A DNA stretch of 56,486 bases from Cyanophora paradoxa CCMP329. Taxonomy: Eukaryota; Plantae; Glaucophyta. The stretch is taken from contig QPMI01000315.1 in the NCBI GenBank assembly GCA_004431415.1, forward strand, positions 1-56,486, read 5' to 3'. The notes under the pieces were generated by a model, which was not told the origin of the DNA, searched no databases, and saw only the letters and a list, made by a program, of their open reading frames with translations. Made by a program: the position numbers and the translations under genes. Below are positions 1 to 56,486 of this stretch, piece by piece. The stretch's first letter is position 1, and the number at the start of each line of letters is the position of its first letter.

Positions 1-1061
1 CGAGCACGAGGGCGTACGTGTTCCGCATCTTCCCGTCGAACTGGCCGCGCCCGCCCGCGTCGGGCGGGCCAGGCTCCGGCGGCTCGGGGCGGGGCGGGGC
101 GCGTGCCTGGACCTTGGCGCCCCAGAGGGCGGGATGCCGTGCGTCTGCAGCCGGCCCGCGGCCTACGGCGGGCGCGCCGGCGTGCGGATCGGCCGCCGGG
201 GCGGGGCGCGGGGGCGGGGGCGGCGGGGCAGGGGGCGGGACCTCGAAGGCGGAGGGGAAGGTCTCGGACAGGAGGACGAAGTGGACGAGGGCGCGCAGCG
301 GGCCCGCCCCCGCCGCCTCCACCCCGCCCCGGTCCGCGCAGGCCGCGAAGTAGGGCCCCACCACGGGGTCCCCGCCCCGCTCCGCGATCGCCAGCGAGAT
401 CTTGGAGACGCGCGCCCTGCCCCGCCCCGCTCGGGCCCGGAACCCGTCCGGCCCTGGGGTCGGGAAGGGACGCACGCGACAGTGTCGTCGTGAAGAGAGA
501 ACTGCGCGCGAGTGCGGGGATCATGATCAGGAGGCGCCGGCGCCGGCGGGCGGGCGTGTAGCTAAGGAAAGGAGCTGACGGAGTCGGCGCCGTCGGGGAT
601 CTTGGCGCGGGGCAGCCAGCCCCCTGCGCGCGACGTGAGGGGCGCTCTCCGGCGTGCACGCCGCGCCGTGCGGCGGGCGCACCGCAGGCGGCCTCGTAAA
701 AGTCGTCGCAGATCTGCGGGTCCAGGTCCGGCGCCCTCCTCGCGCTACCGCTCATCGTGGACGTGACGAACTGCGCCAGCTCCGCCCTTTTCTGCTCGTC
801 GCTCGCACCGGTCCCGGCTCCGTCGCCCACCGGGCGCGGCTCCGGCGGGGCAGCGGGGCGAAGGGTCAAGTCCCCTTCGTCGGCATCTGGCTGCAGCGCC
901 CGCGGCGCACGCCTCTGGATGTCGAATGCATCTGGCCGTGCCGACTGATCGGCGCCGCCGCTCCAGTCCCTCGTCCACCCGACAGCGACGATCGCAAGAA
1001 CGAGGGACAAGGACAAGATCGCAGCACGGCGAAGTCTAAAATGCGCCGGGGCTGCTGTCAT
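1..1061 (-). CDS. Peptidase family M13 (neprilysin/ECE-like), N-terminal part; runs off the window start
   Basis: ATG at 1061 gives MTAAPAHFRLRRAAILSLSLVLAIVAVGW (type II signal anchor). The spliced frame then reads DLDPQICDDFYEAAC|GGWLPRAKIPDG...FSLHDD, matching the M13 N-terminal signature DPCDDFYxxACGGW. Confidence 0.8.
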   Translation of the reverse strand, partial: MTAAPAHFRLRRAAILSLSLVLAIVAVGWTRDWSGGADQSARPDAFDIQRRAPRALQPDADEGDLTLRPAAPPEPRPVGDGAGTGASDEQKRAELAQFVTSTMSGSARRAPDLDPQICDDFYEAACGAPAARRGVHAGERPSRRAQGAGCPAPRSPTAPTPSAPFLSYTPARRRRRLLIMIPALARSSLFTTTLSRASLPDPRAGRVPGPSGAGQGARLQDLAGDRGAGRGPRGGALLRGLRGPGRGGGGGGGPAARPRPLRPPVRDLPLRLRGPAPCPAAPAPAPRPGGRSARRRARRRPRAGCRRTASRPLGRQGPGTRPAPPRAAGAWPARRGRARPVRREDAEHVRPRA

Positions 1062-1555
1062 GCTTTTTGCCGAGCTGTAGACGTAGCTAGCTAAGTGGCT
1101 AGCCAGGCTGCCGGGCTTTGCAGCTCTGAAAGCGGTCCCAGCGGGTGTCGACCCGGCGTTGGAGCTTTTACCGTCGGTTAGCTCAACAACTGAGGGCGGT
1201 CGCCGAGTCGCAGCGGCGGTCGTCGTCACCATCATCATCAGCGGAAGCTCGTTCCGCGAACGAACGTTCGCGGGCCGCGCGGCGGCCGCGGCCGCCCGGG
1301 CGCCGGCGGCGCGCAACACTCACTTATAATTATCGCTGTGTTTTGAACTTCGGAAGCACATGCATGTGCGTAGTCGCCCAGAAGTTGGGCCAGAACCCCA
1401 GTGATGCTTGCAATTGCTATTTACAGGTACGAAGGTATACCGCGGCCGGTTTGTGCTTCACGCGAGGCCGGCCTCATCGCCGCTGATTGCGTATACGGCG
1501 CGGCCACTGGTTCTGGCCCCAGCGCGCATCAATGCCCACGGCCGCGCATGCGCAC

Positions 1556-4500
1556 ATGGCGGCGCCGCCGGCCGTCGCGATGCGCCTCTCGACGCCAGAC
1601 AGGGAGCTGATGGCCGACATCGAGCGCGAGGTCTGTGGACGCTCCCGCGCCCGATCCCGAAGCGACCAAACGCGCGATCCTGACCCTGCGCATGCGGCCC
1701 GCCCGACCGGCAGATGCGGCCGCGGTTCGACGCGATGGTCCGGGCAGAGTTCGAGGCTCGCAAGCGCGCCCAGCACGCGCAGCCGCAGGCCACCGTGCAA
1801 GCTGACGGTGCGGCTTCCCAGATCTAAAACCGTTTTGAAGCTATTAGGCAGCTCTAGACGTCGGGGATCCGCCTTACCCCTGCCTGGTGTGCAGCGGCCG
1901 CGGGGGCGCCGGCCCCCTCTCGACCCGGGGCGAAGCGGTGCGACGTGTGTGTTGGCTTCGCCCCCGAGGACGCCCCCGTCGCCCGCCGCTACGCCGCCCG
2001 CCTCCGCGCCGCCGGCTTCTCCGTCCGGTGCGCCCCGGCCCCCGGCCATCTTCTGCCCTCCAGGTTCGAAATCTCTTGATCGTGCATCGGAGGGGGCGCA
2101 GGATGGACCGGGGCGCGCTTGCGGCCGCGCAGAGGCGACCCGGGGGCGCCGTGGAGGCCTGGGGCGACGAGGAGGGGCTCAAGGCGTCGGATGCGGGGCA
2201 GGGCGAGGTTCGAGCGCCCCTGCAATCCGCGCCTGCCGATTGCAGCGCCTCGTCCACCCTCTCCCTCGCCCCCCCCCCCCCCTCCCCTGCCCCCGCCCTC
2301 CCCCCCCCCTTGTCTCTCCCCCCCCTCCCCCCCCTCCAACCCCACCCACCCGGCCCTCCCTCGCCCCTGGCGTCATTACCCGGCCTAGCTTCCTCCTAGG
2401 CCTCCTCCACCGCTGTCCGCACTTTCCTCCTACCCCCCCCCACCCCCCCATCCCCTCCTCCTCCCCTCCCCCTCCGGGATCCTCCTCTCCTTCCGGATCC
2501 CTGCCCCACTTCATTTATTTTAACTAGTCACCCCTTTCCCCTCATCCGCACCCTCCTCTTGCGGGATCCCCCAGCCCCTCTCCCCTGACGGGCCTGACGC
2601 ACCGTCTGGCAGGAGGATGTGGAGCTCGAGGCGTGCCGGGCATTCGTCTTCTTCCTCTCCCGCGCCTTCCTCGCGGCCCCCGCCTGCGACGCCGCCCTCC
2701 AGCGCGCCCACGCCGACCGTAGCATCGCCAAGTTCCCCGGTGCGCCCGCCCGCGGTCGACTCGAGCTCCGCCAGGCCGCGGCCTCGTGCCGACCTCGCGC
2801 TCCCTGCGCAGTTTTCGTGGAGGCGCCGAAGAACCTGGACCTCTCCGCCGAGTATCGCATGATGGTGAGCCAGAAGTCGAGACCGCCACTCCAATTCGCT
2901 CCGAGCTGGCGGGGCGGGCGCCCAGGCGATCTTACCCTGATGATCTCGCGGTTGGCAGCTCACGAGCGTGAACTGGACGGTGCAGGGGGAGGGCGAGGCG
3001 GGCGCCGACGCCGCCTGCAACACCCTCGTGGCGGGCCTCCGAGCCCACCCCGCCCTCTTCGTGCGTTCCCCCCTCCCCCCTCCTCCCCACCCCCTCCCCC
3101 TCCCTCCCCCTCCCTCCCCTTCCCCCCTCCCCTTCACGCACGGACGCAGGAGTCGGCCGCGTCGCGGGCGGCCCCCGCGCCGGCGGCGTGGACCGGGGCG
3201 GGGGCGGACCTGGAGCGGTTCCTGCTGGCGCTCGGGCTCGGCGCGCTCAACCACGAGCACCCCTACGACGCCTTCGTGGTCCGCCCCGCCCCGCCCCGCC
3301 CCAACCCCGCTCTGCAGCTTGAGCTCGCAGTTGCGATAGCTGCATCTGCAGCTGTGCCCCTCACTCCGGATCAAACTGACGTTGAGCGTGCACGCGCGCG
3401 CAGTCCTACGCCCACAAGGACAGCGAGCTCGTCTTCCAATACGTCGAGGCGCTGGAGAAGGCCGGCCTCAAGCTCTGGTGCCGCCCCTCGCTCTCGCTTC
3501 TCAAGCTTTCAGTCTAGATCTCCACTTGAGCTTGCTGACACTCGGTTAACAAGCATGCGATTCAAGATGCACGTGCTCTGACTCGCGCATCCCAGGGTCG
3601 ACCGGAACTTGACCGTCGGGAGGCGCTGGATGGAGGACATCGTGCGCCGAAATGCTTCCCTTTGCACGTCGGATATCTCGCGCCTTGACCGCGAGCCTGT
3701 TGTGCACGCCCCGCGGGCAGGCGACGGCGATGAAGGAGAGCAAGTTCTTCGTCGCGTTCCTCTCGCCGAACTACGCCGCCTCGAGCAACTGCGACGACGA
3801 GCTCCAGTTCGCGCACCACCAGCTCCGCATCGCCAAGCTCCCCGTCTACCTCGCCCCGCCCGCCGAGCTCGCCTTCCGCACCGACCAGGAGATGATCCTC
3901 GCCAGGTCCGCCACCCGCGCCCCCGCCGTTCACGCACGAGTGGTGTTGCAGTGCTGCCGTGCTCGAGATCGGCCCCGTGGCCATGGCCAGTGACCGCAGG
4001 CCCCGCGCGCAGCATCAGAGAGCGGGCCCAGCACACGAGCGTGGAGGAGACGAGCGGCGAGCTGTTGCGGCGGCTGCAGGCCGCCATCGAGTGGGAGCGG
4101 GCCCTGACCGGCATGCTCGAGTCGCGGCGGCTCGTGGTGGACGAGCGGGGCGCCCCACACGGCATCCCGAGCCTCTCCGACGCCATCCTCGGCGCCCCGC
4201 CGGGCTGCACTTTCGTCATCAACGGACGGTGCGCGCAGCCTCGCGACCCCATGGCGCGTTTGGATTCCATTGGAGGAGGGAAAGCTGCATATTGTGGCTC
4301 GCGATCGGCCGTCATCGCTCACGACCACTCGTGTGCAGGTACACGCTGCGGACAGCCGTGCTGGTGCAGCAGGACCTGCGGCTCGAGGGCGCCTCCGGCG
4401 ATGCCGAGGTGGTGTGCGAAGTGGACGCTGGGCCCTCGACATCCGCAGCCTTCGTCCTCGGCCACGGCGCGCGGTGCTCGGTCACTCTCAGCAACCTGCG

Positions 4501-6953
4501 GTTCTCGGTTGGAGAAGCCCTCCTGAAGAATCTAGCCTCGCAGCCACCACATTCGAAATTCGACATCATTCGCGCATGGAAAGGTTGCAAGTGCGCACCT
4601 TCCTGGAATCTGAACGACCGTAAATGTCGTGCATGGGATGCTAACGGCGCCGGCGGCGCAGAGTGGAGGTCGAGTCCTGCAGGCTGCAGGCCCCGGACAA
4701 GGTCGAAGGCATCTCGGTGGAAGGCCCCGACACGTCCGCCACAATTCGCGGCTGCTCCATCTGGACGGAGGGCGAGGGCGAGGGGCTCAGCTATTCGCCC
4801 GGCGCCTGCGGCTCCGTGGAAGGCTGCACCGTGCACGGCAAGAACATGAAGGCGGGGCAGTCGTGCATCGACGTCGTGTCGAGCGAGGTCAACGTGACGA
4901 ACACTTCGTTCGCGGTCGAGGCATGGGACTCGCAATATACTGTACACCCCGTTGCTGTCGTGCGAATCGGCGGCACCGCGACAACGCTCTTCAAGGACAA
5001 CGCGATATCCATGGCCCTCGCCAGCCCGGACACGCGTACGGCCACGGATCCATATGCATGGCAAAAGCAACCTGCAGCCGTGGGCGTCCGCGTTTGCGGA
5101 AGCGCTTCAGCCACCGTCGCCGACAACAAATTCACCACTGTCGTCACCAGCACCCACGAGATTACCAAAGGCGGCACAAATAGTCACTTGCAATTGGGCA
5201 AATTCGAAGGAATTCGTGTAGAGGGATGCCGACACGCTTCGGTTTGTGGCAACGAGTTCACTGCAGCTGGCAATTTGATCGGCGTGCACTTCTTCTTAGG
5301 TTCCGACTTTTTCTTGCCGTCAGAACATGTCGACAACGATGCCGACCTACCTGTGGACAAGAACAGCTTCTCCCACTGTAGCACGGCGATTCTCGTGAAT
5401 GTCGACTCGAAGGGGTCATCTGCCCGGCAGGCGCCGCTGCAGCTGGCAGTCCGTCGCAACACCGTACAAGGTGGCACCACAGGCGTGCATGTGGGCGCAC
5501 GGAAGGACTTCGAGGACAGCGTCAAGCACGAGGCCAACCCGAGCGTCCCAGCGCTCGTTTCGCTGCACGTTGAGGAGAACGCGATAGAGGCATGCTCTGT
5601 TGGGCTGTCGGTCTCCGGATCCACAGGAAGCGCCCTCGCGATCGCCGTGATCTTCAAGAACAACACCCTCGAGAACATCAAGAAGCATGCAATCAACACA
5701 GAGGGAGACTCTCGCCCGCTCATCGAGCAGAACACGATCCAGGACACTGCTGCGGCCGGGACATCGACGTCGACGTCGACGGGCGTGCGGATTGCGAACG
5801 GGGCGTCTCCGCGAGTGCTGCGCAACCGGATCGCAGGCCCCCGCGTCGGGGTGCACGTGCAGGGCTTCAAGGACATCCGGAACTGGAAGGGGAAGCCCTG
5901 GGGCACGGCCGTGATACCCGGCGGCCTCGTCGAAGCCAACACGATCGCCAACTGCGGCGAGCACGGGCTCCTCATCGAGCACCACACGACGGTGCGCGAT
6001 TGCGGCCTGCAGCCGCTTCAGCTTCAGCTCGATGCATGTGGGGCCGGGCCCGGCGAGGGGCGCAGGTGCTCGTGCGGGGGAACACCGTCGAGGGCAGCGG
6101 GGGCGATGCCGTGCTCGTCGTCCACCACGTCGCCCCGCGGCGACCGCTCCAGCTCCGGTTCGTCGTCAAGCTCAAGGCTATGTGTGCGCTGCCGGCACCC
6201 GCCATTTATTGACGAACACGCATAACAGGCAGCTGCTGGATCTGCCTGCTGCACCCCTGCTGGACAGGTACAACAACGGAACCATCCGTTCCAGGCGAGT
6301 ATATAGCGGGGATGCGATGGCTGTCATGGTTCGGAAGGAGGTGGCGACGGTCGAGGCGAACGATATCAGCCGCAGCGGTGGCCCCGCCGTGCATATCGCC
6401 CTCGGCGCGGACGCCGTCGTGCGCGGAAACAAGGTTCGCTTCCCGTCGATCTGCACAGTAGTGCCGGGTCAGAGGGAATCCCAGAAGGGCCGCTGACATT
6501 ACGGTCGCGATGCAGATCCACGACCAGAAGGAAGGGGTCCTGATTTGGCGGCGGGGCAAGGGGACCGTCGAGGGGAACGAGTTCTCTGCGATCGGCAACC
6601 GCCCCATCGTGCGGCACATCCCCTCGGAGGTGCGGGCGCGGAGCAACGCGTGCGATGGGAGGCCCGCGGGGCCATCGGTCGTGTGCTGCTCGGGGGAGGT
6701 CGCCCGCTGGTGGTGCTGGCAGGCCCTCTGCGCCCCCCTCACGTGCGGCTTCAGCTGCTGCGCACAGACCTTCCGCAACTGGGGCGGCGACTCGACCTGC
6801 TACTTCCTCGTCTGCTCCTGCGGCGTCTGTGCCTTCACATGCCGCGACCCCGAGCTCGGCTGCCTGTGCCAGCGCTTCGGCGACGTCTGCTTCGACCTGC
6901 AAACTTCCAACTGCTGCGGTTGCAGGACCGGCCCGGGGATCGCGCCACATTGA
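1556..6953 (+). CDS. Multi-exon protein: two TIR domains + right-handed parallel beta-helix (PbH1/CASH-like) + Cys-rich C-terminus
   Basis: TIR1: VEAWGDEEGL...LEACRAFVFFLSRAFLAAPACDAAL...KFPVFVE. TIR2: YDAFV...LVFQYVEALEKAGLKLW...GRRWMEDI..AMKESKFFVAFLSPNYAASSNCDDELQFAH...KLPVYL. Beta-helix coils 4130-6600 (GVRIANGASPRVLRNRI, ATVEANDI, GTVEGNEF). Cys-rich tail ends at TGA 6951-6953. Start codon and the first exons are approximate. Confidence 0.72.
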
Positions 6954-7261
6954 ACAGCAGAATTCAGGAGTTTTCAATTTGTTTTTGGTTTGAATTAGGT
7001 GGATACGCAGCTAGTGACTTCAATTCAATCGTTAGGCAACGTCATGATCACCGATCGCGAGTTAAGGGCACTGCGGGGGCCAGCAGCGGGGCCTGCAGCC
7101 TATACGTACGTCTAGGCGTGGTGCCGACCCAAGCTCAAGGCATTCATGACCAGGGTCGCCGGGCTGGTCACTGTCAGATATCGACATCATTTCCTGCGCA
7201 AATCTAGATTCGGATCGACATCTACACTGCATGCACATCTGACAGCAAGAGGATCGAGCAA

Positions 7262-10200
7262 CTAAACGAGCTTGCGGGTAGAGCTCCTGGGGGCGGCGGA
7301 GCTCGGCGCGGCGGGGGCGGCGGGGCGGGTGGAAGAAGAGCGGCGGGAGGGGGCGGGGCTGCCGAGGAGGCTCTCCCGCCTGCTGGAGCCCCCGAAGGCC
7401 GGCGAGGCGAGGTGCGCGCTGGGGCCCGGGCCGGCGGCCGCCTGGGGCACGAGGCAGAGGCGGGCGAGGAGGGCGGAGAGCATGGCGGCGCCCTCGGCGT
7501 GCTGCACGGCCGCCACCTCGCCCTTGCCCGCCCCCGGCTTCCCCGCCGGCGCCCGCGCCAGCACAAGCGCCCCCGCGTTCTTGGCGCGGAGGGGCGGCCG
7601 GGCAGCCGCGGCAGGTGGGGGCGGGGCGGGGGCGGGCTTGGCGATGGCGGCCTTGCGGTCGAGGGCGGCCTTGTGCTCGAGGAGCTGGAGGCTCTGCTGG
7701 AGCTTCCGGACGGCCTCGGGGCGGGCGGCGACGGCGGCGCGCTGCTCGGGGCCGGCGGCGAGGGCGGAGAGGACGGCGACGGCGCCCTCGAAGATGTTCG
7801 CGCGGTCGCGGTACATGGCGACGTGCTCGGCGAGGATGTCCGGGGCGTCCTCCGTCTGCAGGAGGGCCCCCGCCGTCGCCGGGCGCCGCGCGATGTTCGC
7901 GAGGGCCCCGAGGGCGTAGCCGACGAGCTCGAGGTGCGGGAGGGAGCGGTTGCAGGAGCGGATGAGCCCGAAGATGATCGCCGTGGCCCCCGACTCCGCG
8001 AGCCGCTCGCAGCAGCGCGGCGAGTACCGCGTCGAGATCTCTGCGGTCCGCCTCAGCGATCGTCTCGCCCCGCGCGAGCGGCGCGGGAAGGGGCGGACCG
8101 AGGGCCTTGCAGGCGTCCATGACGACGGCGAGGCGGGAGCTGCGGAAAAGCGCCTCGAGGGCCGCCGCCGTCCGATTCCCGATCCGCCCCGCCTCCGTCG
8201 CCTCCCTCGTCGCGATCTGCGGGGAGGAATGACGCCCGCGCTGCGCCCGCGGGCGCCGGGGCGGCGACGCACGGCGAGGCGCTCGCGGAGCTGCCGCAGC
8301 TTCTGAGCGCCCGCGCGCCGGATCTTGTGGCCACGCCAGTGCGACTGCGCGGCAGAGGGTCATCACGGACGAGGGGAGCGGAGGCGCCGCCCCGCCAGGC
8401 GGACCTGGATGCAGAGGATGGCCTGGATGCGGCGGCGCGCGCAGAGGCCAGCAAGCCCCGAGCGCGCGAACGCCGTGAGGACACCCGCCGCCGCCTTCCG
8501 CCTCGCGACCCGCGCCCGCGCCAAGGGCTGGAGCGACGGATTAGGGGTCGAGAGAGGTTCGCTCAGAGCTGCCGTGCACACCTGCAGGGCGCAGACGGCC
8601 GAGCGAAGGCGCAAGAAGCGCAGGCGGTCCAGCCTGACCCGGAACCAGCGCTGGTGACGGCGTCAGAATGCGGGAAAGGCGAAGAAAGAACAAGGAGGAA
8701 CCTGAATGACGACAGCGGCAGAGCCGCAGCGCTCGACGCGCCGGCGGGAGAGCCAGACGCGTACGCAGCGCTGGAGCAGGAGAGCGGCGCGGTACTCCCG
8801 AATGTTGGCCCGGATATGCTGGAAGAACTTCCGTTGCAGCAGCCCACGGACGAGCGACTGCAGGAGTGTGGCCGCCGCCTGACGGACATTGAACCCACGA
8901 ACGAGCTCCGCGGCAAAAGCCCGGCGAGCCACGAAGCCCCGCCAGCTCGCCGCGATCGCCGTCGCCGCCGCGCGCGCCTGGCGGAACGACCGGCGGCCAC
9001 GAAGCCCCGCCAGCTCGCCGCGATCGCCGTCGCCGCCGCGCGCGCCTGGCCGAACGACCGGCGGCCACGAAGCCCCGCCAGCTCGCCGCGATCGCCGTCG
9101 CCGCCGCGCGCGCCTGGCCGAACGACCGGCGGGCCACGAAGCCCCGCCAGCTCGCCGCGATCGCCGTCGCCGCCGCGCGCGCCTGGCGGAACGACCGGCG
9201 GGCCACGAAGCCCCGCCAGCTCGCCGCGATCGCCGTCGCCGCCGCGCGCGCCTGGCCGAACGACCGGCGGGCCACGAAGCCCGCCAGCTCGCCGCGATCG
9301 CCGTCGCCGCCGCGCGCGCCTGGCCGAACGACCGGCGGGCCACGAAGCCCGCCAGCTCGCCGCGATCGCCGTCGCCGCCGCGCGCGCCTGGCCGAACGAC
9401 CGGCGGGCCACGAAGCCCCGCCAGCTCGCCGCGATCGCCGTCGCCGCCGCGCGCGCCTGGCGGAACGTCCGGCGGGCCACGAAGCCCCGCCAGCTCGCCG
9501 CGATCGCCGTCGCCGCCGCGCGCGCCTGGCCGAACGACCGGCGGGCCACGAAGCCCGCCAGCTCGCCGCGATCGCCGTCGCGCCGCGCGCGCCTGGCCGA
9601 ACGACCGCGGCCACGAAGCCCGCCAGCTCGCCGCGATCGCCGTCGCGCCGCGCGCGCCTGGCCGAACGACCGGCGGCCACGAAGCCCCGCCAGCTCGCCG
9701 CGATCGCCGTCGCCGCCGCGCGCGCCTGGCGAACGACCGGCGGGCACGAAGCCCCGCCAGCTCGCCGCGATCGCCGTCGCCGCCGCGCGCGCCTGGCGAA
9801 CGACCGGCGGCCACGAGCCCGCAGCTCGCCGCGATCGCCGTCGCCGCGCGCGCGCCTGGCCGAACGACCGGCGGCCACGAAGCCCCGCCAGCTCGCCGCG
9901 ATCGCCGTCGCCGCCGCGCGCGCCTGGCGAACGACCGGCGGGCCACGAAGCCCCGCCAGCTCGCCGCGATCGCCGTCGCCGCCGCGCGCGCCTGGCGAAC
10001 GACCGGCGGGCACGAAGCCCCGCCAGCTCGCCGCGATCGCCGTCGCCGCCGCGCGCCTGGCCGAACGACCGCGGCCACGAAGCCCGCCAGCTCGCCGCGA
10101 TCGCCGTCGCGCCGCGCGCGCCTGGCCGAACGGCGGGCCACGAAGCCCCGCCAGCTCGCCGCGATCGCCGTCGCCGCCGCGCGCGCCTGGCCGAACGACC

Positions 10201-13200
10201 GGCGGGCCACGAAGCCCGCCAGCTCGCCGCGATCGCCGTCGCCGCCGCGCGCGCCTGGCCGAACGACCGCGGCCACGAAGCCCGCCAGCTCGCCGCGATC
10301 GCCGTCGCCGCGCGCGGCCTGGCCGAACGACCGGCGGGCCACGAAGCCCGCCAGCTCGCCGCGATCGCCGTCGCCGCGCGCGCGCCTGGCGAACGCCGGC
10401 GGGCCACGAAGCCCCGCCAGCTCGCCGCGATCGCCGTCGCCGCCGCGCGCGCCTGGCGAACGACCGGCGGGCCACGAAGCCCCGCCAGCTCGCCGCGATC
10501 GCCGTCGCCGCGCGCGCGCCTGGCCGAACGACCGCGGCCACGAAGCCCCGCCAGCTCGCCGCGATCGCCGTCGCCGCCGCGCGCGCCTGGCCGAACGACC
10601 GGCGGGCACGAAGCCCCGCCAGCTCGCCGCGATCGCCGTCGCCGCCGCGCGCGCCTGGCCGAACGACCGCGGCCACGAAGCCCGCCAGCTCGCCGCGATC
10701 GCAGTCGCGCGCGCGCCTGGCCGAACGACCGGCGGCCGCGAAGCCCGCCAGCTCGCCGCGATCGCCGTCGCCACGCGCGCGCCTGGCCGAACGACCGGCG
10801 GGCCACGAAGCCCCGCCAGCTCGCCGCGATCGCCGTCGCCGCCGCGCGCGCCTGGCCGAACGACCGGCGGGCCACGAAGCCCCGCCAGCTCGCCGCGATC
10901 GCCGTCGCCGCCGCGCGCGCCTGGCCGAACGACCGGCGGGCCACGAAGCCCCGCCAGCTCGCCGCGATCGCCGTCGCCGCCGCGCGCCTGGCCGAACGAC
11001 CGGCGGGCACGAAGCCCCGCCAGCTCGCCGCGATCGCCGTCGCCGCCGCGCGCGCCTGGCGAACGACCGCGGGCCACGAAGCCCGCCAGCTCGCCGCGAT
11101 CGCCGTCGCCGCGCGCGCGCCTGGCCGAACGACGGCGGCACGAGCCCGCCAGCTCCGCGATGCGCGCCGCGCGCGCCTGCGAACGACGCGGCACAGCCCG
11201 CAGCTCGCCGTCGCCGCCGCGCGCGCCTGGCCGAACGACCGCGGGCCACGAAGCCCCGCCAGCTCGCCGCGATCGCCGTCGCCGCCGCGCGCGCCTGGCC
11301 GAACGACCGCGGGCCACGAAGCCCGCCAGCTCGCCGCGATCGCCGTCGCCGCGCGCGCGCCTGGCGAACGACCGGCGGGCCACGAGCCCCGCCAGCTCGC
11401 CGCGATCGCCGTCGCCGCCGCGCGCGCCTGGCCGAACGACCGGCGGGCCACGAAGCCCCGCCAGCTCGCCGCGATCGCCGTCGCCGCCGCGCGCGCCTGG
11501 CCGAACGACCGGCGGGCCACGAAGCCCCGCCAGCTCGCCGCGATCGCCGTCGCCGCCGCGCGCGCCTGGCCGAACGACCGGCGGGCCACGAAGCCCGCCA
11601 GCTCGCCGCGATCGCCGTCGCGCCGCGCGCGCCTGGCCGAACGACCGGCGGGCCACGAAGCCCGCCAGCTCGCCGCGATCGCCGTCGCCGCCGCGCGCGC
11701 CTGGCCGAACGACCGGCGGCCACGAAGCCCCGCCAGCTCGCCGCGATCGCCGTCGCCGCCGCGCGCGCCTGGCCGAACGACCGGCGGGCCACGAAGCCCC
11801 GCCAGCTCGCCGCGATCGCCGTCGCCGCCGCGCGCGCCTGGCCGAACGACCGGCGGGCCACGAAGCCCCGCCAGCTCGCCGCGATCGCCGTCGCCGCCGC
11901 GCGCGCCTGGCCGAACGACCGGCGGCCACGAAGCCCGCCAGCTCGCCGCGATCGCCGTCGCCGCCGCGCGCGCCTGGCCGAACGACCGGCGGGCCACGAA
12001 GCCCCGCCAGCTCGCCGCGATCGCCGTCGCCGCCGCGCGCGCCTGCCGAACGACCGGCGGGCCACGAAGCCCCGCCAGCTCGCCGCGATCGCCGTCGCCG
12101 CCGCGCGCGCCTGGCCGAACGACCGGCGCGCAAGGAAGCGGCGCATGCAGGCCTGCAGCTCCACAATGGCCGTGCGGTTTCGGAGGGCAGCCTTGAGCTC
12201 CGCGGAGACGCGCGCGGCCAGCACGTCGAGCTCGTGCTTCCGCACGTGTCTTGAACGCAGGCTCTGGATTTCTCGGCGCGTCCGTGTCGACCTCCAGCAA
12301 CGCTGCGGGCCCGAGTCATTCTCACCTCGCCCCGGGTAGAGGGCAAGGGTCACCTGAATCGACGACGCGGCGACGCGAGCGCGGGCGAAGGCGCGCCGGG
12401 CGACGGAGCCCCGCCAGGAGGCCTGGATCTGGGTTCGGCGTGAGTGGCGCCTAGGCGGCCGCGAGGGAAGGGGGCGGGTCAAGGGTCCGGCCGAGCCGCT
12501 GGAAACCGCGGCGCGTGGGGAGGGGGGCAACCCCCTCCCTGCCTGGCCGGACCTATCCGAGCAAATTTTTTTTTTGGAAGGGGGCGGGTCACCTTCGAGG
12601 CCTGCAGGCCGCGCCACTCGAGGCTGGCGGCCTTCACCGAGCGCAGCAGGGCAGCGCGCTGGGCCCGCCGGAGGGCCCAGGCCCGGATGCGCGCCGTCGC
12701 TGCCGTGCGCGCCGCGGCGAGGGCGGCCGCGCGCGCGGCTGCCGCCCGGCGCTCGGCCTCGCGGCGGGCGGCGCGCTCGAGGACGTCCCGCCAGGCGCGC
12801 TGGATGCGCGTCGCCGCCCGCCGCCGCCGCAGCTCCCGCGCCGCCTCGGGCGTCGGGGGTGGGCCCCGCGGCCGCCGCCGCTTCCACAGGCGCTGGATGG
12901 CGAGGGCAGCCTGCCAAACAGTGAGCGGAGGGCGGGGGCGCGAGGAGGGAGGAGCGGCAGGCGGCGCACGGAGCACTCGGTGGAGAGGTCGAGGAGGCGG
13001 CGGGCGAGGTAGGCGACGAACATGACGACGCAGCGCTCGTCGGGCACCGCCGGCCGCACTAGGTCCTCCGCCCGCACTGCCCCTCCGTCAGGCGCGGGCG
13101 CCGGGGCCGGGGCGGACAAGGGGCCGGGGCTCGCACCGAGCGGGGGCACGCCGCCGATGGAGCGGGCGAGGGAGAGGACGAGGCGGGCGTTGTGGCGCTC

Positions 13201-15825
13201 GGCCTCGAGGGCGGCGCGGGCGCGCTCGGAGAGGCCGCCGCGCCCCGGGCTGTAGCTCTGCATCCAGCGGCCCTCGGCGAGGCCCTCCTCGTCGCTCCCC
13301 TCATCGGCCTCCTCGTCGCCGGGCCGCGGAGCGCCCTTGACGCAGGCGAGGGGCAGCGCGGCCGGCAGGTAGTGGTGCGCGATGGCGCAGAGGGCCCGCC
13401 CGGAGCCGAGCGAGGTCGTCCAGTTGCGGACGCGCACGCCGTGGAGGGCGGCCACGGCGCGCGCCCACTCAAAGAGCGCCGCCTGCACCGCCTCGGGGCC
13501 CTCCCCCTCGCCCTCCGCCCCACCGTCGATCCCCAGCACGCTGCACTCCTCCTGCGCGGCCGCCGCCTCCCCCTCGGGCGCCTCGGCCGCCGCCGCCCAC
13601 GCCCGCTCGCGCGCCGCTGCCGCCTCCGAGCGCAGGCGGGCGACATCGGCGAGGGAGGGCAGGCAGCGCTGCGGGGCGCGTCAGGCGTCAGCGGCGGGCG
13701 GGGCGCGGGTGCCGAGGAGGGCGCACGGAGCGGAAGAGGGCCCAGAGGAGGGCGAGGGTGCGCTCGCGGTGGCCGTCGGCGACGTCCTCGGGCGGGCGGC
13801 GGCGCGCACGCCGGCGGCCTGGACGGCGAGGGCGACGTTGTGGAGGCGGCGGCTGCGCTCCTCCGCGGGGGTGCGGAGCCTGGCGAGGAGGCCGAGGTCG
13901 GCGGCGGGGCTGAGCGCCTGCACGAGCCGCGCGAGGCGGACGCCGTCGCGCAGCGCCCCGGCGAGGCCGCTCGGCCCCGCCACGCGCCAGTCGAACTCGT
14001 CCAGCGGCGCCTGCTCATGCTCGGCGGCGGCGCCCCAGCGGCGCAGGTGCCGCGCCAGGTCCCCCTCGCCCCGCAGCACTGCCCGCCCCAGGGCGCGCAG
14101 CATCTCGGTGGAGGACTTGACGGGCGCCTCCTTGCAGAAGAGGCACTCCTCCAGCAGCCCCGCCCGCTTCGCGCGGTCCAGCAGCAGCACCGTGCGCAGC
14201 AGGCGCCGCACGGCGTCGGGGCCCGGGGTGGCGGGGGCGAGGGGCCCCTCCTCGAGGAAGCGGGCGAGGGGGGCGAGGGGGTCGGCCCCCGCGGGGACGG
14301 GGATGACGAGGCCGTGGACGACCTCGAGGCCGAGGCGGAGCCAGCGGGGCGCGTACGAGAAGAGGAGCGAGAGGAGGCCCTCCCGCACCCCGACGTCCGA
14401 CCGCCAGTCCGTGTCCCCCCGCACCGCGATCTGCCCCGACTCCACCAGCTGGCCCCGGCCCCCGGCCCCGTCAGGCAGGCCGGGAGGGCCGCGCGGGCAG
14501 GCGGAAGGGGGCGGGCGGGCGCACGCGGTCGACGTTGGCGAGGACCGGGGCGAGCTCGTCGCCCTTGTACAGCGCGTGCGCCCGCTGCCGCAGCCGCGCC
14601 TCGGCGAGCCGCGTCGAGTAGTCCCGCAGCGCCGCCTGCCCCGCGTTGCCGGCCTCGGCGCCGCCGGCGGTGGCGGGGGCGGGCGGGCAGAGGAGGAAGT
14701 TGATCCACTCGGTGAAGGCGCGCTCCTGCTTCTCGGGGCCCGACTCGTCGTCGAAGACGTCCCGGTACGGCCCCTGCCGCCGCACCGCCGTCGCCGACCC
14801 CGCCCCCGCGCCCCGCGGCGTGGCCGGCCCGCCCCGCGGCGTGGCCGGCCCGCCCCGCGGTGTGGCCGGCCCGCCCCGCGGTGTGGTCGGCGCGCTCGTG
14901 CCGGCCGCGAGCCTGGGCGAGGCCAGGGGCGCCTGCCGCGGGGTCGCCGGCCCGGCCGCCTTCGGGGGCGCGGGAAGCGCCAGAGGCGGAATGCGCGGGG
15001 CCGAGTCTGCGGCGGGGCTCGGGCAGAGAAGCCGGGTGGGGCGGGCGGGCGCACCGCGGGTGGGCGGAGCGCGGGGCTTCAGGGGCTCCCGCTCCGCCGG
15101 CTTGCGCGGCGCCGGCGAGGGCGCCGGGGCCTGCCGGGGAGTCGGCGTGCCGCAAAACGCGTTCAAAATGCTCTGCTTGAGCACCTTCTTGGCTGCGCCG
15201 GCGACCGGCGGCTTGGCGGCCGCCGCCGGCGCGGGAGGCTTGGCGGCCGATCCCGCGGGGGGCTTCTTCGCCTGCGGGGCGGGGTCAGGCCGCAGGAGCA
15301 AAGCGGGCGGAAAGGGCGCGCCGCCGCCTCGACGCCGACGCCGAGGAAGACGACCTGGAGGCGGTGGCGGCCGCCGAGCTTCAGCAGCGCCGTCTCCCGC
15401 ACGCCGCCCGCCGCCGCCGGCGCCCACGAGACCGACAGCGGCATCGTCGACAGCGGCGGCACGCTCGCCTCGTCGCGGTCCACTGAGAAGCCCTTCGCGT
15501 ACGGGAACTTCTCGACCAGCACCTCGGCGCTGACCAGGCCGTCGTTCTGCAGCTGCAGCTCCAGGAACTTCCGCTGCCCGCGCCTCACCTCCCCAAAGTC
15601 TAGCATCGCCGGCTTTGAGAACGCCGACAGCTGGAGCACCGGCCCAGCCTCCGCGGCTGCCGGCGGTGCGGATGCCAGCGCATTCTTTTCTGGCTCGGCG
15701 AACGCGCCGGCCCCAAGGCCGCGCGCGGCTAGCACCGGCAAGTTCTCCTTATCTGGATGCGCGCACGCGTTAGCAGGGATCCGCCGGCGTCCGCGTGAGA
15801 GCGCATGCTCGCACGAACCTGTCAT
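7262..15825 (-). CDS. ASPM: Abnormal spindle / ASPM homologue (ASH, two CH domains, IQ array, ARM-like C-terminus)
   Basis: N-terminal DKENL (KEN box). ASH domain LDFGEVRRGQRKFLELQLQN...LSVSWAP. Conserved blocks KQERAFTEWINFLLCP, DVGVREGLLSLLFSYAPRWLRLGLEVVHG, GEGDLARHL, HEQAPLDEFDW, LRDGVRLARL. CH2: VRNWTTSLGSGRALCAIAHHYLP...PDERCVVMFVAYL. IQ repeats, then C-terminal CCERL...LIRSCNRSLPH. Confidence 0.93.
8925..12130 (-). repeat. Coding tandem array of a 69-bp unit (~47 copies) encoding the IQ-like 23-mer RRSFGQARAAATAIAASWRGFVA
   Basis: Unit GCCACGAAGCCCCGCCAGCTCGCCGCGATCGCCGTCGCCGCCGCGCGCGCCTGGCCGAACGACCGGCGG repeated head-to-tail with no spacers. Copy number is estimated as span/69. Many 1-nt indels. 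Confidence 0.95.
14811..14885 (-). repeat. 21-bp coding tandem repeat (TPRGGPA x ~3.5) in the ASPM N-terminal region
   Basis: CCCCGCGG(C/T)GTGGCCGGCCCG repeated; translates to TTPRGGPATPRGGPATPRGGPATPRG, a run of proline-directed TP sites. Confidence 0.8.
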
Positions 15826-15989
15826 GCCGAGCTAGGGCCCCGCGGGCCAGATTTGAAGCCGGGAGCGGCCTCCAAGCTAGCTGCGATGGTCCCCTACCTC
15901 GTCGACGCGCTCGCTGGGCTGCGATATGGGTGTTTCGCTCTGACCGTTTTCTTTTCGTTGCAACCTGGCCGGGGGTACGAGACGTTTCG
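15826..15989. promoter_or_regulatory. Short bidirectional promoter between ASPM and the Hcp-like gene, with CHR-like and MSA-like motifs
   Basis: Divergent ATGs are 164 bp apart. TTTGAA at 15852-15857; TGACCGTT at 15941-15948 (AACGGTCA on the ASPM strand). Confidence 0.5.
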
Positions 15990-17359
15990 ATGCTTCACCT
16001 TCGTAGGGCGGCCGCGGCCTCCCTCGCCAACGCGGGGCGCGTGCACACATTGCGCGCAACTCCGGCGGCTCTTACGCAGCCCGTCCGCTGCTTCCAACTC
16101 GGCGGCCCTTTCCGTTTCATTTCTGTCCCCGCGCTCCTGGCGAGCTTCGCCAACGTTGTGAAGGGTCCAGTGCGCGCCTTCCGCGGCCGTTCGCTCGGCG
16201 CGTCCGCGCTCGACAACCGCTTGATCAATCAACGCGCACCCCGTTGATTTCAGTTCGTCGACTGGGTGAAGGATATTGTCAAGACGACGCCCAAGTTCGT
16301 GCTGGGCCACGAATTCCACGTGCGCCTCCCTTGGAATGCCTCTCGCCAATAGCACTGACGCGCGTGCAGGTCCGCATCCTCGGCTCGAAGCAAGGGCAGT
16401 TCTCGGGCGGTGCGCTTAGAGATGCACGCTGTCTCTGGTCGCGCTTTCTGCTAGCTCGAGCGCTACGCCATCGCTGCTAGCGTTACGACGAGCTCGCCGC
16501 GCGCGCGCGACCAAGCGGCTCACCGACGCCCGCGCGCTGCACATGTGCCCCCGCCGCGCGCAGAGATCACCCCGCCCCTCGGCCACGAGGTGCCGCGGCG
16601 CCCGCACGCAGCCGGCCTCGAGCTCGCTCGTATCGTTTTGATCGCGGGCTCGGCCGCAGGGCGTGATGGGGGGCATCGCATTCAAGTGCGACGTGAATTG
16701 CAATTCGGCGGGCGGCGCGGAGGGCGAGAGCGCCGGCGCCGGCGCGGCTTCGGGCCCTGGGACGCCGCGGTACAAGCCGATCAGCTTTGTGAAGGAGTGT
16801 GGGGCGGCGACGCCGCAGCTGCTGGCGGCGCTGGAGACGCAGGAGCCCCTCGAGCTCGTCACCGCGCGCCGCGCCCCGCCCCACGCCCCCCCGCCGGCCC
16901 GCTGGGGCGACGGGGGGGCGGGCAGATCGACTTCCTGCGTGTGGGGCTGGAGGGCCTCTCGCGGGGCCGCACGGAGGAGGTCTACCTCACCATGGAGCTC
17001 CGCGCCGCCCGCCTCGTCGCCATCCGCCAGGCCCCCGCCCCGCCCCGCCCCGCCCCTCCCGGCCCCTCCCACCCCGCCCTCAGTTCGTCGACAAGGACGA
17101 CGGGGCCAAGGACCGGCGGCACCACATGGCGCGCCGCGCCGCGCCTCGCGGCCCGGGCGGGGCTGAGACGGGGCCTCGCGCAGGAGGAGGTCGCCCTCGT
17201 GGCGCGCTCCGTGCGCCTCGTCAACCACCAGACCGGCACCGAGTTCACCGCCGAGGCCCGCGCCCCCCGCCCCGCGCCGCCCCGCCCCGCCCCGCCCCAC
17301 CTCCGCGCCCTGCCGACGCCCACCAGGTGCCCCCCGAGCGCTGGCAGACCGGCTCGTAG
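15990..17359 (+). CDS. hcp: Hcp/TssD (type VI secretion tube protein) homologue, 9 exons, ~256 aa, with an N-terminal mitochondrial-type presequence
   Basis: Exons 15990-16169, 16254-16319, 16370-16409, 16564-16589, 16660-16863, 16926-17030, 17084-17128, 17184-17255 and 17327-17359 splice in frame. Product includes GHEFHVRILGSKQGQFSGE...GHEGVMGGIAFKCDV...RYKPISFVKECGAATPQLLAALETQEPLELVTIDFLR...EEVYLTMELRAARLVAIRQF...HMEEVALVARSVRLVNHQTGTEF, collinear with bacterial Hcp motifs. Confidence 0.88.
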
Positions 17360-17400
17360 CGCCTCGATTCCCCGTAGCGTGTAAATATGAGGGGAGGAGG

Positions 17401-20226
17401 CTACTCGTCGTCGGCCGGCTCGGCGGGGGCGGGGCGGCCGCTGCGCCAGGCCTCGTGCGCGGCGCGGTGCCGCTCGAGGGCCCGCTCTGCCTTGCGCCGC
17501 GCGTTCTTCGAGAGCGGCGCCCCGCCCCGTCGTGCGTCGGGAGGCCCTGCGCCGGGTCGCTCCCCGAGGGCGCCGCGCGCCTCGGGCCGGTGTGCCGCAC
17601 CCGCTCGTCGAAGGCGCTGTACTCCCCCGCCTTGAGCTCGGCGAAGAAGCGCTCGGGGGCACCGAGGCGCGCGGGCGCAGGGCGGGCCGGCTGCGGCTTG
17701 GCGGCGGGGGCGGCGGGCTGGGCGGGGCCTCCGGCTCGCAGAAGGCGACGCGGAAGGGGCCCTCCTGGCCGGCGGTGTCCTGCGGGGCGCTGAGCGGGCG
17801 GCGGGGTGCGTGCGGCGGGGTGCGGGGCGGGGGCGGGCCTCGAGGCGGACGCCGAGGGCGGGAGCTCCTTCCCCCGCACCCGGTCGCACGCCGCCAGCAG
17901 CGCCCCCTTCGCCGCCCCGCCCGCCACGCCCCGCGCCGCCTCCCGCACCTGCCGGCCGCCCGTCAGAAGCCGAGCGGGTAAGAGGACGGGAGGGGGAGGG
18001 GGGCGGGCCTCGCTGCGGAAGCGCGCGAGCACGCGGACGACCTCCTCGAAGGCTGCTGCCCCGCTCGAGCCGCGAGGCGGAGGGGCGGGGGCGGGGCGGG
18101 GCGGGGGCGCACGCGGGGGCGGCCGGCGTCGGAGGCGGCGCGGGCCTCGCCGAGGGCCTCCTCGTCGAGGCCGAGGCAGGCGAGGGTCCCCGCACGTGCG
18201 CCCCGCCCCCGCCACCGCCTCCACCACCGCCCTGCGCCAAGGCTCGGCCGGGGCGGGGGCGGGGGGGCGGGGAAGCGCACTCGTTGCGGGCGGAGCGCTC
18301 GCCCCAGTAGGCGTTGGCGCAGGCGACGAGGTCGAGAGGGACTGCGCCGAGGGGCGTCGGGGGGGCAGGCGCCCCGGGCCGCGGGAGGGACCTTCAGGGC
18401 GCGCGGCGTGTCGAAGCTGTCGGCGAAGGCCGCCGCCACCGCCGCCTCCGACGCCCGCACCCTGCCCCCCGCCTCAGCGCCCCGCGCACCCCGGCGGGAG
18501 GGCGGGCGGGGCGCGCCGCTCGCGGAGCTGCCACTCGGCGGGGCCCCACTTGCGGGGCGGGGCGGGGGCCGGGGTGCAGGCGGGGGCGGGGGCGGGGCGG
18601 CAGCGGGCGAGGAAGTCGGCGAAGCGGCGGAGGACGGCGCGGGCGTCGCGGAGGCGGTCGCAGCCGGCAGGGGCGGGGCCCTCGCCCTCGCCGGCGTCGA
18701 ACTCGACGTTGGAGGACCAGGGGTGCGCGGCGCAGAAGGCCCGAAACTCCCCCGGGGTACACCCCCCGAGGAGCTCCCCGACCGTCACGAAGTTCTTCAG
18801 CGACTTCGACATCTTCCGGCCCCGGATGTGCAGGTGCCCTGCCCCCCCCGCCCCCTCAGCTGCCGGGGGCCCCGAGGCGCGAGGAGCCGCGGGACCGCAC
18901 CCGTGTGCCAGAAGTGGGAGCACCAGCGATCGCCAGGTACCCCGGCGTGCGCCCGGCACTGCCGTCCGCGTGAGGGGGAGGGAGGGGGAGGGGGGTAAGC
19001 TCGCACCTGGGCGATCTCGTTCTCGTGGTGGGGGAACTTGAGGTCGATACCCCCCGAGTGCACGTCCAGCCGGCCGCCGAAGAACGCGCTAGGAGGGGTA
19101 CGTGTGGGCCGAGGGGGAGGAGAGAGGCGGGAGGGGTGGGGCGGACTGGGTCATGGCGGAGCACTCGACGTGCCAGCCGGGGCGGCCTGGGCCCCAGGGG
19201 GAGGGCCAGGAGGGGCCGGGCGCGCCCGCCGCCGCCCCCTTCCACAGCGCAAAGTCCCGAGGGTGCCGCTTCCCTGCGCCGCGAGAGGGGGCACGGGAGA
19301 GGAGCGCGGGGCGGATGGCCGCACCCGGGGCGGGGGCCTCCCCGTCCTCGGCGTCCCCCGGCTCGCAGGCGGCCCGCGAGGGGTCGAGGACGCCGTACCC
19401 GTAGGCGGGGGCGTAGGCGACGCTGTCGAAGTAGACGCTGCCGTCCGGGGCGGGGTACGCGAGCCCGTTCTCGACGATCCGGCGCACGTAGGCCACGATC
19501 TCCTCGACGTGGTCCGTCACGCGCGCCACCGCCGTGGGGGGCAGCACCTGCGCGCCCCGCCCCGGCGCGTCGGCCGGCGCCGGGCCCTCGGGAGCCGAGC
19601 GGGGGGCCGAGGGGCGCGCACGCCGAGGCGGGCCATGTCGCGGAAGAACTCGGCCTCGTAGCGCGCGGAGAGTTCCTGCCACGGCACGCCAGCGTCGCCC
19701 GCCCGCCTGATGATCTGCCCAGCCGGCGCTCGGCGGGGCGGGGCGGGGCGGCAGCTGCGGGGGCGTGGTGGGCGGGGCGGGCCTTGTCGTCGACGTCGGT
19801 GACTCCCATCAGGTAGAAGACGTCGTAGCGGAAGTACTGGGTGAGGATCCGCCGCATGATGTCCTGCGACACGTACGTCCTGCGCCCGGGCCCCGCGCCG
19901 CTCGGCCGCGCTGGGCCGCGGAGCGAGCCCGCGCGAGCGCACCGCGCGTGCCCCAGGTGCGCCGCGTCGTACACGGTGGGCCCGCACGAGTACCTGCGTG
20001 CCTGCTCGCCGACTCGCAGACGCGTCGCGCGGCCGGCGCACCACGTCAACGGCCGGCCGCTCGGCGGCTCCAACGGGTCGAGCGCGTGAGTGAGGCTGTT
20101 CAGCACGGAGACAGTGGAGCGCGCCGGTGAGAGTCCAGCCGCCGCCGTCGAGTGCGCGGGGCGGAGCGCGCGCGGTACTGTCTTCGCCGCCGACAGCGCG
20201 GCCACGCCGCCTAACCGCGCCGGCAT
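17401..20226 (-). CDS. CARS2: Cysteinyl-tRNA synthetase, organellar (CARS2-like), multi-exon
   Basis: W|[17 protein letters not shown] (HIGH-like), [75 protein letters not shown] (KMSKS). Arg/Ala/Ser-rich N-terminal extension. Confidence 0.95.
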
Positions 20227-20276
20227 CGCTAGGCAGCTGGCTCGAAGCTGCCAAGATTGTACCCGGGCCCGGGAGT

Positions 20277-21552
20277 CGCAGGTTCGACACCGGCCGGGAG
20301 GATATCGATGCGCCTCGCGTTCTTGAGCGCGCGAGCCGCGAAGGATGGCGGCGGACAATCGCAGCGATGTGCCGAGAGGAGACAGACAGCTGCGTTTCGG
20401 TGCAGCGAACTCGGCCTCAGCCCGACCTGAGTTCAGCTTGACCAGGCCGTCACCTGACGCCGCCTGAGAGCGCCACACAGCAGCGACCGCGCGATGGTTT
20501 CTGCATTCAAAAAAGCACGTTGCACTCCTCGATCTTCCCCGACCCTTCGCGCCACCGCCCAGCACAGCTGCAGCTAGCCGCCCACCATGGCCCGCCAGCG
20601 CGTGTCTTCCGGCTCCGCCCCGCACACCACCTTCATGCACATGGTCCGTTCCATGCTCTGATGCTTTCGCACGCATCGCTCATGGGCGATCGCAGCGCAC
20701 GGCGATGCGCGGCAAGAACCCGAACGACCGCCCGCCGCGCGCCGCGCCGGGCAAGTCGTCGCCGACGAAGGCGGCCGGCAGGAAGCGCTCCCTGCAGGCG
20801 AAGCCGGCGGAGCATTCGGCGGCGCCGCGCCCCGCCGTCCTCGCCGACGTGCGGCTGCGGCTTGAGCCCGCGGCCGGGTTCGAGCACCCCGTCGCCGAGC
20901 AGCCCCAGGCGAACGCGCCGGTCGTCGAGCAGCCGGCAGCAGCGCCCGCAGCAGCTGAGCCCGCGGCAGCAGAGCTCGCTGCTCCCGGTGCGACCGCAGC
21001 CGCAACGCCCGCAGCTGCTCCCGCGACGCAGTCGGCGCGCGCAGCGCGGGGGCGGCGGCAGTGCGAGGCGGGCGGCGGAGGCGGTGTGGGTGCGGGGGCG
21101 CGGGCGGGGTACGTGCGGCACGACGACCCGGAGCTCCTCGCCTTCCTCGCCCGCGCCGGGCGCACGCCGACCGCCACACCCTCGACCGCGCCCCCGCCGC
21201 CCCCGCCGGCCCCGCCGGCCCGCCGGCCGGCGGCGGGCGCCGGTGCCGGGCAGCTGCCGCCGCTGCCCTTCGCGCCGGTCGACCCGCGCGACCCGGCGCT
21301 CGTCGCCGCCCTCGCCAAGCGCCGCCGCATCGTCGACGCCGCCGCCGCCGCCCCCGCCTGAGCCCGAGCGGGACCCACTCTCGTTTCCTCTTTTGTACTT
21401 GTACGATAGCTTCAGCGTTTCAGACGGCGTCTCTCTTTGAAAATCTTCCTTGCGTCGCGGACGCCGGCGCCTCATGATCAGGGCATTTCTTCGTGTACAG
21501 TCATTCAGTTAATGTTCATTCGCGACTACTTAATGTCGCCAAGTCAGACATT
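20277..21552 (+). repeat. ~1.28-kb dispersed repeat, copy A (inverted partner of 39762-41059)
   Basis: Aligns with the reverse complement of 39762-41059 from CGCAGG(T/C)TCGACACCGGCCGGGAGGATATCG to ...GTC(G)(C/T)CAAGTCAGA(C/A)ATT, with scattered substitutions and small indels. Confidence 0.93.
20705..21361 (+). CDS. Hypothetical Ala/Pro-rich protein inside repeat copy A (218 aa)
   Basis: ORF MRGKNPNDRPPRAAP...YVRHDDPELLAFL...DPRDPALVAALAKRRRIVD. The homologous ORF in copy B is frameshifted. No recognisable domain. Confidence 0.35.
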   Translation: MRGKNPNDRPPRAAPGKSSPTKAAGRKRSLQAKPAEHSAAPRPAVLADVRLRLEPAAGFEHPVAEQPQANAPVVEQPAAAPAAAEPAAAELAAPGATAAATPAAAPATQSARAARGRRQCEAGGGGGVGAGARAGYVRHDDPELLAFLARAGRTPTATPSTAPPPPPPAPPARRPAAGAGAGQLPPLPFAPVDPRDPALVAALAKRRRIVDAAAAAPA

Positions 21553-22625
21553 CCCTACCAGGCTGGCAGCTCTGTTATCGATATACTTCTTCATATGCAT
21601 TCTCTAATCTATAGATCATCGGATATCGATATCGATGTAATTTGTTACTTTAGATAATGCAGTAAACTTGAAATCTATATCATGATCCGATGATCCGCGG
21701 TTCATGGCCATCATGGCACGGCATATGCATCTAGATCTTGATCATGAAACCATGAAGTTGATCATGATCAGCCTTCAGCTGCGCATGCAGGGCCTGGACC
21801 TGGAGGCCGGGCAGCCCAGCGGGGCGGCTCTACTACTAGGCTACTAGGCTAGGAAGCCTGATCTTGAAGCTTAAACCTGTGACTCACTGTGTCAGTGACT
21901 CACGAGTCAACCATGCGCGCGCCATTCCGGGTCCGGAGCCCTTGAAGCCTATTAGAAATTTGTGCGCCCATTTCTGGATTTAGAAATCTAGATCTGCGAA
22001 CTTCGGAATCAAATGATGGCACTGTGGCAAAGGATGCATGCGCAGCCCCACTGGGCCACGCCCGCCGCGGCGCCTGCCATGCCGCAGTGCTGCAGATCAG
22101 CGGCTCATGATCAGCAGCTTACAGAGGGTGGCAGGATCAATTTCAAGTTTAAGAAACTTAGACTTAGTGACTCTGATCGACGAGAGAACTGCCGCAGTGC
22201 GGCTGTAAACATGCTTCGCAATCCTTCGATTCATGATCCGATGATCAATGTTTCATGATTGATGCCAAGAACTAAAGCTAGCTATAGGGCCCGAGCCTCG
22301 AAGGGCGTTGCCAGTTGATATCGTGATCGATTCATGATCTGTGAGACAGGAAATGGACGTGCCACGGTGAAAGTTGAAATCCATCTTTGACTTAACTCAT
22401 GATCAGTGGCATCGCATTTGAAATTTTGTCGCAGATGTCACTGCAACTGCACTCAAGTCGAAGCGCTAGCTGGAGGCCAGCCGGGGGTGATGATCAGCGG
22501 AAGTGGGAGAGGGGCGCGGGGCCGTCGGCGAGGAGCTGCGGGGCGACGCGCGAGCCCCGGGCCAGGGAGCGGCGGCGGGCCCCGGGCGGCGACCCGCCCG
22601 CCGCCCCGCCTCCCGCCCTTCCTTG

Positions 22626-24707
22626 TCAGCCGGGGCTTGGCGGGGCCGGGGCGGGCGCGGCGGCGAGGGCGGCGCGGGCGGAGGCGAGGCGGGCGTCGGT
22701 CTCGGGGCGGGCCTTGGTGAAGGAGGTGGCCAGCGGCAGGCGGAAGCCCAGCTGCAGCGCCTGCGCGCTCCCCGCTCGCAACGAGGCGCGGGGCGGGCGA
22801 GGGGTCCGGCGGGGAGGGAGGGCGCACGGCGTCCCAGCAGCGGCGCATCTCGGCGAGGTCGACGGGCCCGACCTCGTGGTGCGTCCAGCCCATCGCCGCG
22901 TGCACCACCGTCCCTGCACGCCCCTCGCCGCCGCGCGGGGGCCGGGGACGGGGGAAAGGGGGTGCAGCGCACCGGCGTGGCAGGCGAACATGAGGCCGGG
23001 GGGGAGGGCGTCCCACCCGAAGTCCGTCCGGTCGGGCTCGAACCTGCACCCGCCCCGCCGGCCATGAGGCGGCGCCCCGGCGCCCGGGCGGGGCCGGCGT
23101 GCACCCGAGGAAGCCGCCGTCGATGTGGATCACGTCCGGCCGCGTCTCCAGCACCTGCCGGCGCGGGAGATCAGGCGCGGTGGCGGGGCGGGGCCCCCAG
23201 GGCGGGGCGGGGGCGGGGCGGGCCTCCTCGGTGAGGGGGTCCGGCACGGCGAAGTTGACGACGGCGGCGCCGCGGGGCACCGCCCCCAGCAGCTCCTCCC
23301 CCGCCGGGATCGCCTTCCCTGCCCCCCGCCCCGTCAGAGCCGGCCGGCCGGGGGCTCGAGCGTGGGTGCGCACCGGTGACCCAGACGGGGCAGTCGGCCC
23401 CTTCCGCGAGGCTCGTGGCGCGGCGGAAGAGGTGCCGCGCCCGCGGCGGCGCCTTCGCCACGATCTCGTCGTACCGGCCCTGCGCGGGGCGTGAGGCCGG
23501 CCCGGGGGCCCGCGGGGCCCGGCGCCGGACCTGGTCGGCCGTGTACATGAGGATCGTGTACCCGTCGTCCACTACGGGAGGGTTAAGAAAGCAAGGGCGG
23601 GGCGGGGCGGGGCGGCGGGCGGACCTGCCCAGGCCATGGAGACGGCTGCGCCGATCTTGGAGGTGCAGCCGGTGAGGAAGACGCGCGCCCTCGCGCCCGA
23701 GAGGCCCAGCTTGCCCACCACCTGCCCCCGCCCCTCAGACGGGAAGCGGGGGGGCGGGCAGGAGGGGGGAACGCGCCTCGCGAAGCCGCTCGGCGACGGC
23801 GGCGGCGGTCATCGTGTCGCCGTGCACGACCGACACGTTCCTGCGCCCGCCGCAGTTAGCGGGGCCCCAGGACGCGCCCGGCCCCGGGGGGCGCGCTTGA
23901 GGCGGTGGCCGTGGGCGTCGACGATGTCCTTGCCGCCGCGGTTGAGCCACTCGGCCTTGTTGAGGGCCCCCAGGCCGAAGACGAGGTGCTCCCAGGGGCG
24001 CACGCGCGCCGCCTCCTCCAGCACCGCCTCCTCGATTCGCCGCCGGATCCCCGCCTGGAACGCCTTCACCACGTACTGGTACCCGAAGTTCAGCAGCTGC
24101 GCCGGCCCCGTCAGCCGCGCGGGCGGGCCCGGGGGCGGAGGCGGGCGGGCCATGAGCGTCTTGCCGGCGATGGGCGGCCGGTTGCCGGAGACGCCGAATG
24201 CGTACCCGAGCTTGTACTGCGTGTAAGCCTGCGCGCGCGGGGCGGTGAGCGGGGCGCGGAGCGGGGTGCGGGGGGCGGGGGGCGGGGCGCGGGCGGGCCT
24301 GGCCGAAGGCGTGGAAGGCGAGGCCGGCGAGGAAGACGACGGGCGTGCTCAGCTTCGCCATCAGCGACACCTTCTCCTCGTCGAAGACGCCTGCGCCGCC
24401 CCACCCGCTCGCTCAGGGGCGCCCGAGGCGACCCGGGGCGCCGCGCACCGAGCGGCGAGACGACGTCCGTGTGGCTCACGAAGTGCTCCAGGAAGCAGAA
24501 GCGGAAGAGCTTCTGCTCCCCCTCGGGCCGGGCCGAGCCGTCGCTGGCGGGCGTCTCCGGCCTCGACCGCACGTCGCGCTCGCTGGCCCGCTGCGATCCG
24601 GAGCTCGAGCCGGCGACTGAGGCGAGGGCGTCCGACTGCGCGTCGAGATCCGCCCCCGAGCCCGCGGCATGCGCGCGCTCGTCGATGCTGCTGCCGGCGC
24701 TCTTCAT
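22626..24707 (-). CDS. Stand-alone CER3/WAX2 C-terminal-type fatty acyl reductase (related to cyanobacterial acyl-ACP reductase), multi-exon
   Basis: FRFCFLEHFV, LLNFGYQY, VFGLGALNKAEWLNRGG, VVHGDTMTAAAV, Rossmann motif VFLTGCTSKIGAAV, LPPGLMFACHA|GTVVHAAMGWTHHEVGPVD. These match CER3 LGALNKNEALNGG / VVHGNTLTAA / VFLTGATSKLG / HACHAGG..H..EGWTHHEVG. Confidence 0.85.
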
Positions 24708-25244
24708 CGCTGCGGGCGGGGATGAACCTGCTCGCGGTCGGATGGGCTCGTTGCTTTCTCGGCGATGCGTACGCGCGGTGGAGGACTACCCGGGCCTACG
24801 GCGGCTGCGCGCGGATGGGTCGGGCGGCTCGCTCGGGCTCGCTCGAAGACTGATCCAAAGGAAGCGCTCTCCCTCCCATCCCGGTGCTCCGCTGGCGCTC
24901 GCCGCGCGCCGGGCTGCTCATTTTGAATTCGGGGCTTCGTTTCGCGGTGAGCGCTCTACCCCCCCACAGATTCTTCCCCAGGTCCGACACCCTTTCGATT
25001 TTGAGTTTGACAAGCGACGATACGCGTCCAGGCAGGATGACGAGCTCGCCGATACGCATTCGAGCTCGTTGCGACATAAGCGGGCCCTCGCCCTGCATCC
25101 CGCATTTCGCATCTAGCTACCAGGAGAGAGACCGCGCCCGCCGGCGACGAGCCGCATCCCAGCGCCTCCAGCAACAGCAAGGAGAGCCTGCGCGAGATCT
25201 CTTTCCTCCCTGAAGTGTAGCGAGAGTCCAGCCCGAACTGCGAA

Positions 25245-28200
25245 ATGAAGCCGTTTGTGCGCTCCGCTTCCGACGAGGGCAAGCCGGCGAACGGTTCCTT
25301 CTGCCGCCCTGTTTCGCCCGGCTCCTTCAAGATCGCCGGCCCGCCGGCCTCGCCGCGCCCTTCTCCGGGCGCGCCGGCCACCGATGCGCGGGTCTGGTTC
25401 GCCCTCAGCTCCGCTGGAGCGGGCTTTTTCGTGCCCGCCAGCCTCCTCCCGCACGCCTCGCGCATCTGGGAGTGCTTCCGCGTCTCGCCGGAGGGCCAAG
25501 CGCGCGTCCCGGCGGCCGGCCAGCAGCCGGCCCCGCGCGACGCCGAGTTCGTATCGTTCTTCCTGGACGCGGTGCGGGCGGCGGGCTCCTTCACGGAGCC
25601 GGTGCCGGAGGCTGCGCGGGCGCGCCTCGCGGGGGAGGCCCTCGCGCACCTCCAGCGCACCCTACTCGGCTTCGACGACATCCACGGGTCCGCCGCCCCG
25701 CCTCGGGGCTCCCCCCGCCCGCGGCGCGCCTGAGGCGGCGCAGGGCCACGCAGGGGATGGCCTCGCAGGCGGACGTCGTCCGCAACTACTTCTGGGCCCG
25801 CGAGTTCGCGGCGCGGGCGCCCGAGGCGGCGGCCTCGCTCCAGGCGCTCCAGCAGCAGCCGCCCCTCGCCTCCCACCTGCTCGCCGCCGCCGAGGACGGC
25901 GACGCCGGCCTCTTCCTCGACTTCAACGGCCAGGGCTACGCCTTCCTCCCCGGTCCGCCCCGCCCCGCCCGCCCCGCCCTCCCCGCCCCGCGCGGCGCCG
26001 AGCGCGGGGCGCAGAGCTGAAGGAGGTGTACGAGACGTACGCGTTCGCGCGGCCGTTCGTGGGGGCGCTGCTGGAGGCGGTGCGGGAGGAGTCGGCGGGG
26101 TCGAACGAGATGCAGCTGACGCCCCTCTGCGGCGCCGCCGTCGACGGCCTCGCCTGGCTCGAGGGGCGCGAGGCGGCCCCCGCCCCCGACGCCCTCGCCT
26201 GCGCCCCCGTCAGCTACCCCCTCACCTTCGTCACCCAGGTGCCCCCGCCCGCCCCGCCACCGCCCTCCGCCCCGCCCCGCGGCTGACGCGCGCGCGCGCC
26301 GTCAGATGGCGCACTACTACGTGGCGCTGCGCCTCTCGCGGCGGCAGGCGCGCGAGTTCCTCGCCCTCTTCCGCGGGGCGACGGGCCACAGCCAGGGCCT
26401 CGTCGCCGCCGCCGTCGCCGCGGCGAGCCCCTCGGAGGGCGAGCTCCTCGCCCGCGCCTCGGCCGCCGCCCGCGCCATGTTCTGGACGGGCCTGCGCGCC
26501 CACGTCGCCGCCGCCGCCTTCCCGCGCTCGGCCTCGGGGGCGACGCCGATGCTCTCCGTGCGGCGCCTGCCGCTCGCGCGCCTCGAGGCGGCCGTCGAGC
26601 GCGCCAACCGCGCCGCCGGCTCCGACCCCGCCCGCCGCCTCGAGGTCCGCCGCCCGCCTCCCGAGCCCCGCCCCGCCGCCCTGAGGCCGCCCCGCGGCGG
26701 CGCAGATCGGGCTGGCCAACGGCCCGCGCCACTTCGTCGTGTGCGGCGCCCGGCGGTCCTCGAGCGCCTCCTCGAGGACCTGCGCGCCGCCTCCGCCGCC
26801 CCGGGCGCCGAGCAGGCCCGCCCCGCCCCGCCCCCCTCCCCGCCTCGCCGCCGCCTGAGCGGCCCGCCGCAGAACCGGGTGCCCTTCTCGAAGCGCAAGC
26901 CGGAGCTGGAGGCGGCCTTCCTGCCCGTCTCCGCGCCCTTCCACTCGGCCCACCTCGCCCCTGCCGCCGCCGCCGTCGCCGAGGACGCCGCCCGCTGCGG
27001 CCTCGCCCTCGCCCCGGGCGAGCTCCTGCTGCCCCTCTACTCGACCCTGGACGGCTCGGACCTGCGCTCCGCGGCGGCCGCCGACCTCGTCCCCGCCCTC
27101 GTCGACCTCCAGCTCCGCCTCCCGCTCCGCTACGAGCGCGCCCTCGCCGCCTGCTGCCCCGCCCGCGGCGCCTCGCACCTCGTCTCCTTCGGGCCGGGCG
27201 AGGCGACCCTCGCGGCCCGCCTCAAGCGCGGCTCCGGCGTCGCCGTCCTCTCCGCCGCCGCCCTCGCCGGCCGCGCCGCCCTCCTCGGGGCCCGCCCCTC
27301 GCCCCTCGCCGCGCCGGCCCCGCACTGGGGCCGCGAGTTCGCGCCCCACCTCGTGCGCCTCCCCGACGGCACCTTCGCCCTCGACACCAAGTTCACGTGC
27401 GCCGCCCGCCCCGCCCCGCCCCTTGTCTCTTCTGCCCTCTGACGGGGGGCGGGGCGCAGGCGGGCGCTGGGGAAGCCGCCGCTGATGATGGCGGGGATGA
27501 CGCCCTGCACGGTGGCCGTCGAGCCCGTCGCCGCCTGCCTCAACGCCGGCTACCACGGCGAGCTCGCCGGCGGCGGCCTCCACACCCCCGAGATCTTCCG
27601 CGCCGCCCTCCTCGACCTGGCGGGGCGGCTGCGGCCCGGGGACGGGGTGACGATCAACCTGCTCTTCCTGAACCCGTACCTCTGGGGCTTCCAGTTCCCC
27701 GCCATCGAGTCTATGCTGGAGGACGGCACGGCGCCCATCGACGGCATCTGCATCGGCGCCGGCGTCCCCTCCCTCGAGAAGGCCACCGAGATCCTCACCC
27801 GCCTCCGCGAGCGCGGCCTCCGCCACGTCGCCTTCAAGCCCGGCAACGCCGCCGCCGTCCGGTCCGCGCCTCCCCCGCCCCTCTCCCCTCCCGCGGCCCC
27901 GACCGTTCCGCGCAGGGCGGTGGTGGAGATTGCGCAGGCGAACCCGGAGTCGACGGTGCTGCTGCAGTGGACGGGCGGGCGCGCCGGCGGGCACCACTCC
28001 TTCGAGGACGCCTACGAGCCCGTTCTCGAGACGTACGCCCTCATGCGCTCCTGCGAGAATCTCGTCCTCGTCGCCGGCTCCGGCGTCGGCGACGGCGAGT
28101 CCGCCTGGCACTGGCTCTCGGGGGAGTGGTCGGCGCGGCTCGGGTACCCCGCAATGCCCTTCGACGCCTGCCTCCTCGCCTCGCGCCTGTGCGCGTGCGC

Positions 28201-31200
28201 CGAGATGCAGTCCCCGCCCGAGACCAAGGCCCGCATCGCCGCCGTGCGTCCCCCCTCTCCCTTCCGCGCGCCCTCCCTCCCCCTCCTCCTCGCCTCACGC
28301 GGGGGGGGCAGACGCCGGGGATCGAGAACGAGGCGGACTGGGAGAAGAGCTACGAGGGGGAGGCGGGCGGGATCATCACGGTGACGTCGGAGCTGGGGGA
28401 GCCGATCCACGTGGTGGCGAACCGGGCGATGCTGCTCTGGCGGGAGCTGGACCGGGAGGTCTTCGGGGCGCCCAAGGAGCGCGCCGAGGCCTTCCTCCGC
28501 GACCGCCGCCAGCACATCGTCGACCGCCTCAACGCCGACTTCGCCAAGGTCCGCTCACCTCGAAGCTCCCCTCCGCACCGCGGGCCGGCCCCTGACCCGG
28601 CGGCAGGTCTACTTCTGCCGCAAGGCGGACGGGAGCACGCCGGAGCTGGCGGACATGACCTACGCCGAGGTGGCGCAGCGCATGGCCGAGGTCATGACCT
28701 TCCGCTGCTCCTCCACCGGCGAGGAGCGCTGGATCGACGAGACCTACCGCACCCGGTGCGCCCGCCCCGAGCGCCCCGCGCCGCCCGGGCCCGGCCCGGC
28801 CTCCCGCTCACGCCGGGCGGCGCAGGTTCGTGGACTGGCTGCAGCGCGTGGAGGCGCGCTTCGCGCCCGCCGGGGCCGCCTCGCGCGTCTCGCGGGAGCA
28901 GACGGCGGCGGACCCGCGCGGGGCCGTCGAGGCGGTGCTCTCCCACTCGGAGGGCGCCGCCGCCACCGCCCTGGCCGCCGAGGACGTCGACTACTTCCTC
29001 GAGCTCTGCCGCCGCCCCGGCAAGCCCGTCAACTTCGTCCCCGCCATCGACAAGGACCTCAAGCTCTGGTTCAAGAAGGACTCGCTCTTCTACTCGGAGC
29101 GCCTCGAGTGGGTCCCCAACCGCGACGTGGAGCGCACGCAGATCCTCCTCGGGCCCGTCGCGGCGCGCCACATCAAGCGCGCCAACGAGCCCATCGGCGA
29201 GGTCTTCGACTCGATCCACGCCGACCTCCTCCGCCGCACCCGCGAGGCGGCCGAGGCCGAGGCGGGCCCCGAGGCCGCCTGCGCCACCGTGCACTTCGTG
29301 GGGGGCCCCGCGGTGGAGGCCGGGGGCGAGGCGGCGGAGGCGGAGGCGCAGGGCGTCGCAGTGCGCTTCCGGGAGGACAGCGCCGCCAAGGCCACCGTCC
29401 TCGAGGCGACCGTCCCGCCGGGGGCCCCCGCCCTGCCCCGCGACGCCGCCTGGCTCGACCTCCTCGCCGGCGGCCGCCCCTCCTGGCTCCGCGCCCTCCT
29501 CACCGCCCCGCACCTCGTGCGCGGCACGCGGCGCGTCGCCAACCCCCTCGCCCGCGTCTTCCGCCCCCGCCCCGGCGTCACCGCCGTCGTCTCCCGCTCC
29601 TCCGCCACCGGCGTCCCCTCCTCCCTCGCCGTGCGGCCCTCCGCTCGCCTCTCCCGCTCGCCCTCGCTCCTCGGGCTCGCTCTGACGCGCCGCGCAGCTC
29701 TACTCGCACCGCGTGGAGAACTGGGGCACGGGCGCCCCGGCGGCCCCCGCCGGCCTGCGCCCGCCCTCGCCGGCGGCCGGCGGCGCCTCGCCGCTGGACC
29801 GCCCGCCTCGCCCTCGGCGGGGGCCCCGCGGCGTACGTCCCGCGGAGCAGGCGCTGACGGGGGCGCCGGCGGTGGAGGCGCGGCTGCTGGAGAGCGGGCG
29901 CATCCAGGTGACGCTGCACCACGCGCGCCTCTCGGCGGACGCCAAGGCGACGGAGAGCGTGCCGCTCGCGCTGGAGTACGAGTACCGCCCCGCCGTCGGC
30001 TTCGCCCCGCTCCTCGAGGTCGTCGAGGGCCGCGCCGCCCGCGTCACCGCCTTCTACCGCCGCCTCTGGCTCTCCGCCGAGCCCGACGCCGCCGCCGCCG
30101 CCGCCCGCGCCCGCGTGGAGCGGCCCGACGTGGCGCGCTTCTGCCGGGCGGTGGGCCTGGCGCCGCGGGAGGCGGCGGGGCGGGCGCTGGCGCCGCTGGA
30201 CTTCGCGGCGGTGGCCGGCTGGGACGCGATGATGCGGCCCGTGCTGCGCGAGGAGGCCCCCGTCGACGTCGCGCGGCTCGTGCACCTCTCCAACGAGTTC
30301 GAGGCCCTCGAGGCGCGCGCCCTCCGCGACGGCGACGCCGTCCGCGCCGACTTCCGCCTCGTCGAGGTCCGCCCCGCCCCCGCCCAACCTCCCCTCCCCG
30401 CCCCGCCCCGCGCTGAGGGCCGGCGCGCGCAGCGGACGCGGGGCCCGACGGGGACGACGCTGGCGGTGAAGGGGACCCTCCACCGCCTCGCGGAGGACGG
30501 GGCGGAGGTCCCCTGCGTGGCCGTCGCCTCCGCCTTCTTCGTGCGCGCCAGCGGCGGCGAGGAGGCCGACCCCGCGCCCCTCTTCCGCGAGGCCGAGGCG
30601 CGCTCGCGCGTGGAGCTCCCCGACGCCAAGGCCGCCGCCGTGCTCCTCGCCCAGCCCTGGCTCAAGGCCCCCGACCCGGCCCGCCTCGCCCCGGGCCCCG
30701 AGCCGCTCCTCTTCGAGCTCGCCTCGGTGGAGCGGCACGCGCCGCACCCGTCCCTCGGCTCCGTCGCCGCCTCGGTGCGCGCCGCGGGGAGCGTCTCCCG
30801 CGGCGGCGCCAAGGTCGCCGAGGTCGCGTACGAGGGCCCCGCCTCCGACGCCGCCTCGCCCCTCGCCTACCTCGCCCGCTGCGGCGCCCCCGCCGACGAG
30901 CCCCGCCGCTTCGAGTCGGGCGGGTACAGCCTGCTGGCGGCGCCAGTGCGGCTGCGGGCCCCGGGGAACAACTCGGTGTACAGCGCGGCGTCGCGGGACC
31001 ACAACCCGATCCACAACAACCCCTTCTTCGCCGACCTCGCCGGCCTCCCCGACACGATAGTTCACGGCATGTGGTCCAGCGCGCAGGGCCGCCGCGTCCT
31101 CGAGCAGTACGTCTGCGCCGGCCGCCCCGAGCGCCTCCGCCGCTGGCGCGTCGAGTTCGTCGACATGGTCCGCCCGCCCCGCCCCCGCCCCCGCCCCCGC

Positions 31201-34200
31201 CCCTCTCCGCCCCTGACAGCTTGCCTTCTCTCAGGTGATGCCGCGGGAGGAGCTGACGGTGACGGCGCGGCACGTGGGCATGCGGGACGGCCGCATGGTC
31301 GTCGAGGTCGCCGTCGCGACGGCGGCGGAGGGCCGCGTCGTGATGAAGGGCGCCGCGGAGCTCGAGCAGCCGCGCACCGCGTACATCTTCACGGGCCAGG
31401 GCTCCGCCAGCCAGGGCATGGGCATGGACCTCTACGAGGTGCGGGCGGGCCCCGAGCGCCCCGGCGCCGCCTCCGCTCACACGCGCGCGCGCAGTCGTCG
31501 CCGGTGGCGAAGGAGGTGTGGGACCGGGGCGACCGGCATCTGCGGGCCGTCTACGGCGTCTCCATCCTGGAGATCGTGCGGGGGAACCCGACGGAGCTGA
31601 CGGTGCACTTCGGGGGCAAGCGGGGCCGCGCCCTGCGGGAGAGCTACCTGGCGCTCAAGCGCTACGGGGAGGAGAACGGGCTCCCCCTCTTCGCCGGCCT
31701 CGACGAGCGCTCCGACTCGTACACGTACCGGGCCCCCGAGGGCCTGCTCTTCGCCACGCAGTTCCAGCAGCCGGCCATCCTCCTCTACGACTCGGCCGTC
31801 TACTGCGACCTCCGCGCCCGCGGCCTCGTCCCCTCCGACCTCGTCTTCGCCGGCCACTCGCTGGGCGAGTACGGCGCGCTGGCGACCGCCGGCGGGGCCT
31901 TCGAGGTCGAGCTCCTCGTAGAGACGACGTACCTGCGGGGGGCGACGATGCAGTCGGCGGTGGCGCGGGACGCGCAGGGGCGCTCGCCCTACGGGATGGT
32001 CGCGTGCAACCCGTCGCGCGTGGGCAAGCACCTCACGGAGGCGGCCCTCGAGGAGGCCGTCGAGGCCGTCGCCGCCGCCTCCGGCCACCTCCTCCAGGCG
32101 AGCGAGCGCCCCTAGCGCGCTCTCTCCTCCCCCCTGTCTGACGTCCCGGGGCCGGCAGGTGGTGAACTTCAACGTGCGGGACCTGCAGTACGTGGCGGCC
32201 GGCACCCGCCTCAACCTCGCCGCCCTCGGCGCCCTCCTCGACCAGGTCAAGCGCATGGGCGCCCTCCCTGCCTCCATGCGCGAGCTCGCCGCCGCCGCCG
32301 TCAAGGCCGTCGCCGAGAAGCACGGCGCGGACCCCTACGTCCAGGTGGAGCGGGGGCAGGCGACGATCCCGCTCGCCGGCATCGACGTCCCCTTCCACTC
32401 CCGCCTCCTGCGCGGCGGCGTCCCCGCCTTCCGCCGCGTCCTCTCCGACCGCCTCGGCGCCGTCAAGGCGGAGCGCCTGCACGGGCGCTTCGTCCCGAAC
32501 CTCACGGGGCGGCCCTTCCGCCTCGAGCTCGACTACGTGAAGGAGCTGCTGGCGGCGACGGAGAGCCCCGTGCTCGCCGAGCTCGTGCCCCGCTGGGAGG
32601 CCGAGCTCGCCGCCCGCGGCCCCGACGCCCTCGCCCGCACCGTCCTCGTCGAGTGCATGGCCTACCAGGCGCGCCCGCCCGCCCGCCCCCCCCTCGCCCC
32701 CGCCACCCCCTGACGCCGCCTCCCCCGCAGTTCGCGTCGCCGGTGAGGTGGATCGACACGCAGGAGGTGCTCTTCGCGCCGGGCCCGGGCGGCCTCGCCG
32801 TGGAGCGCGTCGTCGAGGTCGGCCCCGCCCGCACCCTCGTCGGCATGGCCAAGCAGACACTGGCGGCCGCCGGCCGCGAGGCGGAGCTCCTCTGGTGCGG
32901 CGGCGACCGCGACGCCATCGCCTTCGCCTTCTCGGACCCCGCCCCCAAGGAGGAGGCCAAGCCCGCCCCGGCCGCCGCGGCCCCGGCCCCGGCCCCGGCC
33001 CCGGCGGCGGCCCTGGCTCCGGCCCGGCCCCGGTGGCGGCGCCCAAGGCGGCGGCGGCGGCGTCGGCGGCGCCGATCGCGGACGCGCCCGTTACGGCGGT
33101 GGACGCGGTGCAGGTGGCGCTGGCGCTGAAGCTCAAGAAGGGCCTCGCCGAGGTCGCCAGCGCCGCCAAGTCCATCAAGGACTACTGCGGCGGCAAGTCC
33201 GCCATCCAGAACGGTCCGCACCCCCGCCCGCCCCCGCCCGCCCCCGCCGGGGCTGCCCCCGGAGCCGACGCCCGGGCAGAGATCGTGGGGGACCTGGAGA
33301 AGGAGTTCGGCGGGCCGCTCGGGGACGGCTCCGCGGAGGCGCCCATCGAGCAGCTCGCCGGGCGCGGCCCCGCGGCGACGTACAAGGCGCTCGGGCGTGT
33401 GACCTCGGGCTGGGTGGCGCGCCTGATCGGCGCCAAGATGCCGGCCGGCTTCGGCGCGGCGCAGGTCAAGGCGCACCTCTCGGGGCGGCGGCTCCTCGGC
33501 GAGGGCCGCGCTGCCTGCGTCCAGCTCTACGCCCTCACGATGGAGCCGGCGGCGCGCCTCGCCTCCGAGGCCGAGGCGGCCGCCTTCTGGGACGCCGCCT
33601 GCGACGCCTACGGCGCCGCCAAGGGCGTCGCGGTGCCCGTGGCGGGGGCCGGCGGGGCGGCCGGCGGGGAGGGGGCGGGTGGGGCGACAATGGTGGACGG
33701 GCGGGCGCTGGAGGCGTTCCGGAAGCAGCAGGCGGACATCCTCGCCGAGCAGATCGCCGCCCTCCAGTCCGCCCTCCGCTCCGTCAAGGGCGACGGCGGC
33801 GCGAAGGCGGCGGCGGCGGAGGCGCCGGCGGCGGGGCCGACGGCGGCGCAGCTGGCGAACCTGGCGGAGGAGATGGGGGGCGACTTTGTGGAGGCGGTGC
33901 GGCCGATGTTCGACGCGAACCGCGAGCGGCGCTACGACAGCGCGTGGAACTGGGCCCGCGCCGACGCCTTCGCCCTCTTCAACGCCGTCCTCCTCGGCGA
34001 GGTCCGCCCCCTGCTCCCCTCCTCCCCGCCCCTCGGGCGCCGACGCGCGGGTTCCCGGCAGGTGGACCCGAGCGCGCCGGAGCAGGCGGAGAAGGTGCGG
34101 GCGGCGGTGCACGGGCTCGTGAACCGCGCCTGCCCCGAGCTGCTCGAGTACGCGCGGGCGTGCGCCGCGCGGCGGTGCACGAGCGGCTCGGCGTCGGAGC

Positions 34201-37200
34201 GGGCGGCGGTGGAGCTCTTCAGGCGGGTGGCGGAGCGGGTGGAGGGGGCGCTGGAGGCCCCGCCGCGCTACCGCGAGTTCGAGCGGCCGACGGCCCCCGA
34301 GGTCGACGTCGCCGCCGACGGCCGCGTCGTCTACCGCGAGGCCCCCCGCGAGGGCGTCGAGAGCCCCGCCGACTACGTCCGGGAGATGCGCCGCGGGCAC
34401 GCCGGCACCCCCTTCGTCTTCCTCAAGCGCAAGGCCGGCGCCGGGGCCGGCGGGCGGGCCCTCTGCCCCGCCGCCACCGACGCCTACCTCGGCGCCCTCG
34501 ACGAGGTCCGCAGCGACGGCCGCCCTCCTCTGCTGTGCGCTCGGCTCCTCACGCGGCCGGCCCTCGCAGATCGCGCGGGAGGGCTTCCACTTCGGGGGCA
34601 AGTGGGTGCTGGTGAACGGCTGCGGCAAGGGCTCCATCGCCTACGAGCTCCTCCGCATGCTCCTCGCCGCCGGCGCCCGCGTCGTCGCCTGCGCCTACGC
34701 CGACCCCACCCGCAACGGCGGCCGCGGCCTCTCCGCCGCGCAGCACGCCGCCTACCGCGCGCTCTTCCGGGAGCACGGGGCGCGCGGGGCGGAGCTGCAC
34801 GTGGTGCCCTTCAACGGGGCCTCGGTGCAGGACTGCCACGCCCTCGTCAAGTACGTCTACGAGACGCTCAAGGCCGACGTCGACGTCTTCGTCCCCTTCG
34901 CCGCCGTCCCCGAGGGCGGCCGCGACATCGCCAAGATCGACGCCCGCTCCGAGGTCGCCCACCGCGTCATGCTCACGAACACCGTGCGCCTCATTGGCCT
35001 CCTCAAGGCCGAGAAGGAGGCTCGCGGCGTGAGCACGCGCCCCGCACACGTCGTGCTGCCGCTCTCGCCGAACCACGGCCTCTTCGGGGGCGACGGCCTC
35101 TACTCCGAGTCCAAGATCGGCCTCGAGGTCCTCCTCGAGAAGTGGGCTTCCGAGGGCTGGTCCGACTACGTCACCCTCTCCGGGGCCGTCATCGGCTGGA
35201 CCCGCGGCACCGGCCTCATGAACGCCAACAACTGGACGGCGGCGGCGTTCGAGAAGGAGGGGGCGCGGACCTTCGCGGCGTGGGAGACGGCGCTGAACCT
35301 CCTGGGCCTCCTGCACCCCGCCGTCGTGCGCCTCGCCGAGGAGGAGCCCGTCTGGGCCGACCTCGGCGGCGGCTTCGTGCGCCCGGCCCCGCCCCCGCCC
35401 CGCCCCGCCCCGTCCGCCCCGCGCCCTCTAACGGCGCGCAGGACCGGATCGCGGACCTCGCCAACTTCACGAAGGCGGCGCGGCGGGCCATCGAGGAGCG
35501 CTCCGCCGCCGCCCGCGCCGTCGCCGAGGCCGCCAGGCCCCCGGGCCCCGCCCCCGCCGGCCCCGCCCCCGCCTCCCGCCCCGGCACCAAGGCCCGCCCC
35601 GACTACTTCGCGACCTTCCCCAAGCTGCCGTCGGCGCGGCGGCTGCAGCGGCTGAAGGGGCTGCGGGGCCTGGTGGACCTGGAGCGCACCGTCGTGGTCA
35701 CGGGCTTCGGCGAGGTCGGGCCCTTCGGCTCCGCCCGCACCCGCTGGGAGTTCGAGGCCGACGGCGGCTTCTCCATCGCCGGGTCCGCCCGCCCCCCTCC
35801 CTGCCCCGAGGCCTCTCTGACCCCTCCTCTCGTGCGCAGCTGCATCGAGCTGGCGTGGCTGATGGGCCTCATCAAGTACCACTCGGGCCCGCTGCCGGGG
35901 ACGGGCCGCCCCTACACGGGCTGGCTGGACGCCAAGACCAAGGAGCCGGTGGGGGACTTCGACGTCAAGGCGAAGTACGAGGGGCACATGGTGGAGCACA
36001 CGGGGATCCGCGTGGTGGAGGGCGAGCTGCTGCACGGGATGGACCCCTCCCGCAAGGAGTTCCTCCGCCAGGTCGCCGTCGAGCGCGACCTGCCCCCCGT
36101 CGAGATCGCCTCCGCCGCCGAGGCCGAGCAGTTCACCCGCGCCCACGGCGACAAGGTCGAGGTCTGGCAGGAGCCCGAGGGCGGCGCCTGGCGGGCGCGC
36201 CTGAAGCGCGGGGCCGTGCTCTACGTGCCCAAGGCGACCGTCTTCGACCGGTTCGTGGCGGGGCAGGTCCCCTCGGGCTGGAACGCCGCCGCCTACGGCA
36301 TCCCCCCCGAGATCGTCGCCCAGGTCCCCCGCCCCCCGCCCCCCCGCCCCCCGCCCCTCTCACCCCCGCGCCCCCGCAGGTCGACCCCGTCTGCCTCTAC
36401 GCGCTCGTCTCGGCGATGGACGCCCTCGCGGGGGCCGGCGTCGTCGACCCGTACGAGCTCTACCAGTACGTGCACCCCAGCGAGGTCGGCAACGCGGTGG
36501 GCGGCGGCATGGGCGGCCTCCGCAACCTCCGCCGCATCTTCCTCGACCGGCGCCTGGAGACCCCGATGCAGTCGGACAGCCTGCAGGAGACGTTCATCAA
36601 CACGGTCCCCGCGTGGATCAACATGCTCCTGCTCTCCTCCTGCGGGCCCATCAAGACCCCCGTCGGCGCCTGCGCCACCGCCGCCCAGTCCGTCGAGGTC
36701 GGCGCCGAGACCATCCTCGCCGGCAAGGCCAAGGTGCCCCCGAGCCCCGCCCCTGCCGCCTCGTCGCCGGCCCTGAGCGCGCGCCCCCGCAGGTGATGCT
36801 GGTGGGCGGCTACGACGACTTCATCGAGGAGACGTCGTACGAGTTCGCGCAGATGAAGGCGACGTGCAACTGCGCGGAGGACGCCGCGCGCGGGCGGGAG
36901 CCGCGCGAGATGTCCCGCCCCACGACGCACTCGCGGGCGGGCTTCGTCGAGGCGCACGGGGCCGGCGTGCAGGTGCTCATGGCGGCCGACCTCGCCATCC
37001 GCATGGGGGCCCCCATCTACGGCGTCGTCGCCCTCGCCCGCACCGCCTCCGACCGCGAGGGCCGCTCCGTCCCCGCCCCGGGCCAGGGCATCCTCTCCTT
37101 CGCCCGCGAGGACCGCGCCGCCGCCGCCGCCGCCCCCATCGACGTCGACGCCCGCCGCGCCGGCCTCCGCGACGCGCGGCGGGCGGCGCACGAGTGGCGG

Positions 37201-39113
37201 GCGGCGCAGCTGCGGCCGGCGAGCCCCGCGGCCTCCCTCTCCTCGCCCGAGCCGCCGATGACGCCCTCGGGCTCCCGGCCCTCGTCCCCCTACGAGGGCG
37301 GCGCCCCCGCCGGCGAGCCCTTCGAGGCCGGCCTCGGGCCCTGCCCCTCGCCGCTGCCCGAGGGCCGCGTGCGGGCCGTGCAGGAGGCGGCGAGCCGGCT
37401 GGAGAAGGCGGCGGCGCGGTACTTCGGGTCGGGGGCGGCGCTGGAGGAGCCCGGCGTCTCCCCGCTGCGCGCCGCCCTCGCTGTCTTCGGGCTGACCCCG
37501 GACGACATCGGCGTCGCCTCCCTCCACGGCACCTCCACCAAGGCCAACGACAAGAACGAGGTCCGGGCCCCCGCCGGCTGCGCACGCCCGCGCGCCCCTC
37601 TGAGCCCGCGGCGCAGTTCATGGTGCTGCACAAGACGCTGGAGCACCTGGGGCGGCAGCGGGGGCGCCCCGTGCCGGTCATCTGCCAGAAGTGGCTGACG
37701 GGCCACCCCAAGGGCGGCGCCGCCGCCTGGATGCTCAACGGGCTCCTCCAGGCGATGGCCTCGGGGGTCATCCCCGGCAACCGCAACGCCGACAACGTCG
37801 CCCCCGAGCTCCGCCCCTACACCCATCTCATGGCGGTGGACCGCACGCTGCGCGTGCCGGCCTCGAGCCTGCGCGCCGGCCTCCTCACCTCCTTCGGCTT
37901 TGGCCAGGCCGGCGCCGAGATCCTCCTCGTCGCCCCCGAGTACCTCCTCGCCTCGCTGCAGCCGGCGGCGCTCGCCGAGTACGCGGCCAAGCGCGAGGCG
38001 CGCCTCGCCTCGGCCGTGCGCTTCCACCACGAGGCCCTGGCGGGGAAGCGGCCGTTCGTGGCGGTGAAGACGGCGGCGCCCTACCACGCCGACGACATGC
38101 ACGACGTCTTCCTTGACCCCTCTGCCCGCGCCGCCCCCGACAGGGAGCGCGCCGGCTTCGCCATCCCCCGCTCGCCGCGCCCCGGCACCCCCGGGGACCG
38201 CTCGGCCTTCAGCCCGGCGTCGGGGCGGCCGCCGCTGCCGCGCAAGGGGAGCGCTTCGCGGCCGGAGACGCCGGTGGTGTCGGTGACGGAGCACGAGGAG
38301 GCGGAGGCGCGGCGGCTGCGGGCGGCGCTGGAGGCGGCGGTGGCGGCGCAGGGCCCCCTCGTCGACGCCGGTGTCGGCGTCGACGTCGAGCCCATCGCCA
38401 CCTTCCAGGACGCCTCGGTGCGCGCGCGGCGTTGCGCTTCCTTCCCGCCTCTGCTCTTCCCGACGCCCTCCTCGCAGGAGACAATGCTGGAGCGCAACTT
38501 CACGGCGGCGGAGCTCGAGCACTGCGAGGCCTCGAGCGACGCCCCCTCCCGCCTCGCCGGCAAGTGGGCCGCCAAGGAGGCCGTCGCCAAGGCCCTCTCC
38601 TCGAGCGCGCCGGACTCGGCCGCCGCGCGCCTCCGCGGCTCCGCGGCGCCGCTCAACGAGATCGAGATCCTGCCGTCGCCCTCGGGCGCGCCGCAGGTGC
38701 GGCTGCACGGCTACGCGCGCGAGGTCGCGGCCGCCGCCGGCGTGGCCGAGGTCGTCGTCTCCATCAGCCACGCCGGCGACTACGCCGTCGCCCACGCCGT
38801 CGCCCGCTGCGTCGCCGGCCTCGTCACCCCGCGCCCGGGCGCCTCGCCCGCCCCTGGGCCGCCCCTCGCCCGCCAGCTCCACTTCGGCCCCGCCGCCTCC
38901 GCCGCCTCGCCCCGCGCCTTCAGCGCCTCGCCCGTGCCGCCGACGGCCGGCTCGGTGGTGGAGCAGCCGCCGCTGGCGCGCGGCTTCAGCCCGGCCCCGG
39001 CCTCGGCGTTCAGCCCCGTGCGCCTCTCGGGGCAGCAGATGAAGCGGGGCCTCCTCAAGGTCGAGACGGCGCCCCTCGTCGCCCCGCAGCCCCGCCGCCC
39101 CGCCCCCGAGTGA
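25245..39113 (+). CDS. FAS: Fungal-type type I fatty acid synthase, single chain (AT-ER-DH-MPT-ACP-KR-KS-PPT), intron-rich
   Basis: AT: [15 protein letters not shown]: [29 protein letters not shown]: DHNPIH, IVHGMW. MPT: [26 protein letters not shown]: GGKSAIQN|[12 protein letters not shown]: [27 protein letters not shown]: [40 protein letters not shown]: GVGVDVE, KWAAKEA, SISH. Confidence 0.97.
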
Positions 39114-39707
39114 GGGCCCGCCGCCCCCTCGCGGAGCCCCAGCCCCTTCTTCCGCACTGTGCATAGAGTTCAGATGTAGACCAGCGTGCCCGCCTTTAAA
39201 TTCGCGTGCGGCCCCGGACCTGCACCAATTCGTTCTGCTTCATGGTCAGTCGATGTATGTATACTCATGATCAGGGCCTAGATCTGTAGCTCTTTCGATA
39301 ATCGTTTTTTCAAACTTCGAATTCAAGTGATCATCGTAGATCTAGACAGCTTCGGAATCTCAGAGTCTGGTAGCATGTACAGTATTCGTGTTCTCAATTC
39401 AATTCGTCGGATCTTTTGTCGTTGGACCTGCCAGGCTGTGGTCCCCCAGAACGCGACCGACCCTCGGCCCCCATCCGGATCCGAGGGTCGCGATCGACGT
39501 CACGGGGTCGAGTATACGTATACGTAGACGCCCCGGATCCGATAGTCCGGGCCTCGCCCCTCATATGCTCCCACCCGCATGCTCCCAGGGGCCCCTAGTC
39601 GACGTCTAACTTAGTAAGGATTCCTGAGCTCGATCGCGAGGTTGCTTGCGCCATAGCGACTTCGAAATCTTCTGGAATTCGAAGTCCAAGATGTAAGAGT
39701 GCGTGCA

Positions 39708-39751
39708 AAACAAATGACTCAGTGTGGCTAAACAAATAACTCAGTGTGGCT
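39708..39751 (+). repeat. 22-bp direct tandem duplication next to the inner end of repeat copy B
   Basis: AAACAAATGACTCAGTGTGGCT followed by AAACAAATAACTCAGTGTGGCT. Confidence 0.8.
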
Positions 39752-39761
39752 AAAGGACCAC

Positions 39762-41059
39762 AATTTCTGACTTGACGACACTAAGTAGTCCCGAATGAAC
39801 TTGAACTGAATGACTGTACACGAAGAAATGCCCTGATCATGAGGCGCCGGCGTCCGCGAAGCAAGGAAAAAATTCAAAGAGAGACGCCATCTGAAACGCT
39901 GAAGCTATCGTACAAGTACTACGGTACAAAAGAGGAAACGAGAGTGGGCCCCGCGCGGGCTCAGGCGGCGGCGGCGGCGGCGGCGTCGACGATGCGGCGG
40001 CGCTTGGCGAGGGCGGCGACGAGTGCCGGGTCGCGCGGGTCGACCGGCGCGAAGGGCAGCGGCGGCAGCTGCCCGGAACCGCCGCCGGCCGGCGGGGCCG
40101 GCGGGGCCGGCGGGGGCGGCGGGGCGGCGGGGGCGCGGTCGAGGGTGTGGCGGTCGGCTTGCGCGCGGCGCGGGGCGAGGAAGGCGAGGAGCTCCGGGTC
40201 GTCGTGCCGCACGTACCCCGCCCGCGCCCCCGCACCCACACCGCCTCCGCCGCCCGCCCTCGCACCGCCGCCGCCCCCGCGCTGCGCGCGCCGACTGCGT
40301 CGCGGGAGCAGCTGCGGGCGCTGCAGCGGCCGAGGTCGCAGCGGGAGCAGCGAGCTCTGCTGCCGCGGGCTCAGCTGCGGGCGCTGCTGCCGGCTGCTCG
40401 ACGACCGGCGCGTTCGCCTGGGGCTGCTCGGCGACGGGGTGCTCGAACTCGGCCGCGGGCTCCAGCCGCAGCCGCACGTCGGCGAGGACGGCGGGGCGCG
40501 GCGCCGCCGGACGCCGCGCCGGCTTCGCCTGCAGGCCTAGGGAGCAGTTCCTGCCGGCCGCCTTCGTCGGCGACGACTTCAACGGCGCGGCGCGCGGCGG
40601 GCGGTCGTTCGGGTTCTTGCCGCGCATCGCCGACGATTCGCCGTGCGCTGCGATCGCCCATGAGCGATGCGTGCGAAAGCATCAGAGCATGGAGCGGACC
40701 ATGTGCATGAAGGTGGTGTGCGGGGCGGAGCCGGAAGACACGCGCTGGCGGGCCATTGTGGGGGCTGGCGGGTGTGCTGGGCGGTTGCGCGAAGGGTCGG
40801 GGAAGATCGAGGAGCGCAATGTGCTCTTTGAATGCAGGAACCATCGCTCGGTCGCTGCTGTATGGCGCTCTCAGGCGGCGTCAGGTGACGGCCTGGTCAA
40901 GCTGAACTCAGGTCGGGCTGAAGCCGAGTTCGCTGCACCGAAACGCAGCAGTCGGCCTCCTCGGCGCATCGCTGTGATTCTCCGCCGCCATCCTTCGCGG
41001 CTCGCGCGCTCAAGAACGCGAGGCGCATCGATATCCTCCCGGCCGGTGTCGAGCCTGCG
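39762..41059 (-). repeat. ~1.3-kb dispersed repeat, copy B (inverted relative to copy A)
   Basis: Reverse complement matches 20277-21552 and carries the same MRGKNPNDRPPRAAP ORF (40627 downward, frameshifted). Confidence 0.93.
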
Positions 41060-41480
41060 CTGCGGGACGTGTGGGCCGGGGTACGGTACAAGCTGGGTTC
41101 CTGGGGCCGCGATGTGCATAGCTGGATCGACATTCGAGGCGACTGTTTCAGTTGCTTGCGGGCGCGCATTCGCGGGGATCAAAGCAACTTGCATTTTGCA
41201 GCAGCACGCGCAGAGCTGCAGCTTGCAACATGCAGCAGGAGCGCTAGCACTGGAGCCGGACGGCGCCCCTCCTCAGCATGATCGACCCTCCAACCATCCA
41301 CTAGGCGCGCAGTTGGAAGTCAAACACGCATGACATACGCAAGCCCAGACGGATGCGCAGGCGTCCCCGCGGCGGCTGCGGGCTGGTGAGCCACGCTTGA
41401 AGGCCCGGCCCGGCTCGGCGCGCCGCGGCCGCGGTCCCGCGGCCTGTGGATCCAGGAGAGCAGCTACGAGCGACGTCGGC

Positions 41481-44400
41481 ATGCAGCTGCGGATTGTGCC
41501 TGCGGCGCAGCTGCGGCCGGGCGCAGATCCGGACTCGGGCGTTGCAATTGCAAGGCCCCTCAACTTGCATGCGCCGCTGGGAGGCGTGCTGGGCGGGCCA
41601 GCGAATGAACGTGCCAGCGGACCCCTGAATCTCGCCCCGCCGGCCAGCTCCGCCACGCTTGCTGGGGGGGACCCGCCATCCTCAGAGGTGTTGGACGCGG
41701 GGAGGCGCGGGTGGCGGCGCCTGTGGGCTCGCCTCGCGCTGCGGTTCGCGGGCGACGAGGAGGCGGACTTCCTGGCGCAGTACTGCGCGGACGCGCGCCC
41801 CCGCTTCCAGATCGCCATGTTCGTGGCCACGATTGCATCCGGTGCGCATGCGCGGCCGGCCCCGCGCCGCCGGGCCGGCGCCGAGGGGCGGGCGGGGGCA
41901 GCGTTCTGGACGGCGACGAGCCCGAACCTGACGAACCTCGTGATCCGCGTGCTGACCCTCGCGACGGCCCTCGGCTTCCTCCTCTTCGCCTGCGCGCCGG
42001 CCTCGCGCCGCGCCCGCACCCTCCCCTTCTACGCCACCATCCTCTCCGTGCGCCCCGCCGCTCCCGCCCCGCCCGGCTCCGCCCCCGCCGGCCGGGACAC
42101 CGAGGGCCGGGGCCGGGGCAGGGGATCGGCGCCCAGTTCGTCTTCTTCTTCGTGCGGCGCGCCCTCTTCGTGAACGACCGCGAGGTCGTCTGTGCGCGCC
42201 CCGCCCCGCCCCCCGCCCCGCCGCCACCGGCCGCCGCCTCGGCCTCTGAGGCGCGCGGGGCGGGGCCAGACGACTTCGTGATCTGCTACCTGCTGCTCAT
42301 GGTCCTCCTCTACCTCCACGTCCCCATGCGCGCCGCGGCGCCTCTCCTGCCCCCGGCCCTCGCCCTGAGCGCGGGGACGGACTTCGTGGGGGCGCTGCGG
42401 GCCGGGCGCCGCCAGGACCTGCTCGCCGTGGCCTCCATCCAGGCCTTCGTCGCCGCCCTCGCCCTCCTCCTCGTCGTCGCCGGCGCGCCCGCCCCCGCCC
42501 CGCCGCCCCGCCCGACCCGCCCCGACCTGACGCCGGCGCCGGCGGGGACGCAGGCGTCGCGTACGAGATGGACGTGCGGTGGCGGTTTGGGCTCGCGCGG
42601 GCGGCGGAGCGGGCGCGGCGCGAGGCCGTCGAGCGCCAGCAGCGCTCCTCCCGCCTCCTCCGCAACCTCCTCCCGGACCCCGTGCGTCCCGCGCGCGGGC
42701 CCCGGCGGGCCCCGCCCTGCGCCCCGCGGGACTTCGAGCGGGGGCGCCGGGCAGGTGATCGAGGCGATCCGGGAGGGGACTGGCCGCGGATCAACCGCGT
42801 GCACGCGCACGCCGCCGTCGTCTTCGTCTCGGCGGAGGGCGGGCGGAGGCGGCGGGGGCGCCGCGGGCCCCGCGCGAGGCGCTGGCGGCGGCGGGGCGGC
42901 TGGCGGAGCTGCTCGAGGCGGTGGCGGAGGCGCACGGCCTCCTCAAGATCAAGTCCATCGGCCTCACCTTCATGGCCCGCCCACCCCGCCCCGCCCGCCC
43001 CCCGCCCCGCCCCGCCGGCCCCGCCGACCGGGCGGCGCGCGGGGCGCAGGGCGTCGTCGGCGTCGGCTTCGCGGCGGAGGCGGAGGCGGCGGGGCCGGGG
43101 AGGGCGAGGAGGAGGAGGAGTGGGCAGCGGAGGGCGCCACGCCGCCCGCGCCGCCGCCTTTGCCCTCGACGCCGTTGAAGCCGCCCGCCGCGAGGGCTTC
43201 CCCGCCGCCCGCGCCGGCCTCTTCCCGTCCGCCCGCCCCCGGCCCCGCCCCGCCCCGCCCGCCCGACGCGGCCGCAGGGGCGCGCTGGTGTCGGGCGTCA
43301 TCGGCTGCCGCCTCGCCTTCGACGTCTTCGGCGACGCCTGCAACCTCGCCCAGCGGTGCCCCCGCTAGCCCGCCCCCTCGCGCGCGTCCGTCGCGAGCGG
43401 GGGCGGGCGGGGCAGGATGTGCGCGCACGGGGAGGCGGGGCGGGTGCACCTGCCGGCGGCGGCGCGGGATGCGATGCTGGCGGCCGGGGCGGCCGGGGCG
43501 CTGCGCTTCAGCGAGCCGGCGGCGACGGCGCTCAAGGGCCGGGGCACCTGGGAGACCTGCTTCGTCTCCCGCGCCGGCGGCATCGGCGCCCTCGAGCCCT
43601 CCCCCGTCGACCTCGCCACCGCCGCCAGCCCCGCCAGCGCCGGCGCCGTCTCGTTCCGCGCGGTGAGCGTCGGCCACAGGGGCGAGTTCGTCGCGGGGAT
43701 CCCCTCGGGGCGCTCCGTCGGCTCGTCGCGGCGGGGCGGGGGCGCGAGCGGGCGGCGGGGGACGGCGGGGGCGGCCTACCTCCCCTCGCGTGCCCTCGTC
43801 GCCCGCCTCTCGCCCGGGCACTCCCTCCGCCACGCCCCCGGGGTGCCCCCGGGGGGCGACGAGGGGGACCCCGAGGACCCCGCCTCGCCCCGCCGCCCCT
43901 CCTCCTCCCGCAGCCCCGCGCACGTCGCCTGGAGCGGCGTGGAGGCCCCCGCCAAGGGCCCCGCCCCGCCCGCCCCCGGCGGCGGAGGAGGGGCGAAAGC
44001 CTCGCCGCGCCCCGGCGAGGACAAAGAGGACACGGGCGCGGCCGCCGACGGGGCGCCACGCTGCCGGCCTCCGCCGCCGCCGGCTTCCTCATGGGCCCCG
44101 CCGCCCGCGGGCACGCCCTCCCGACGCCGGCGCCGAGCCCCTCGCCGCCCGCAGCAGGGGCCCCGCGCCGCCGTGGGGCGCCGAGGCCGATGCCGAGGCG
44201 GCCGGGCGGCGCCGCTGGTGGCGCCTCGCCTTCTCCGAGCGCGACGAGGAGGCGGCCTTCTGGGGGCGACCCGCCGGGCGAGCCCCGGCGCCCTGCGCGC
44301 TCTCATCGCCGCCCTCGCCCTCCACTCCCTCCTCATGCCCGTGCGCCGCCCCGCGCCCCGCGGCCCCCGCCCGCCTCCCCTCCCCTCCGACGCCCCGCGC

Positions 44401-46195
44401 GCGCAGCTCCTCGTGCACATCGCCAACGACCTGCACGAGGAGACGCGCCTGGGCGCGCGCTACGCCGTGCGCGGGGCCTGCCTCGTGCCGCTCGTCGCCC
44501 TCCTCCTGCGGCCGCGCCTGCCGCGGGGCGCCCTCGGGACGCTCGCCCTCCACGCCGCCGCCGCCGCCGCCGCGCTGCCGCCGGCCCTCGACTACTGCCT
44601 GCTGCACCCCGGCGGCCCCGCCGCGGGGCCCCTCTCTTGGGCGGCCCTCACCGTGCGCCCCCCGCCCCCCCGCGCCCCCGCGAGACGCGCCTCAGCGGCG
44701 CCTCACATCGCGCGCAGATGACGGACGCGGACGCCTGCTTCGCGACGATCTTCGTCTGCACGCTCGGGCAGCTGCCGCTGCCCCAGAAGCTCCCCTGGGG
44801 CGCCCTGCCCCTCCTCGCCTCCGCCGTCCCCGCCGCCGCCCGCGGTGCCACCGCCGACCGCAAGGTGCGCCCCCGCGCGCCCGGCGGCGAGCGGCGTCGA
44901 GCGGGATCGGGGGGCGGGGCAGATGATCCCGGTGTGGCTGGGGACGGTGGCGCTGGCGATGTGGGGCGTCGCGTTCCTGCGGGAGCGCGAGGCGCGGCGG
45001 CGCTTCCTGCTGCGCAACAGCGCGCGGCGGGCGGCGCGGGCGGCGGCGGAGGCCGGGGCCGAGGCGGACGCCCTCGTCGACCTCTGCCTCCCCCGCGCCG
45101 CCCTCGGCCTCCTCCCCGCATCCGGGTCCGCCCCCGCGCCCCCGCGCCCCGCCCCGCCCTGCCCCGCACCGCCCCCGACGCGGACGGCAGGCGGGAAGCG
45201 GTGGAGTTCGAGCGGGTGGCGGTGCTGCAGAGCGACATCGTCGGCTTCTCGGGCATCGCCCCCCGCACCGACGCCCCCCGCCTCGTCGACGCCCTCAGTG
45301 CGGCCCCGCCGCCCCACCCGTCCCGCCCCCGCCCTCACGCGTGCCCCGCCAGACGCCCTCTTCGCCGCCTGCGACGAGATTGCCGAGCGCTACGGCGTGC
45401 AGACCCTCCGCACCGTCGGCGGTGCGGGGGCATGCGGGCGAGGGCCCGCGCGCGGGCGCTCGCGGCTGACGGGGGCCCGGGCGCGCAGACGCGTGGGTGG
45501 GCGTCGTGGGCCTCGACCGCCCCGCCGGCCCCCGCGAGCTGGCGAGCCTGCTGCGGGCCGCGCACGAGATGCGCGCCGCCTACGCCCGCACCCGCCTCCT
45601 CGCGCGCCAGCCCGGCGTCGATCCCGAACTCGCCTCGCCCGCCTGTCCGTGCGCCTCGCCCGGCGCCGGCCGCGAGTGGACCCACGAGACCGTCCGCCCT
45701 CGCCCCCTCCTCTCTCCCGCCGCGACCCCCTGTGCCGGCCGCTGAGCGCGCGGCGGGCGGGGGGCAGCTGACGGCGCGCTTCGGAGTGGGGCTGGGGCGG
45801 GCGGCGGGGGCCGTGGTGGGGGCGCGGCGGTGGACGTGGGAGCTGCTCGGCCCCGCCGTCGAAGAGGCGGCCGCAATGGAGCGCAGCTCCCTCCCGGCCG
45901 CTGCCTCGTCCGCTCCGCCCCCGCCCCCGCCCCCCGCCCCCGCCCGCACGAACGGGGCGCCTCACGCGCGCGCGCGCAGGTGGCGGCGGAGGCGGCGGCA
46001 CTGGTGGCCGGCGAGTTCGACTTCGAGGCGGGGCCCGGGGGGGCCACCCTCCTCGTCGCCCCCCGCGACGCCCCGCTCCTCCCGCCCGCCCAGAAGCACC
46101 CGCACGCCTCCACCCGCGACCCGGCCCCGGCCCTCGGCCCCGCGCCGGCCGCCCTGGAGCAGCCCGGCGGCCTCGGGCCGAGCCCCTCCTTCTGA
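41481..46195 (+). CDS. Class III membrane adenylate cyclase-like protein (two TM clusters, two cyclase domains), multi-exon
   Basis: TM cluster, then SRLLRNLLPDP, GLLKIKSIGLTFM, SGVIGCRLAFDVFGDACNLAQR|M, LKGRG. Second TM cluster, then LVDLCLP, VAVLQSDIVGFS, RYGVQTLRTVG|DAW, GAVVGARRWTWELLG. Start is approximate and there are apparent frameshifts near 42770-42900. Confidence 0.85.
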
Positions 46196-46399
46196 GGGCC
46201 TGCCGCCCTGCACGGAGGACCTTCCTCGAGGACTGCATCGGACTGCACATTGGGCGGGCGATGCAGTCCGACGCGTACGGCCCGGACAGTGTTGTCCGCA
46301 CGCGTTGGACGGTTGCACTACGGCACGTGCCGCTGTGTAGCTGTGTTGCTGGATCTAGAAAAAAGAGCCACTGACTTGCCGCGCGCGTCAGTTGGGTCC

Positions 46400-48856
46400 G
46401 GGGAAGGGAATTTAATCATGTGAACGGGACTGTTGCACTGCAGTGGCTTGGCATTCACAGCGCGCACAAGACTCGCACAAAATGGGCGGGGGGGCTGCAG
46501 TTTGGCAGCCCCGTGCGGGACTGCACTGTCACTGCACGGCCTTGGTCTTCTTTCCGCCCTTGGTGTCCTTGGACTTGGCGGCCTTGGGGGCCGCCGTCTT
46601 CTTGGTCTTCTTGCCCTTGGAGACGCCGGCGCCCAGGAGGCGCGCGGCCTTGGTGCCGAGGAGGCGGGGCGCAGCGAGGGCCATGAGGCCCTTCATGCCG
46701 GTGGCCTTTCTGGGGCGGAGGCCGACTTCACGACCGGCGCCTCTGCGGCGTCGAGCTCGGGCGCTGCCCCCTCCTCGTCCGAGGAGACCTCGATGGGGTC
46801 GTCCCTGAGGGCAGAGCGGGTAAGGAGAGGGAGCAGGGGTGGGGGAAGGGGGGTGAGGGGGGGGGGGGGGGGGGGGGGCGGGGAAGGAGACGGAGGGGCG
46901 GCAGACCCGGTGGCGGAGGCGTTGTCGGACTCGTCCGAGGAGATCACGGTGGCCTTGCGGCCACCCGAGCGGCGCTTTGGCGTATCCCTGCGGGCTGGTA
47001 TTGAGGAGCGATGGAGCATCCGGTAGCAAGAAAGAGGGACGCACTCGTCGTCGTCCTCGGGCAGCTGTGGCGCAGGCGGGGCCGCAATCGGGGCAGGCGG
47101 GGCCGGCATCACCAGGCAGGACTTGGGGCCGGACTGCAGAGTGGCCGTGCCGTTCCTGCAGGGACGGCGGTGGGCACACGAAAGCAAACAGACGCGGGAG
47201 AGGGGTGGAAAGTGCCCACCGGAATGCGTCGTAGAGGGCGTCAAGCGCCTGGGTCTTCTCGTCCTTGGCCGTGATCACGTACTCCCGAGTGTACTGCTGG
47301 GGGATGAAGTGGACGTGGCCATCTGGGGGAGAGCTCAGCAAGGGCAGACTGAGGCAGAGCACGGAGAGACCCACGAACCCTTAAGGTCCGACTCAAAGGT
47401 AGTGTAGACGAGCTGAATCTTATCGCCGGCCTGGTAGTCGAGCTGGTAAACTTGGCTGCGGCCAGGGGACTTCTTGTAGGGATGGAAGGTTGCAGTGCAC
47501 CTGAGCAGGAGGGGTCAAAACAGCATCGGAGAGGCGGAGGGACCAGCAGAGGGACGCGCCCATCGGCGGAAGCAACCAGCACGTTGTGGAACGTGTATTG
47601 GTTCGAGTGGACGTACTCGCCCGGCAGGCACTCGAGGACGACGACCGCACCATTGATTCCAGCCCCAGACGTTCGCACCGGCCGCCGCTTGCAGCTGCTT
47701 GTCCGTGCAGCGATTGCAGCCGCGCCGCGAGGCGAGGTTGTGACTGCCAGCAGGCGGAATCGATCCCGCAGCAGCCGGCTGCCCGTGCTCTGCGATTGAG
47801 CGCTGTGAGCTCGCATCGCAAGTCGAGCACTTGGTGCGCCTCGCGGACCGACGTGTACAGGCGCTGAGGCGGCGGTCGCGGCTTCCGCGCGCGCAGCGAT
47901 GCTCTGCAGCTCCGGCTCATCTGCGACAGCGTATACACGTAGCGAAAAGGTAAGTTTCGAAGGCTTCGAAAGCATAATGACCGCGTACCACGTAAGCGGT
48001 TCTTTTCACAGGATGCAGTTGCGTGGTGTGCCACCACCTTCGCCGGGCCGAAGCGCACGAAGTGGGCAGCGCAGAGGTCACAGCCCCACACGTCTTTGCT
48101 GCCGGTGGCTTTGCTCTTCTGCTGACAGTCCCCGCACTCAGGCCGCTCGCTGAACGCGTGGGCGCCGCTGGTCGAGCTGCGGGTTCCTCCAGGGCGACCT
48201 ACGCTGGCTGCAGGCGCGGGGGCGCGACATCCTGGCACATGACTGTACAGCGCGTCCCTCGTGCAGAAGTGCTGGGCGCAGTGCAGGCACTTGCCGCCGT
48301 ACAGCTTGCGGGAGCCACCGCAGCTGGGCGAGTCGCACGGCCCGTCGCCGGCTCGATGTCCGCTCCTATGACGATGCCGACCGGTGGCTGTGCGCCACCG
48401 CTGCCGCGTGGGCGTCCTTGCGGCAGCATCAAGCATGCGGCGCTGTTCCCGCGCAAAGGCTCGGTACGCTTAAAGACTTTCCTCAGGGTAAGTTAACGCA
48501 CTCTCCAATGCGATTGGCTAGCGCGCGGGGCGTCCTCCTACACGACCGCGCTCGCGCCCGGCCTCGCTCCCGCTGTACAGAATGTCGGGCATGATGCAAG
48601 CATTGACCACGAACTGGTCTGGCCCGTATATCTGCTCCCTGTGCGTCGCTGGACCCATTTTTGTCCCGGGTGTTGGTGCCTGTTCCTGGATCACCCTTTG
48701 GTCGGACGGGACCGGGAGACACGGTTTCGGGGTCCCCTGGGGACGCGCTTTCAGGACGTACCGCGCGGCCCGGGTTTTGCGGAGGTCGGGGAAATGGGAT
48801 TTGGGGTAGGGTTGGGCCCGAGGGACAGGGACAGGGGAAGTGATTTTCCCTTCCCC
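46400..48856. mobile_element. Possible DNA transposon remnant bounded by short terminal inverted repeats
   Basis: GGGGAAGGGAA(TTT)AATCA at 46400 versus TGATT-TTCCCTTCCCC at 48841-48856. Interior has lower GC, with GGGAC subterminal repeats at the right end. No TSD or transposase seen. Confidence 0.25.
46529..48436 (-). CDS. Uncharacterised Zn-finger protein with an acidic/Pro-rich middle and Lys-rich histone-like tail; possibly TE-associated
   Basis: Cys/His clusters CDSPSC-x10-CLHC-x4-C-x7-H-x3-C (AN1-like) and CGDC-x14-CDLC...HH...C. Downstream exons include TVISSDESD and PIEVSSDEE. Tail is RKATGMK...TKAAR...KKTAAPKAAKSK. Exon structure is uncertain. Confidence 0.45.
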
Positions 48857-49109
48857 AATAGCTTAGCTGCATTTTCTGTGCAGATCGCAGTAGTCACATA
48901 AAGCGAACAGAAGCTTAAGCTTGTGGCCTACCCTAGGCCTTGGTGTGGTCCCTCAGGGGTTGTCTCCTGACATTTGAAAGAGTGCGCGCTTCTTCCCTCC
49001 TCCCCTTCTGAGCTTCCCTTCCTCCCAGTCCAGGTCCCTCCTGTTTTCGAGGAAGAGAACGATCTCTCTTCGTCCACGGACAGCGGGAGGGGAAAGCGGG
49101 GGCCGCCCC

Positions 49110-52100
49110 TCACTCGGGGGAGGCGAGGAGGGCGCTGACGGCGCGGTCGACGTCGCCGCCGGCGGCGCGGAGGGCGGCGAGGGCGCGGGGGGCGTCCCCG
49201 AAACCCATCTCCGCCATCGCCGCCAGCTGCGCGCCGTAGTCCGCTTCCTCGGGCGCCCCCGCCGCCTCGGGGGCGCTCCCCTCCGCACCCTCCCCCTCGC
49301 CCTTCCGCCGCGGGGGCGAGGCCTCCCCGTCTGGCGCCGGCTGAGCGGCGGGGCGAGCAGCGGACGAGGCGGGGCGGGGCGGGGGCACCGGAGTCGGGGC
49401 GGAAGCGGTAGGCGCGGAGCTCGGGGGTGTCGGGGCTCTCCGCCGCGTCCACCCAGGGGAGCACCAGCCCCCGCCCGCCCCCGCCTGGCCCCCAGCAGGC
49501 GGCCCCGCCGGCCCCGCCGCCGCCGCGGGGCCCGCCCTGAGCCCCGTCGGCCAGGGGCGGGGGCGGGGGTGGCGGGGCGGGGCGAGGGCGCACGGGGTCG
49601 GCCTCGCGGCGGGCAGGCCGCGCGCGTTCTCCACCGGCGGCGCGTGCGTCGGGCTGCCCGCGGTCAGAGGAGGAGAGGGGCCGGGCGGGGCGGGGCGGGC
49701 GGGCGGGCCTGCCGCCGCGGAAGAGGAAGGCGACGGCGCGCTCGACGGAGCCCCGCGCCGACTTGAGCGCCTGCACCAGCACCTCTGCGCCCGCCCGCCT
49801 CAGCGCCTCGCCGGCTCGAGAGGGCGGGGCGGGGCGGGCCCTCGGCCTCCTGGAAGCCCATCTCGCGCATGGTCGAGACGGCGGCGTTGTACTTGCCCTC
49901 CTCCCCGCGTACGTCAGCGGCCCGTCGTCCCGCTCCGAGTCCTCCCCCTCCCCGGCCCCCGCCCCCGCCCCCCGCCGCCGCCGCCGCCGCCGCCCCGGGG
50001 TCCGACCCCCGCGCCCGCGCCGCCGCCGGCCCGCCGGGCGCGTCGCCTCCCGACCAGCGGCGCGCGGCCTCCTCGATCTGGGGCGGGGCGGGGGGGGGCG
50101 GGGTGAGGAGGGGGCGGGGGCCGGGGGCGGCGGGCGGGGCGGGCCTGGACGGCGTCGAGGAAGGAGGCGGAGAGGAGCTCGACGGCCGTCTCGAGGTCGC
50201 CCCCCGCCCGGTGCACCGCCTGCGCCCCGCTCGAGCCGCCCCGCACCCCGGGGGCGGCGGCGGCGCGCACGCGGAGCGCCGCCCGCTCGTCCACGAAGCC
50301 CATCTCGCGCAGCATCGCCAGCTGCACCGCCGCCCCTCGGCCCCGGCCCCGGCGGTGGCGGGGCGGGGCGGGGGCACCTGCTCGGCGTAGGCGCCGGGGT
50401 CGACGGTGGGAGGGCGCGGTGGAGCCCGGGGCCCCGGCGGGGCGGAGCCGGGGCGCACGCCGCCCCGCCGCCCCGCCAGCGACTCGGCGGGTCGTCTGCG
50501 CGCCCGGCGGTGAGGCGCGGAGGCGGCGGGCGTGCGGGACGGGTGCGGGGCGGGGCGGGCGCGCCCTCCTCGCCGGCGAGCATGGCGGCGGGGTTGCGGA
50601 GGAACGAGGGGCGCTCCCGCGGCGCCCCCGCCGCCCCGGAGCCGCCCGCCGAGCCGCTCGCCCCCGGCGTCGCGCTCTGCGACCGCTGCGAGCGCATCTC
50701 CGGCGGGCACGCTGCGCCACCCGTCGGCCTAGGCGGCGGCGGCAGCAGCGGGACGAAAGGCGCACTGAAGCGGGCCTTCTCGATGGCGAGGTCGCGGGGC
50801 GGGCCGGCGCCGCGCTCGTCCATGGAGCAGAGGAACATCTGCACGGGCTGCACCACGTCGTCCTCCAGGTCGAAGTTGTTGTGGTCCATCGTCTCCGACA
50901 CCGCCAGCCGCTTCATGATGCTGCGCCCCGCCCCGCCCCTCAGCCCCGCCCCGCCCTGCTCCGCCCGCGCGTCGCGCCTCGGGCAGAGGTTGTAGAGCGT
51001 CTCCGCCTGCGTCCACGGGATGAGCCGGTCCTGAGCGCCCCCGCCCCGCGGTCAGTGGAGCGCGGGGACTCCGGGGGCCCCGCGCCGGCCGCACGAGACG
51101 GCCGTGGATGATAAGGACGGGGCAGTGGACCTGCGCGGGCGGGGCCGGGCGGCTCGGTCGGGCGCAGGGCCGGCGGGGGGCGCGGCGGGCCCGGGGCGCG
51201 CACGTTCTGGATCTCCTCGTCGGACTTGAAGCGGTCCGAGATGAGGTACTGGGCCGCCGCCCCCATGAGGTGCCTGCGGGCCCCCGCCTGAGGCGCCGGC
51301 CGCGGGGCGGGGAGCGGGGGGCGGCGGACTTGACGACGGCGCGGATGGAGGTGTAGGGGGAGAGGAGGATGAGGGCGCGGAAGTCGCCGTTCACCGCGAT
51401 CTTCGTGCACGGGCCCGTCCCGATCGACCGCCCGAACAGGATGCTGCCGCCCCCGGGCCCCGCCGCGCCCCTCAGCCCGGCGGCGCGGCGCCGGCGGGCG
51501 AGCCGGCCGCACATGTTCTTCTGGTCGAACTTGAGAACGTTGACCTGCGCGCCGGCGCCGTGAGGCCGCGGCGCGGCGCGGCGCTCTGCCGGCGTCCGGC
51601 GGCAGCGGGGCGCACGCAGTACGTCACGACGCGGTTCAGCGCGTCGTTCACGTTCGCCTCGTTCGGGCGGCCCGGGAAGCAGCCGTACCTGCGGCCGGCG
51701 CTCGCCGCGTGCGGCGCCGCGACTCGGCAGCGAAGCGCGTCGCACCCCGGATACTCGACCGCGATGATGTGGCACTGCAGGCGGCGGGCGTGCGTCAGCG
51801 CGCTGCGAGCGGCGCGCGAGCTGCACCCCGGAGCCGACCTGGAGCGAGAAGCGCAGGGCCATCATAAGCGGCCGCGAGCACCCAATGTCCTCCGCATTGC
51901 CGTGCATGTAAATCTGGCGGGGCGTCAACCGCGCTCGCCGGCCTGGCGGGGGACGCGGGCGGTGGAGGCGTACGAGGAGGTACCGCGCGCCGCCGGGGAC
52001 AGGCAAGACCAAGCAAGGCGAAGGCGGGTCTCCAATCCAGCACAACTCGCCGGGGAAGCTGTTCTCTTCATAGAACGGCGATGGAGCCGGGAAGAGGACC

Positions 52101-52420
52101 TGCGGCGCTCTGGCGTTTCAGCGGACGCGCTGTCGCCGAGCTTCGAGGATGCCTGGCACGACTCGGCAGGAGCGTGGGACCCTAGCGATCCCCGGGGACC
52201 GCAGCCGACCGCGGTCTAGGAGGTCGTGCTCCGAATGGCCGGGGTGCGAAGGATGCGGGGGCACTGTCGGGCCACGGAGCGCGTGCAGACCTTGTTAATC
52301 GGCGAGACCTCATCGAAGTCGAAGAGCGGTCTTGCGGGTCGTACGTGAGAAAGCGCGGGAGCAGGACGCGCAGGAAGGAGACGCACTTCTTTTTCTTCGG
52401 CAAGAACATCTTCGCTCTGC
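49110..52420 (-). CDS. ABHD17-like alpha/beta hydrolase fused to three UBA domains, multi-exon
   Basis: INK|VLFPAP, IYMHGNAEDIG, AVEYPG|YG, ILFGRSIGTGP (Ser), LILLSPYTSI, CPVLIIHG..DRLIP (Asp), MDHNN (His). UBAs: LAMLREMGF..GGDLETAVELL; VSTMREMGF..RGSVERAVAFL; LAAMAEMGF..GGDVDRAVSAL. 5' end uncertain (possible ATG at 52609). Confidence 0.85.
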
Positions 52421-52867
52421 ACGAAGTTCGGCGGAAGGTACCCTAACGCGCGTTGACCTGCCGCGACCCCGATCTCCGGCTACGTTGCGCTGACGGCCTA
52501 CAAGCTGTGCTGAAAGCCCGCGGCTCGACTCTGGAGCGGCTCGCTGCGCAGAACTGTACCCAGCTGCGCCAATTGGGGTACAAAACAAAAGTGGACTTCG
52601 TGCGCTCATGCAGCGTAGCTGCGCAAATGCATTGCATTTGCGGAATGCGAGCGCTAGCTGTTGCGCATGCGCGTGCACGTGCGCGTGTTCGCGCACGTCA
52701 ACGTTCACTGCAGGTGCAGCGCTCCCGGACCGCAAAAGGTTCACGAAATCGCCACTAGCCGCATGCGCAAGTGCAACTGTCGGCAAGGGAGGGGTGGGCC
52801 GATGCGGATTCAGAAAGCGGGCAATGTACAGGGGGTGGCTCGGGCGGGGCCGGCGCCGGCTGGCGCT

Positions 52868-55800
52868 CTACCGGTACTGGCCCTCGAGGTCCTGGAGGGT
52901 GCGGAGCTTGGTGCCCGGGAGGGGCATCGGGGGGAGGGGGTAGGCCCCCGCGTCGGCCCCGCCCGCCATACCGAAGAGCTTGTCGACGCTGAAGCCGGCG
53001 CCGCCGAAGCCCGGGTGCATCGGGGCCCCCGGCGGCGGTCCGCCTGGCATGCCGAACGGCGGGAGTGCCCCGTGCGGGAAGCCGCCCGGCATGCCGAAGT
53101 TGGGGGGCAGGCCGAAGTTGGGAGGCAGGCCCGCCCCGGGCGGGAAGCCCGCGGCGGCCGAGACGGCGGCCGCTGCTGCTGCAGCGGCGGCGGCGGCGGC
53201 GGCGCGGGACTGGGGAGCGCCGGGGAAGGGGGCGGAGCCGGGAGCGCCGCCGGGGAGGGCGCTAAGGACGGACGGGGGCGGGTTGAAGAAGGCGGGCGCC
53301 TGGCCGGGGGGGAGCTTGAGGGCGGCGGCGGCAGCGGCGGCGGCAGCGGCGGCGGCGGCGGCGGCGGCGTCGGGGCCGCCGGGAGGGGCGCCGAGGGCCA
53401 CTGGGGCTGGCGGGGCGGGGCGTGGCCCGGGGGCGGGGCGCCGGGCTTGCCCCCCGAGGCGGCCAGGATGGCCATGAGGTCAGGGACCCCGTAGGGGGCG
53501 CCGGGGGGAGGCCAGGCGGCGGCGGGCCCCCGGGGGCGGGCCCTGGGCGCCCCCGCCGGTGGCGCGGAGGAGGGCGGCGTGGCGGCCTGCTGGGCGGCGG
53601 TGGGGTTGGCGCCGTCCTTAGGGGCCCCGTCGAACTGGAACGCGGCGCCCTCGTTGGGCCCGGGGAGGATGCCGGGGTAGGGGGGTGGCGCGGCCCCGCC
53701 GCCCTCGCGGGGCGCGGGGCGCCGCCCGGGCCTCCCCCCGGGTGAGCTTCTGCAGGAGCCCGTCGATGGCGGCCGACGAGGGGCCGGCAGGGCGGTGCTG
53801 CCCCGCCTTCGCTCCCGCCGCCTGCGCCGCCTGCGCCGCGCCGCCCCCCGCTGCATCGCCTGCGCCCCAGCGTGAGCGACGCGAGGGCGGGGCGGGGCGG
53901 GGCGGGCGGGGCGGGGCGGGGCGGGGCGGGGCGGGCCTGCATCATGGCCTGGCGCTCGATGTCCTCGAGGGTGAGGGCGCGGGAGGGCATCGGGGGCGCC
54001 GCGGGGGCGGGGCCGCCGGGGCGCGGCATCGGCGGGACCTCGCCGGCCGAGGCGAACATGAGGGAGAGGAGGGAGGCCGCCGACTCGGCCCCCTGCGGCG
54101 CAGCGCGGCCGCCGGGCTGCGGGAAGCCCTCGGGGGGCGCGGCGGCGCGGCCCCGGGGGCGGGGGCGGGGCGTAGGGGCCCTGCCCGGGGAGCCTGGGCA
54201 TGGGGGGCACCGGGCCCTGCCCGAAGTCGGCCTTGAAGAGGGCCTCCAGCATGCTGGGCCCCGACGGCTGCCCCGGCCCCGCCTGCTGCGGCTGCCCCTG
54301 CGGCTGCCCCTGGGGCCCCTGCGGGTGTCCCTGTGGCGCCTGCGCGTGCTGCGGCGGCTGCATCCCCGGCGGGGCCGCGAACGCGTCGCCCCCGAAGATG
54401 CCTGGCGGCGGGCGGTGAGGGGCGCCGAGGGCGCGATCCGAGGCGGGCGGCGGGCACCGTGCTCGTCGGCGGCGAAGAAGCGCGAGAAGCGGGAGGCCGC
54501 GGACGGCGCGTTCGTCGGCGAAGCCCGCTTCGGGCCCCTGCGAGGCGCCGTCGGCGGCCCGGCCTCAGGCGGCGGGGAGGGGGGGGGGGCGCACGGTCCG
54601 ATGGCCCCGGGCCGGCGGCCTTGCGCTCGCCCGGGCGAGCCAGCGGGGCATCGCCTCGGCGACCTCCTGCGGGCGGGTCGGGGCGGCGCGGGGCGGGCGG
54701 GGGGTGCACGTCGTCCTCGGCGTCGAAGAGCCCGAGCGCCGCGCTCGACGAGAAGAGGCTGTTGATGAAGTCCGGGCCCTCCTCCCCCTCCCCATCCTCC
54801 CCGCCCTTCCGCTCCCCCGGCGCCTTCAGCCCCGGCGGCGGCGCCGGCTTGGCCGCCCCCGCCGCAGACTTCTCCTTGTCCGCGGCCGCCGCCGGCCGCT
54901 CCCCGAGGCCGGGCGGCGGGCCCAGGGGCTTGTCGGCGCCCGTGGGGGAGGCGGCGGGGGCCGGCCTCCCCTCGCGGGGCTGGGGCGAGGTGAGCGCCGG
55001 GGCGGGGGCGGGGCCGGCGGGGCGGGGCGGACCGGCTCGTCGCGCTTCTCCTTGGCGGGGGAGGGCGGCGCCTGCTCCTTCGGCAGCCGGCTGTTCGGGA
55101 ACGAGGTCCGCTCCCGCTCCTGGCCCCCGCGTCAGGCGGGAGCGAGGGGCGGCCGCGCGGCAGGGGCGGGCGGGAGGGCGCACGGGAGCGGCCTGGCGCT
55201 CGCGGCCCCGCTGCTCGCGCTCGAGCTCCGCCCGCTCCCGTTCCCGGAAGTTCTGGAACTTGAAGCGGTCCTGAGGGGCGGGGCGAGCTCGGCGGGCGGC
55301 GGGCGAGGCGCGGGGCGGCGGGCGGGGGGGACCTTCTCCTCGGCAGTACGCTGCTCGAGCTTCTGGATCAGCTCGAGCTCGTCCCGGTCGCCCAGCCGCG
55401 CCAGCGCGAAGTCCGGCGAGTCCTCGAACAGAGCCCCCCGCGGTCCGAACGACTGCCCGCCCGTCGGCGCCCGCCCGGCGCGCAGGGCGGGGCGGCGGGG
55501 CGGGGGCGGCGGGGCGGGCGCACCCGCTGCATGCTGCGGCCGGTGGGGGAGCCATCGGGGCGCGCGGAGCGGTGGGCGACATGGCCCCGTGCCACGCGGC
55601 GAGCTCTCCGGGCCCGCCGCTCGCGGTCGCGCCCGAAGGACTCCGAGGGCGGCACGGCGGGGCCGCCGGGGCGCCGCGCGTCGAAGGAGGTCGTGCGCTC
55701 CGGCGGCCGCTCCTCCCGCCGCTCGGCGAAACTCCGCGGCTTCTGCAGCTGCGCGAGGCGGTCGGAGGGGCTGCCGCGGGCCAGGGGAGCCTCGGGAGCC

Positions 55801-56486
55801 TCCGCACCTCTGACTTGAGCTGGGAGGACGGGAAGGCGCGCGTCTGCGGGCTCAGGAGGATGTCGCCTGCGGGCCGCCGGCGTGAGCGGGGCGGGGGACG
55901 GAGCGAAGGGCGGCGGACCCTTCTCGTCGAACTCGGCCTCGATGGAGAGGTCCTTCGAGCGCGCGCGCGGCAGCGCCGCCCGCTCCGACTCGCCGCCGAG
56001 CCGCAGGCTCAGCGACCCGGAGCTCGCCACCGCCGGCTCCGGGAGGCCCGGCCCGGGGCGCCCGAATCGCCGCGGCCGGCCTGGCGGCGCATCTCCTCGA
56101 GGTGCTTTGCGCGCTCCGCCTCGAAGTTCTCGCGCATCCGCTCGAAGCGCTCGTCGCTCCGCTTGTCCCGCGCCTTGTCCGATCGCTCGCTCGCCCATTC
56201 CGCGCGTGCCTCCCGGTGCCCTCAAACGCGCGCTCGTCCCTTCGCGGCGCATGAGGCGCGCGTGAGGGCCGAAAGAGAAGCGTGATACATACCGGTCGCG
56301 GCCCCCAAGAGGGCCGGAGGAGGGCATCCCGCGGCCGAAGCCGGGGCGCGCGTCGGGGCCTTGCGGGCCGGTGCGGTGCCGCGGCCGAAGCCACGGCCGC
56401 GCCGGCTGCCCGGACGTTGTCGAAACGACCTCCAGGCCCCATGGGCGCAAGCGGACGATCGTCGCTTCCCGCAGAGTCCTCGCTAA
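52868..56486 (-). CDS. Long low-complexity Pro/Ala/Gln/Gly-rich protein with short helical motifs (4E-T/P-body scaffold-like); probably 5'-truncated
   Basis: Spliced segments ERFERMRENFEAERAKHLEEMRRQ, PDFINSLF, SAASRFSRFF, PSMLEALFK, RALTLEDIERQ and C-terminal KLRTLQDLEGQYR*. The family call rests on motif resemblance only. Confidence 0.5.

Follow-up and report, generated by a model that had tools for sequence, protein, structure and literature searches.

Within the stretch of DNA that we analysed from the freshwater alga Cyanophora paradoxa (56,486 nt, hereafter the window), a gene of nine exons occupies positions 15990-17359 of the plus strand, its 771 nt of coding sequence forming a single open frame throughout and encoding a protein of about 256 aa. 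It is flanked on the same contig by an ASPM-like gene (minus strand, with an ASH domain and an IQ motif) and by a gene for CysRS, both of which are eukaryotic and spliced. The predicted product consists of a 76 aa leader followed by a domain of the Hcp/TssD family; in bacteria, Hcp is the tube protein of the type VI secretion (T6SS) "speargun", one part of a multi-protein weapon. The sequence-only reading of this DNA had proposed four GT-AG and four GC-AG introns, and this division held, with introns 1-4 of the former type, introns 5-8 of the latter and all joins in frame (Table 1); the Hcp motifs that it had quoted were likewise all found where it had placed them. The coding sequence exhibits strong codon periodicity, with a host-like GC3 of 0.89 against a GC2 of 0.48.

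Table 1. Exons and introns of the nine-exon Hcp gene model in C. paradoxa.
Feature	Coordinates	Strand	Description
Exon 1	15990-16169	+	ATG and 60 aa of leader; Arg/Ala/Leu-rich, free of Asp and Glu; R-C-F at residues 33-35; hydrophobic at 43-57
Intron 1	16170-16253	+	GT-AG, donor GTGCGC (hexamer common to introns 2 and 3); in-frame stop inside; also in public model
Exon 2	16254-16319	+	End of leader (predicted amphipathic helix), then start of Hcp domain (..LGHEFH)
Intron 2	16320-16369	+	GT-AG; alignment to bacterial Hcp N-termini gapless across exon 2/3 junction
Exon 3	16370-16409	+	First Hcp strand and G-[ST]-K-Q-G motif (VRILGSKQGQFSG); phase 1 at 3′ end; tblastn matches begin at 16370
Intron 3	16410-16563	+	GT-AG; conserved Glu after ..FSG regenerated by split codon
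Exon 4	16564-16589	+	26-nt micro-exon, (E)ITPPLGHE; GHEG aligns with GHDG of solved Hcp 3wx6
Intron 4	16590-16659	+	GT-AG
Exon 5	16660-16863	+	Hcp core: long Gly/Ala-rich loop, then KPISFVKECGAATPQLLAAL strand-helix
Intron 5	16864-16925	+	GC-AG, 94% G+C; no read support; starts at 16858 in public model
Exon 6	16926-17030	+	Hcp strands IDFLRV..EEVYLTMELRAARLVAIRQ
Intron 6	17031-17083	+	GC-AG, 74% C; putative
Exon 7	17084-17128	+	15-aa acidic/basic loop (FVDKDDGAKDRRHHM); within spliced X13 contig
Intron 7	17129-17183	+	GC-AG; splicing confirmed by X13 contig
Exon 8	17184-17255	+	Last Hcp strands (EEVALVARSVRLVNHQTGTEFTAE); covered by X13 contig; conserved Glu257
Intron 8	17256-17326	+	GC-AG; splicing confirmed by X13 contig; position set by AG/AG ambiguity
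Exon 9	17327-17359	+	C-terminal 10 aa and TAG stop codon (17357-17359); Trp near end, like bacterial ..DDW tails

A public model of the same gene (EukProt tig00001335_g8209.t1), which carries no Pfam annotation, shares its first six exons with the nine-exon model. Its 3′ end clashes with a spliced contig from run X13 and is wrong; the nine-exon model fits the 3′ evidence better. The Hcp domain of the public protein has 36 extra, intron-derived residues inserted and 2 residues missing. Exon 5 ends at 16863 with a GC donor in the nine-exon model versus 16857 with a GT donor, 6 nt earlier, in the public model. The GC donor regains a Val column that is kept in 90% of bacterial Hcps and closes the 2-residue gap, the best tblastn matches to bacterial Hcp queries extend to 16863, and the first 12 nt of intron 5 exactly repeat the donor sequence of intron 7, the splicing of which is seen in a contig. 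Exon 7 has a GC3 of 1.00 in the nine-exon frame versus 0.79 in the frame of the public model, and removal of intron 6 is needed because exon 8 would otherwise be out of frame once the 55-nt intron 7 is spliced. At the 5′ end, exon 1 is identical in the public model, has no read coverage and supplies the sole ATG able to feed exon 2, with an in-frame stop (16245-16247) lying just 5′ of the latter. Exon 2 itself contains no start codon, which makes the N-terminal extension obligatory.

Read support for the 3′ part of the gene comes from a single contig of X13 (a probable RNA run, by our guess), which joins 17072-17127, 17183-17253 and 17325-17363. Introns 7 and 8 are excised from it exactly as modelled; for intron 7 the skip is of 55 nt, and a 2-nt ambiguity permits GC..AG boundaries. 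This contig has a depth of 2.7 and reaches at least 12 nt into intron 6, retaining at least the last 12 nt of that intron. Introns 1-6 are without read support; they are modelled from homology across their junctions, from donor sequences that recur and from the public gene model. The splice junctions proposed from sequence were borne out by the contig for introns 7 and 8. The same type of C-rich, GC-AG intron is spliced in a neighbouring gene. No contigs were found for exons 1-4 in three transcriptome runs that do cover both neighbouring genes. Depth over 16634-17038 in runs X1, X2 and X5 was not counted as expression, since the contigs there mostly continue into unlike sequence (share 0.91-0.98). 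The gene is weakly expressed.

Both profile and structure comparisons identify the spliced product as an Hcp. For searches with the joined protein, tig00001335_g8209.t1 was used as a stand-in for exons 1-6 and 8. Aligned by hhalign to a profile of 54 bacterial Hcps, it matched with 98.9% probability (E 1.5e-17) over residues 76-209 and 119 columns. With hmmscan it gave an E-value of 1.7e-4 to Pfam T6SS_HCP (22.3 bits, 1.2 short of the curated 23.5, in a query whose domain is interrupted by 36 residues) and 1.1e-6 to TIGR03344 (28.7 bits versus the curated 58.9, the query domain again being interrupted and 2 residues short). Exon 5 alone matched T6SS_HCP (PF05638) with an E-value of 0.0016, exons 2, 6 and 8 being too short to score singly, and the solved Hcps 3wx6 and 5urw gave weak sequence matches that cross exon junctions. 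A tblastn search of the 56-kb window with bacterial Hcps returned a single matching locus, colinear over exons 3, 5 and 6. The core of an AlphaFold2 (AF2) model has pLDDT values above 90; top Foldseek matches to this model are all Hcps (best E 8e-10), VIA-align superimposed residues 78-281 on residues 2-166 of a 6a2v chain (Z 15.9, rmsd 3.3, 151 residues aligned), and more than 20 Hcp entries scored Z above 9. The C-terminal strands of solved Hcps find their counterpart in exon 8, the aligned part of the model extending to about residue 281-286. The model was built from an Hcp alignment, and the fold match is therefore not independent of the sequence homology. A complete Hcp/TssD domain from about residue 78 is supported by the profile match and by the predicted fold. 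Two other apparent relatives were discarded as spurious: an ankyrin-kinase protein, whose Ank motif resembles GAATPQLLAAL, and a tandem-repeat translation that shares PGTPRY.

Of the 27 alignment columns at which 80% or more of bacterial Hcps agree, the algal protein keeps 19. The residues lost include R140 (100% conserved, replaced by Pro), H142 (98%, by Tyr) and D128 (95%, by Ser), together with K94, K139 and N165. Three of these, the invariant Arg and the nearly invariant His and Asp, belong to the long loop, and with their replacement function may have changed or decayed.

We considered whether the gene could be an artefact, either of bacterial contamination or of frames joined by chance in GC-rich DNA. 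The local GC-rich sequence does carry long open frames in all six frames, and the next gene shows 1-nt assembly indels relative to transcript contigs. Against this stand profile homology that runs across five exon junctions, introns spliced in a contig, flanking genes on the same contig that are themselves spliced and eukaryotic, and an independent public model that shares the first six exons. Together these effectively refute an artefact, the chance of which we consider vanishingly small. The earlier view that this is a domesticated nuclear gene is supported by its spliced introns, its ASPM-like and CysRS neighbours and its host-like GC3, and the locus is almost certainly a real, spliced nuclear gene of C. 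paradoxa derived from hcp.

The leader has the composition first described for it, being Arg/Ala-rich with 6 Arg, 1 Lys and neither Asp nor Glu in residues 1-60, and including the R-C-F site. Residues 1-33 comprise 5 Arg, 9 Ala and 5 Leu with no Asp or Glu (net charge +5), and both this composition and the position of the R-C-F arginine fit a mitochondrial presequence with Arg at -2 or -3 of the cleavage site. No Phe, Tyr or Trp occurs in the first 34 residues, the first aromatic residue being Phe35. The hydrophobic stretch has a mean Kyte-Doolittle value of 1.93 over 15 residues and 1.44 over 19, the hydrophobic moment is moderate (0.35-0.47), and AF2 places a helix at residues 2-11 with low confidence. 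A mitochondrial-type or a bipartite presequence is therefore a plausible fit, though a fit proves nothing. We regard the chances that the protein is targeted to an organelle as about even, and a mitochondrial location as somewhat short of that.

Other destinations are possible because of the hydrophobic stretch at 43-57. Were the leader bipartite, it could direct the protein to the peptidoglycan-containing envelope space of the muroplast, the thylakoid lumen, the secretory pathway or the cell surface. In such a place the protein might bind components of the T6SSs of attacking bacteria or mimic them. The basic part of the leader is followed by a signal-peptide-like core ending in ..ASFA, positions -3 and -1 ahead of Asn55 being occupied by small residues, and several bacterial Hcp homologues have N-terminal signal-like segments. 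In Cyanophora, muroplast (cyanelle) precursors carry a Phe, rarely a Tyr, within the first 10-18 residues in 145 of 187 proteins (PMC4510345). The algal Hcp leader differs from these transit peptides in having no N-terminal Phe, a rule that is not absolute, since about one-fifth of muroplast proteins have none (PMC4510345). The lack of any aromatic residue before Phe35 nevertheless speaks against such a destination, as do the forty basic residues preceding the hydrophobic core, atypical of an ER signal peptide, and the short, moderate character of the hydrophobic stretch itself. We judge this explanation distinctly unlikely.

The gene appears to have no close kin. Searches for homologous proteins with tig00001335_g8209.t1, either whole or as region 62-212, found only the query itself and nothing in other eukaryotes, and a scan of metagenomes found no relative. 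In a tree that included bacterial Hcps the algal copy had no supported sister; its branch is approximately 10 times the median length (3.27 versus 0.32) and its amino-acid composition is odd. A cyanobacterial sister group was not rejected by the AU test (p 0.475). Given this result and the missing sister, we claim neither transfer from a named phylum nor an endosymbiotic origin. Absence from the other eukaryotes searched argues for the transfer of a single gene into one lineage and against a mitochondrial machine of ancestral origin.

The algal domain resembles bacterial Hcp/TssD (PF05638, TIGR03344) from the first strand to the last, with the same motif order, 27-37% identity and fold Z-scores of 14-16. 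The Hcp subfamily that starts MAYEFYVTIEGTKQG.. is found in Myxococcota, Acidobacteriota, Chloroflexota, Gemmatimonadota, Planctomycetota and Cyanobacteriota, and bacterial relatives in Polyangiaceae and Terriglobia lie in T6SS loci with VgrG, TssC, TssF, TssG and ClpV. In contrast to bacterial Hcps, the algal gene is nuclear, with eight spliceosomal introns, host codon usage and the N-terminal leader, and its Gly/Ala-rich long loop is longer by about 10 residues, the D..GKRQH signature reading S..GTPRY. It also differs from the Hcps of T6SS loci in having no adjoining T6SS genes. Orphan hcp genes, which have no T6SS gene among their neighbours to a distance of 8 kb each way, were found in the Anaerolineae MAG JAXLWI010000011 and in Cyanobacteria bacterium FACHB-63, so stand-alone Hcps do exist; their products (154-162 aa) have all of the invariant residues, unlike the algal copy, and, with orphan status referring to ±8 kb only, may do their work apart from any T6SS cluster nearby. 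The tail tubes of eCIS and myophages (PVC, AFP, AlgoCIS, T4 gp19 and the like) share the same basic fold, but they match the algal model less well (Z 6.7-8.4) than do T6SS Hcps (Z 13-16) and have no sequence-level match to it. For these reasons we derive the algal gene from a T6SS-type Hcp and not from a phage or eCIS tube.

Nucleus-encoded bacterial secretion proteins that act in mitochondria have a precedent in the type II secretion system that jakobids, heteroloboseans and malawimonads possess. It is encoded by multiple genes, was passed down from the mitochondrial ancestor and is present in several deep lineages. By analogy, the algal protein could be part of a T6SS-like or other contractile machine in mitochondria, and both the T6SS-type rather than phage/eCIS-type domain and the full T6SS loci of its closest bacterial relatives would suit this. 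Unlike the mitochondrial type II system, the algal Hcp is a single gene in one species, and its restriction to a single lineage among the eukaryotes searched is what a lone transferred gene would show. In the 56-kb window we found no sheath, VgrG, PAAR or baseplate gene, Hcp being the only T6SS-like match, and residues conserved in tube-forming Hcps have been lost. The sequence-only suggestion that a contractile or secretion system survives as a relic or has been co-opted finds no support in the window or in the eukaryotes searched. We consider a mitochondrial machine of this kind highly improbable, and the algal Hcp is very probably not part of any T6SS-like apparatus.

The gene could instead be a neutral relic, an old bacterial transfer that drifts with its frame still open, functionless or on its way to becoming a pseudogene. 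This would account for the very long branch and odd composition, the replacement of the three loop residues conserved at 95-100% in bacteria, the lack of contigs on exons 1-4 in three transcriptome runs, with only a low-depth, intron-retaining contig in a fourth, and the want of any orthologue elsewhere in which purifying selection could be shown. Yet all nine exons still join in one frame and their splice sites are good, the host-like codon periodicity is strong, and both the 19 retained positions and the entire predicted fold have been kept. For eight introns and a leader to be gained, the gene must have resided in its host for a long time, during which an unselected frame of 771 nt would normally break. 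A relic of this sort is accordingly a rather unlikely explanation.

Taken as a whole, the explanation that we favour, with reasonable though far from full confidence, is a functional nuclear gene of low expression that encodes a stand-alone organellar descendant of Hcp. A bacterial T6SS-type hcp/tssD gene would have been transferred into the C. paradoxa nucleus, where its codon usage would have shifted to that of the host and where it would have gained eight introns of host style and a 76-residue N-terminal extension. The protein may still assemble as Hcp-like rings while working alone, rather than forming the tube of a contractile apparatus. The extension may act as a cleavable targeting sequence for an organelle, with the mitochondrion as the likeliest candidate. 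Given the hydrophobic segment after the basic part, the Hcp domain could be anchored to an inner membrane or sorted across it. There it might serve as a ring-shaped scaffold or bind small proteins in its lumen; bacterial Hcp binds effectors in its lumen. The narrower proposal of a domesticated, stand-alone hexameric ring in the mitochondrion or in the envelope space of the plastid with its peptidoglycan wall is one that we hold only tentatively; such a ring would chaperone small proteins, give them passage or trap the effectors of attacking bacteria.

Literature searches for Cyanophora with T6SS or Hcp, and for the gene identifier, brought up no account of an Hcp that is encoded in the nucleus, carries introns and has a leader of targeting type. 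The gene model as corrected here is of use whether the protein is functional or a relic. Should it prove a drifting relic, the locus would be a clean example of how a bacterial gene gains introns and adapts to the GC content of a glaucophyte. Should the protein instead be made and imported, it would represent one module of a contractile injection system re-used alone by a eukaryote, and a tractable case for the role of an Hcp ring without sheath, spike or baseplate. An organellar ring, if that interpretation is true, would be the first eukaryotic use of Hcp.

Reading 15700-17700 in three frames recovered all the peptides quoted in the sequence-only reading, spread over the three frames and split by short stretches with splice-site ends. 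The nine exons proposed there joined in frame into a coding length of 771 nt, corresponding to 256 aa and a TAG stop, with four GT-AG introns (introns 1-4, 64-74% G+C, three of them with the donor GTGCGC) and four GC-AG introns (introns 5-8, 53-71 nt, 89-94% G+C). The whole window has a G+C content of about 75%. In the proposed frames the gene has a GC3 of 0.89 versus a GC2 of 0.48, and exon 7 has a GC3 of 1.00 in the proposed frame versus 0.79 in that of the public model of the locus, P0001.

Exons of the Hcp gene of C. paradoxa
Exon	Positions	Strand	Feature
E1	15990-16169	+	Hcp gene model
E2	16254-16319	+	Hcp gene model
E3	16370-16409	+	Hcp gene model
E4	16564-16589	+	Hcp gene model, micro-exon
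E5	16660-16863	+	Hcp gene model
E6	16926-17030	+	Hcp gene model
E7	17084-17128	+	Hcp gene model
E8	17184-17255	+	Hcp gene model
E9	17327-17359	+	Hcp gene model

The proposed Hcp identity was borne out at several levels. Exon 5 alone matched Pfam T6SS_HCP (E 0.0016) and TIGR03344 (E 0.0045), and the same exon, used as a HMMER query against 1.84 billion representative proteins, recovered P0001, a 322 aa EukProt protein (99% identity, E 1.4e-35; source name eukprot tig00001335_g8209.t1; no Pfam domains on record). The tig000 form of gene id is the one used for the Cyanophora paradoxa assembly (bioRxiv 10.1101/674762). P0001 scored 28.7 bits against TIGR03344 (E 1.1e-6) and 22.3 bits against T6SS_HCP (E 1.7e-4), 1.2 bits under the gathering score of 23.5. 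From 97 bacterial Hcps gathered, the 54 of normal length were aligned as a profile, to which hhalign aligned P0001 from the first Hcp residue on (residues 76-209, probability 98.9%, E 1.5e-17). The alignment crosses the E2/E3, E3/E4 and E4/E5 junctions undisturbed, and the GHEG of the micro-exon pairs with GHDG of the solved Hcp 3wx6. When 13 bacterial Hcps were compared with the whole window by tblastn, matches fell only in 16370-17030 and were colinear. An AlphaFold2 model of P0001 reached a core pLDDT >90, and its top Foldseek matches were all Hcps (best 3he1, E 8e-10); since an alignment of 59 Hcps was fed to AlphaFold2, the fold match and the sequence homology are not independent lines of evidence. 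By VIA-align the model (78-281) superposed on 6a2v (chain 2-166) at Z 15.9, including the exon 8 strands, with >20 Hcp entries above Z 9 and eCIS and phage tubes at most Z 8.4. Of the 27 alignment columns with at least 80% conservation among bacterial Hcps, the algal protein keeps 19, and its losses are concentrated in the long loop, where the bacterial signature D..G..GKRQH.P reads S..G..GTPRY.P; this loop is longer, Gly/Ala-rich and of low model confidence.

P0001 joins exons 1-6 as in the nine-exon model, except for a GT donor at 16858 in intron 5, and reads through introns 6-8 in one frame (17031-17382), with Pro-rich inserts and a stop at 17382. Four sequencing runs (X1, X2, X5 and X13) were mapped on 15500-17900. 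A 170 nt X13 contig (depth 2.7) aligned with zero mismatches as pieces 17072-17127, 17183-17253 and 17325-17363, excising exactly 17129-17183 (intron 7) and 17256-17326 (intron 8), both GC-AG, within the 2-nt ambiguity of the tool. The 3′ end of P0001 is therefore wrong, and that of the sequence-only reading is supported. We take X13 to be cDNA from its splice joints, the RNA label of the run being a guess. The X13 molecule retains intron 6, which the contig enters by at least 12 nt; we infer that this intron is removed, because once the 55-nt intron 7 is gone only excision of the 53-nt intron 6 leaves exon 8 in frame. No reads supporting introns 1-5 were found in the four runs. Exons 1-4 lacked any contig in X1, X2 and X5, though both neighbouring genes were covered by spliced contigs, and expression of the Hcp gene is thus low or conditional. 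For intron 5, we prefer the GC donor (16864) to the GT donor of the public model (16858) on four grounds. The Val-Thr that it adds supplies the residue at a position occupied by Val in 90% of bacterial Hcps, and closes the single 2-residue gap of that alignment region; the donor shares its first 12 nt with that of intron 7, itself confirmed by a spliced contig; and the two best tblastn alignments extend through to 16863.

The gene sits firmly within host DNA, between the ASPM and Cys-tRNA synthetase genes named in the sequence-only reading. Upstream and head to head lies an ASPM-like gene on the minus strand (ASH domain in 15163-15825, E 3e-15, with an IQ motif further on), whose spliced contigs stop at 15934-15957, leaving no more than 33 nt to the Hcp start codon. 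Across 8541-12917 and 13059-15825, Pfam detects only the ASH domain and one IQ motif in this large gene; the stretch has 78-82% G+C and long open frames on both strands, which make ORF lists uninformative there. Downstream and tail to tail, a minus-strand gene encodes a class I Cys-tRNA synthetase catalytic domain, and its transcript contigs reach 17351, sharing 9 nt with the 3′ end of the Hcp coding sequence. The genes are packed very tightly at both junctions (15934-15990 and 17351-17359). The neighbouring minus-strand gene contains a GC-AG intron (17779-17837, donor GCCCGC), spliced in X1 and X2, whose C-rich content resembles Hcp introns 6 and 8; this intron type is therefore a host trait, and short C-rich GC-AG introns seem to form a regular class in the genome. 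Host embedding, spliced introns and spliced eukaryotic neighbours agree with a nuclear gene rather than contamination. In the downstream gene, transcript contigs from three runs have a single additional G or C at each of 17519, 17654, 17672, 17683, 17723 and 17859, reflecting either single-base deletions in G/C runs of the window assembly or a strain difference; reading frames in the window are to be taken with this in view.

Scanning one genome per prokaryotic species gave 27 loci with 27-38% identity, in Gemmatimonadota, Myxococcota, Chloroflexota, Planctomycetota, Acidobacteriota, Nitrospirota, Ignavibacteriota and Cyanobacteriota. VgrG, TssC, TssF, TssG, ClpV and TssA genes surround the homologue at one Polyangiaceae and one Terriglobia locus. 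No T6SS gene was found within 8 kb either side of hcp in an Anaerolineae MAG (L004, 8001-8465) and Cyanobacteria bacterium FACHB-63 (L013, 7986-8489), where it is flanked by DNA repair, transport and acetyltransferase genes; T6SS is not known from the phyla of these orphan Hcps. Hcp is normally exported through the T6SS itself, so a signal-like N-terminal segment is unexpected; a hydrophobic segment of this kind is present on Hcps near 2799 (L014), 8001 (L016) and 3788 (L020) and on P0075, P0099 and P0101, from Myxococcales, Polyangiaceae, Nitrospira and metagenomes, scattered in the tree rather than forming one clade. In a metagenomic protein of 1486 aa (P0006), six T6SS_HCP domains in tandem precede Calx-beta and dockerin domains, an arrangement reminiscent of a covalently joined Hcp ring attached to a secreted scaffold.

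No search, including that of the 1.84 billion representative proteins, found another eukaryotic homologue. The phylogeny suggested by the sequence-only reading placed the algal copy within this bacterial subfamily (62-sequence tree). The algal protein has a deviant amino-acid composition, a branch of 3.27 changes/site (median 0.32) and no supported sister, and a cyanobacterial sister group was not rejected (AU test, p 0.475); these results thus single out no donor and would still permit an endosymbiotic origin.

Bacterial Hcps start at algal residue 77, which leaves the algal protein with 76 extra residues as a leader. Exon 2 lacks a Met and follows an in-frame stop, making exon 1 indispensable. 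As had been noted, the first 60 residues are basic and acid-free (6 Arg, 1 Lys, no Asp/Glu; net charge +5 over residues 1-33), with R-C-F at residues 33-35; residues 43-57 are hydrophobic (Kyte-Doolittle mean 1.93 over 15 aa, 1.44 over 19), and the AlphaFold2 model predicts an amphipathic helix at 60-71. This pattern fits a mitochondrial presequence, possibly bipartite, but is equally compatible with delivery to an envelope or lumen or with membrane anchoring. Most plastid precursors of Cyanophora have a Phe among the first 10-18 residues (49/77 and 145/187 in two data sets, PMC4510345), whereas the earliest aromatic of the leader is Phe35, which makes a plastid stroma address less likely, though still allowed.

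The suggested contractile or secretion machine in mitochondria finds no support, as the window holds no partner genes and, among the eukaryotes searched, the Hcp gene occurs in a single species. The main rival is a drifting relic of the transfer, in keeping with the long branch, the loss of invariant residues and weak expression; the intact nine-exon frame, strong codon adaptation and conserved core speak against it. The best-supported reading, given the observed homology, gene structure and host embedding, is a domesticated, stand-alone Hcp whose assembly into rings, targeting and function we infer. On this view a protein of the ring type, descended from T6SS, would be made at low level, a leader acquired after transfer probably sends it into an organelle, and it would work without sheath, spike or baseplate.
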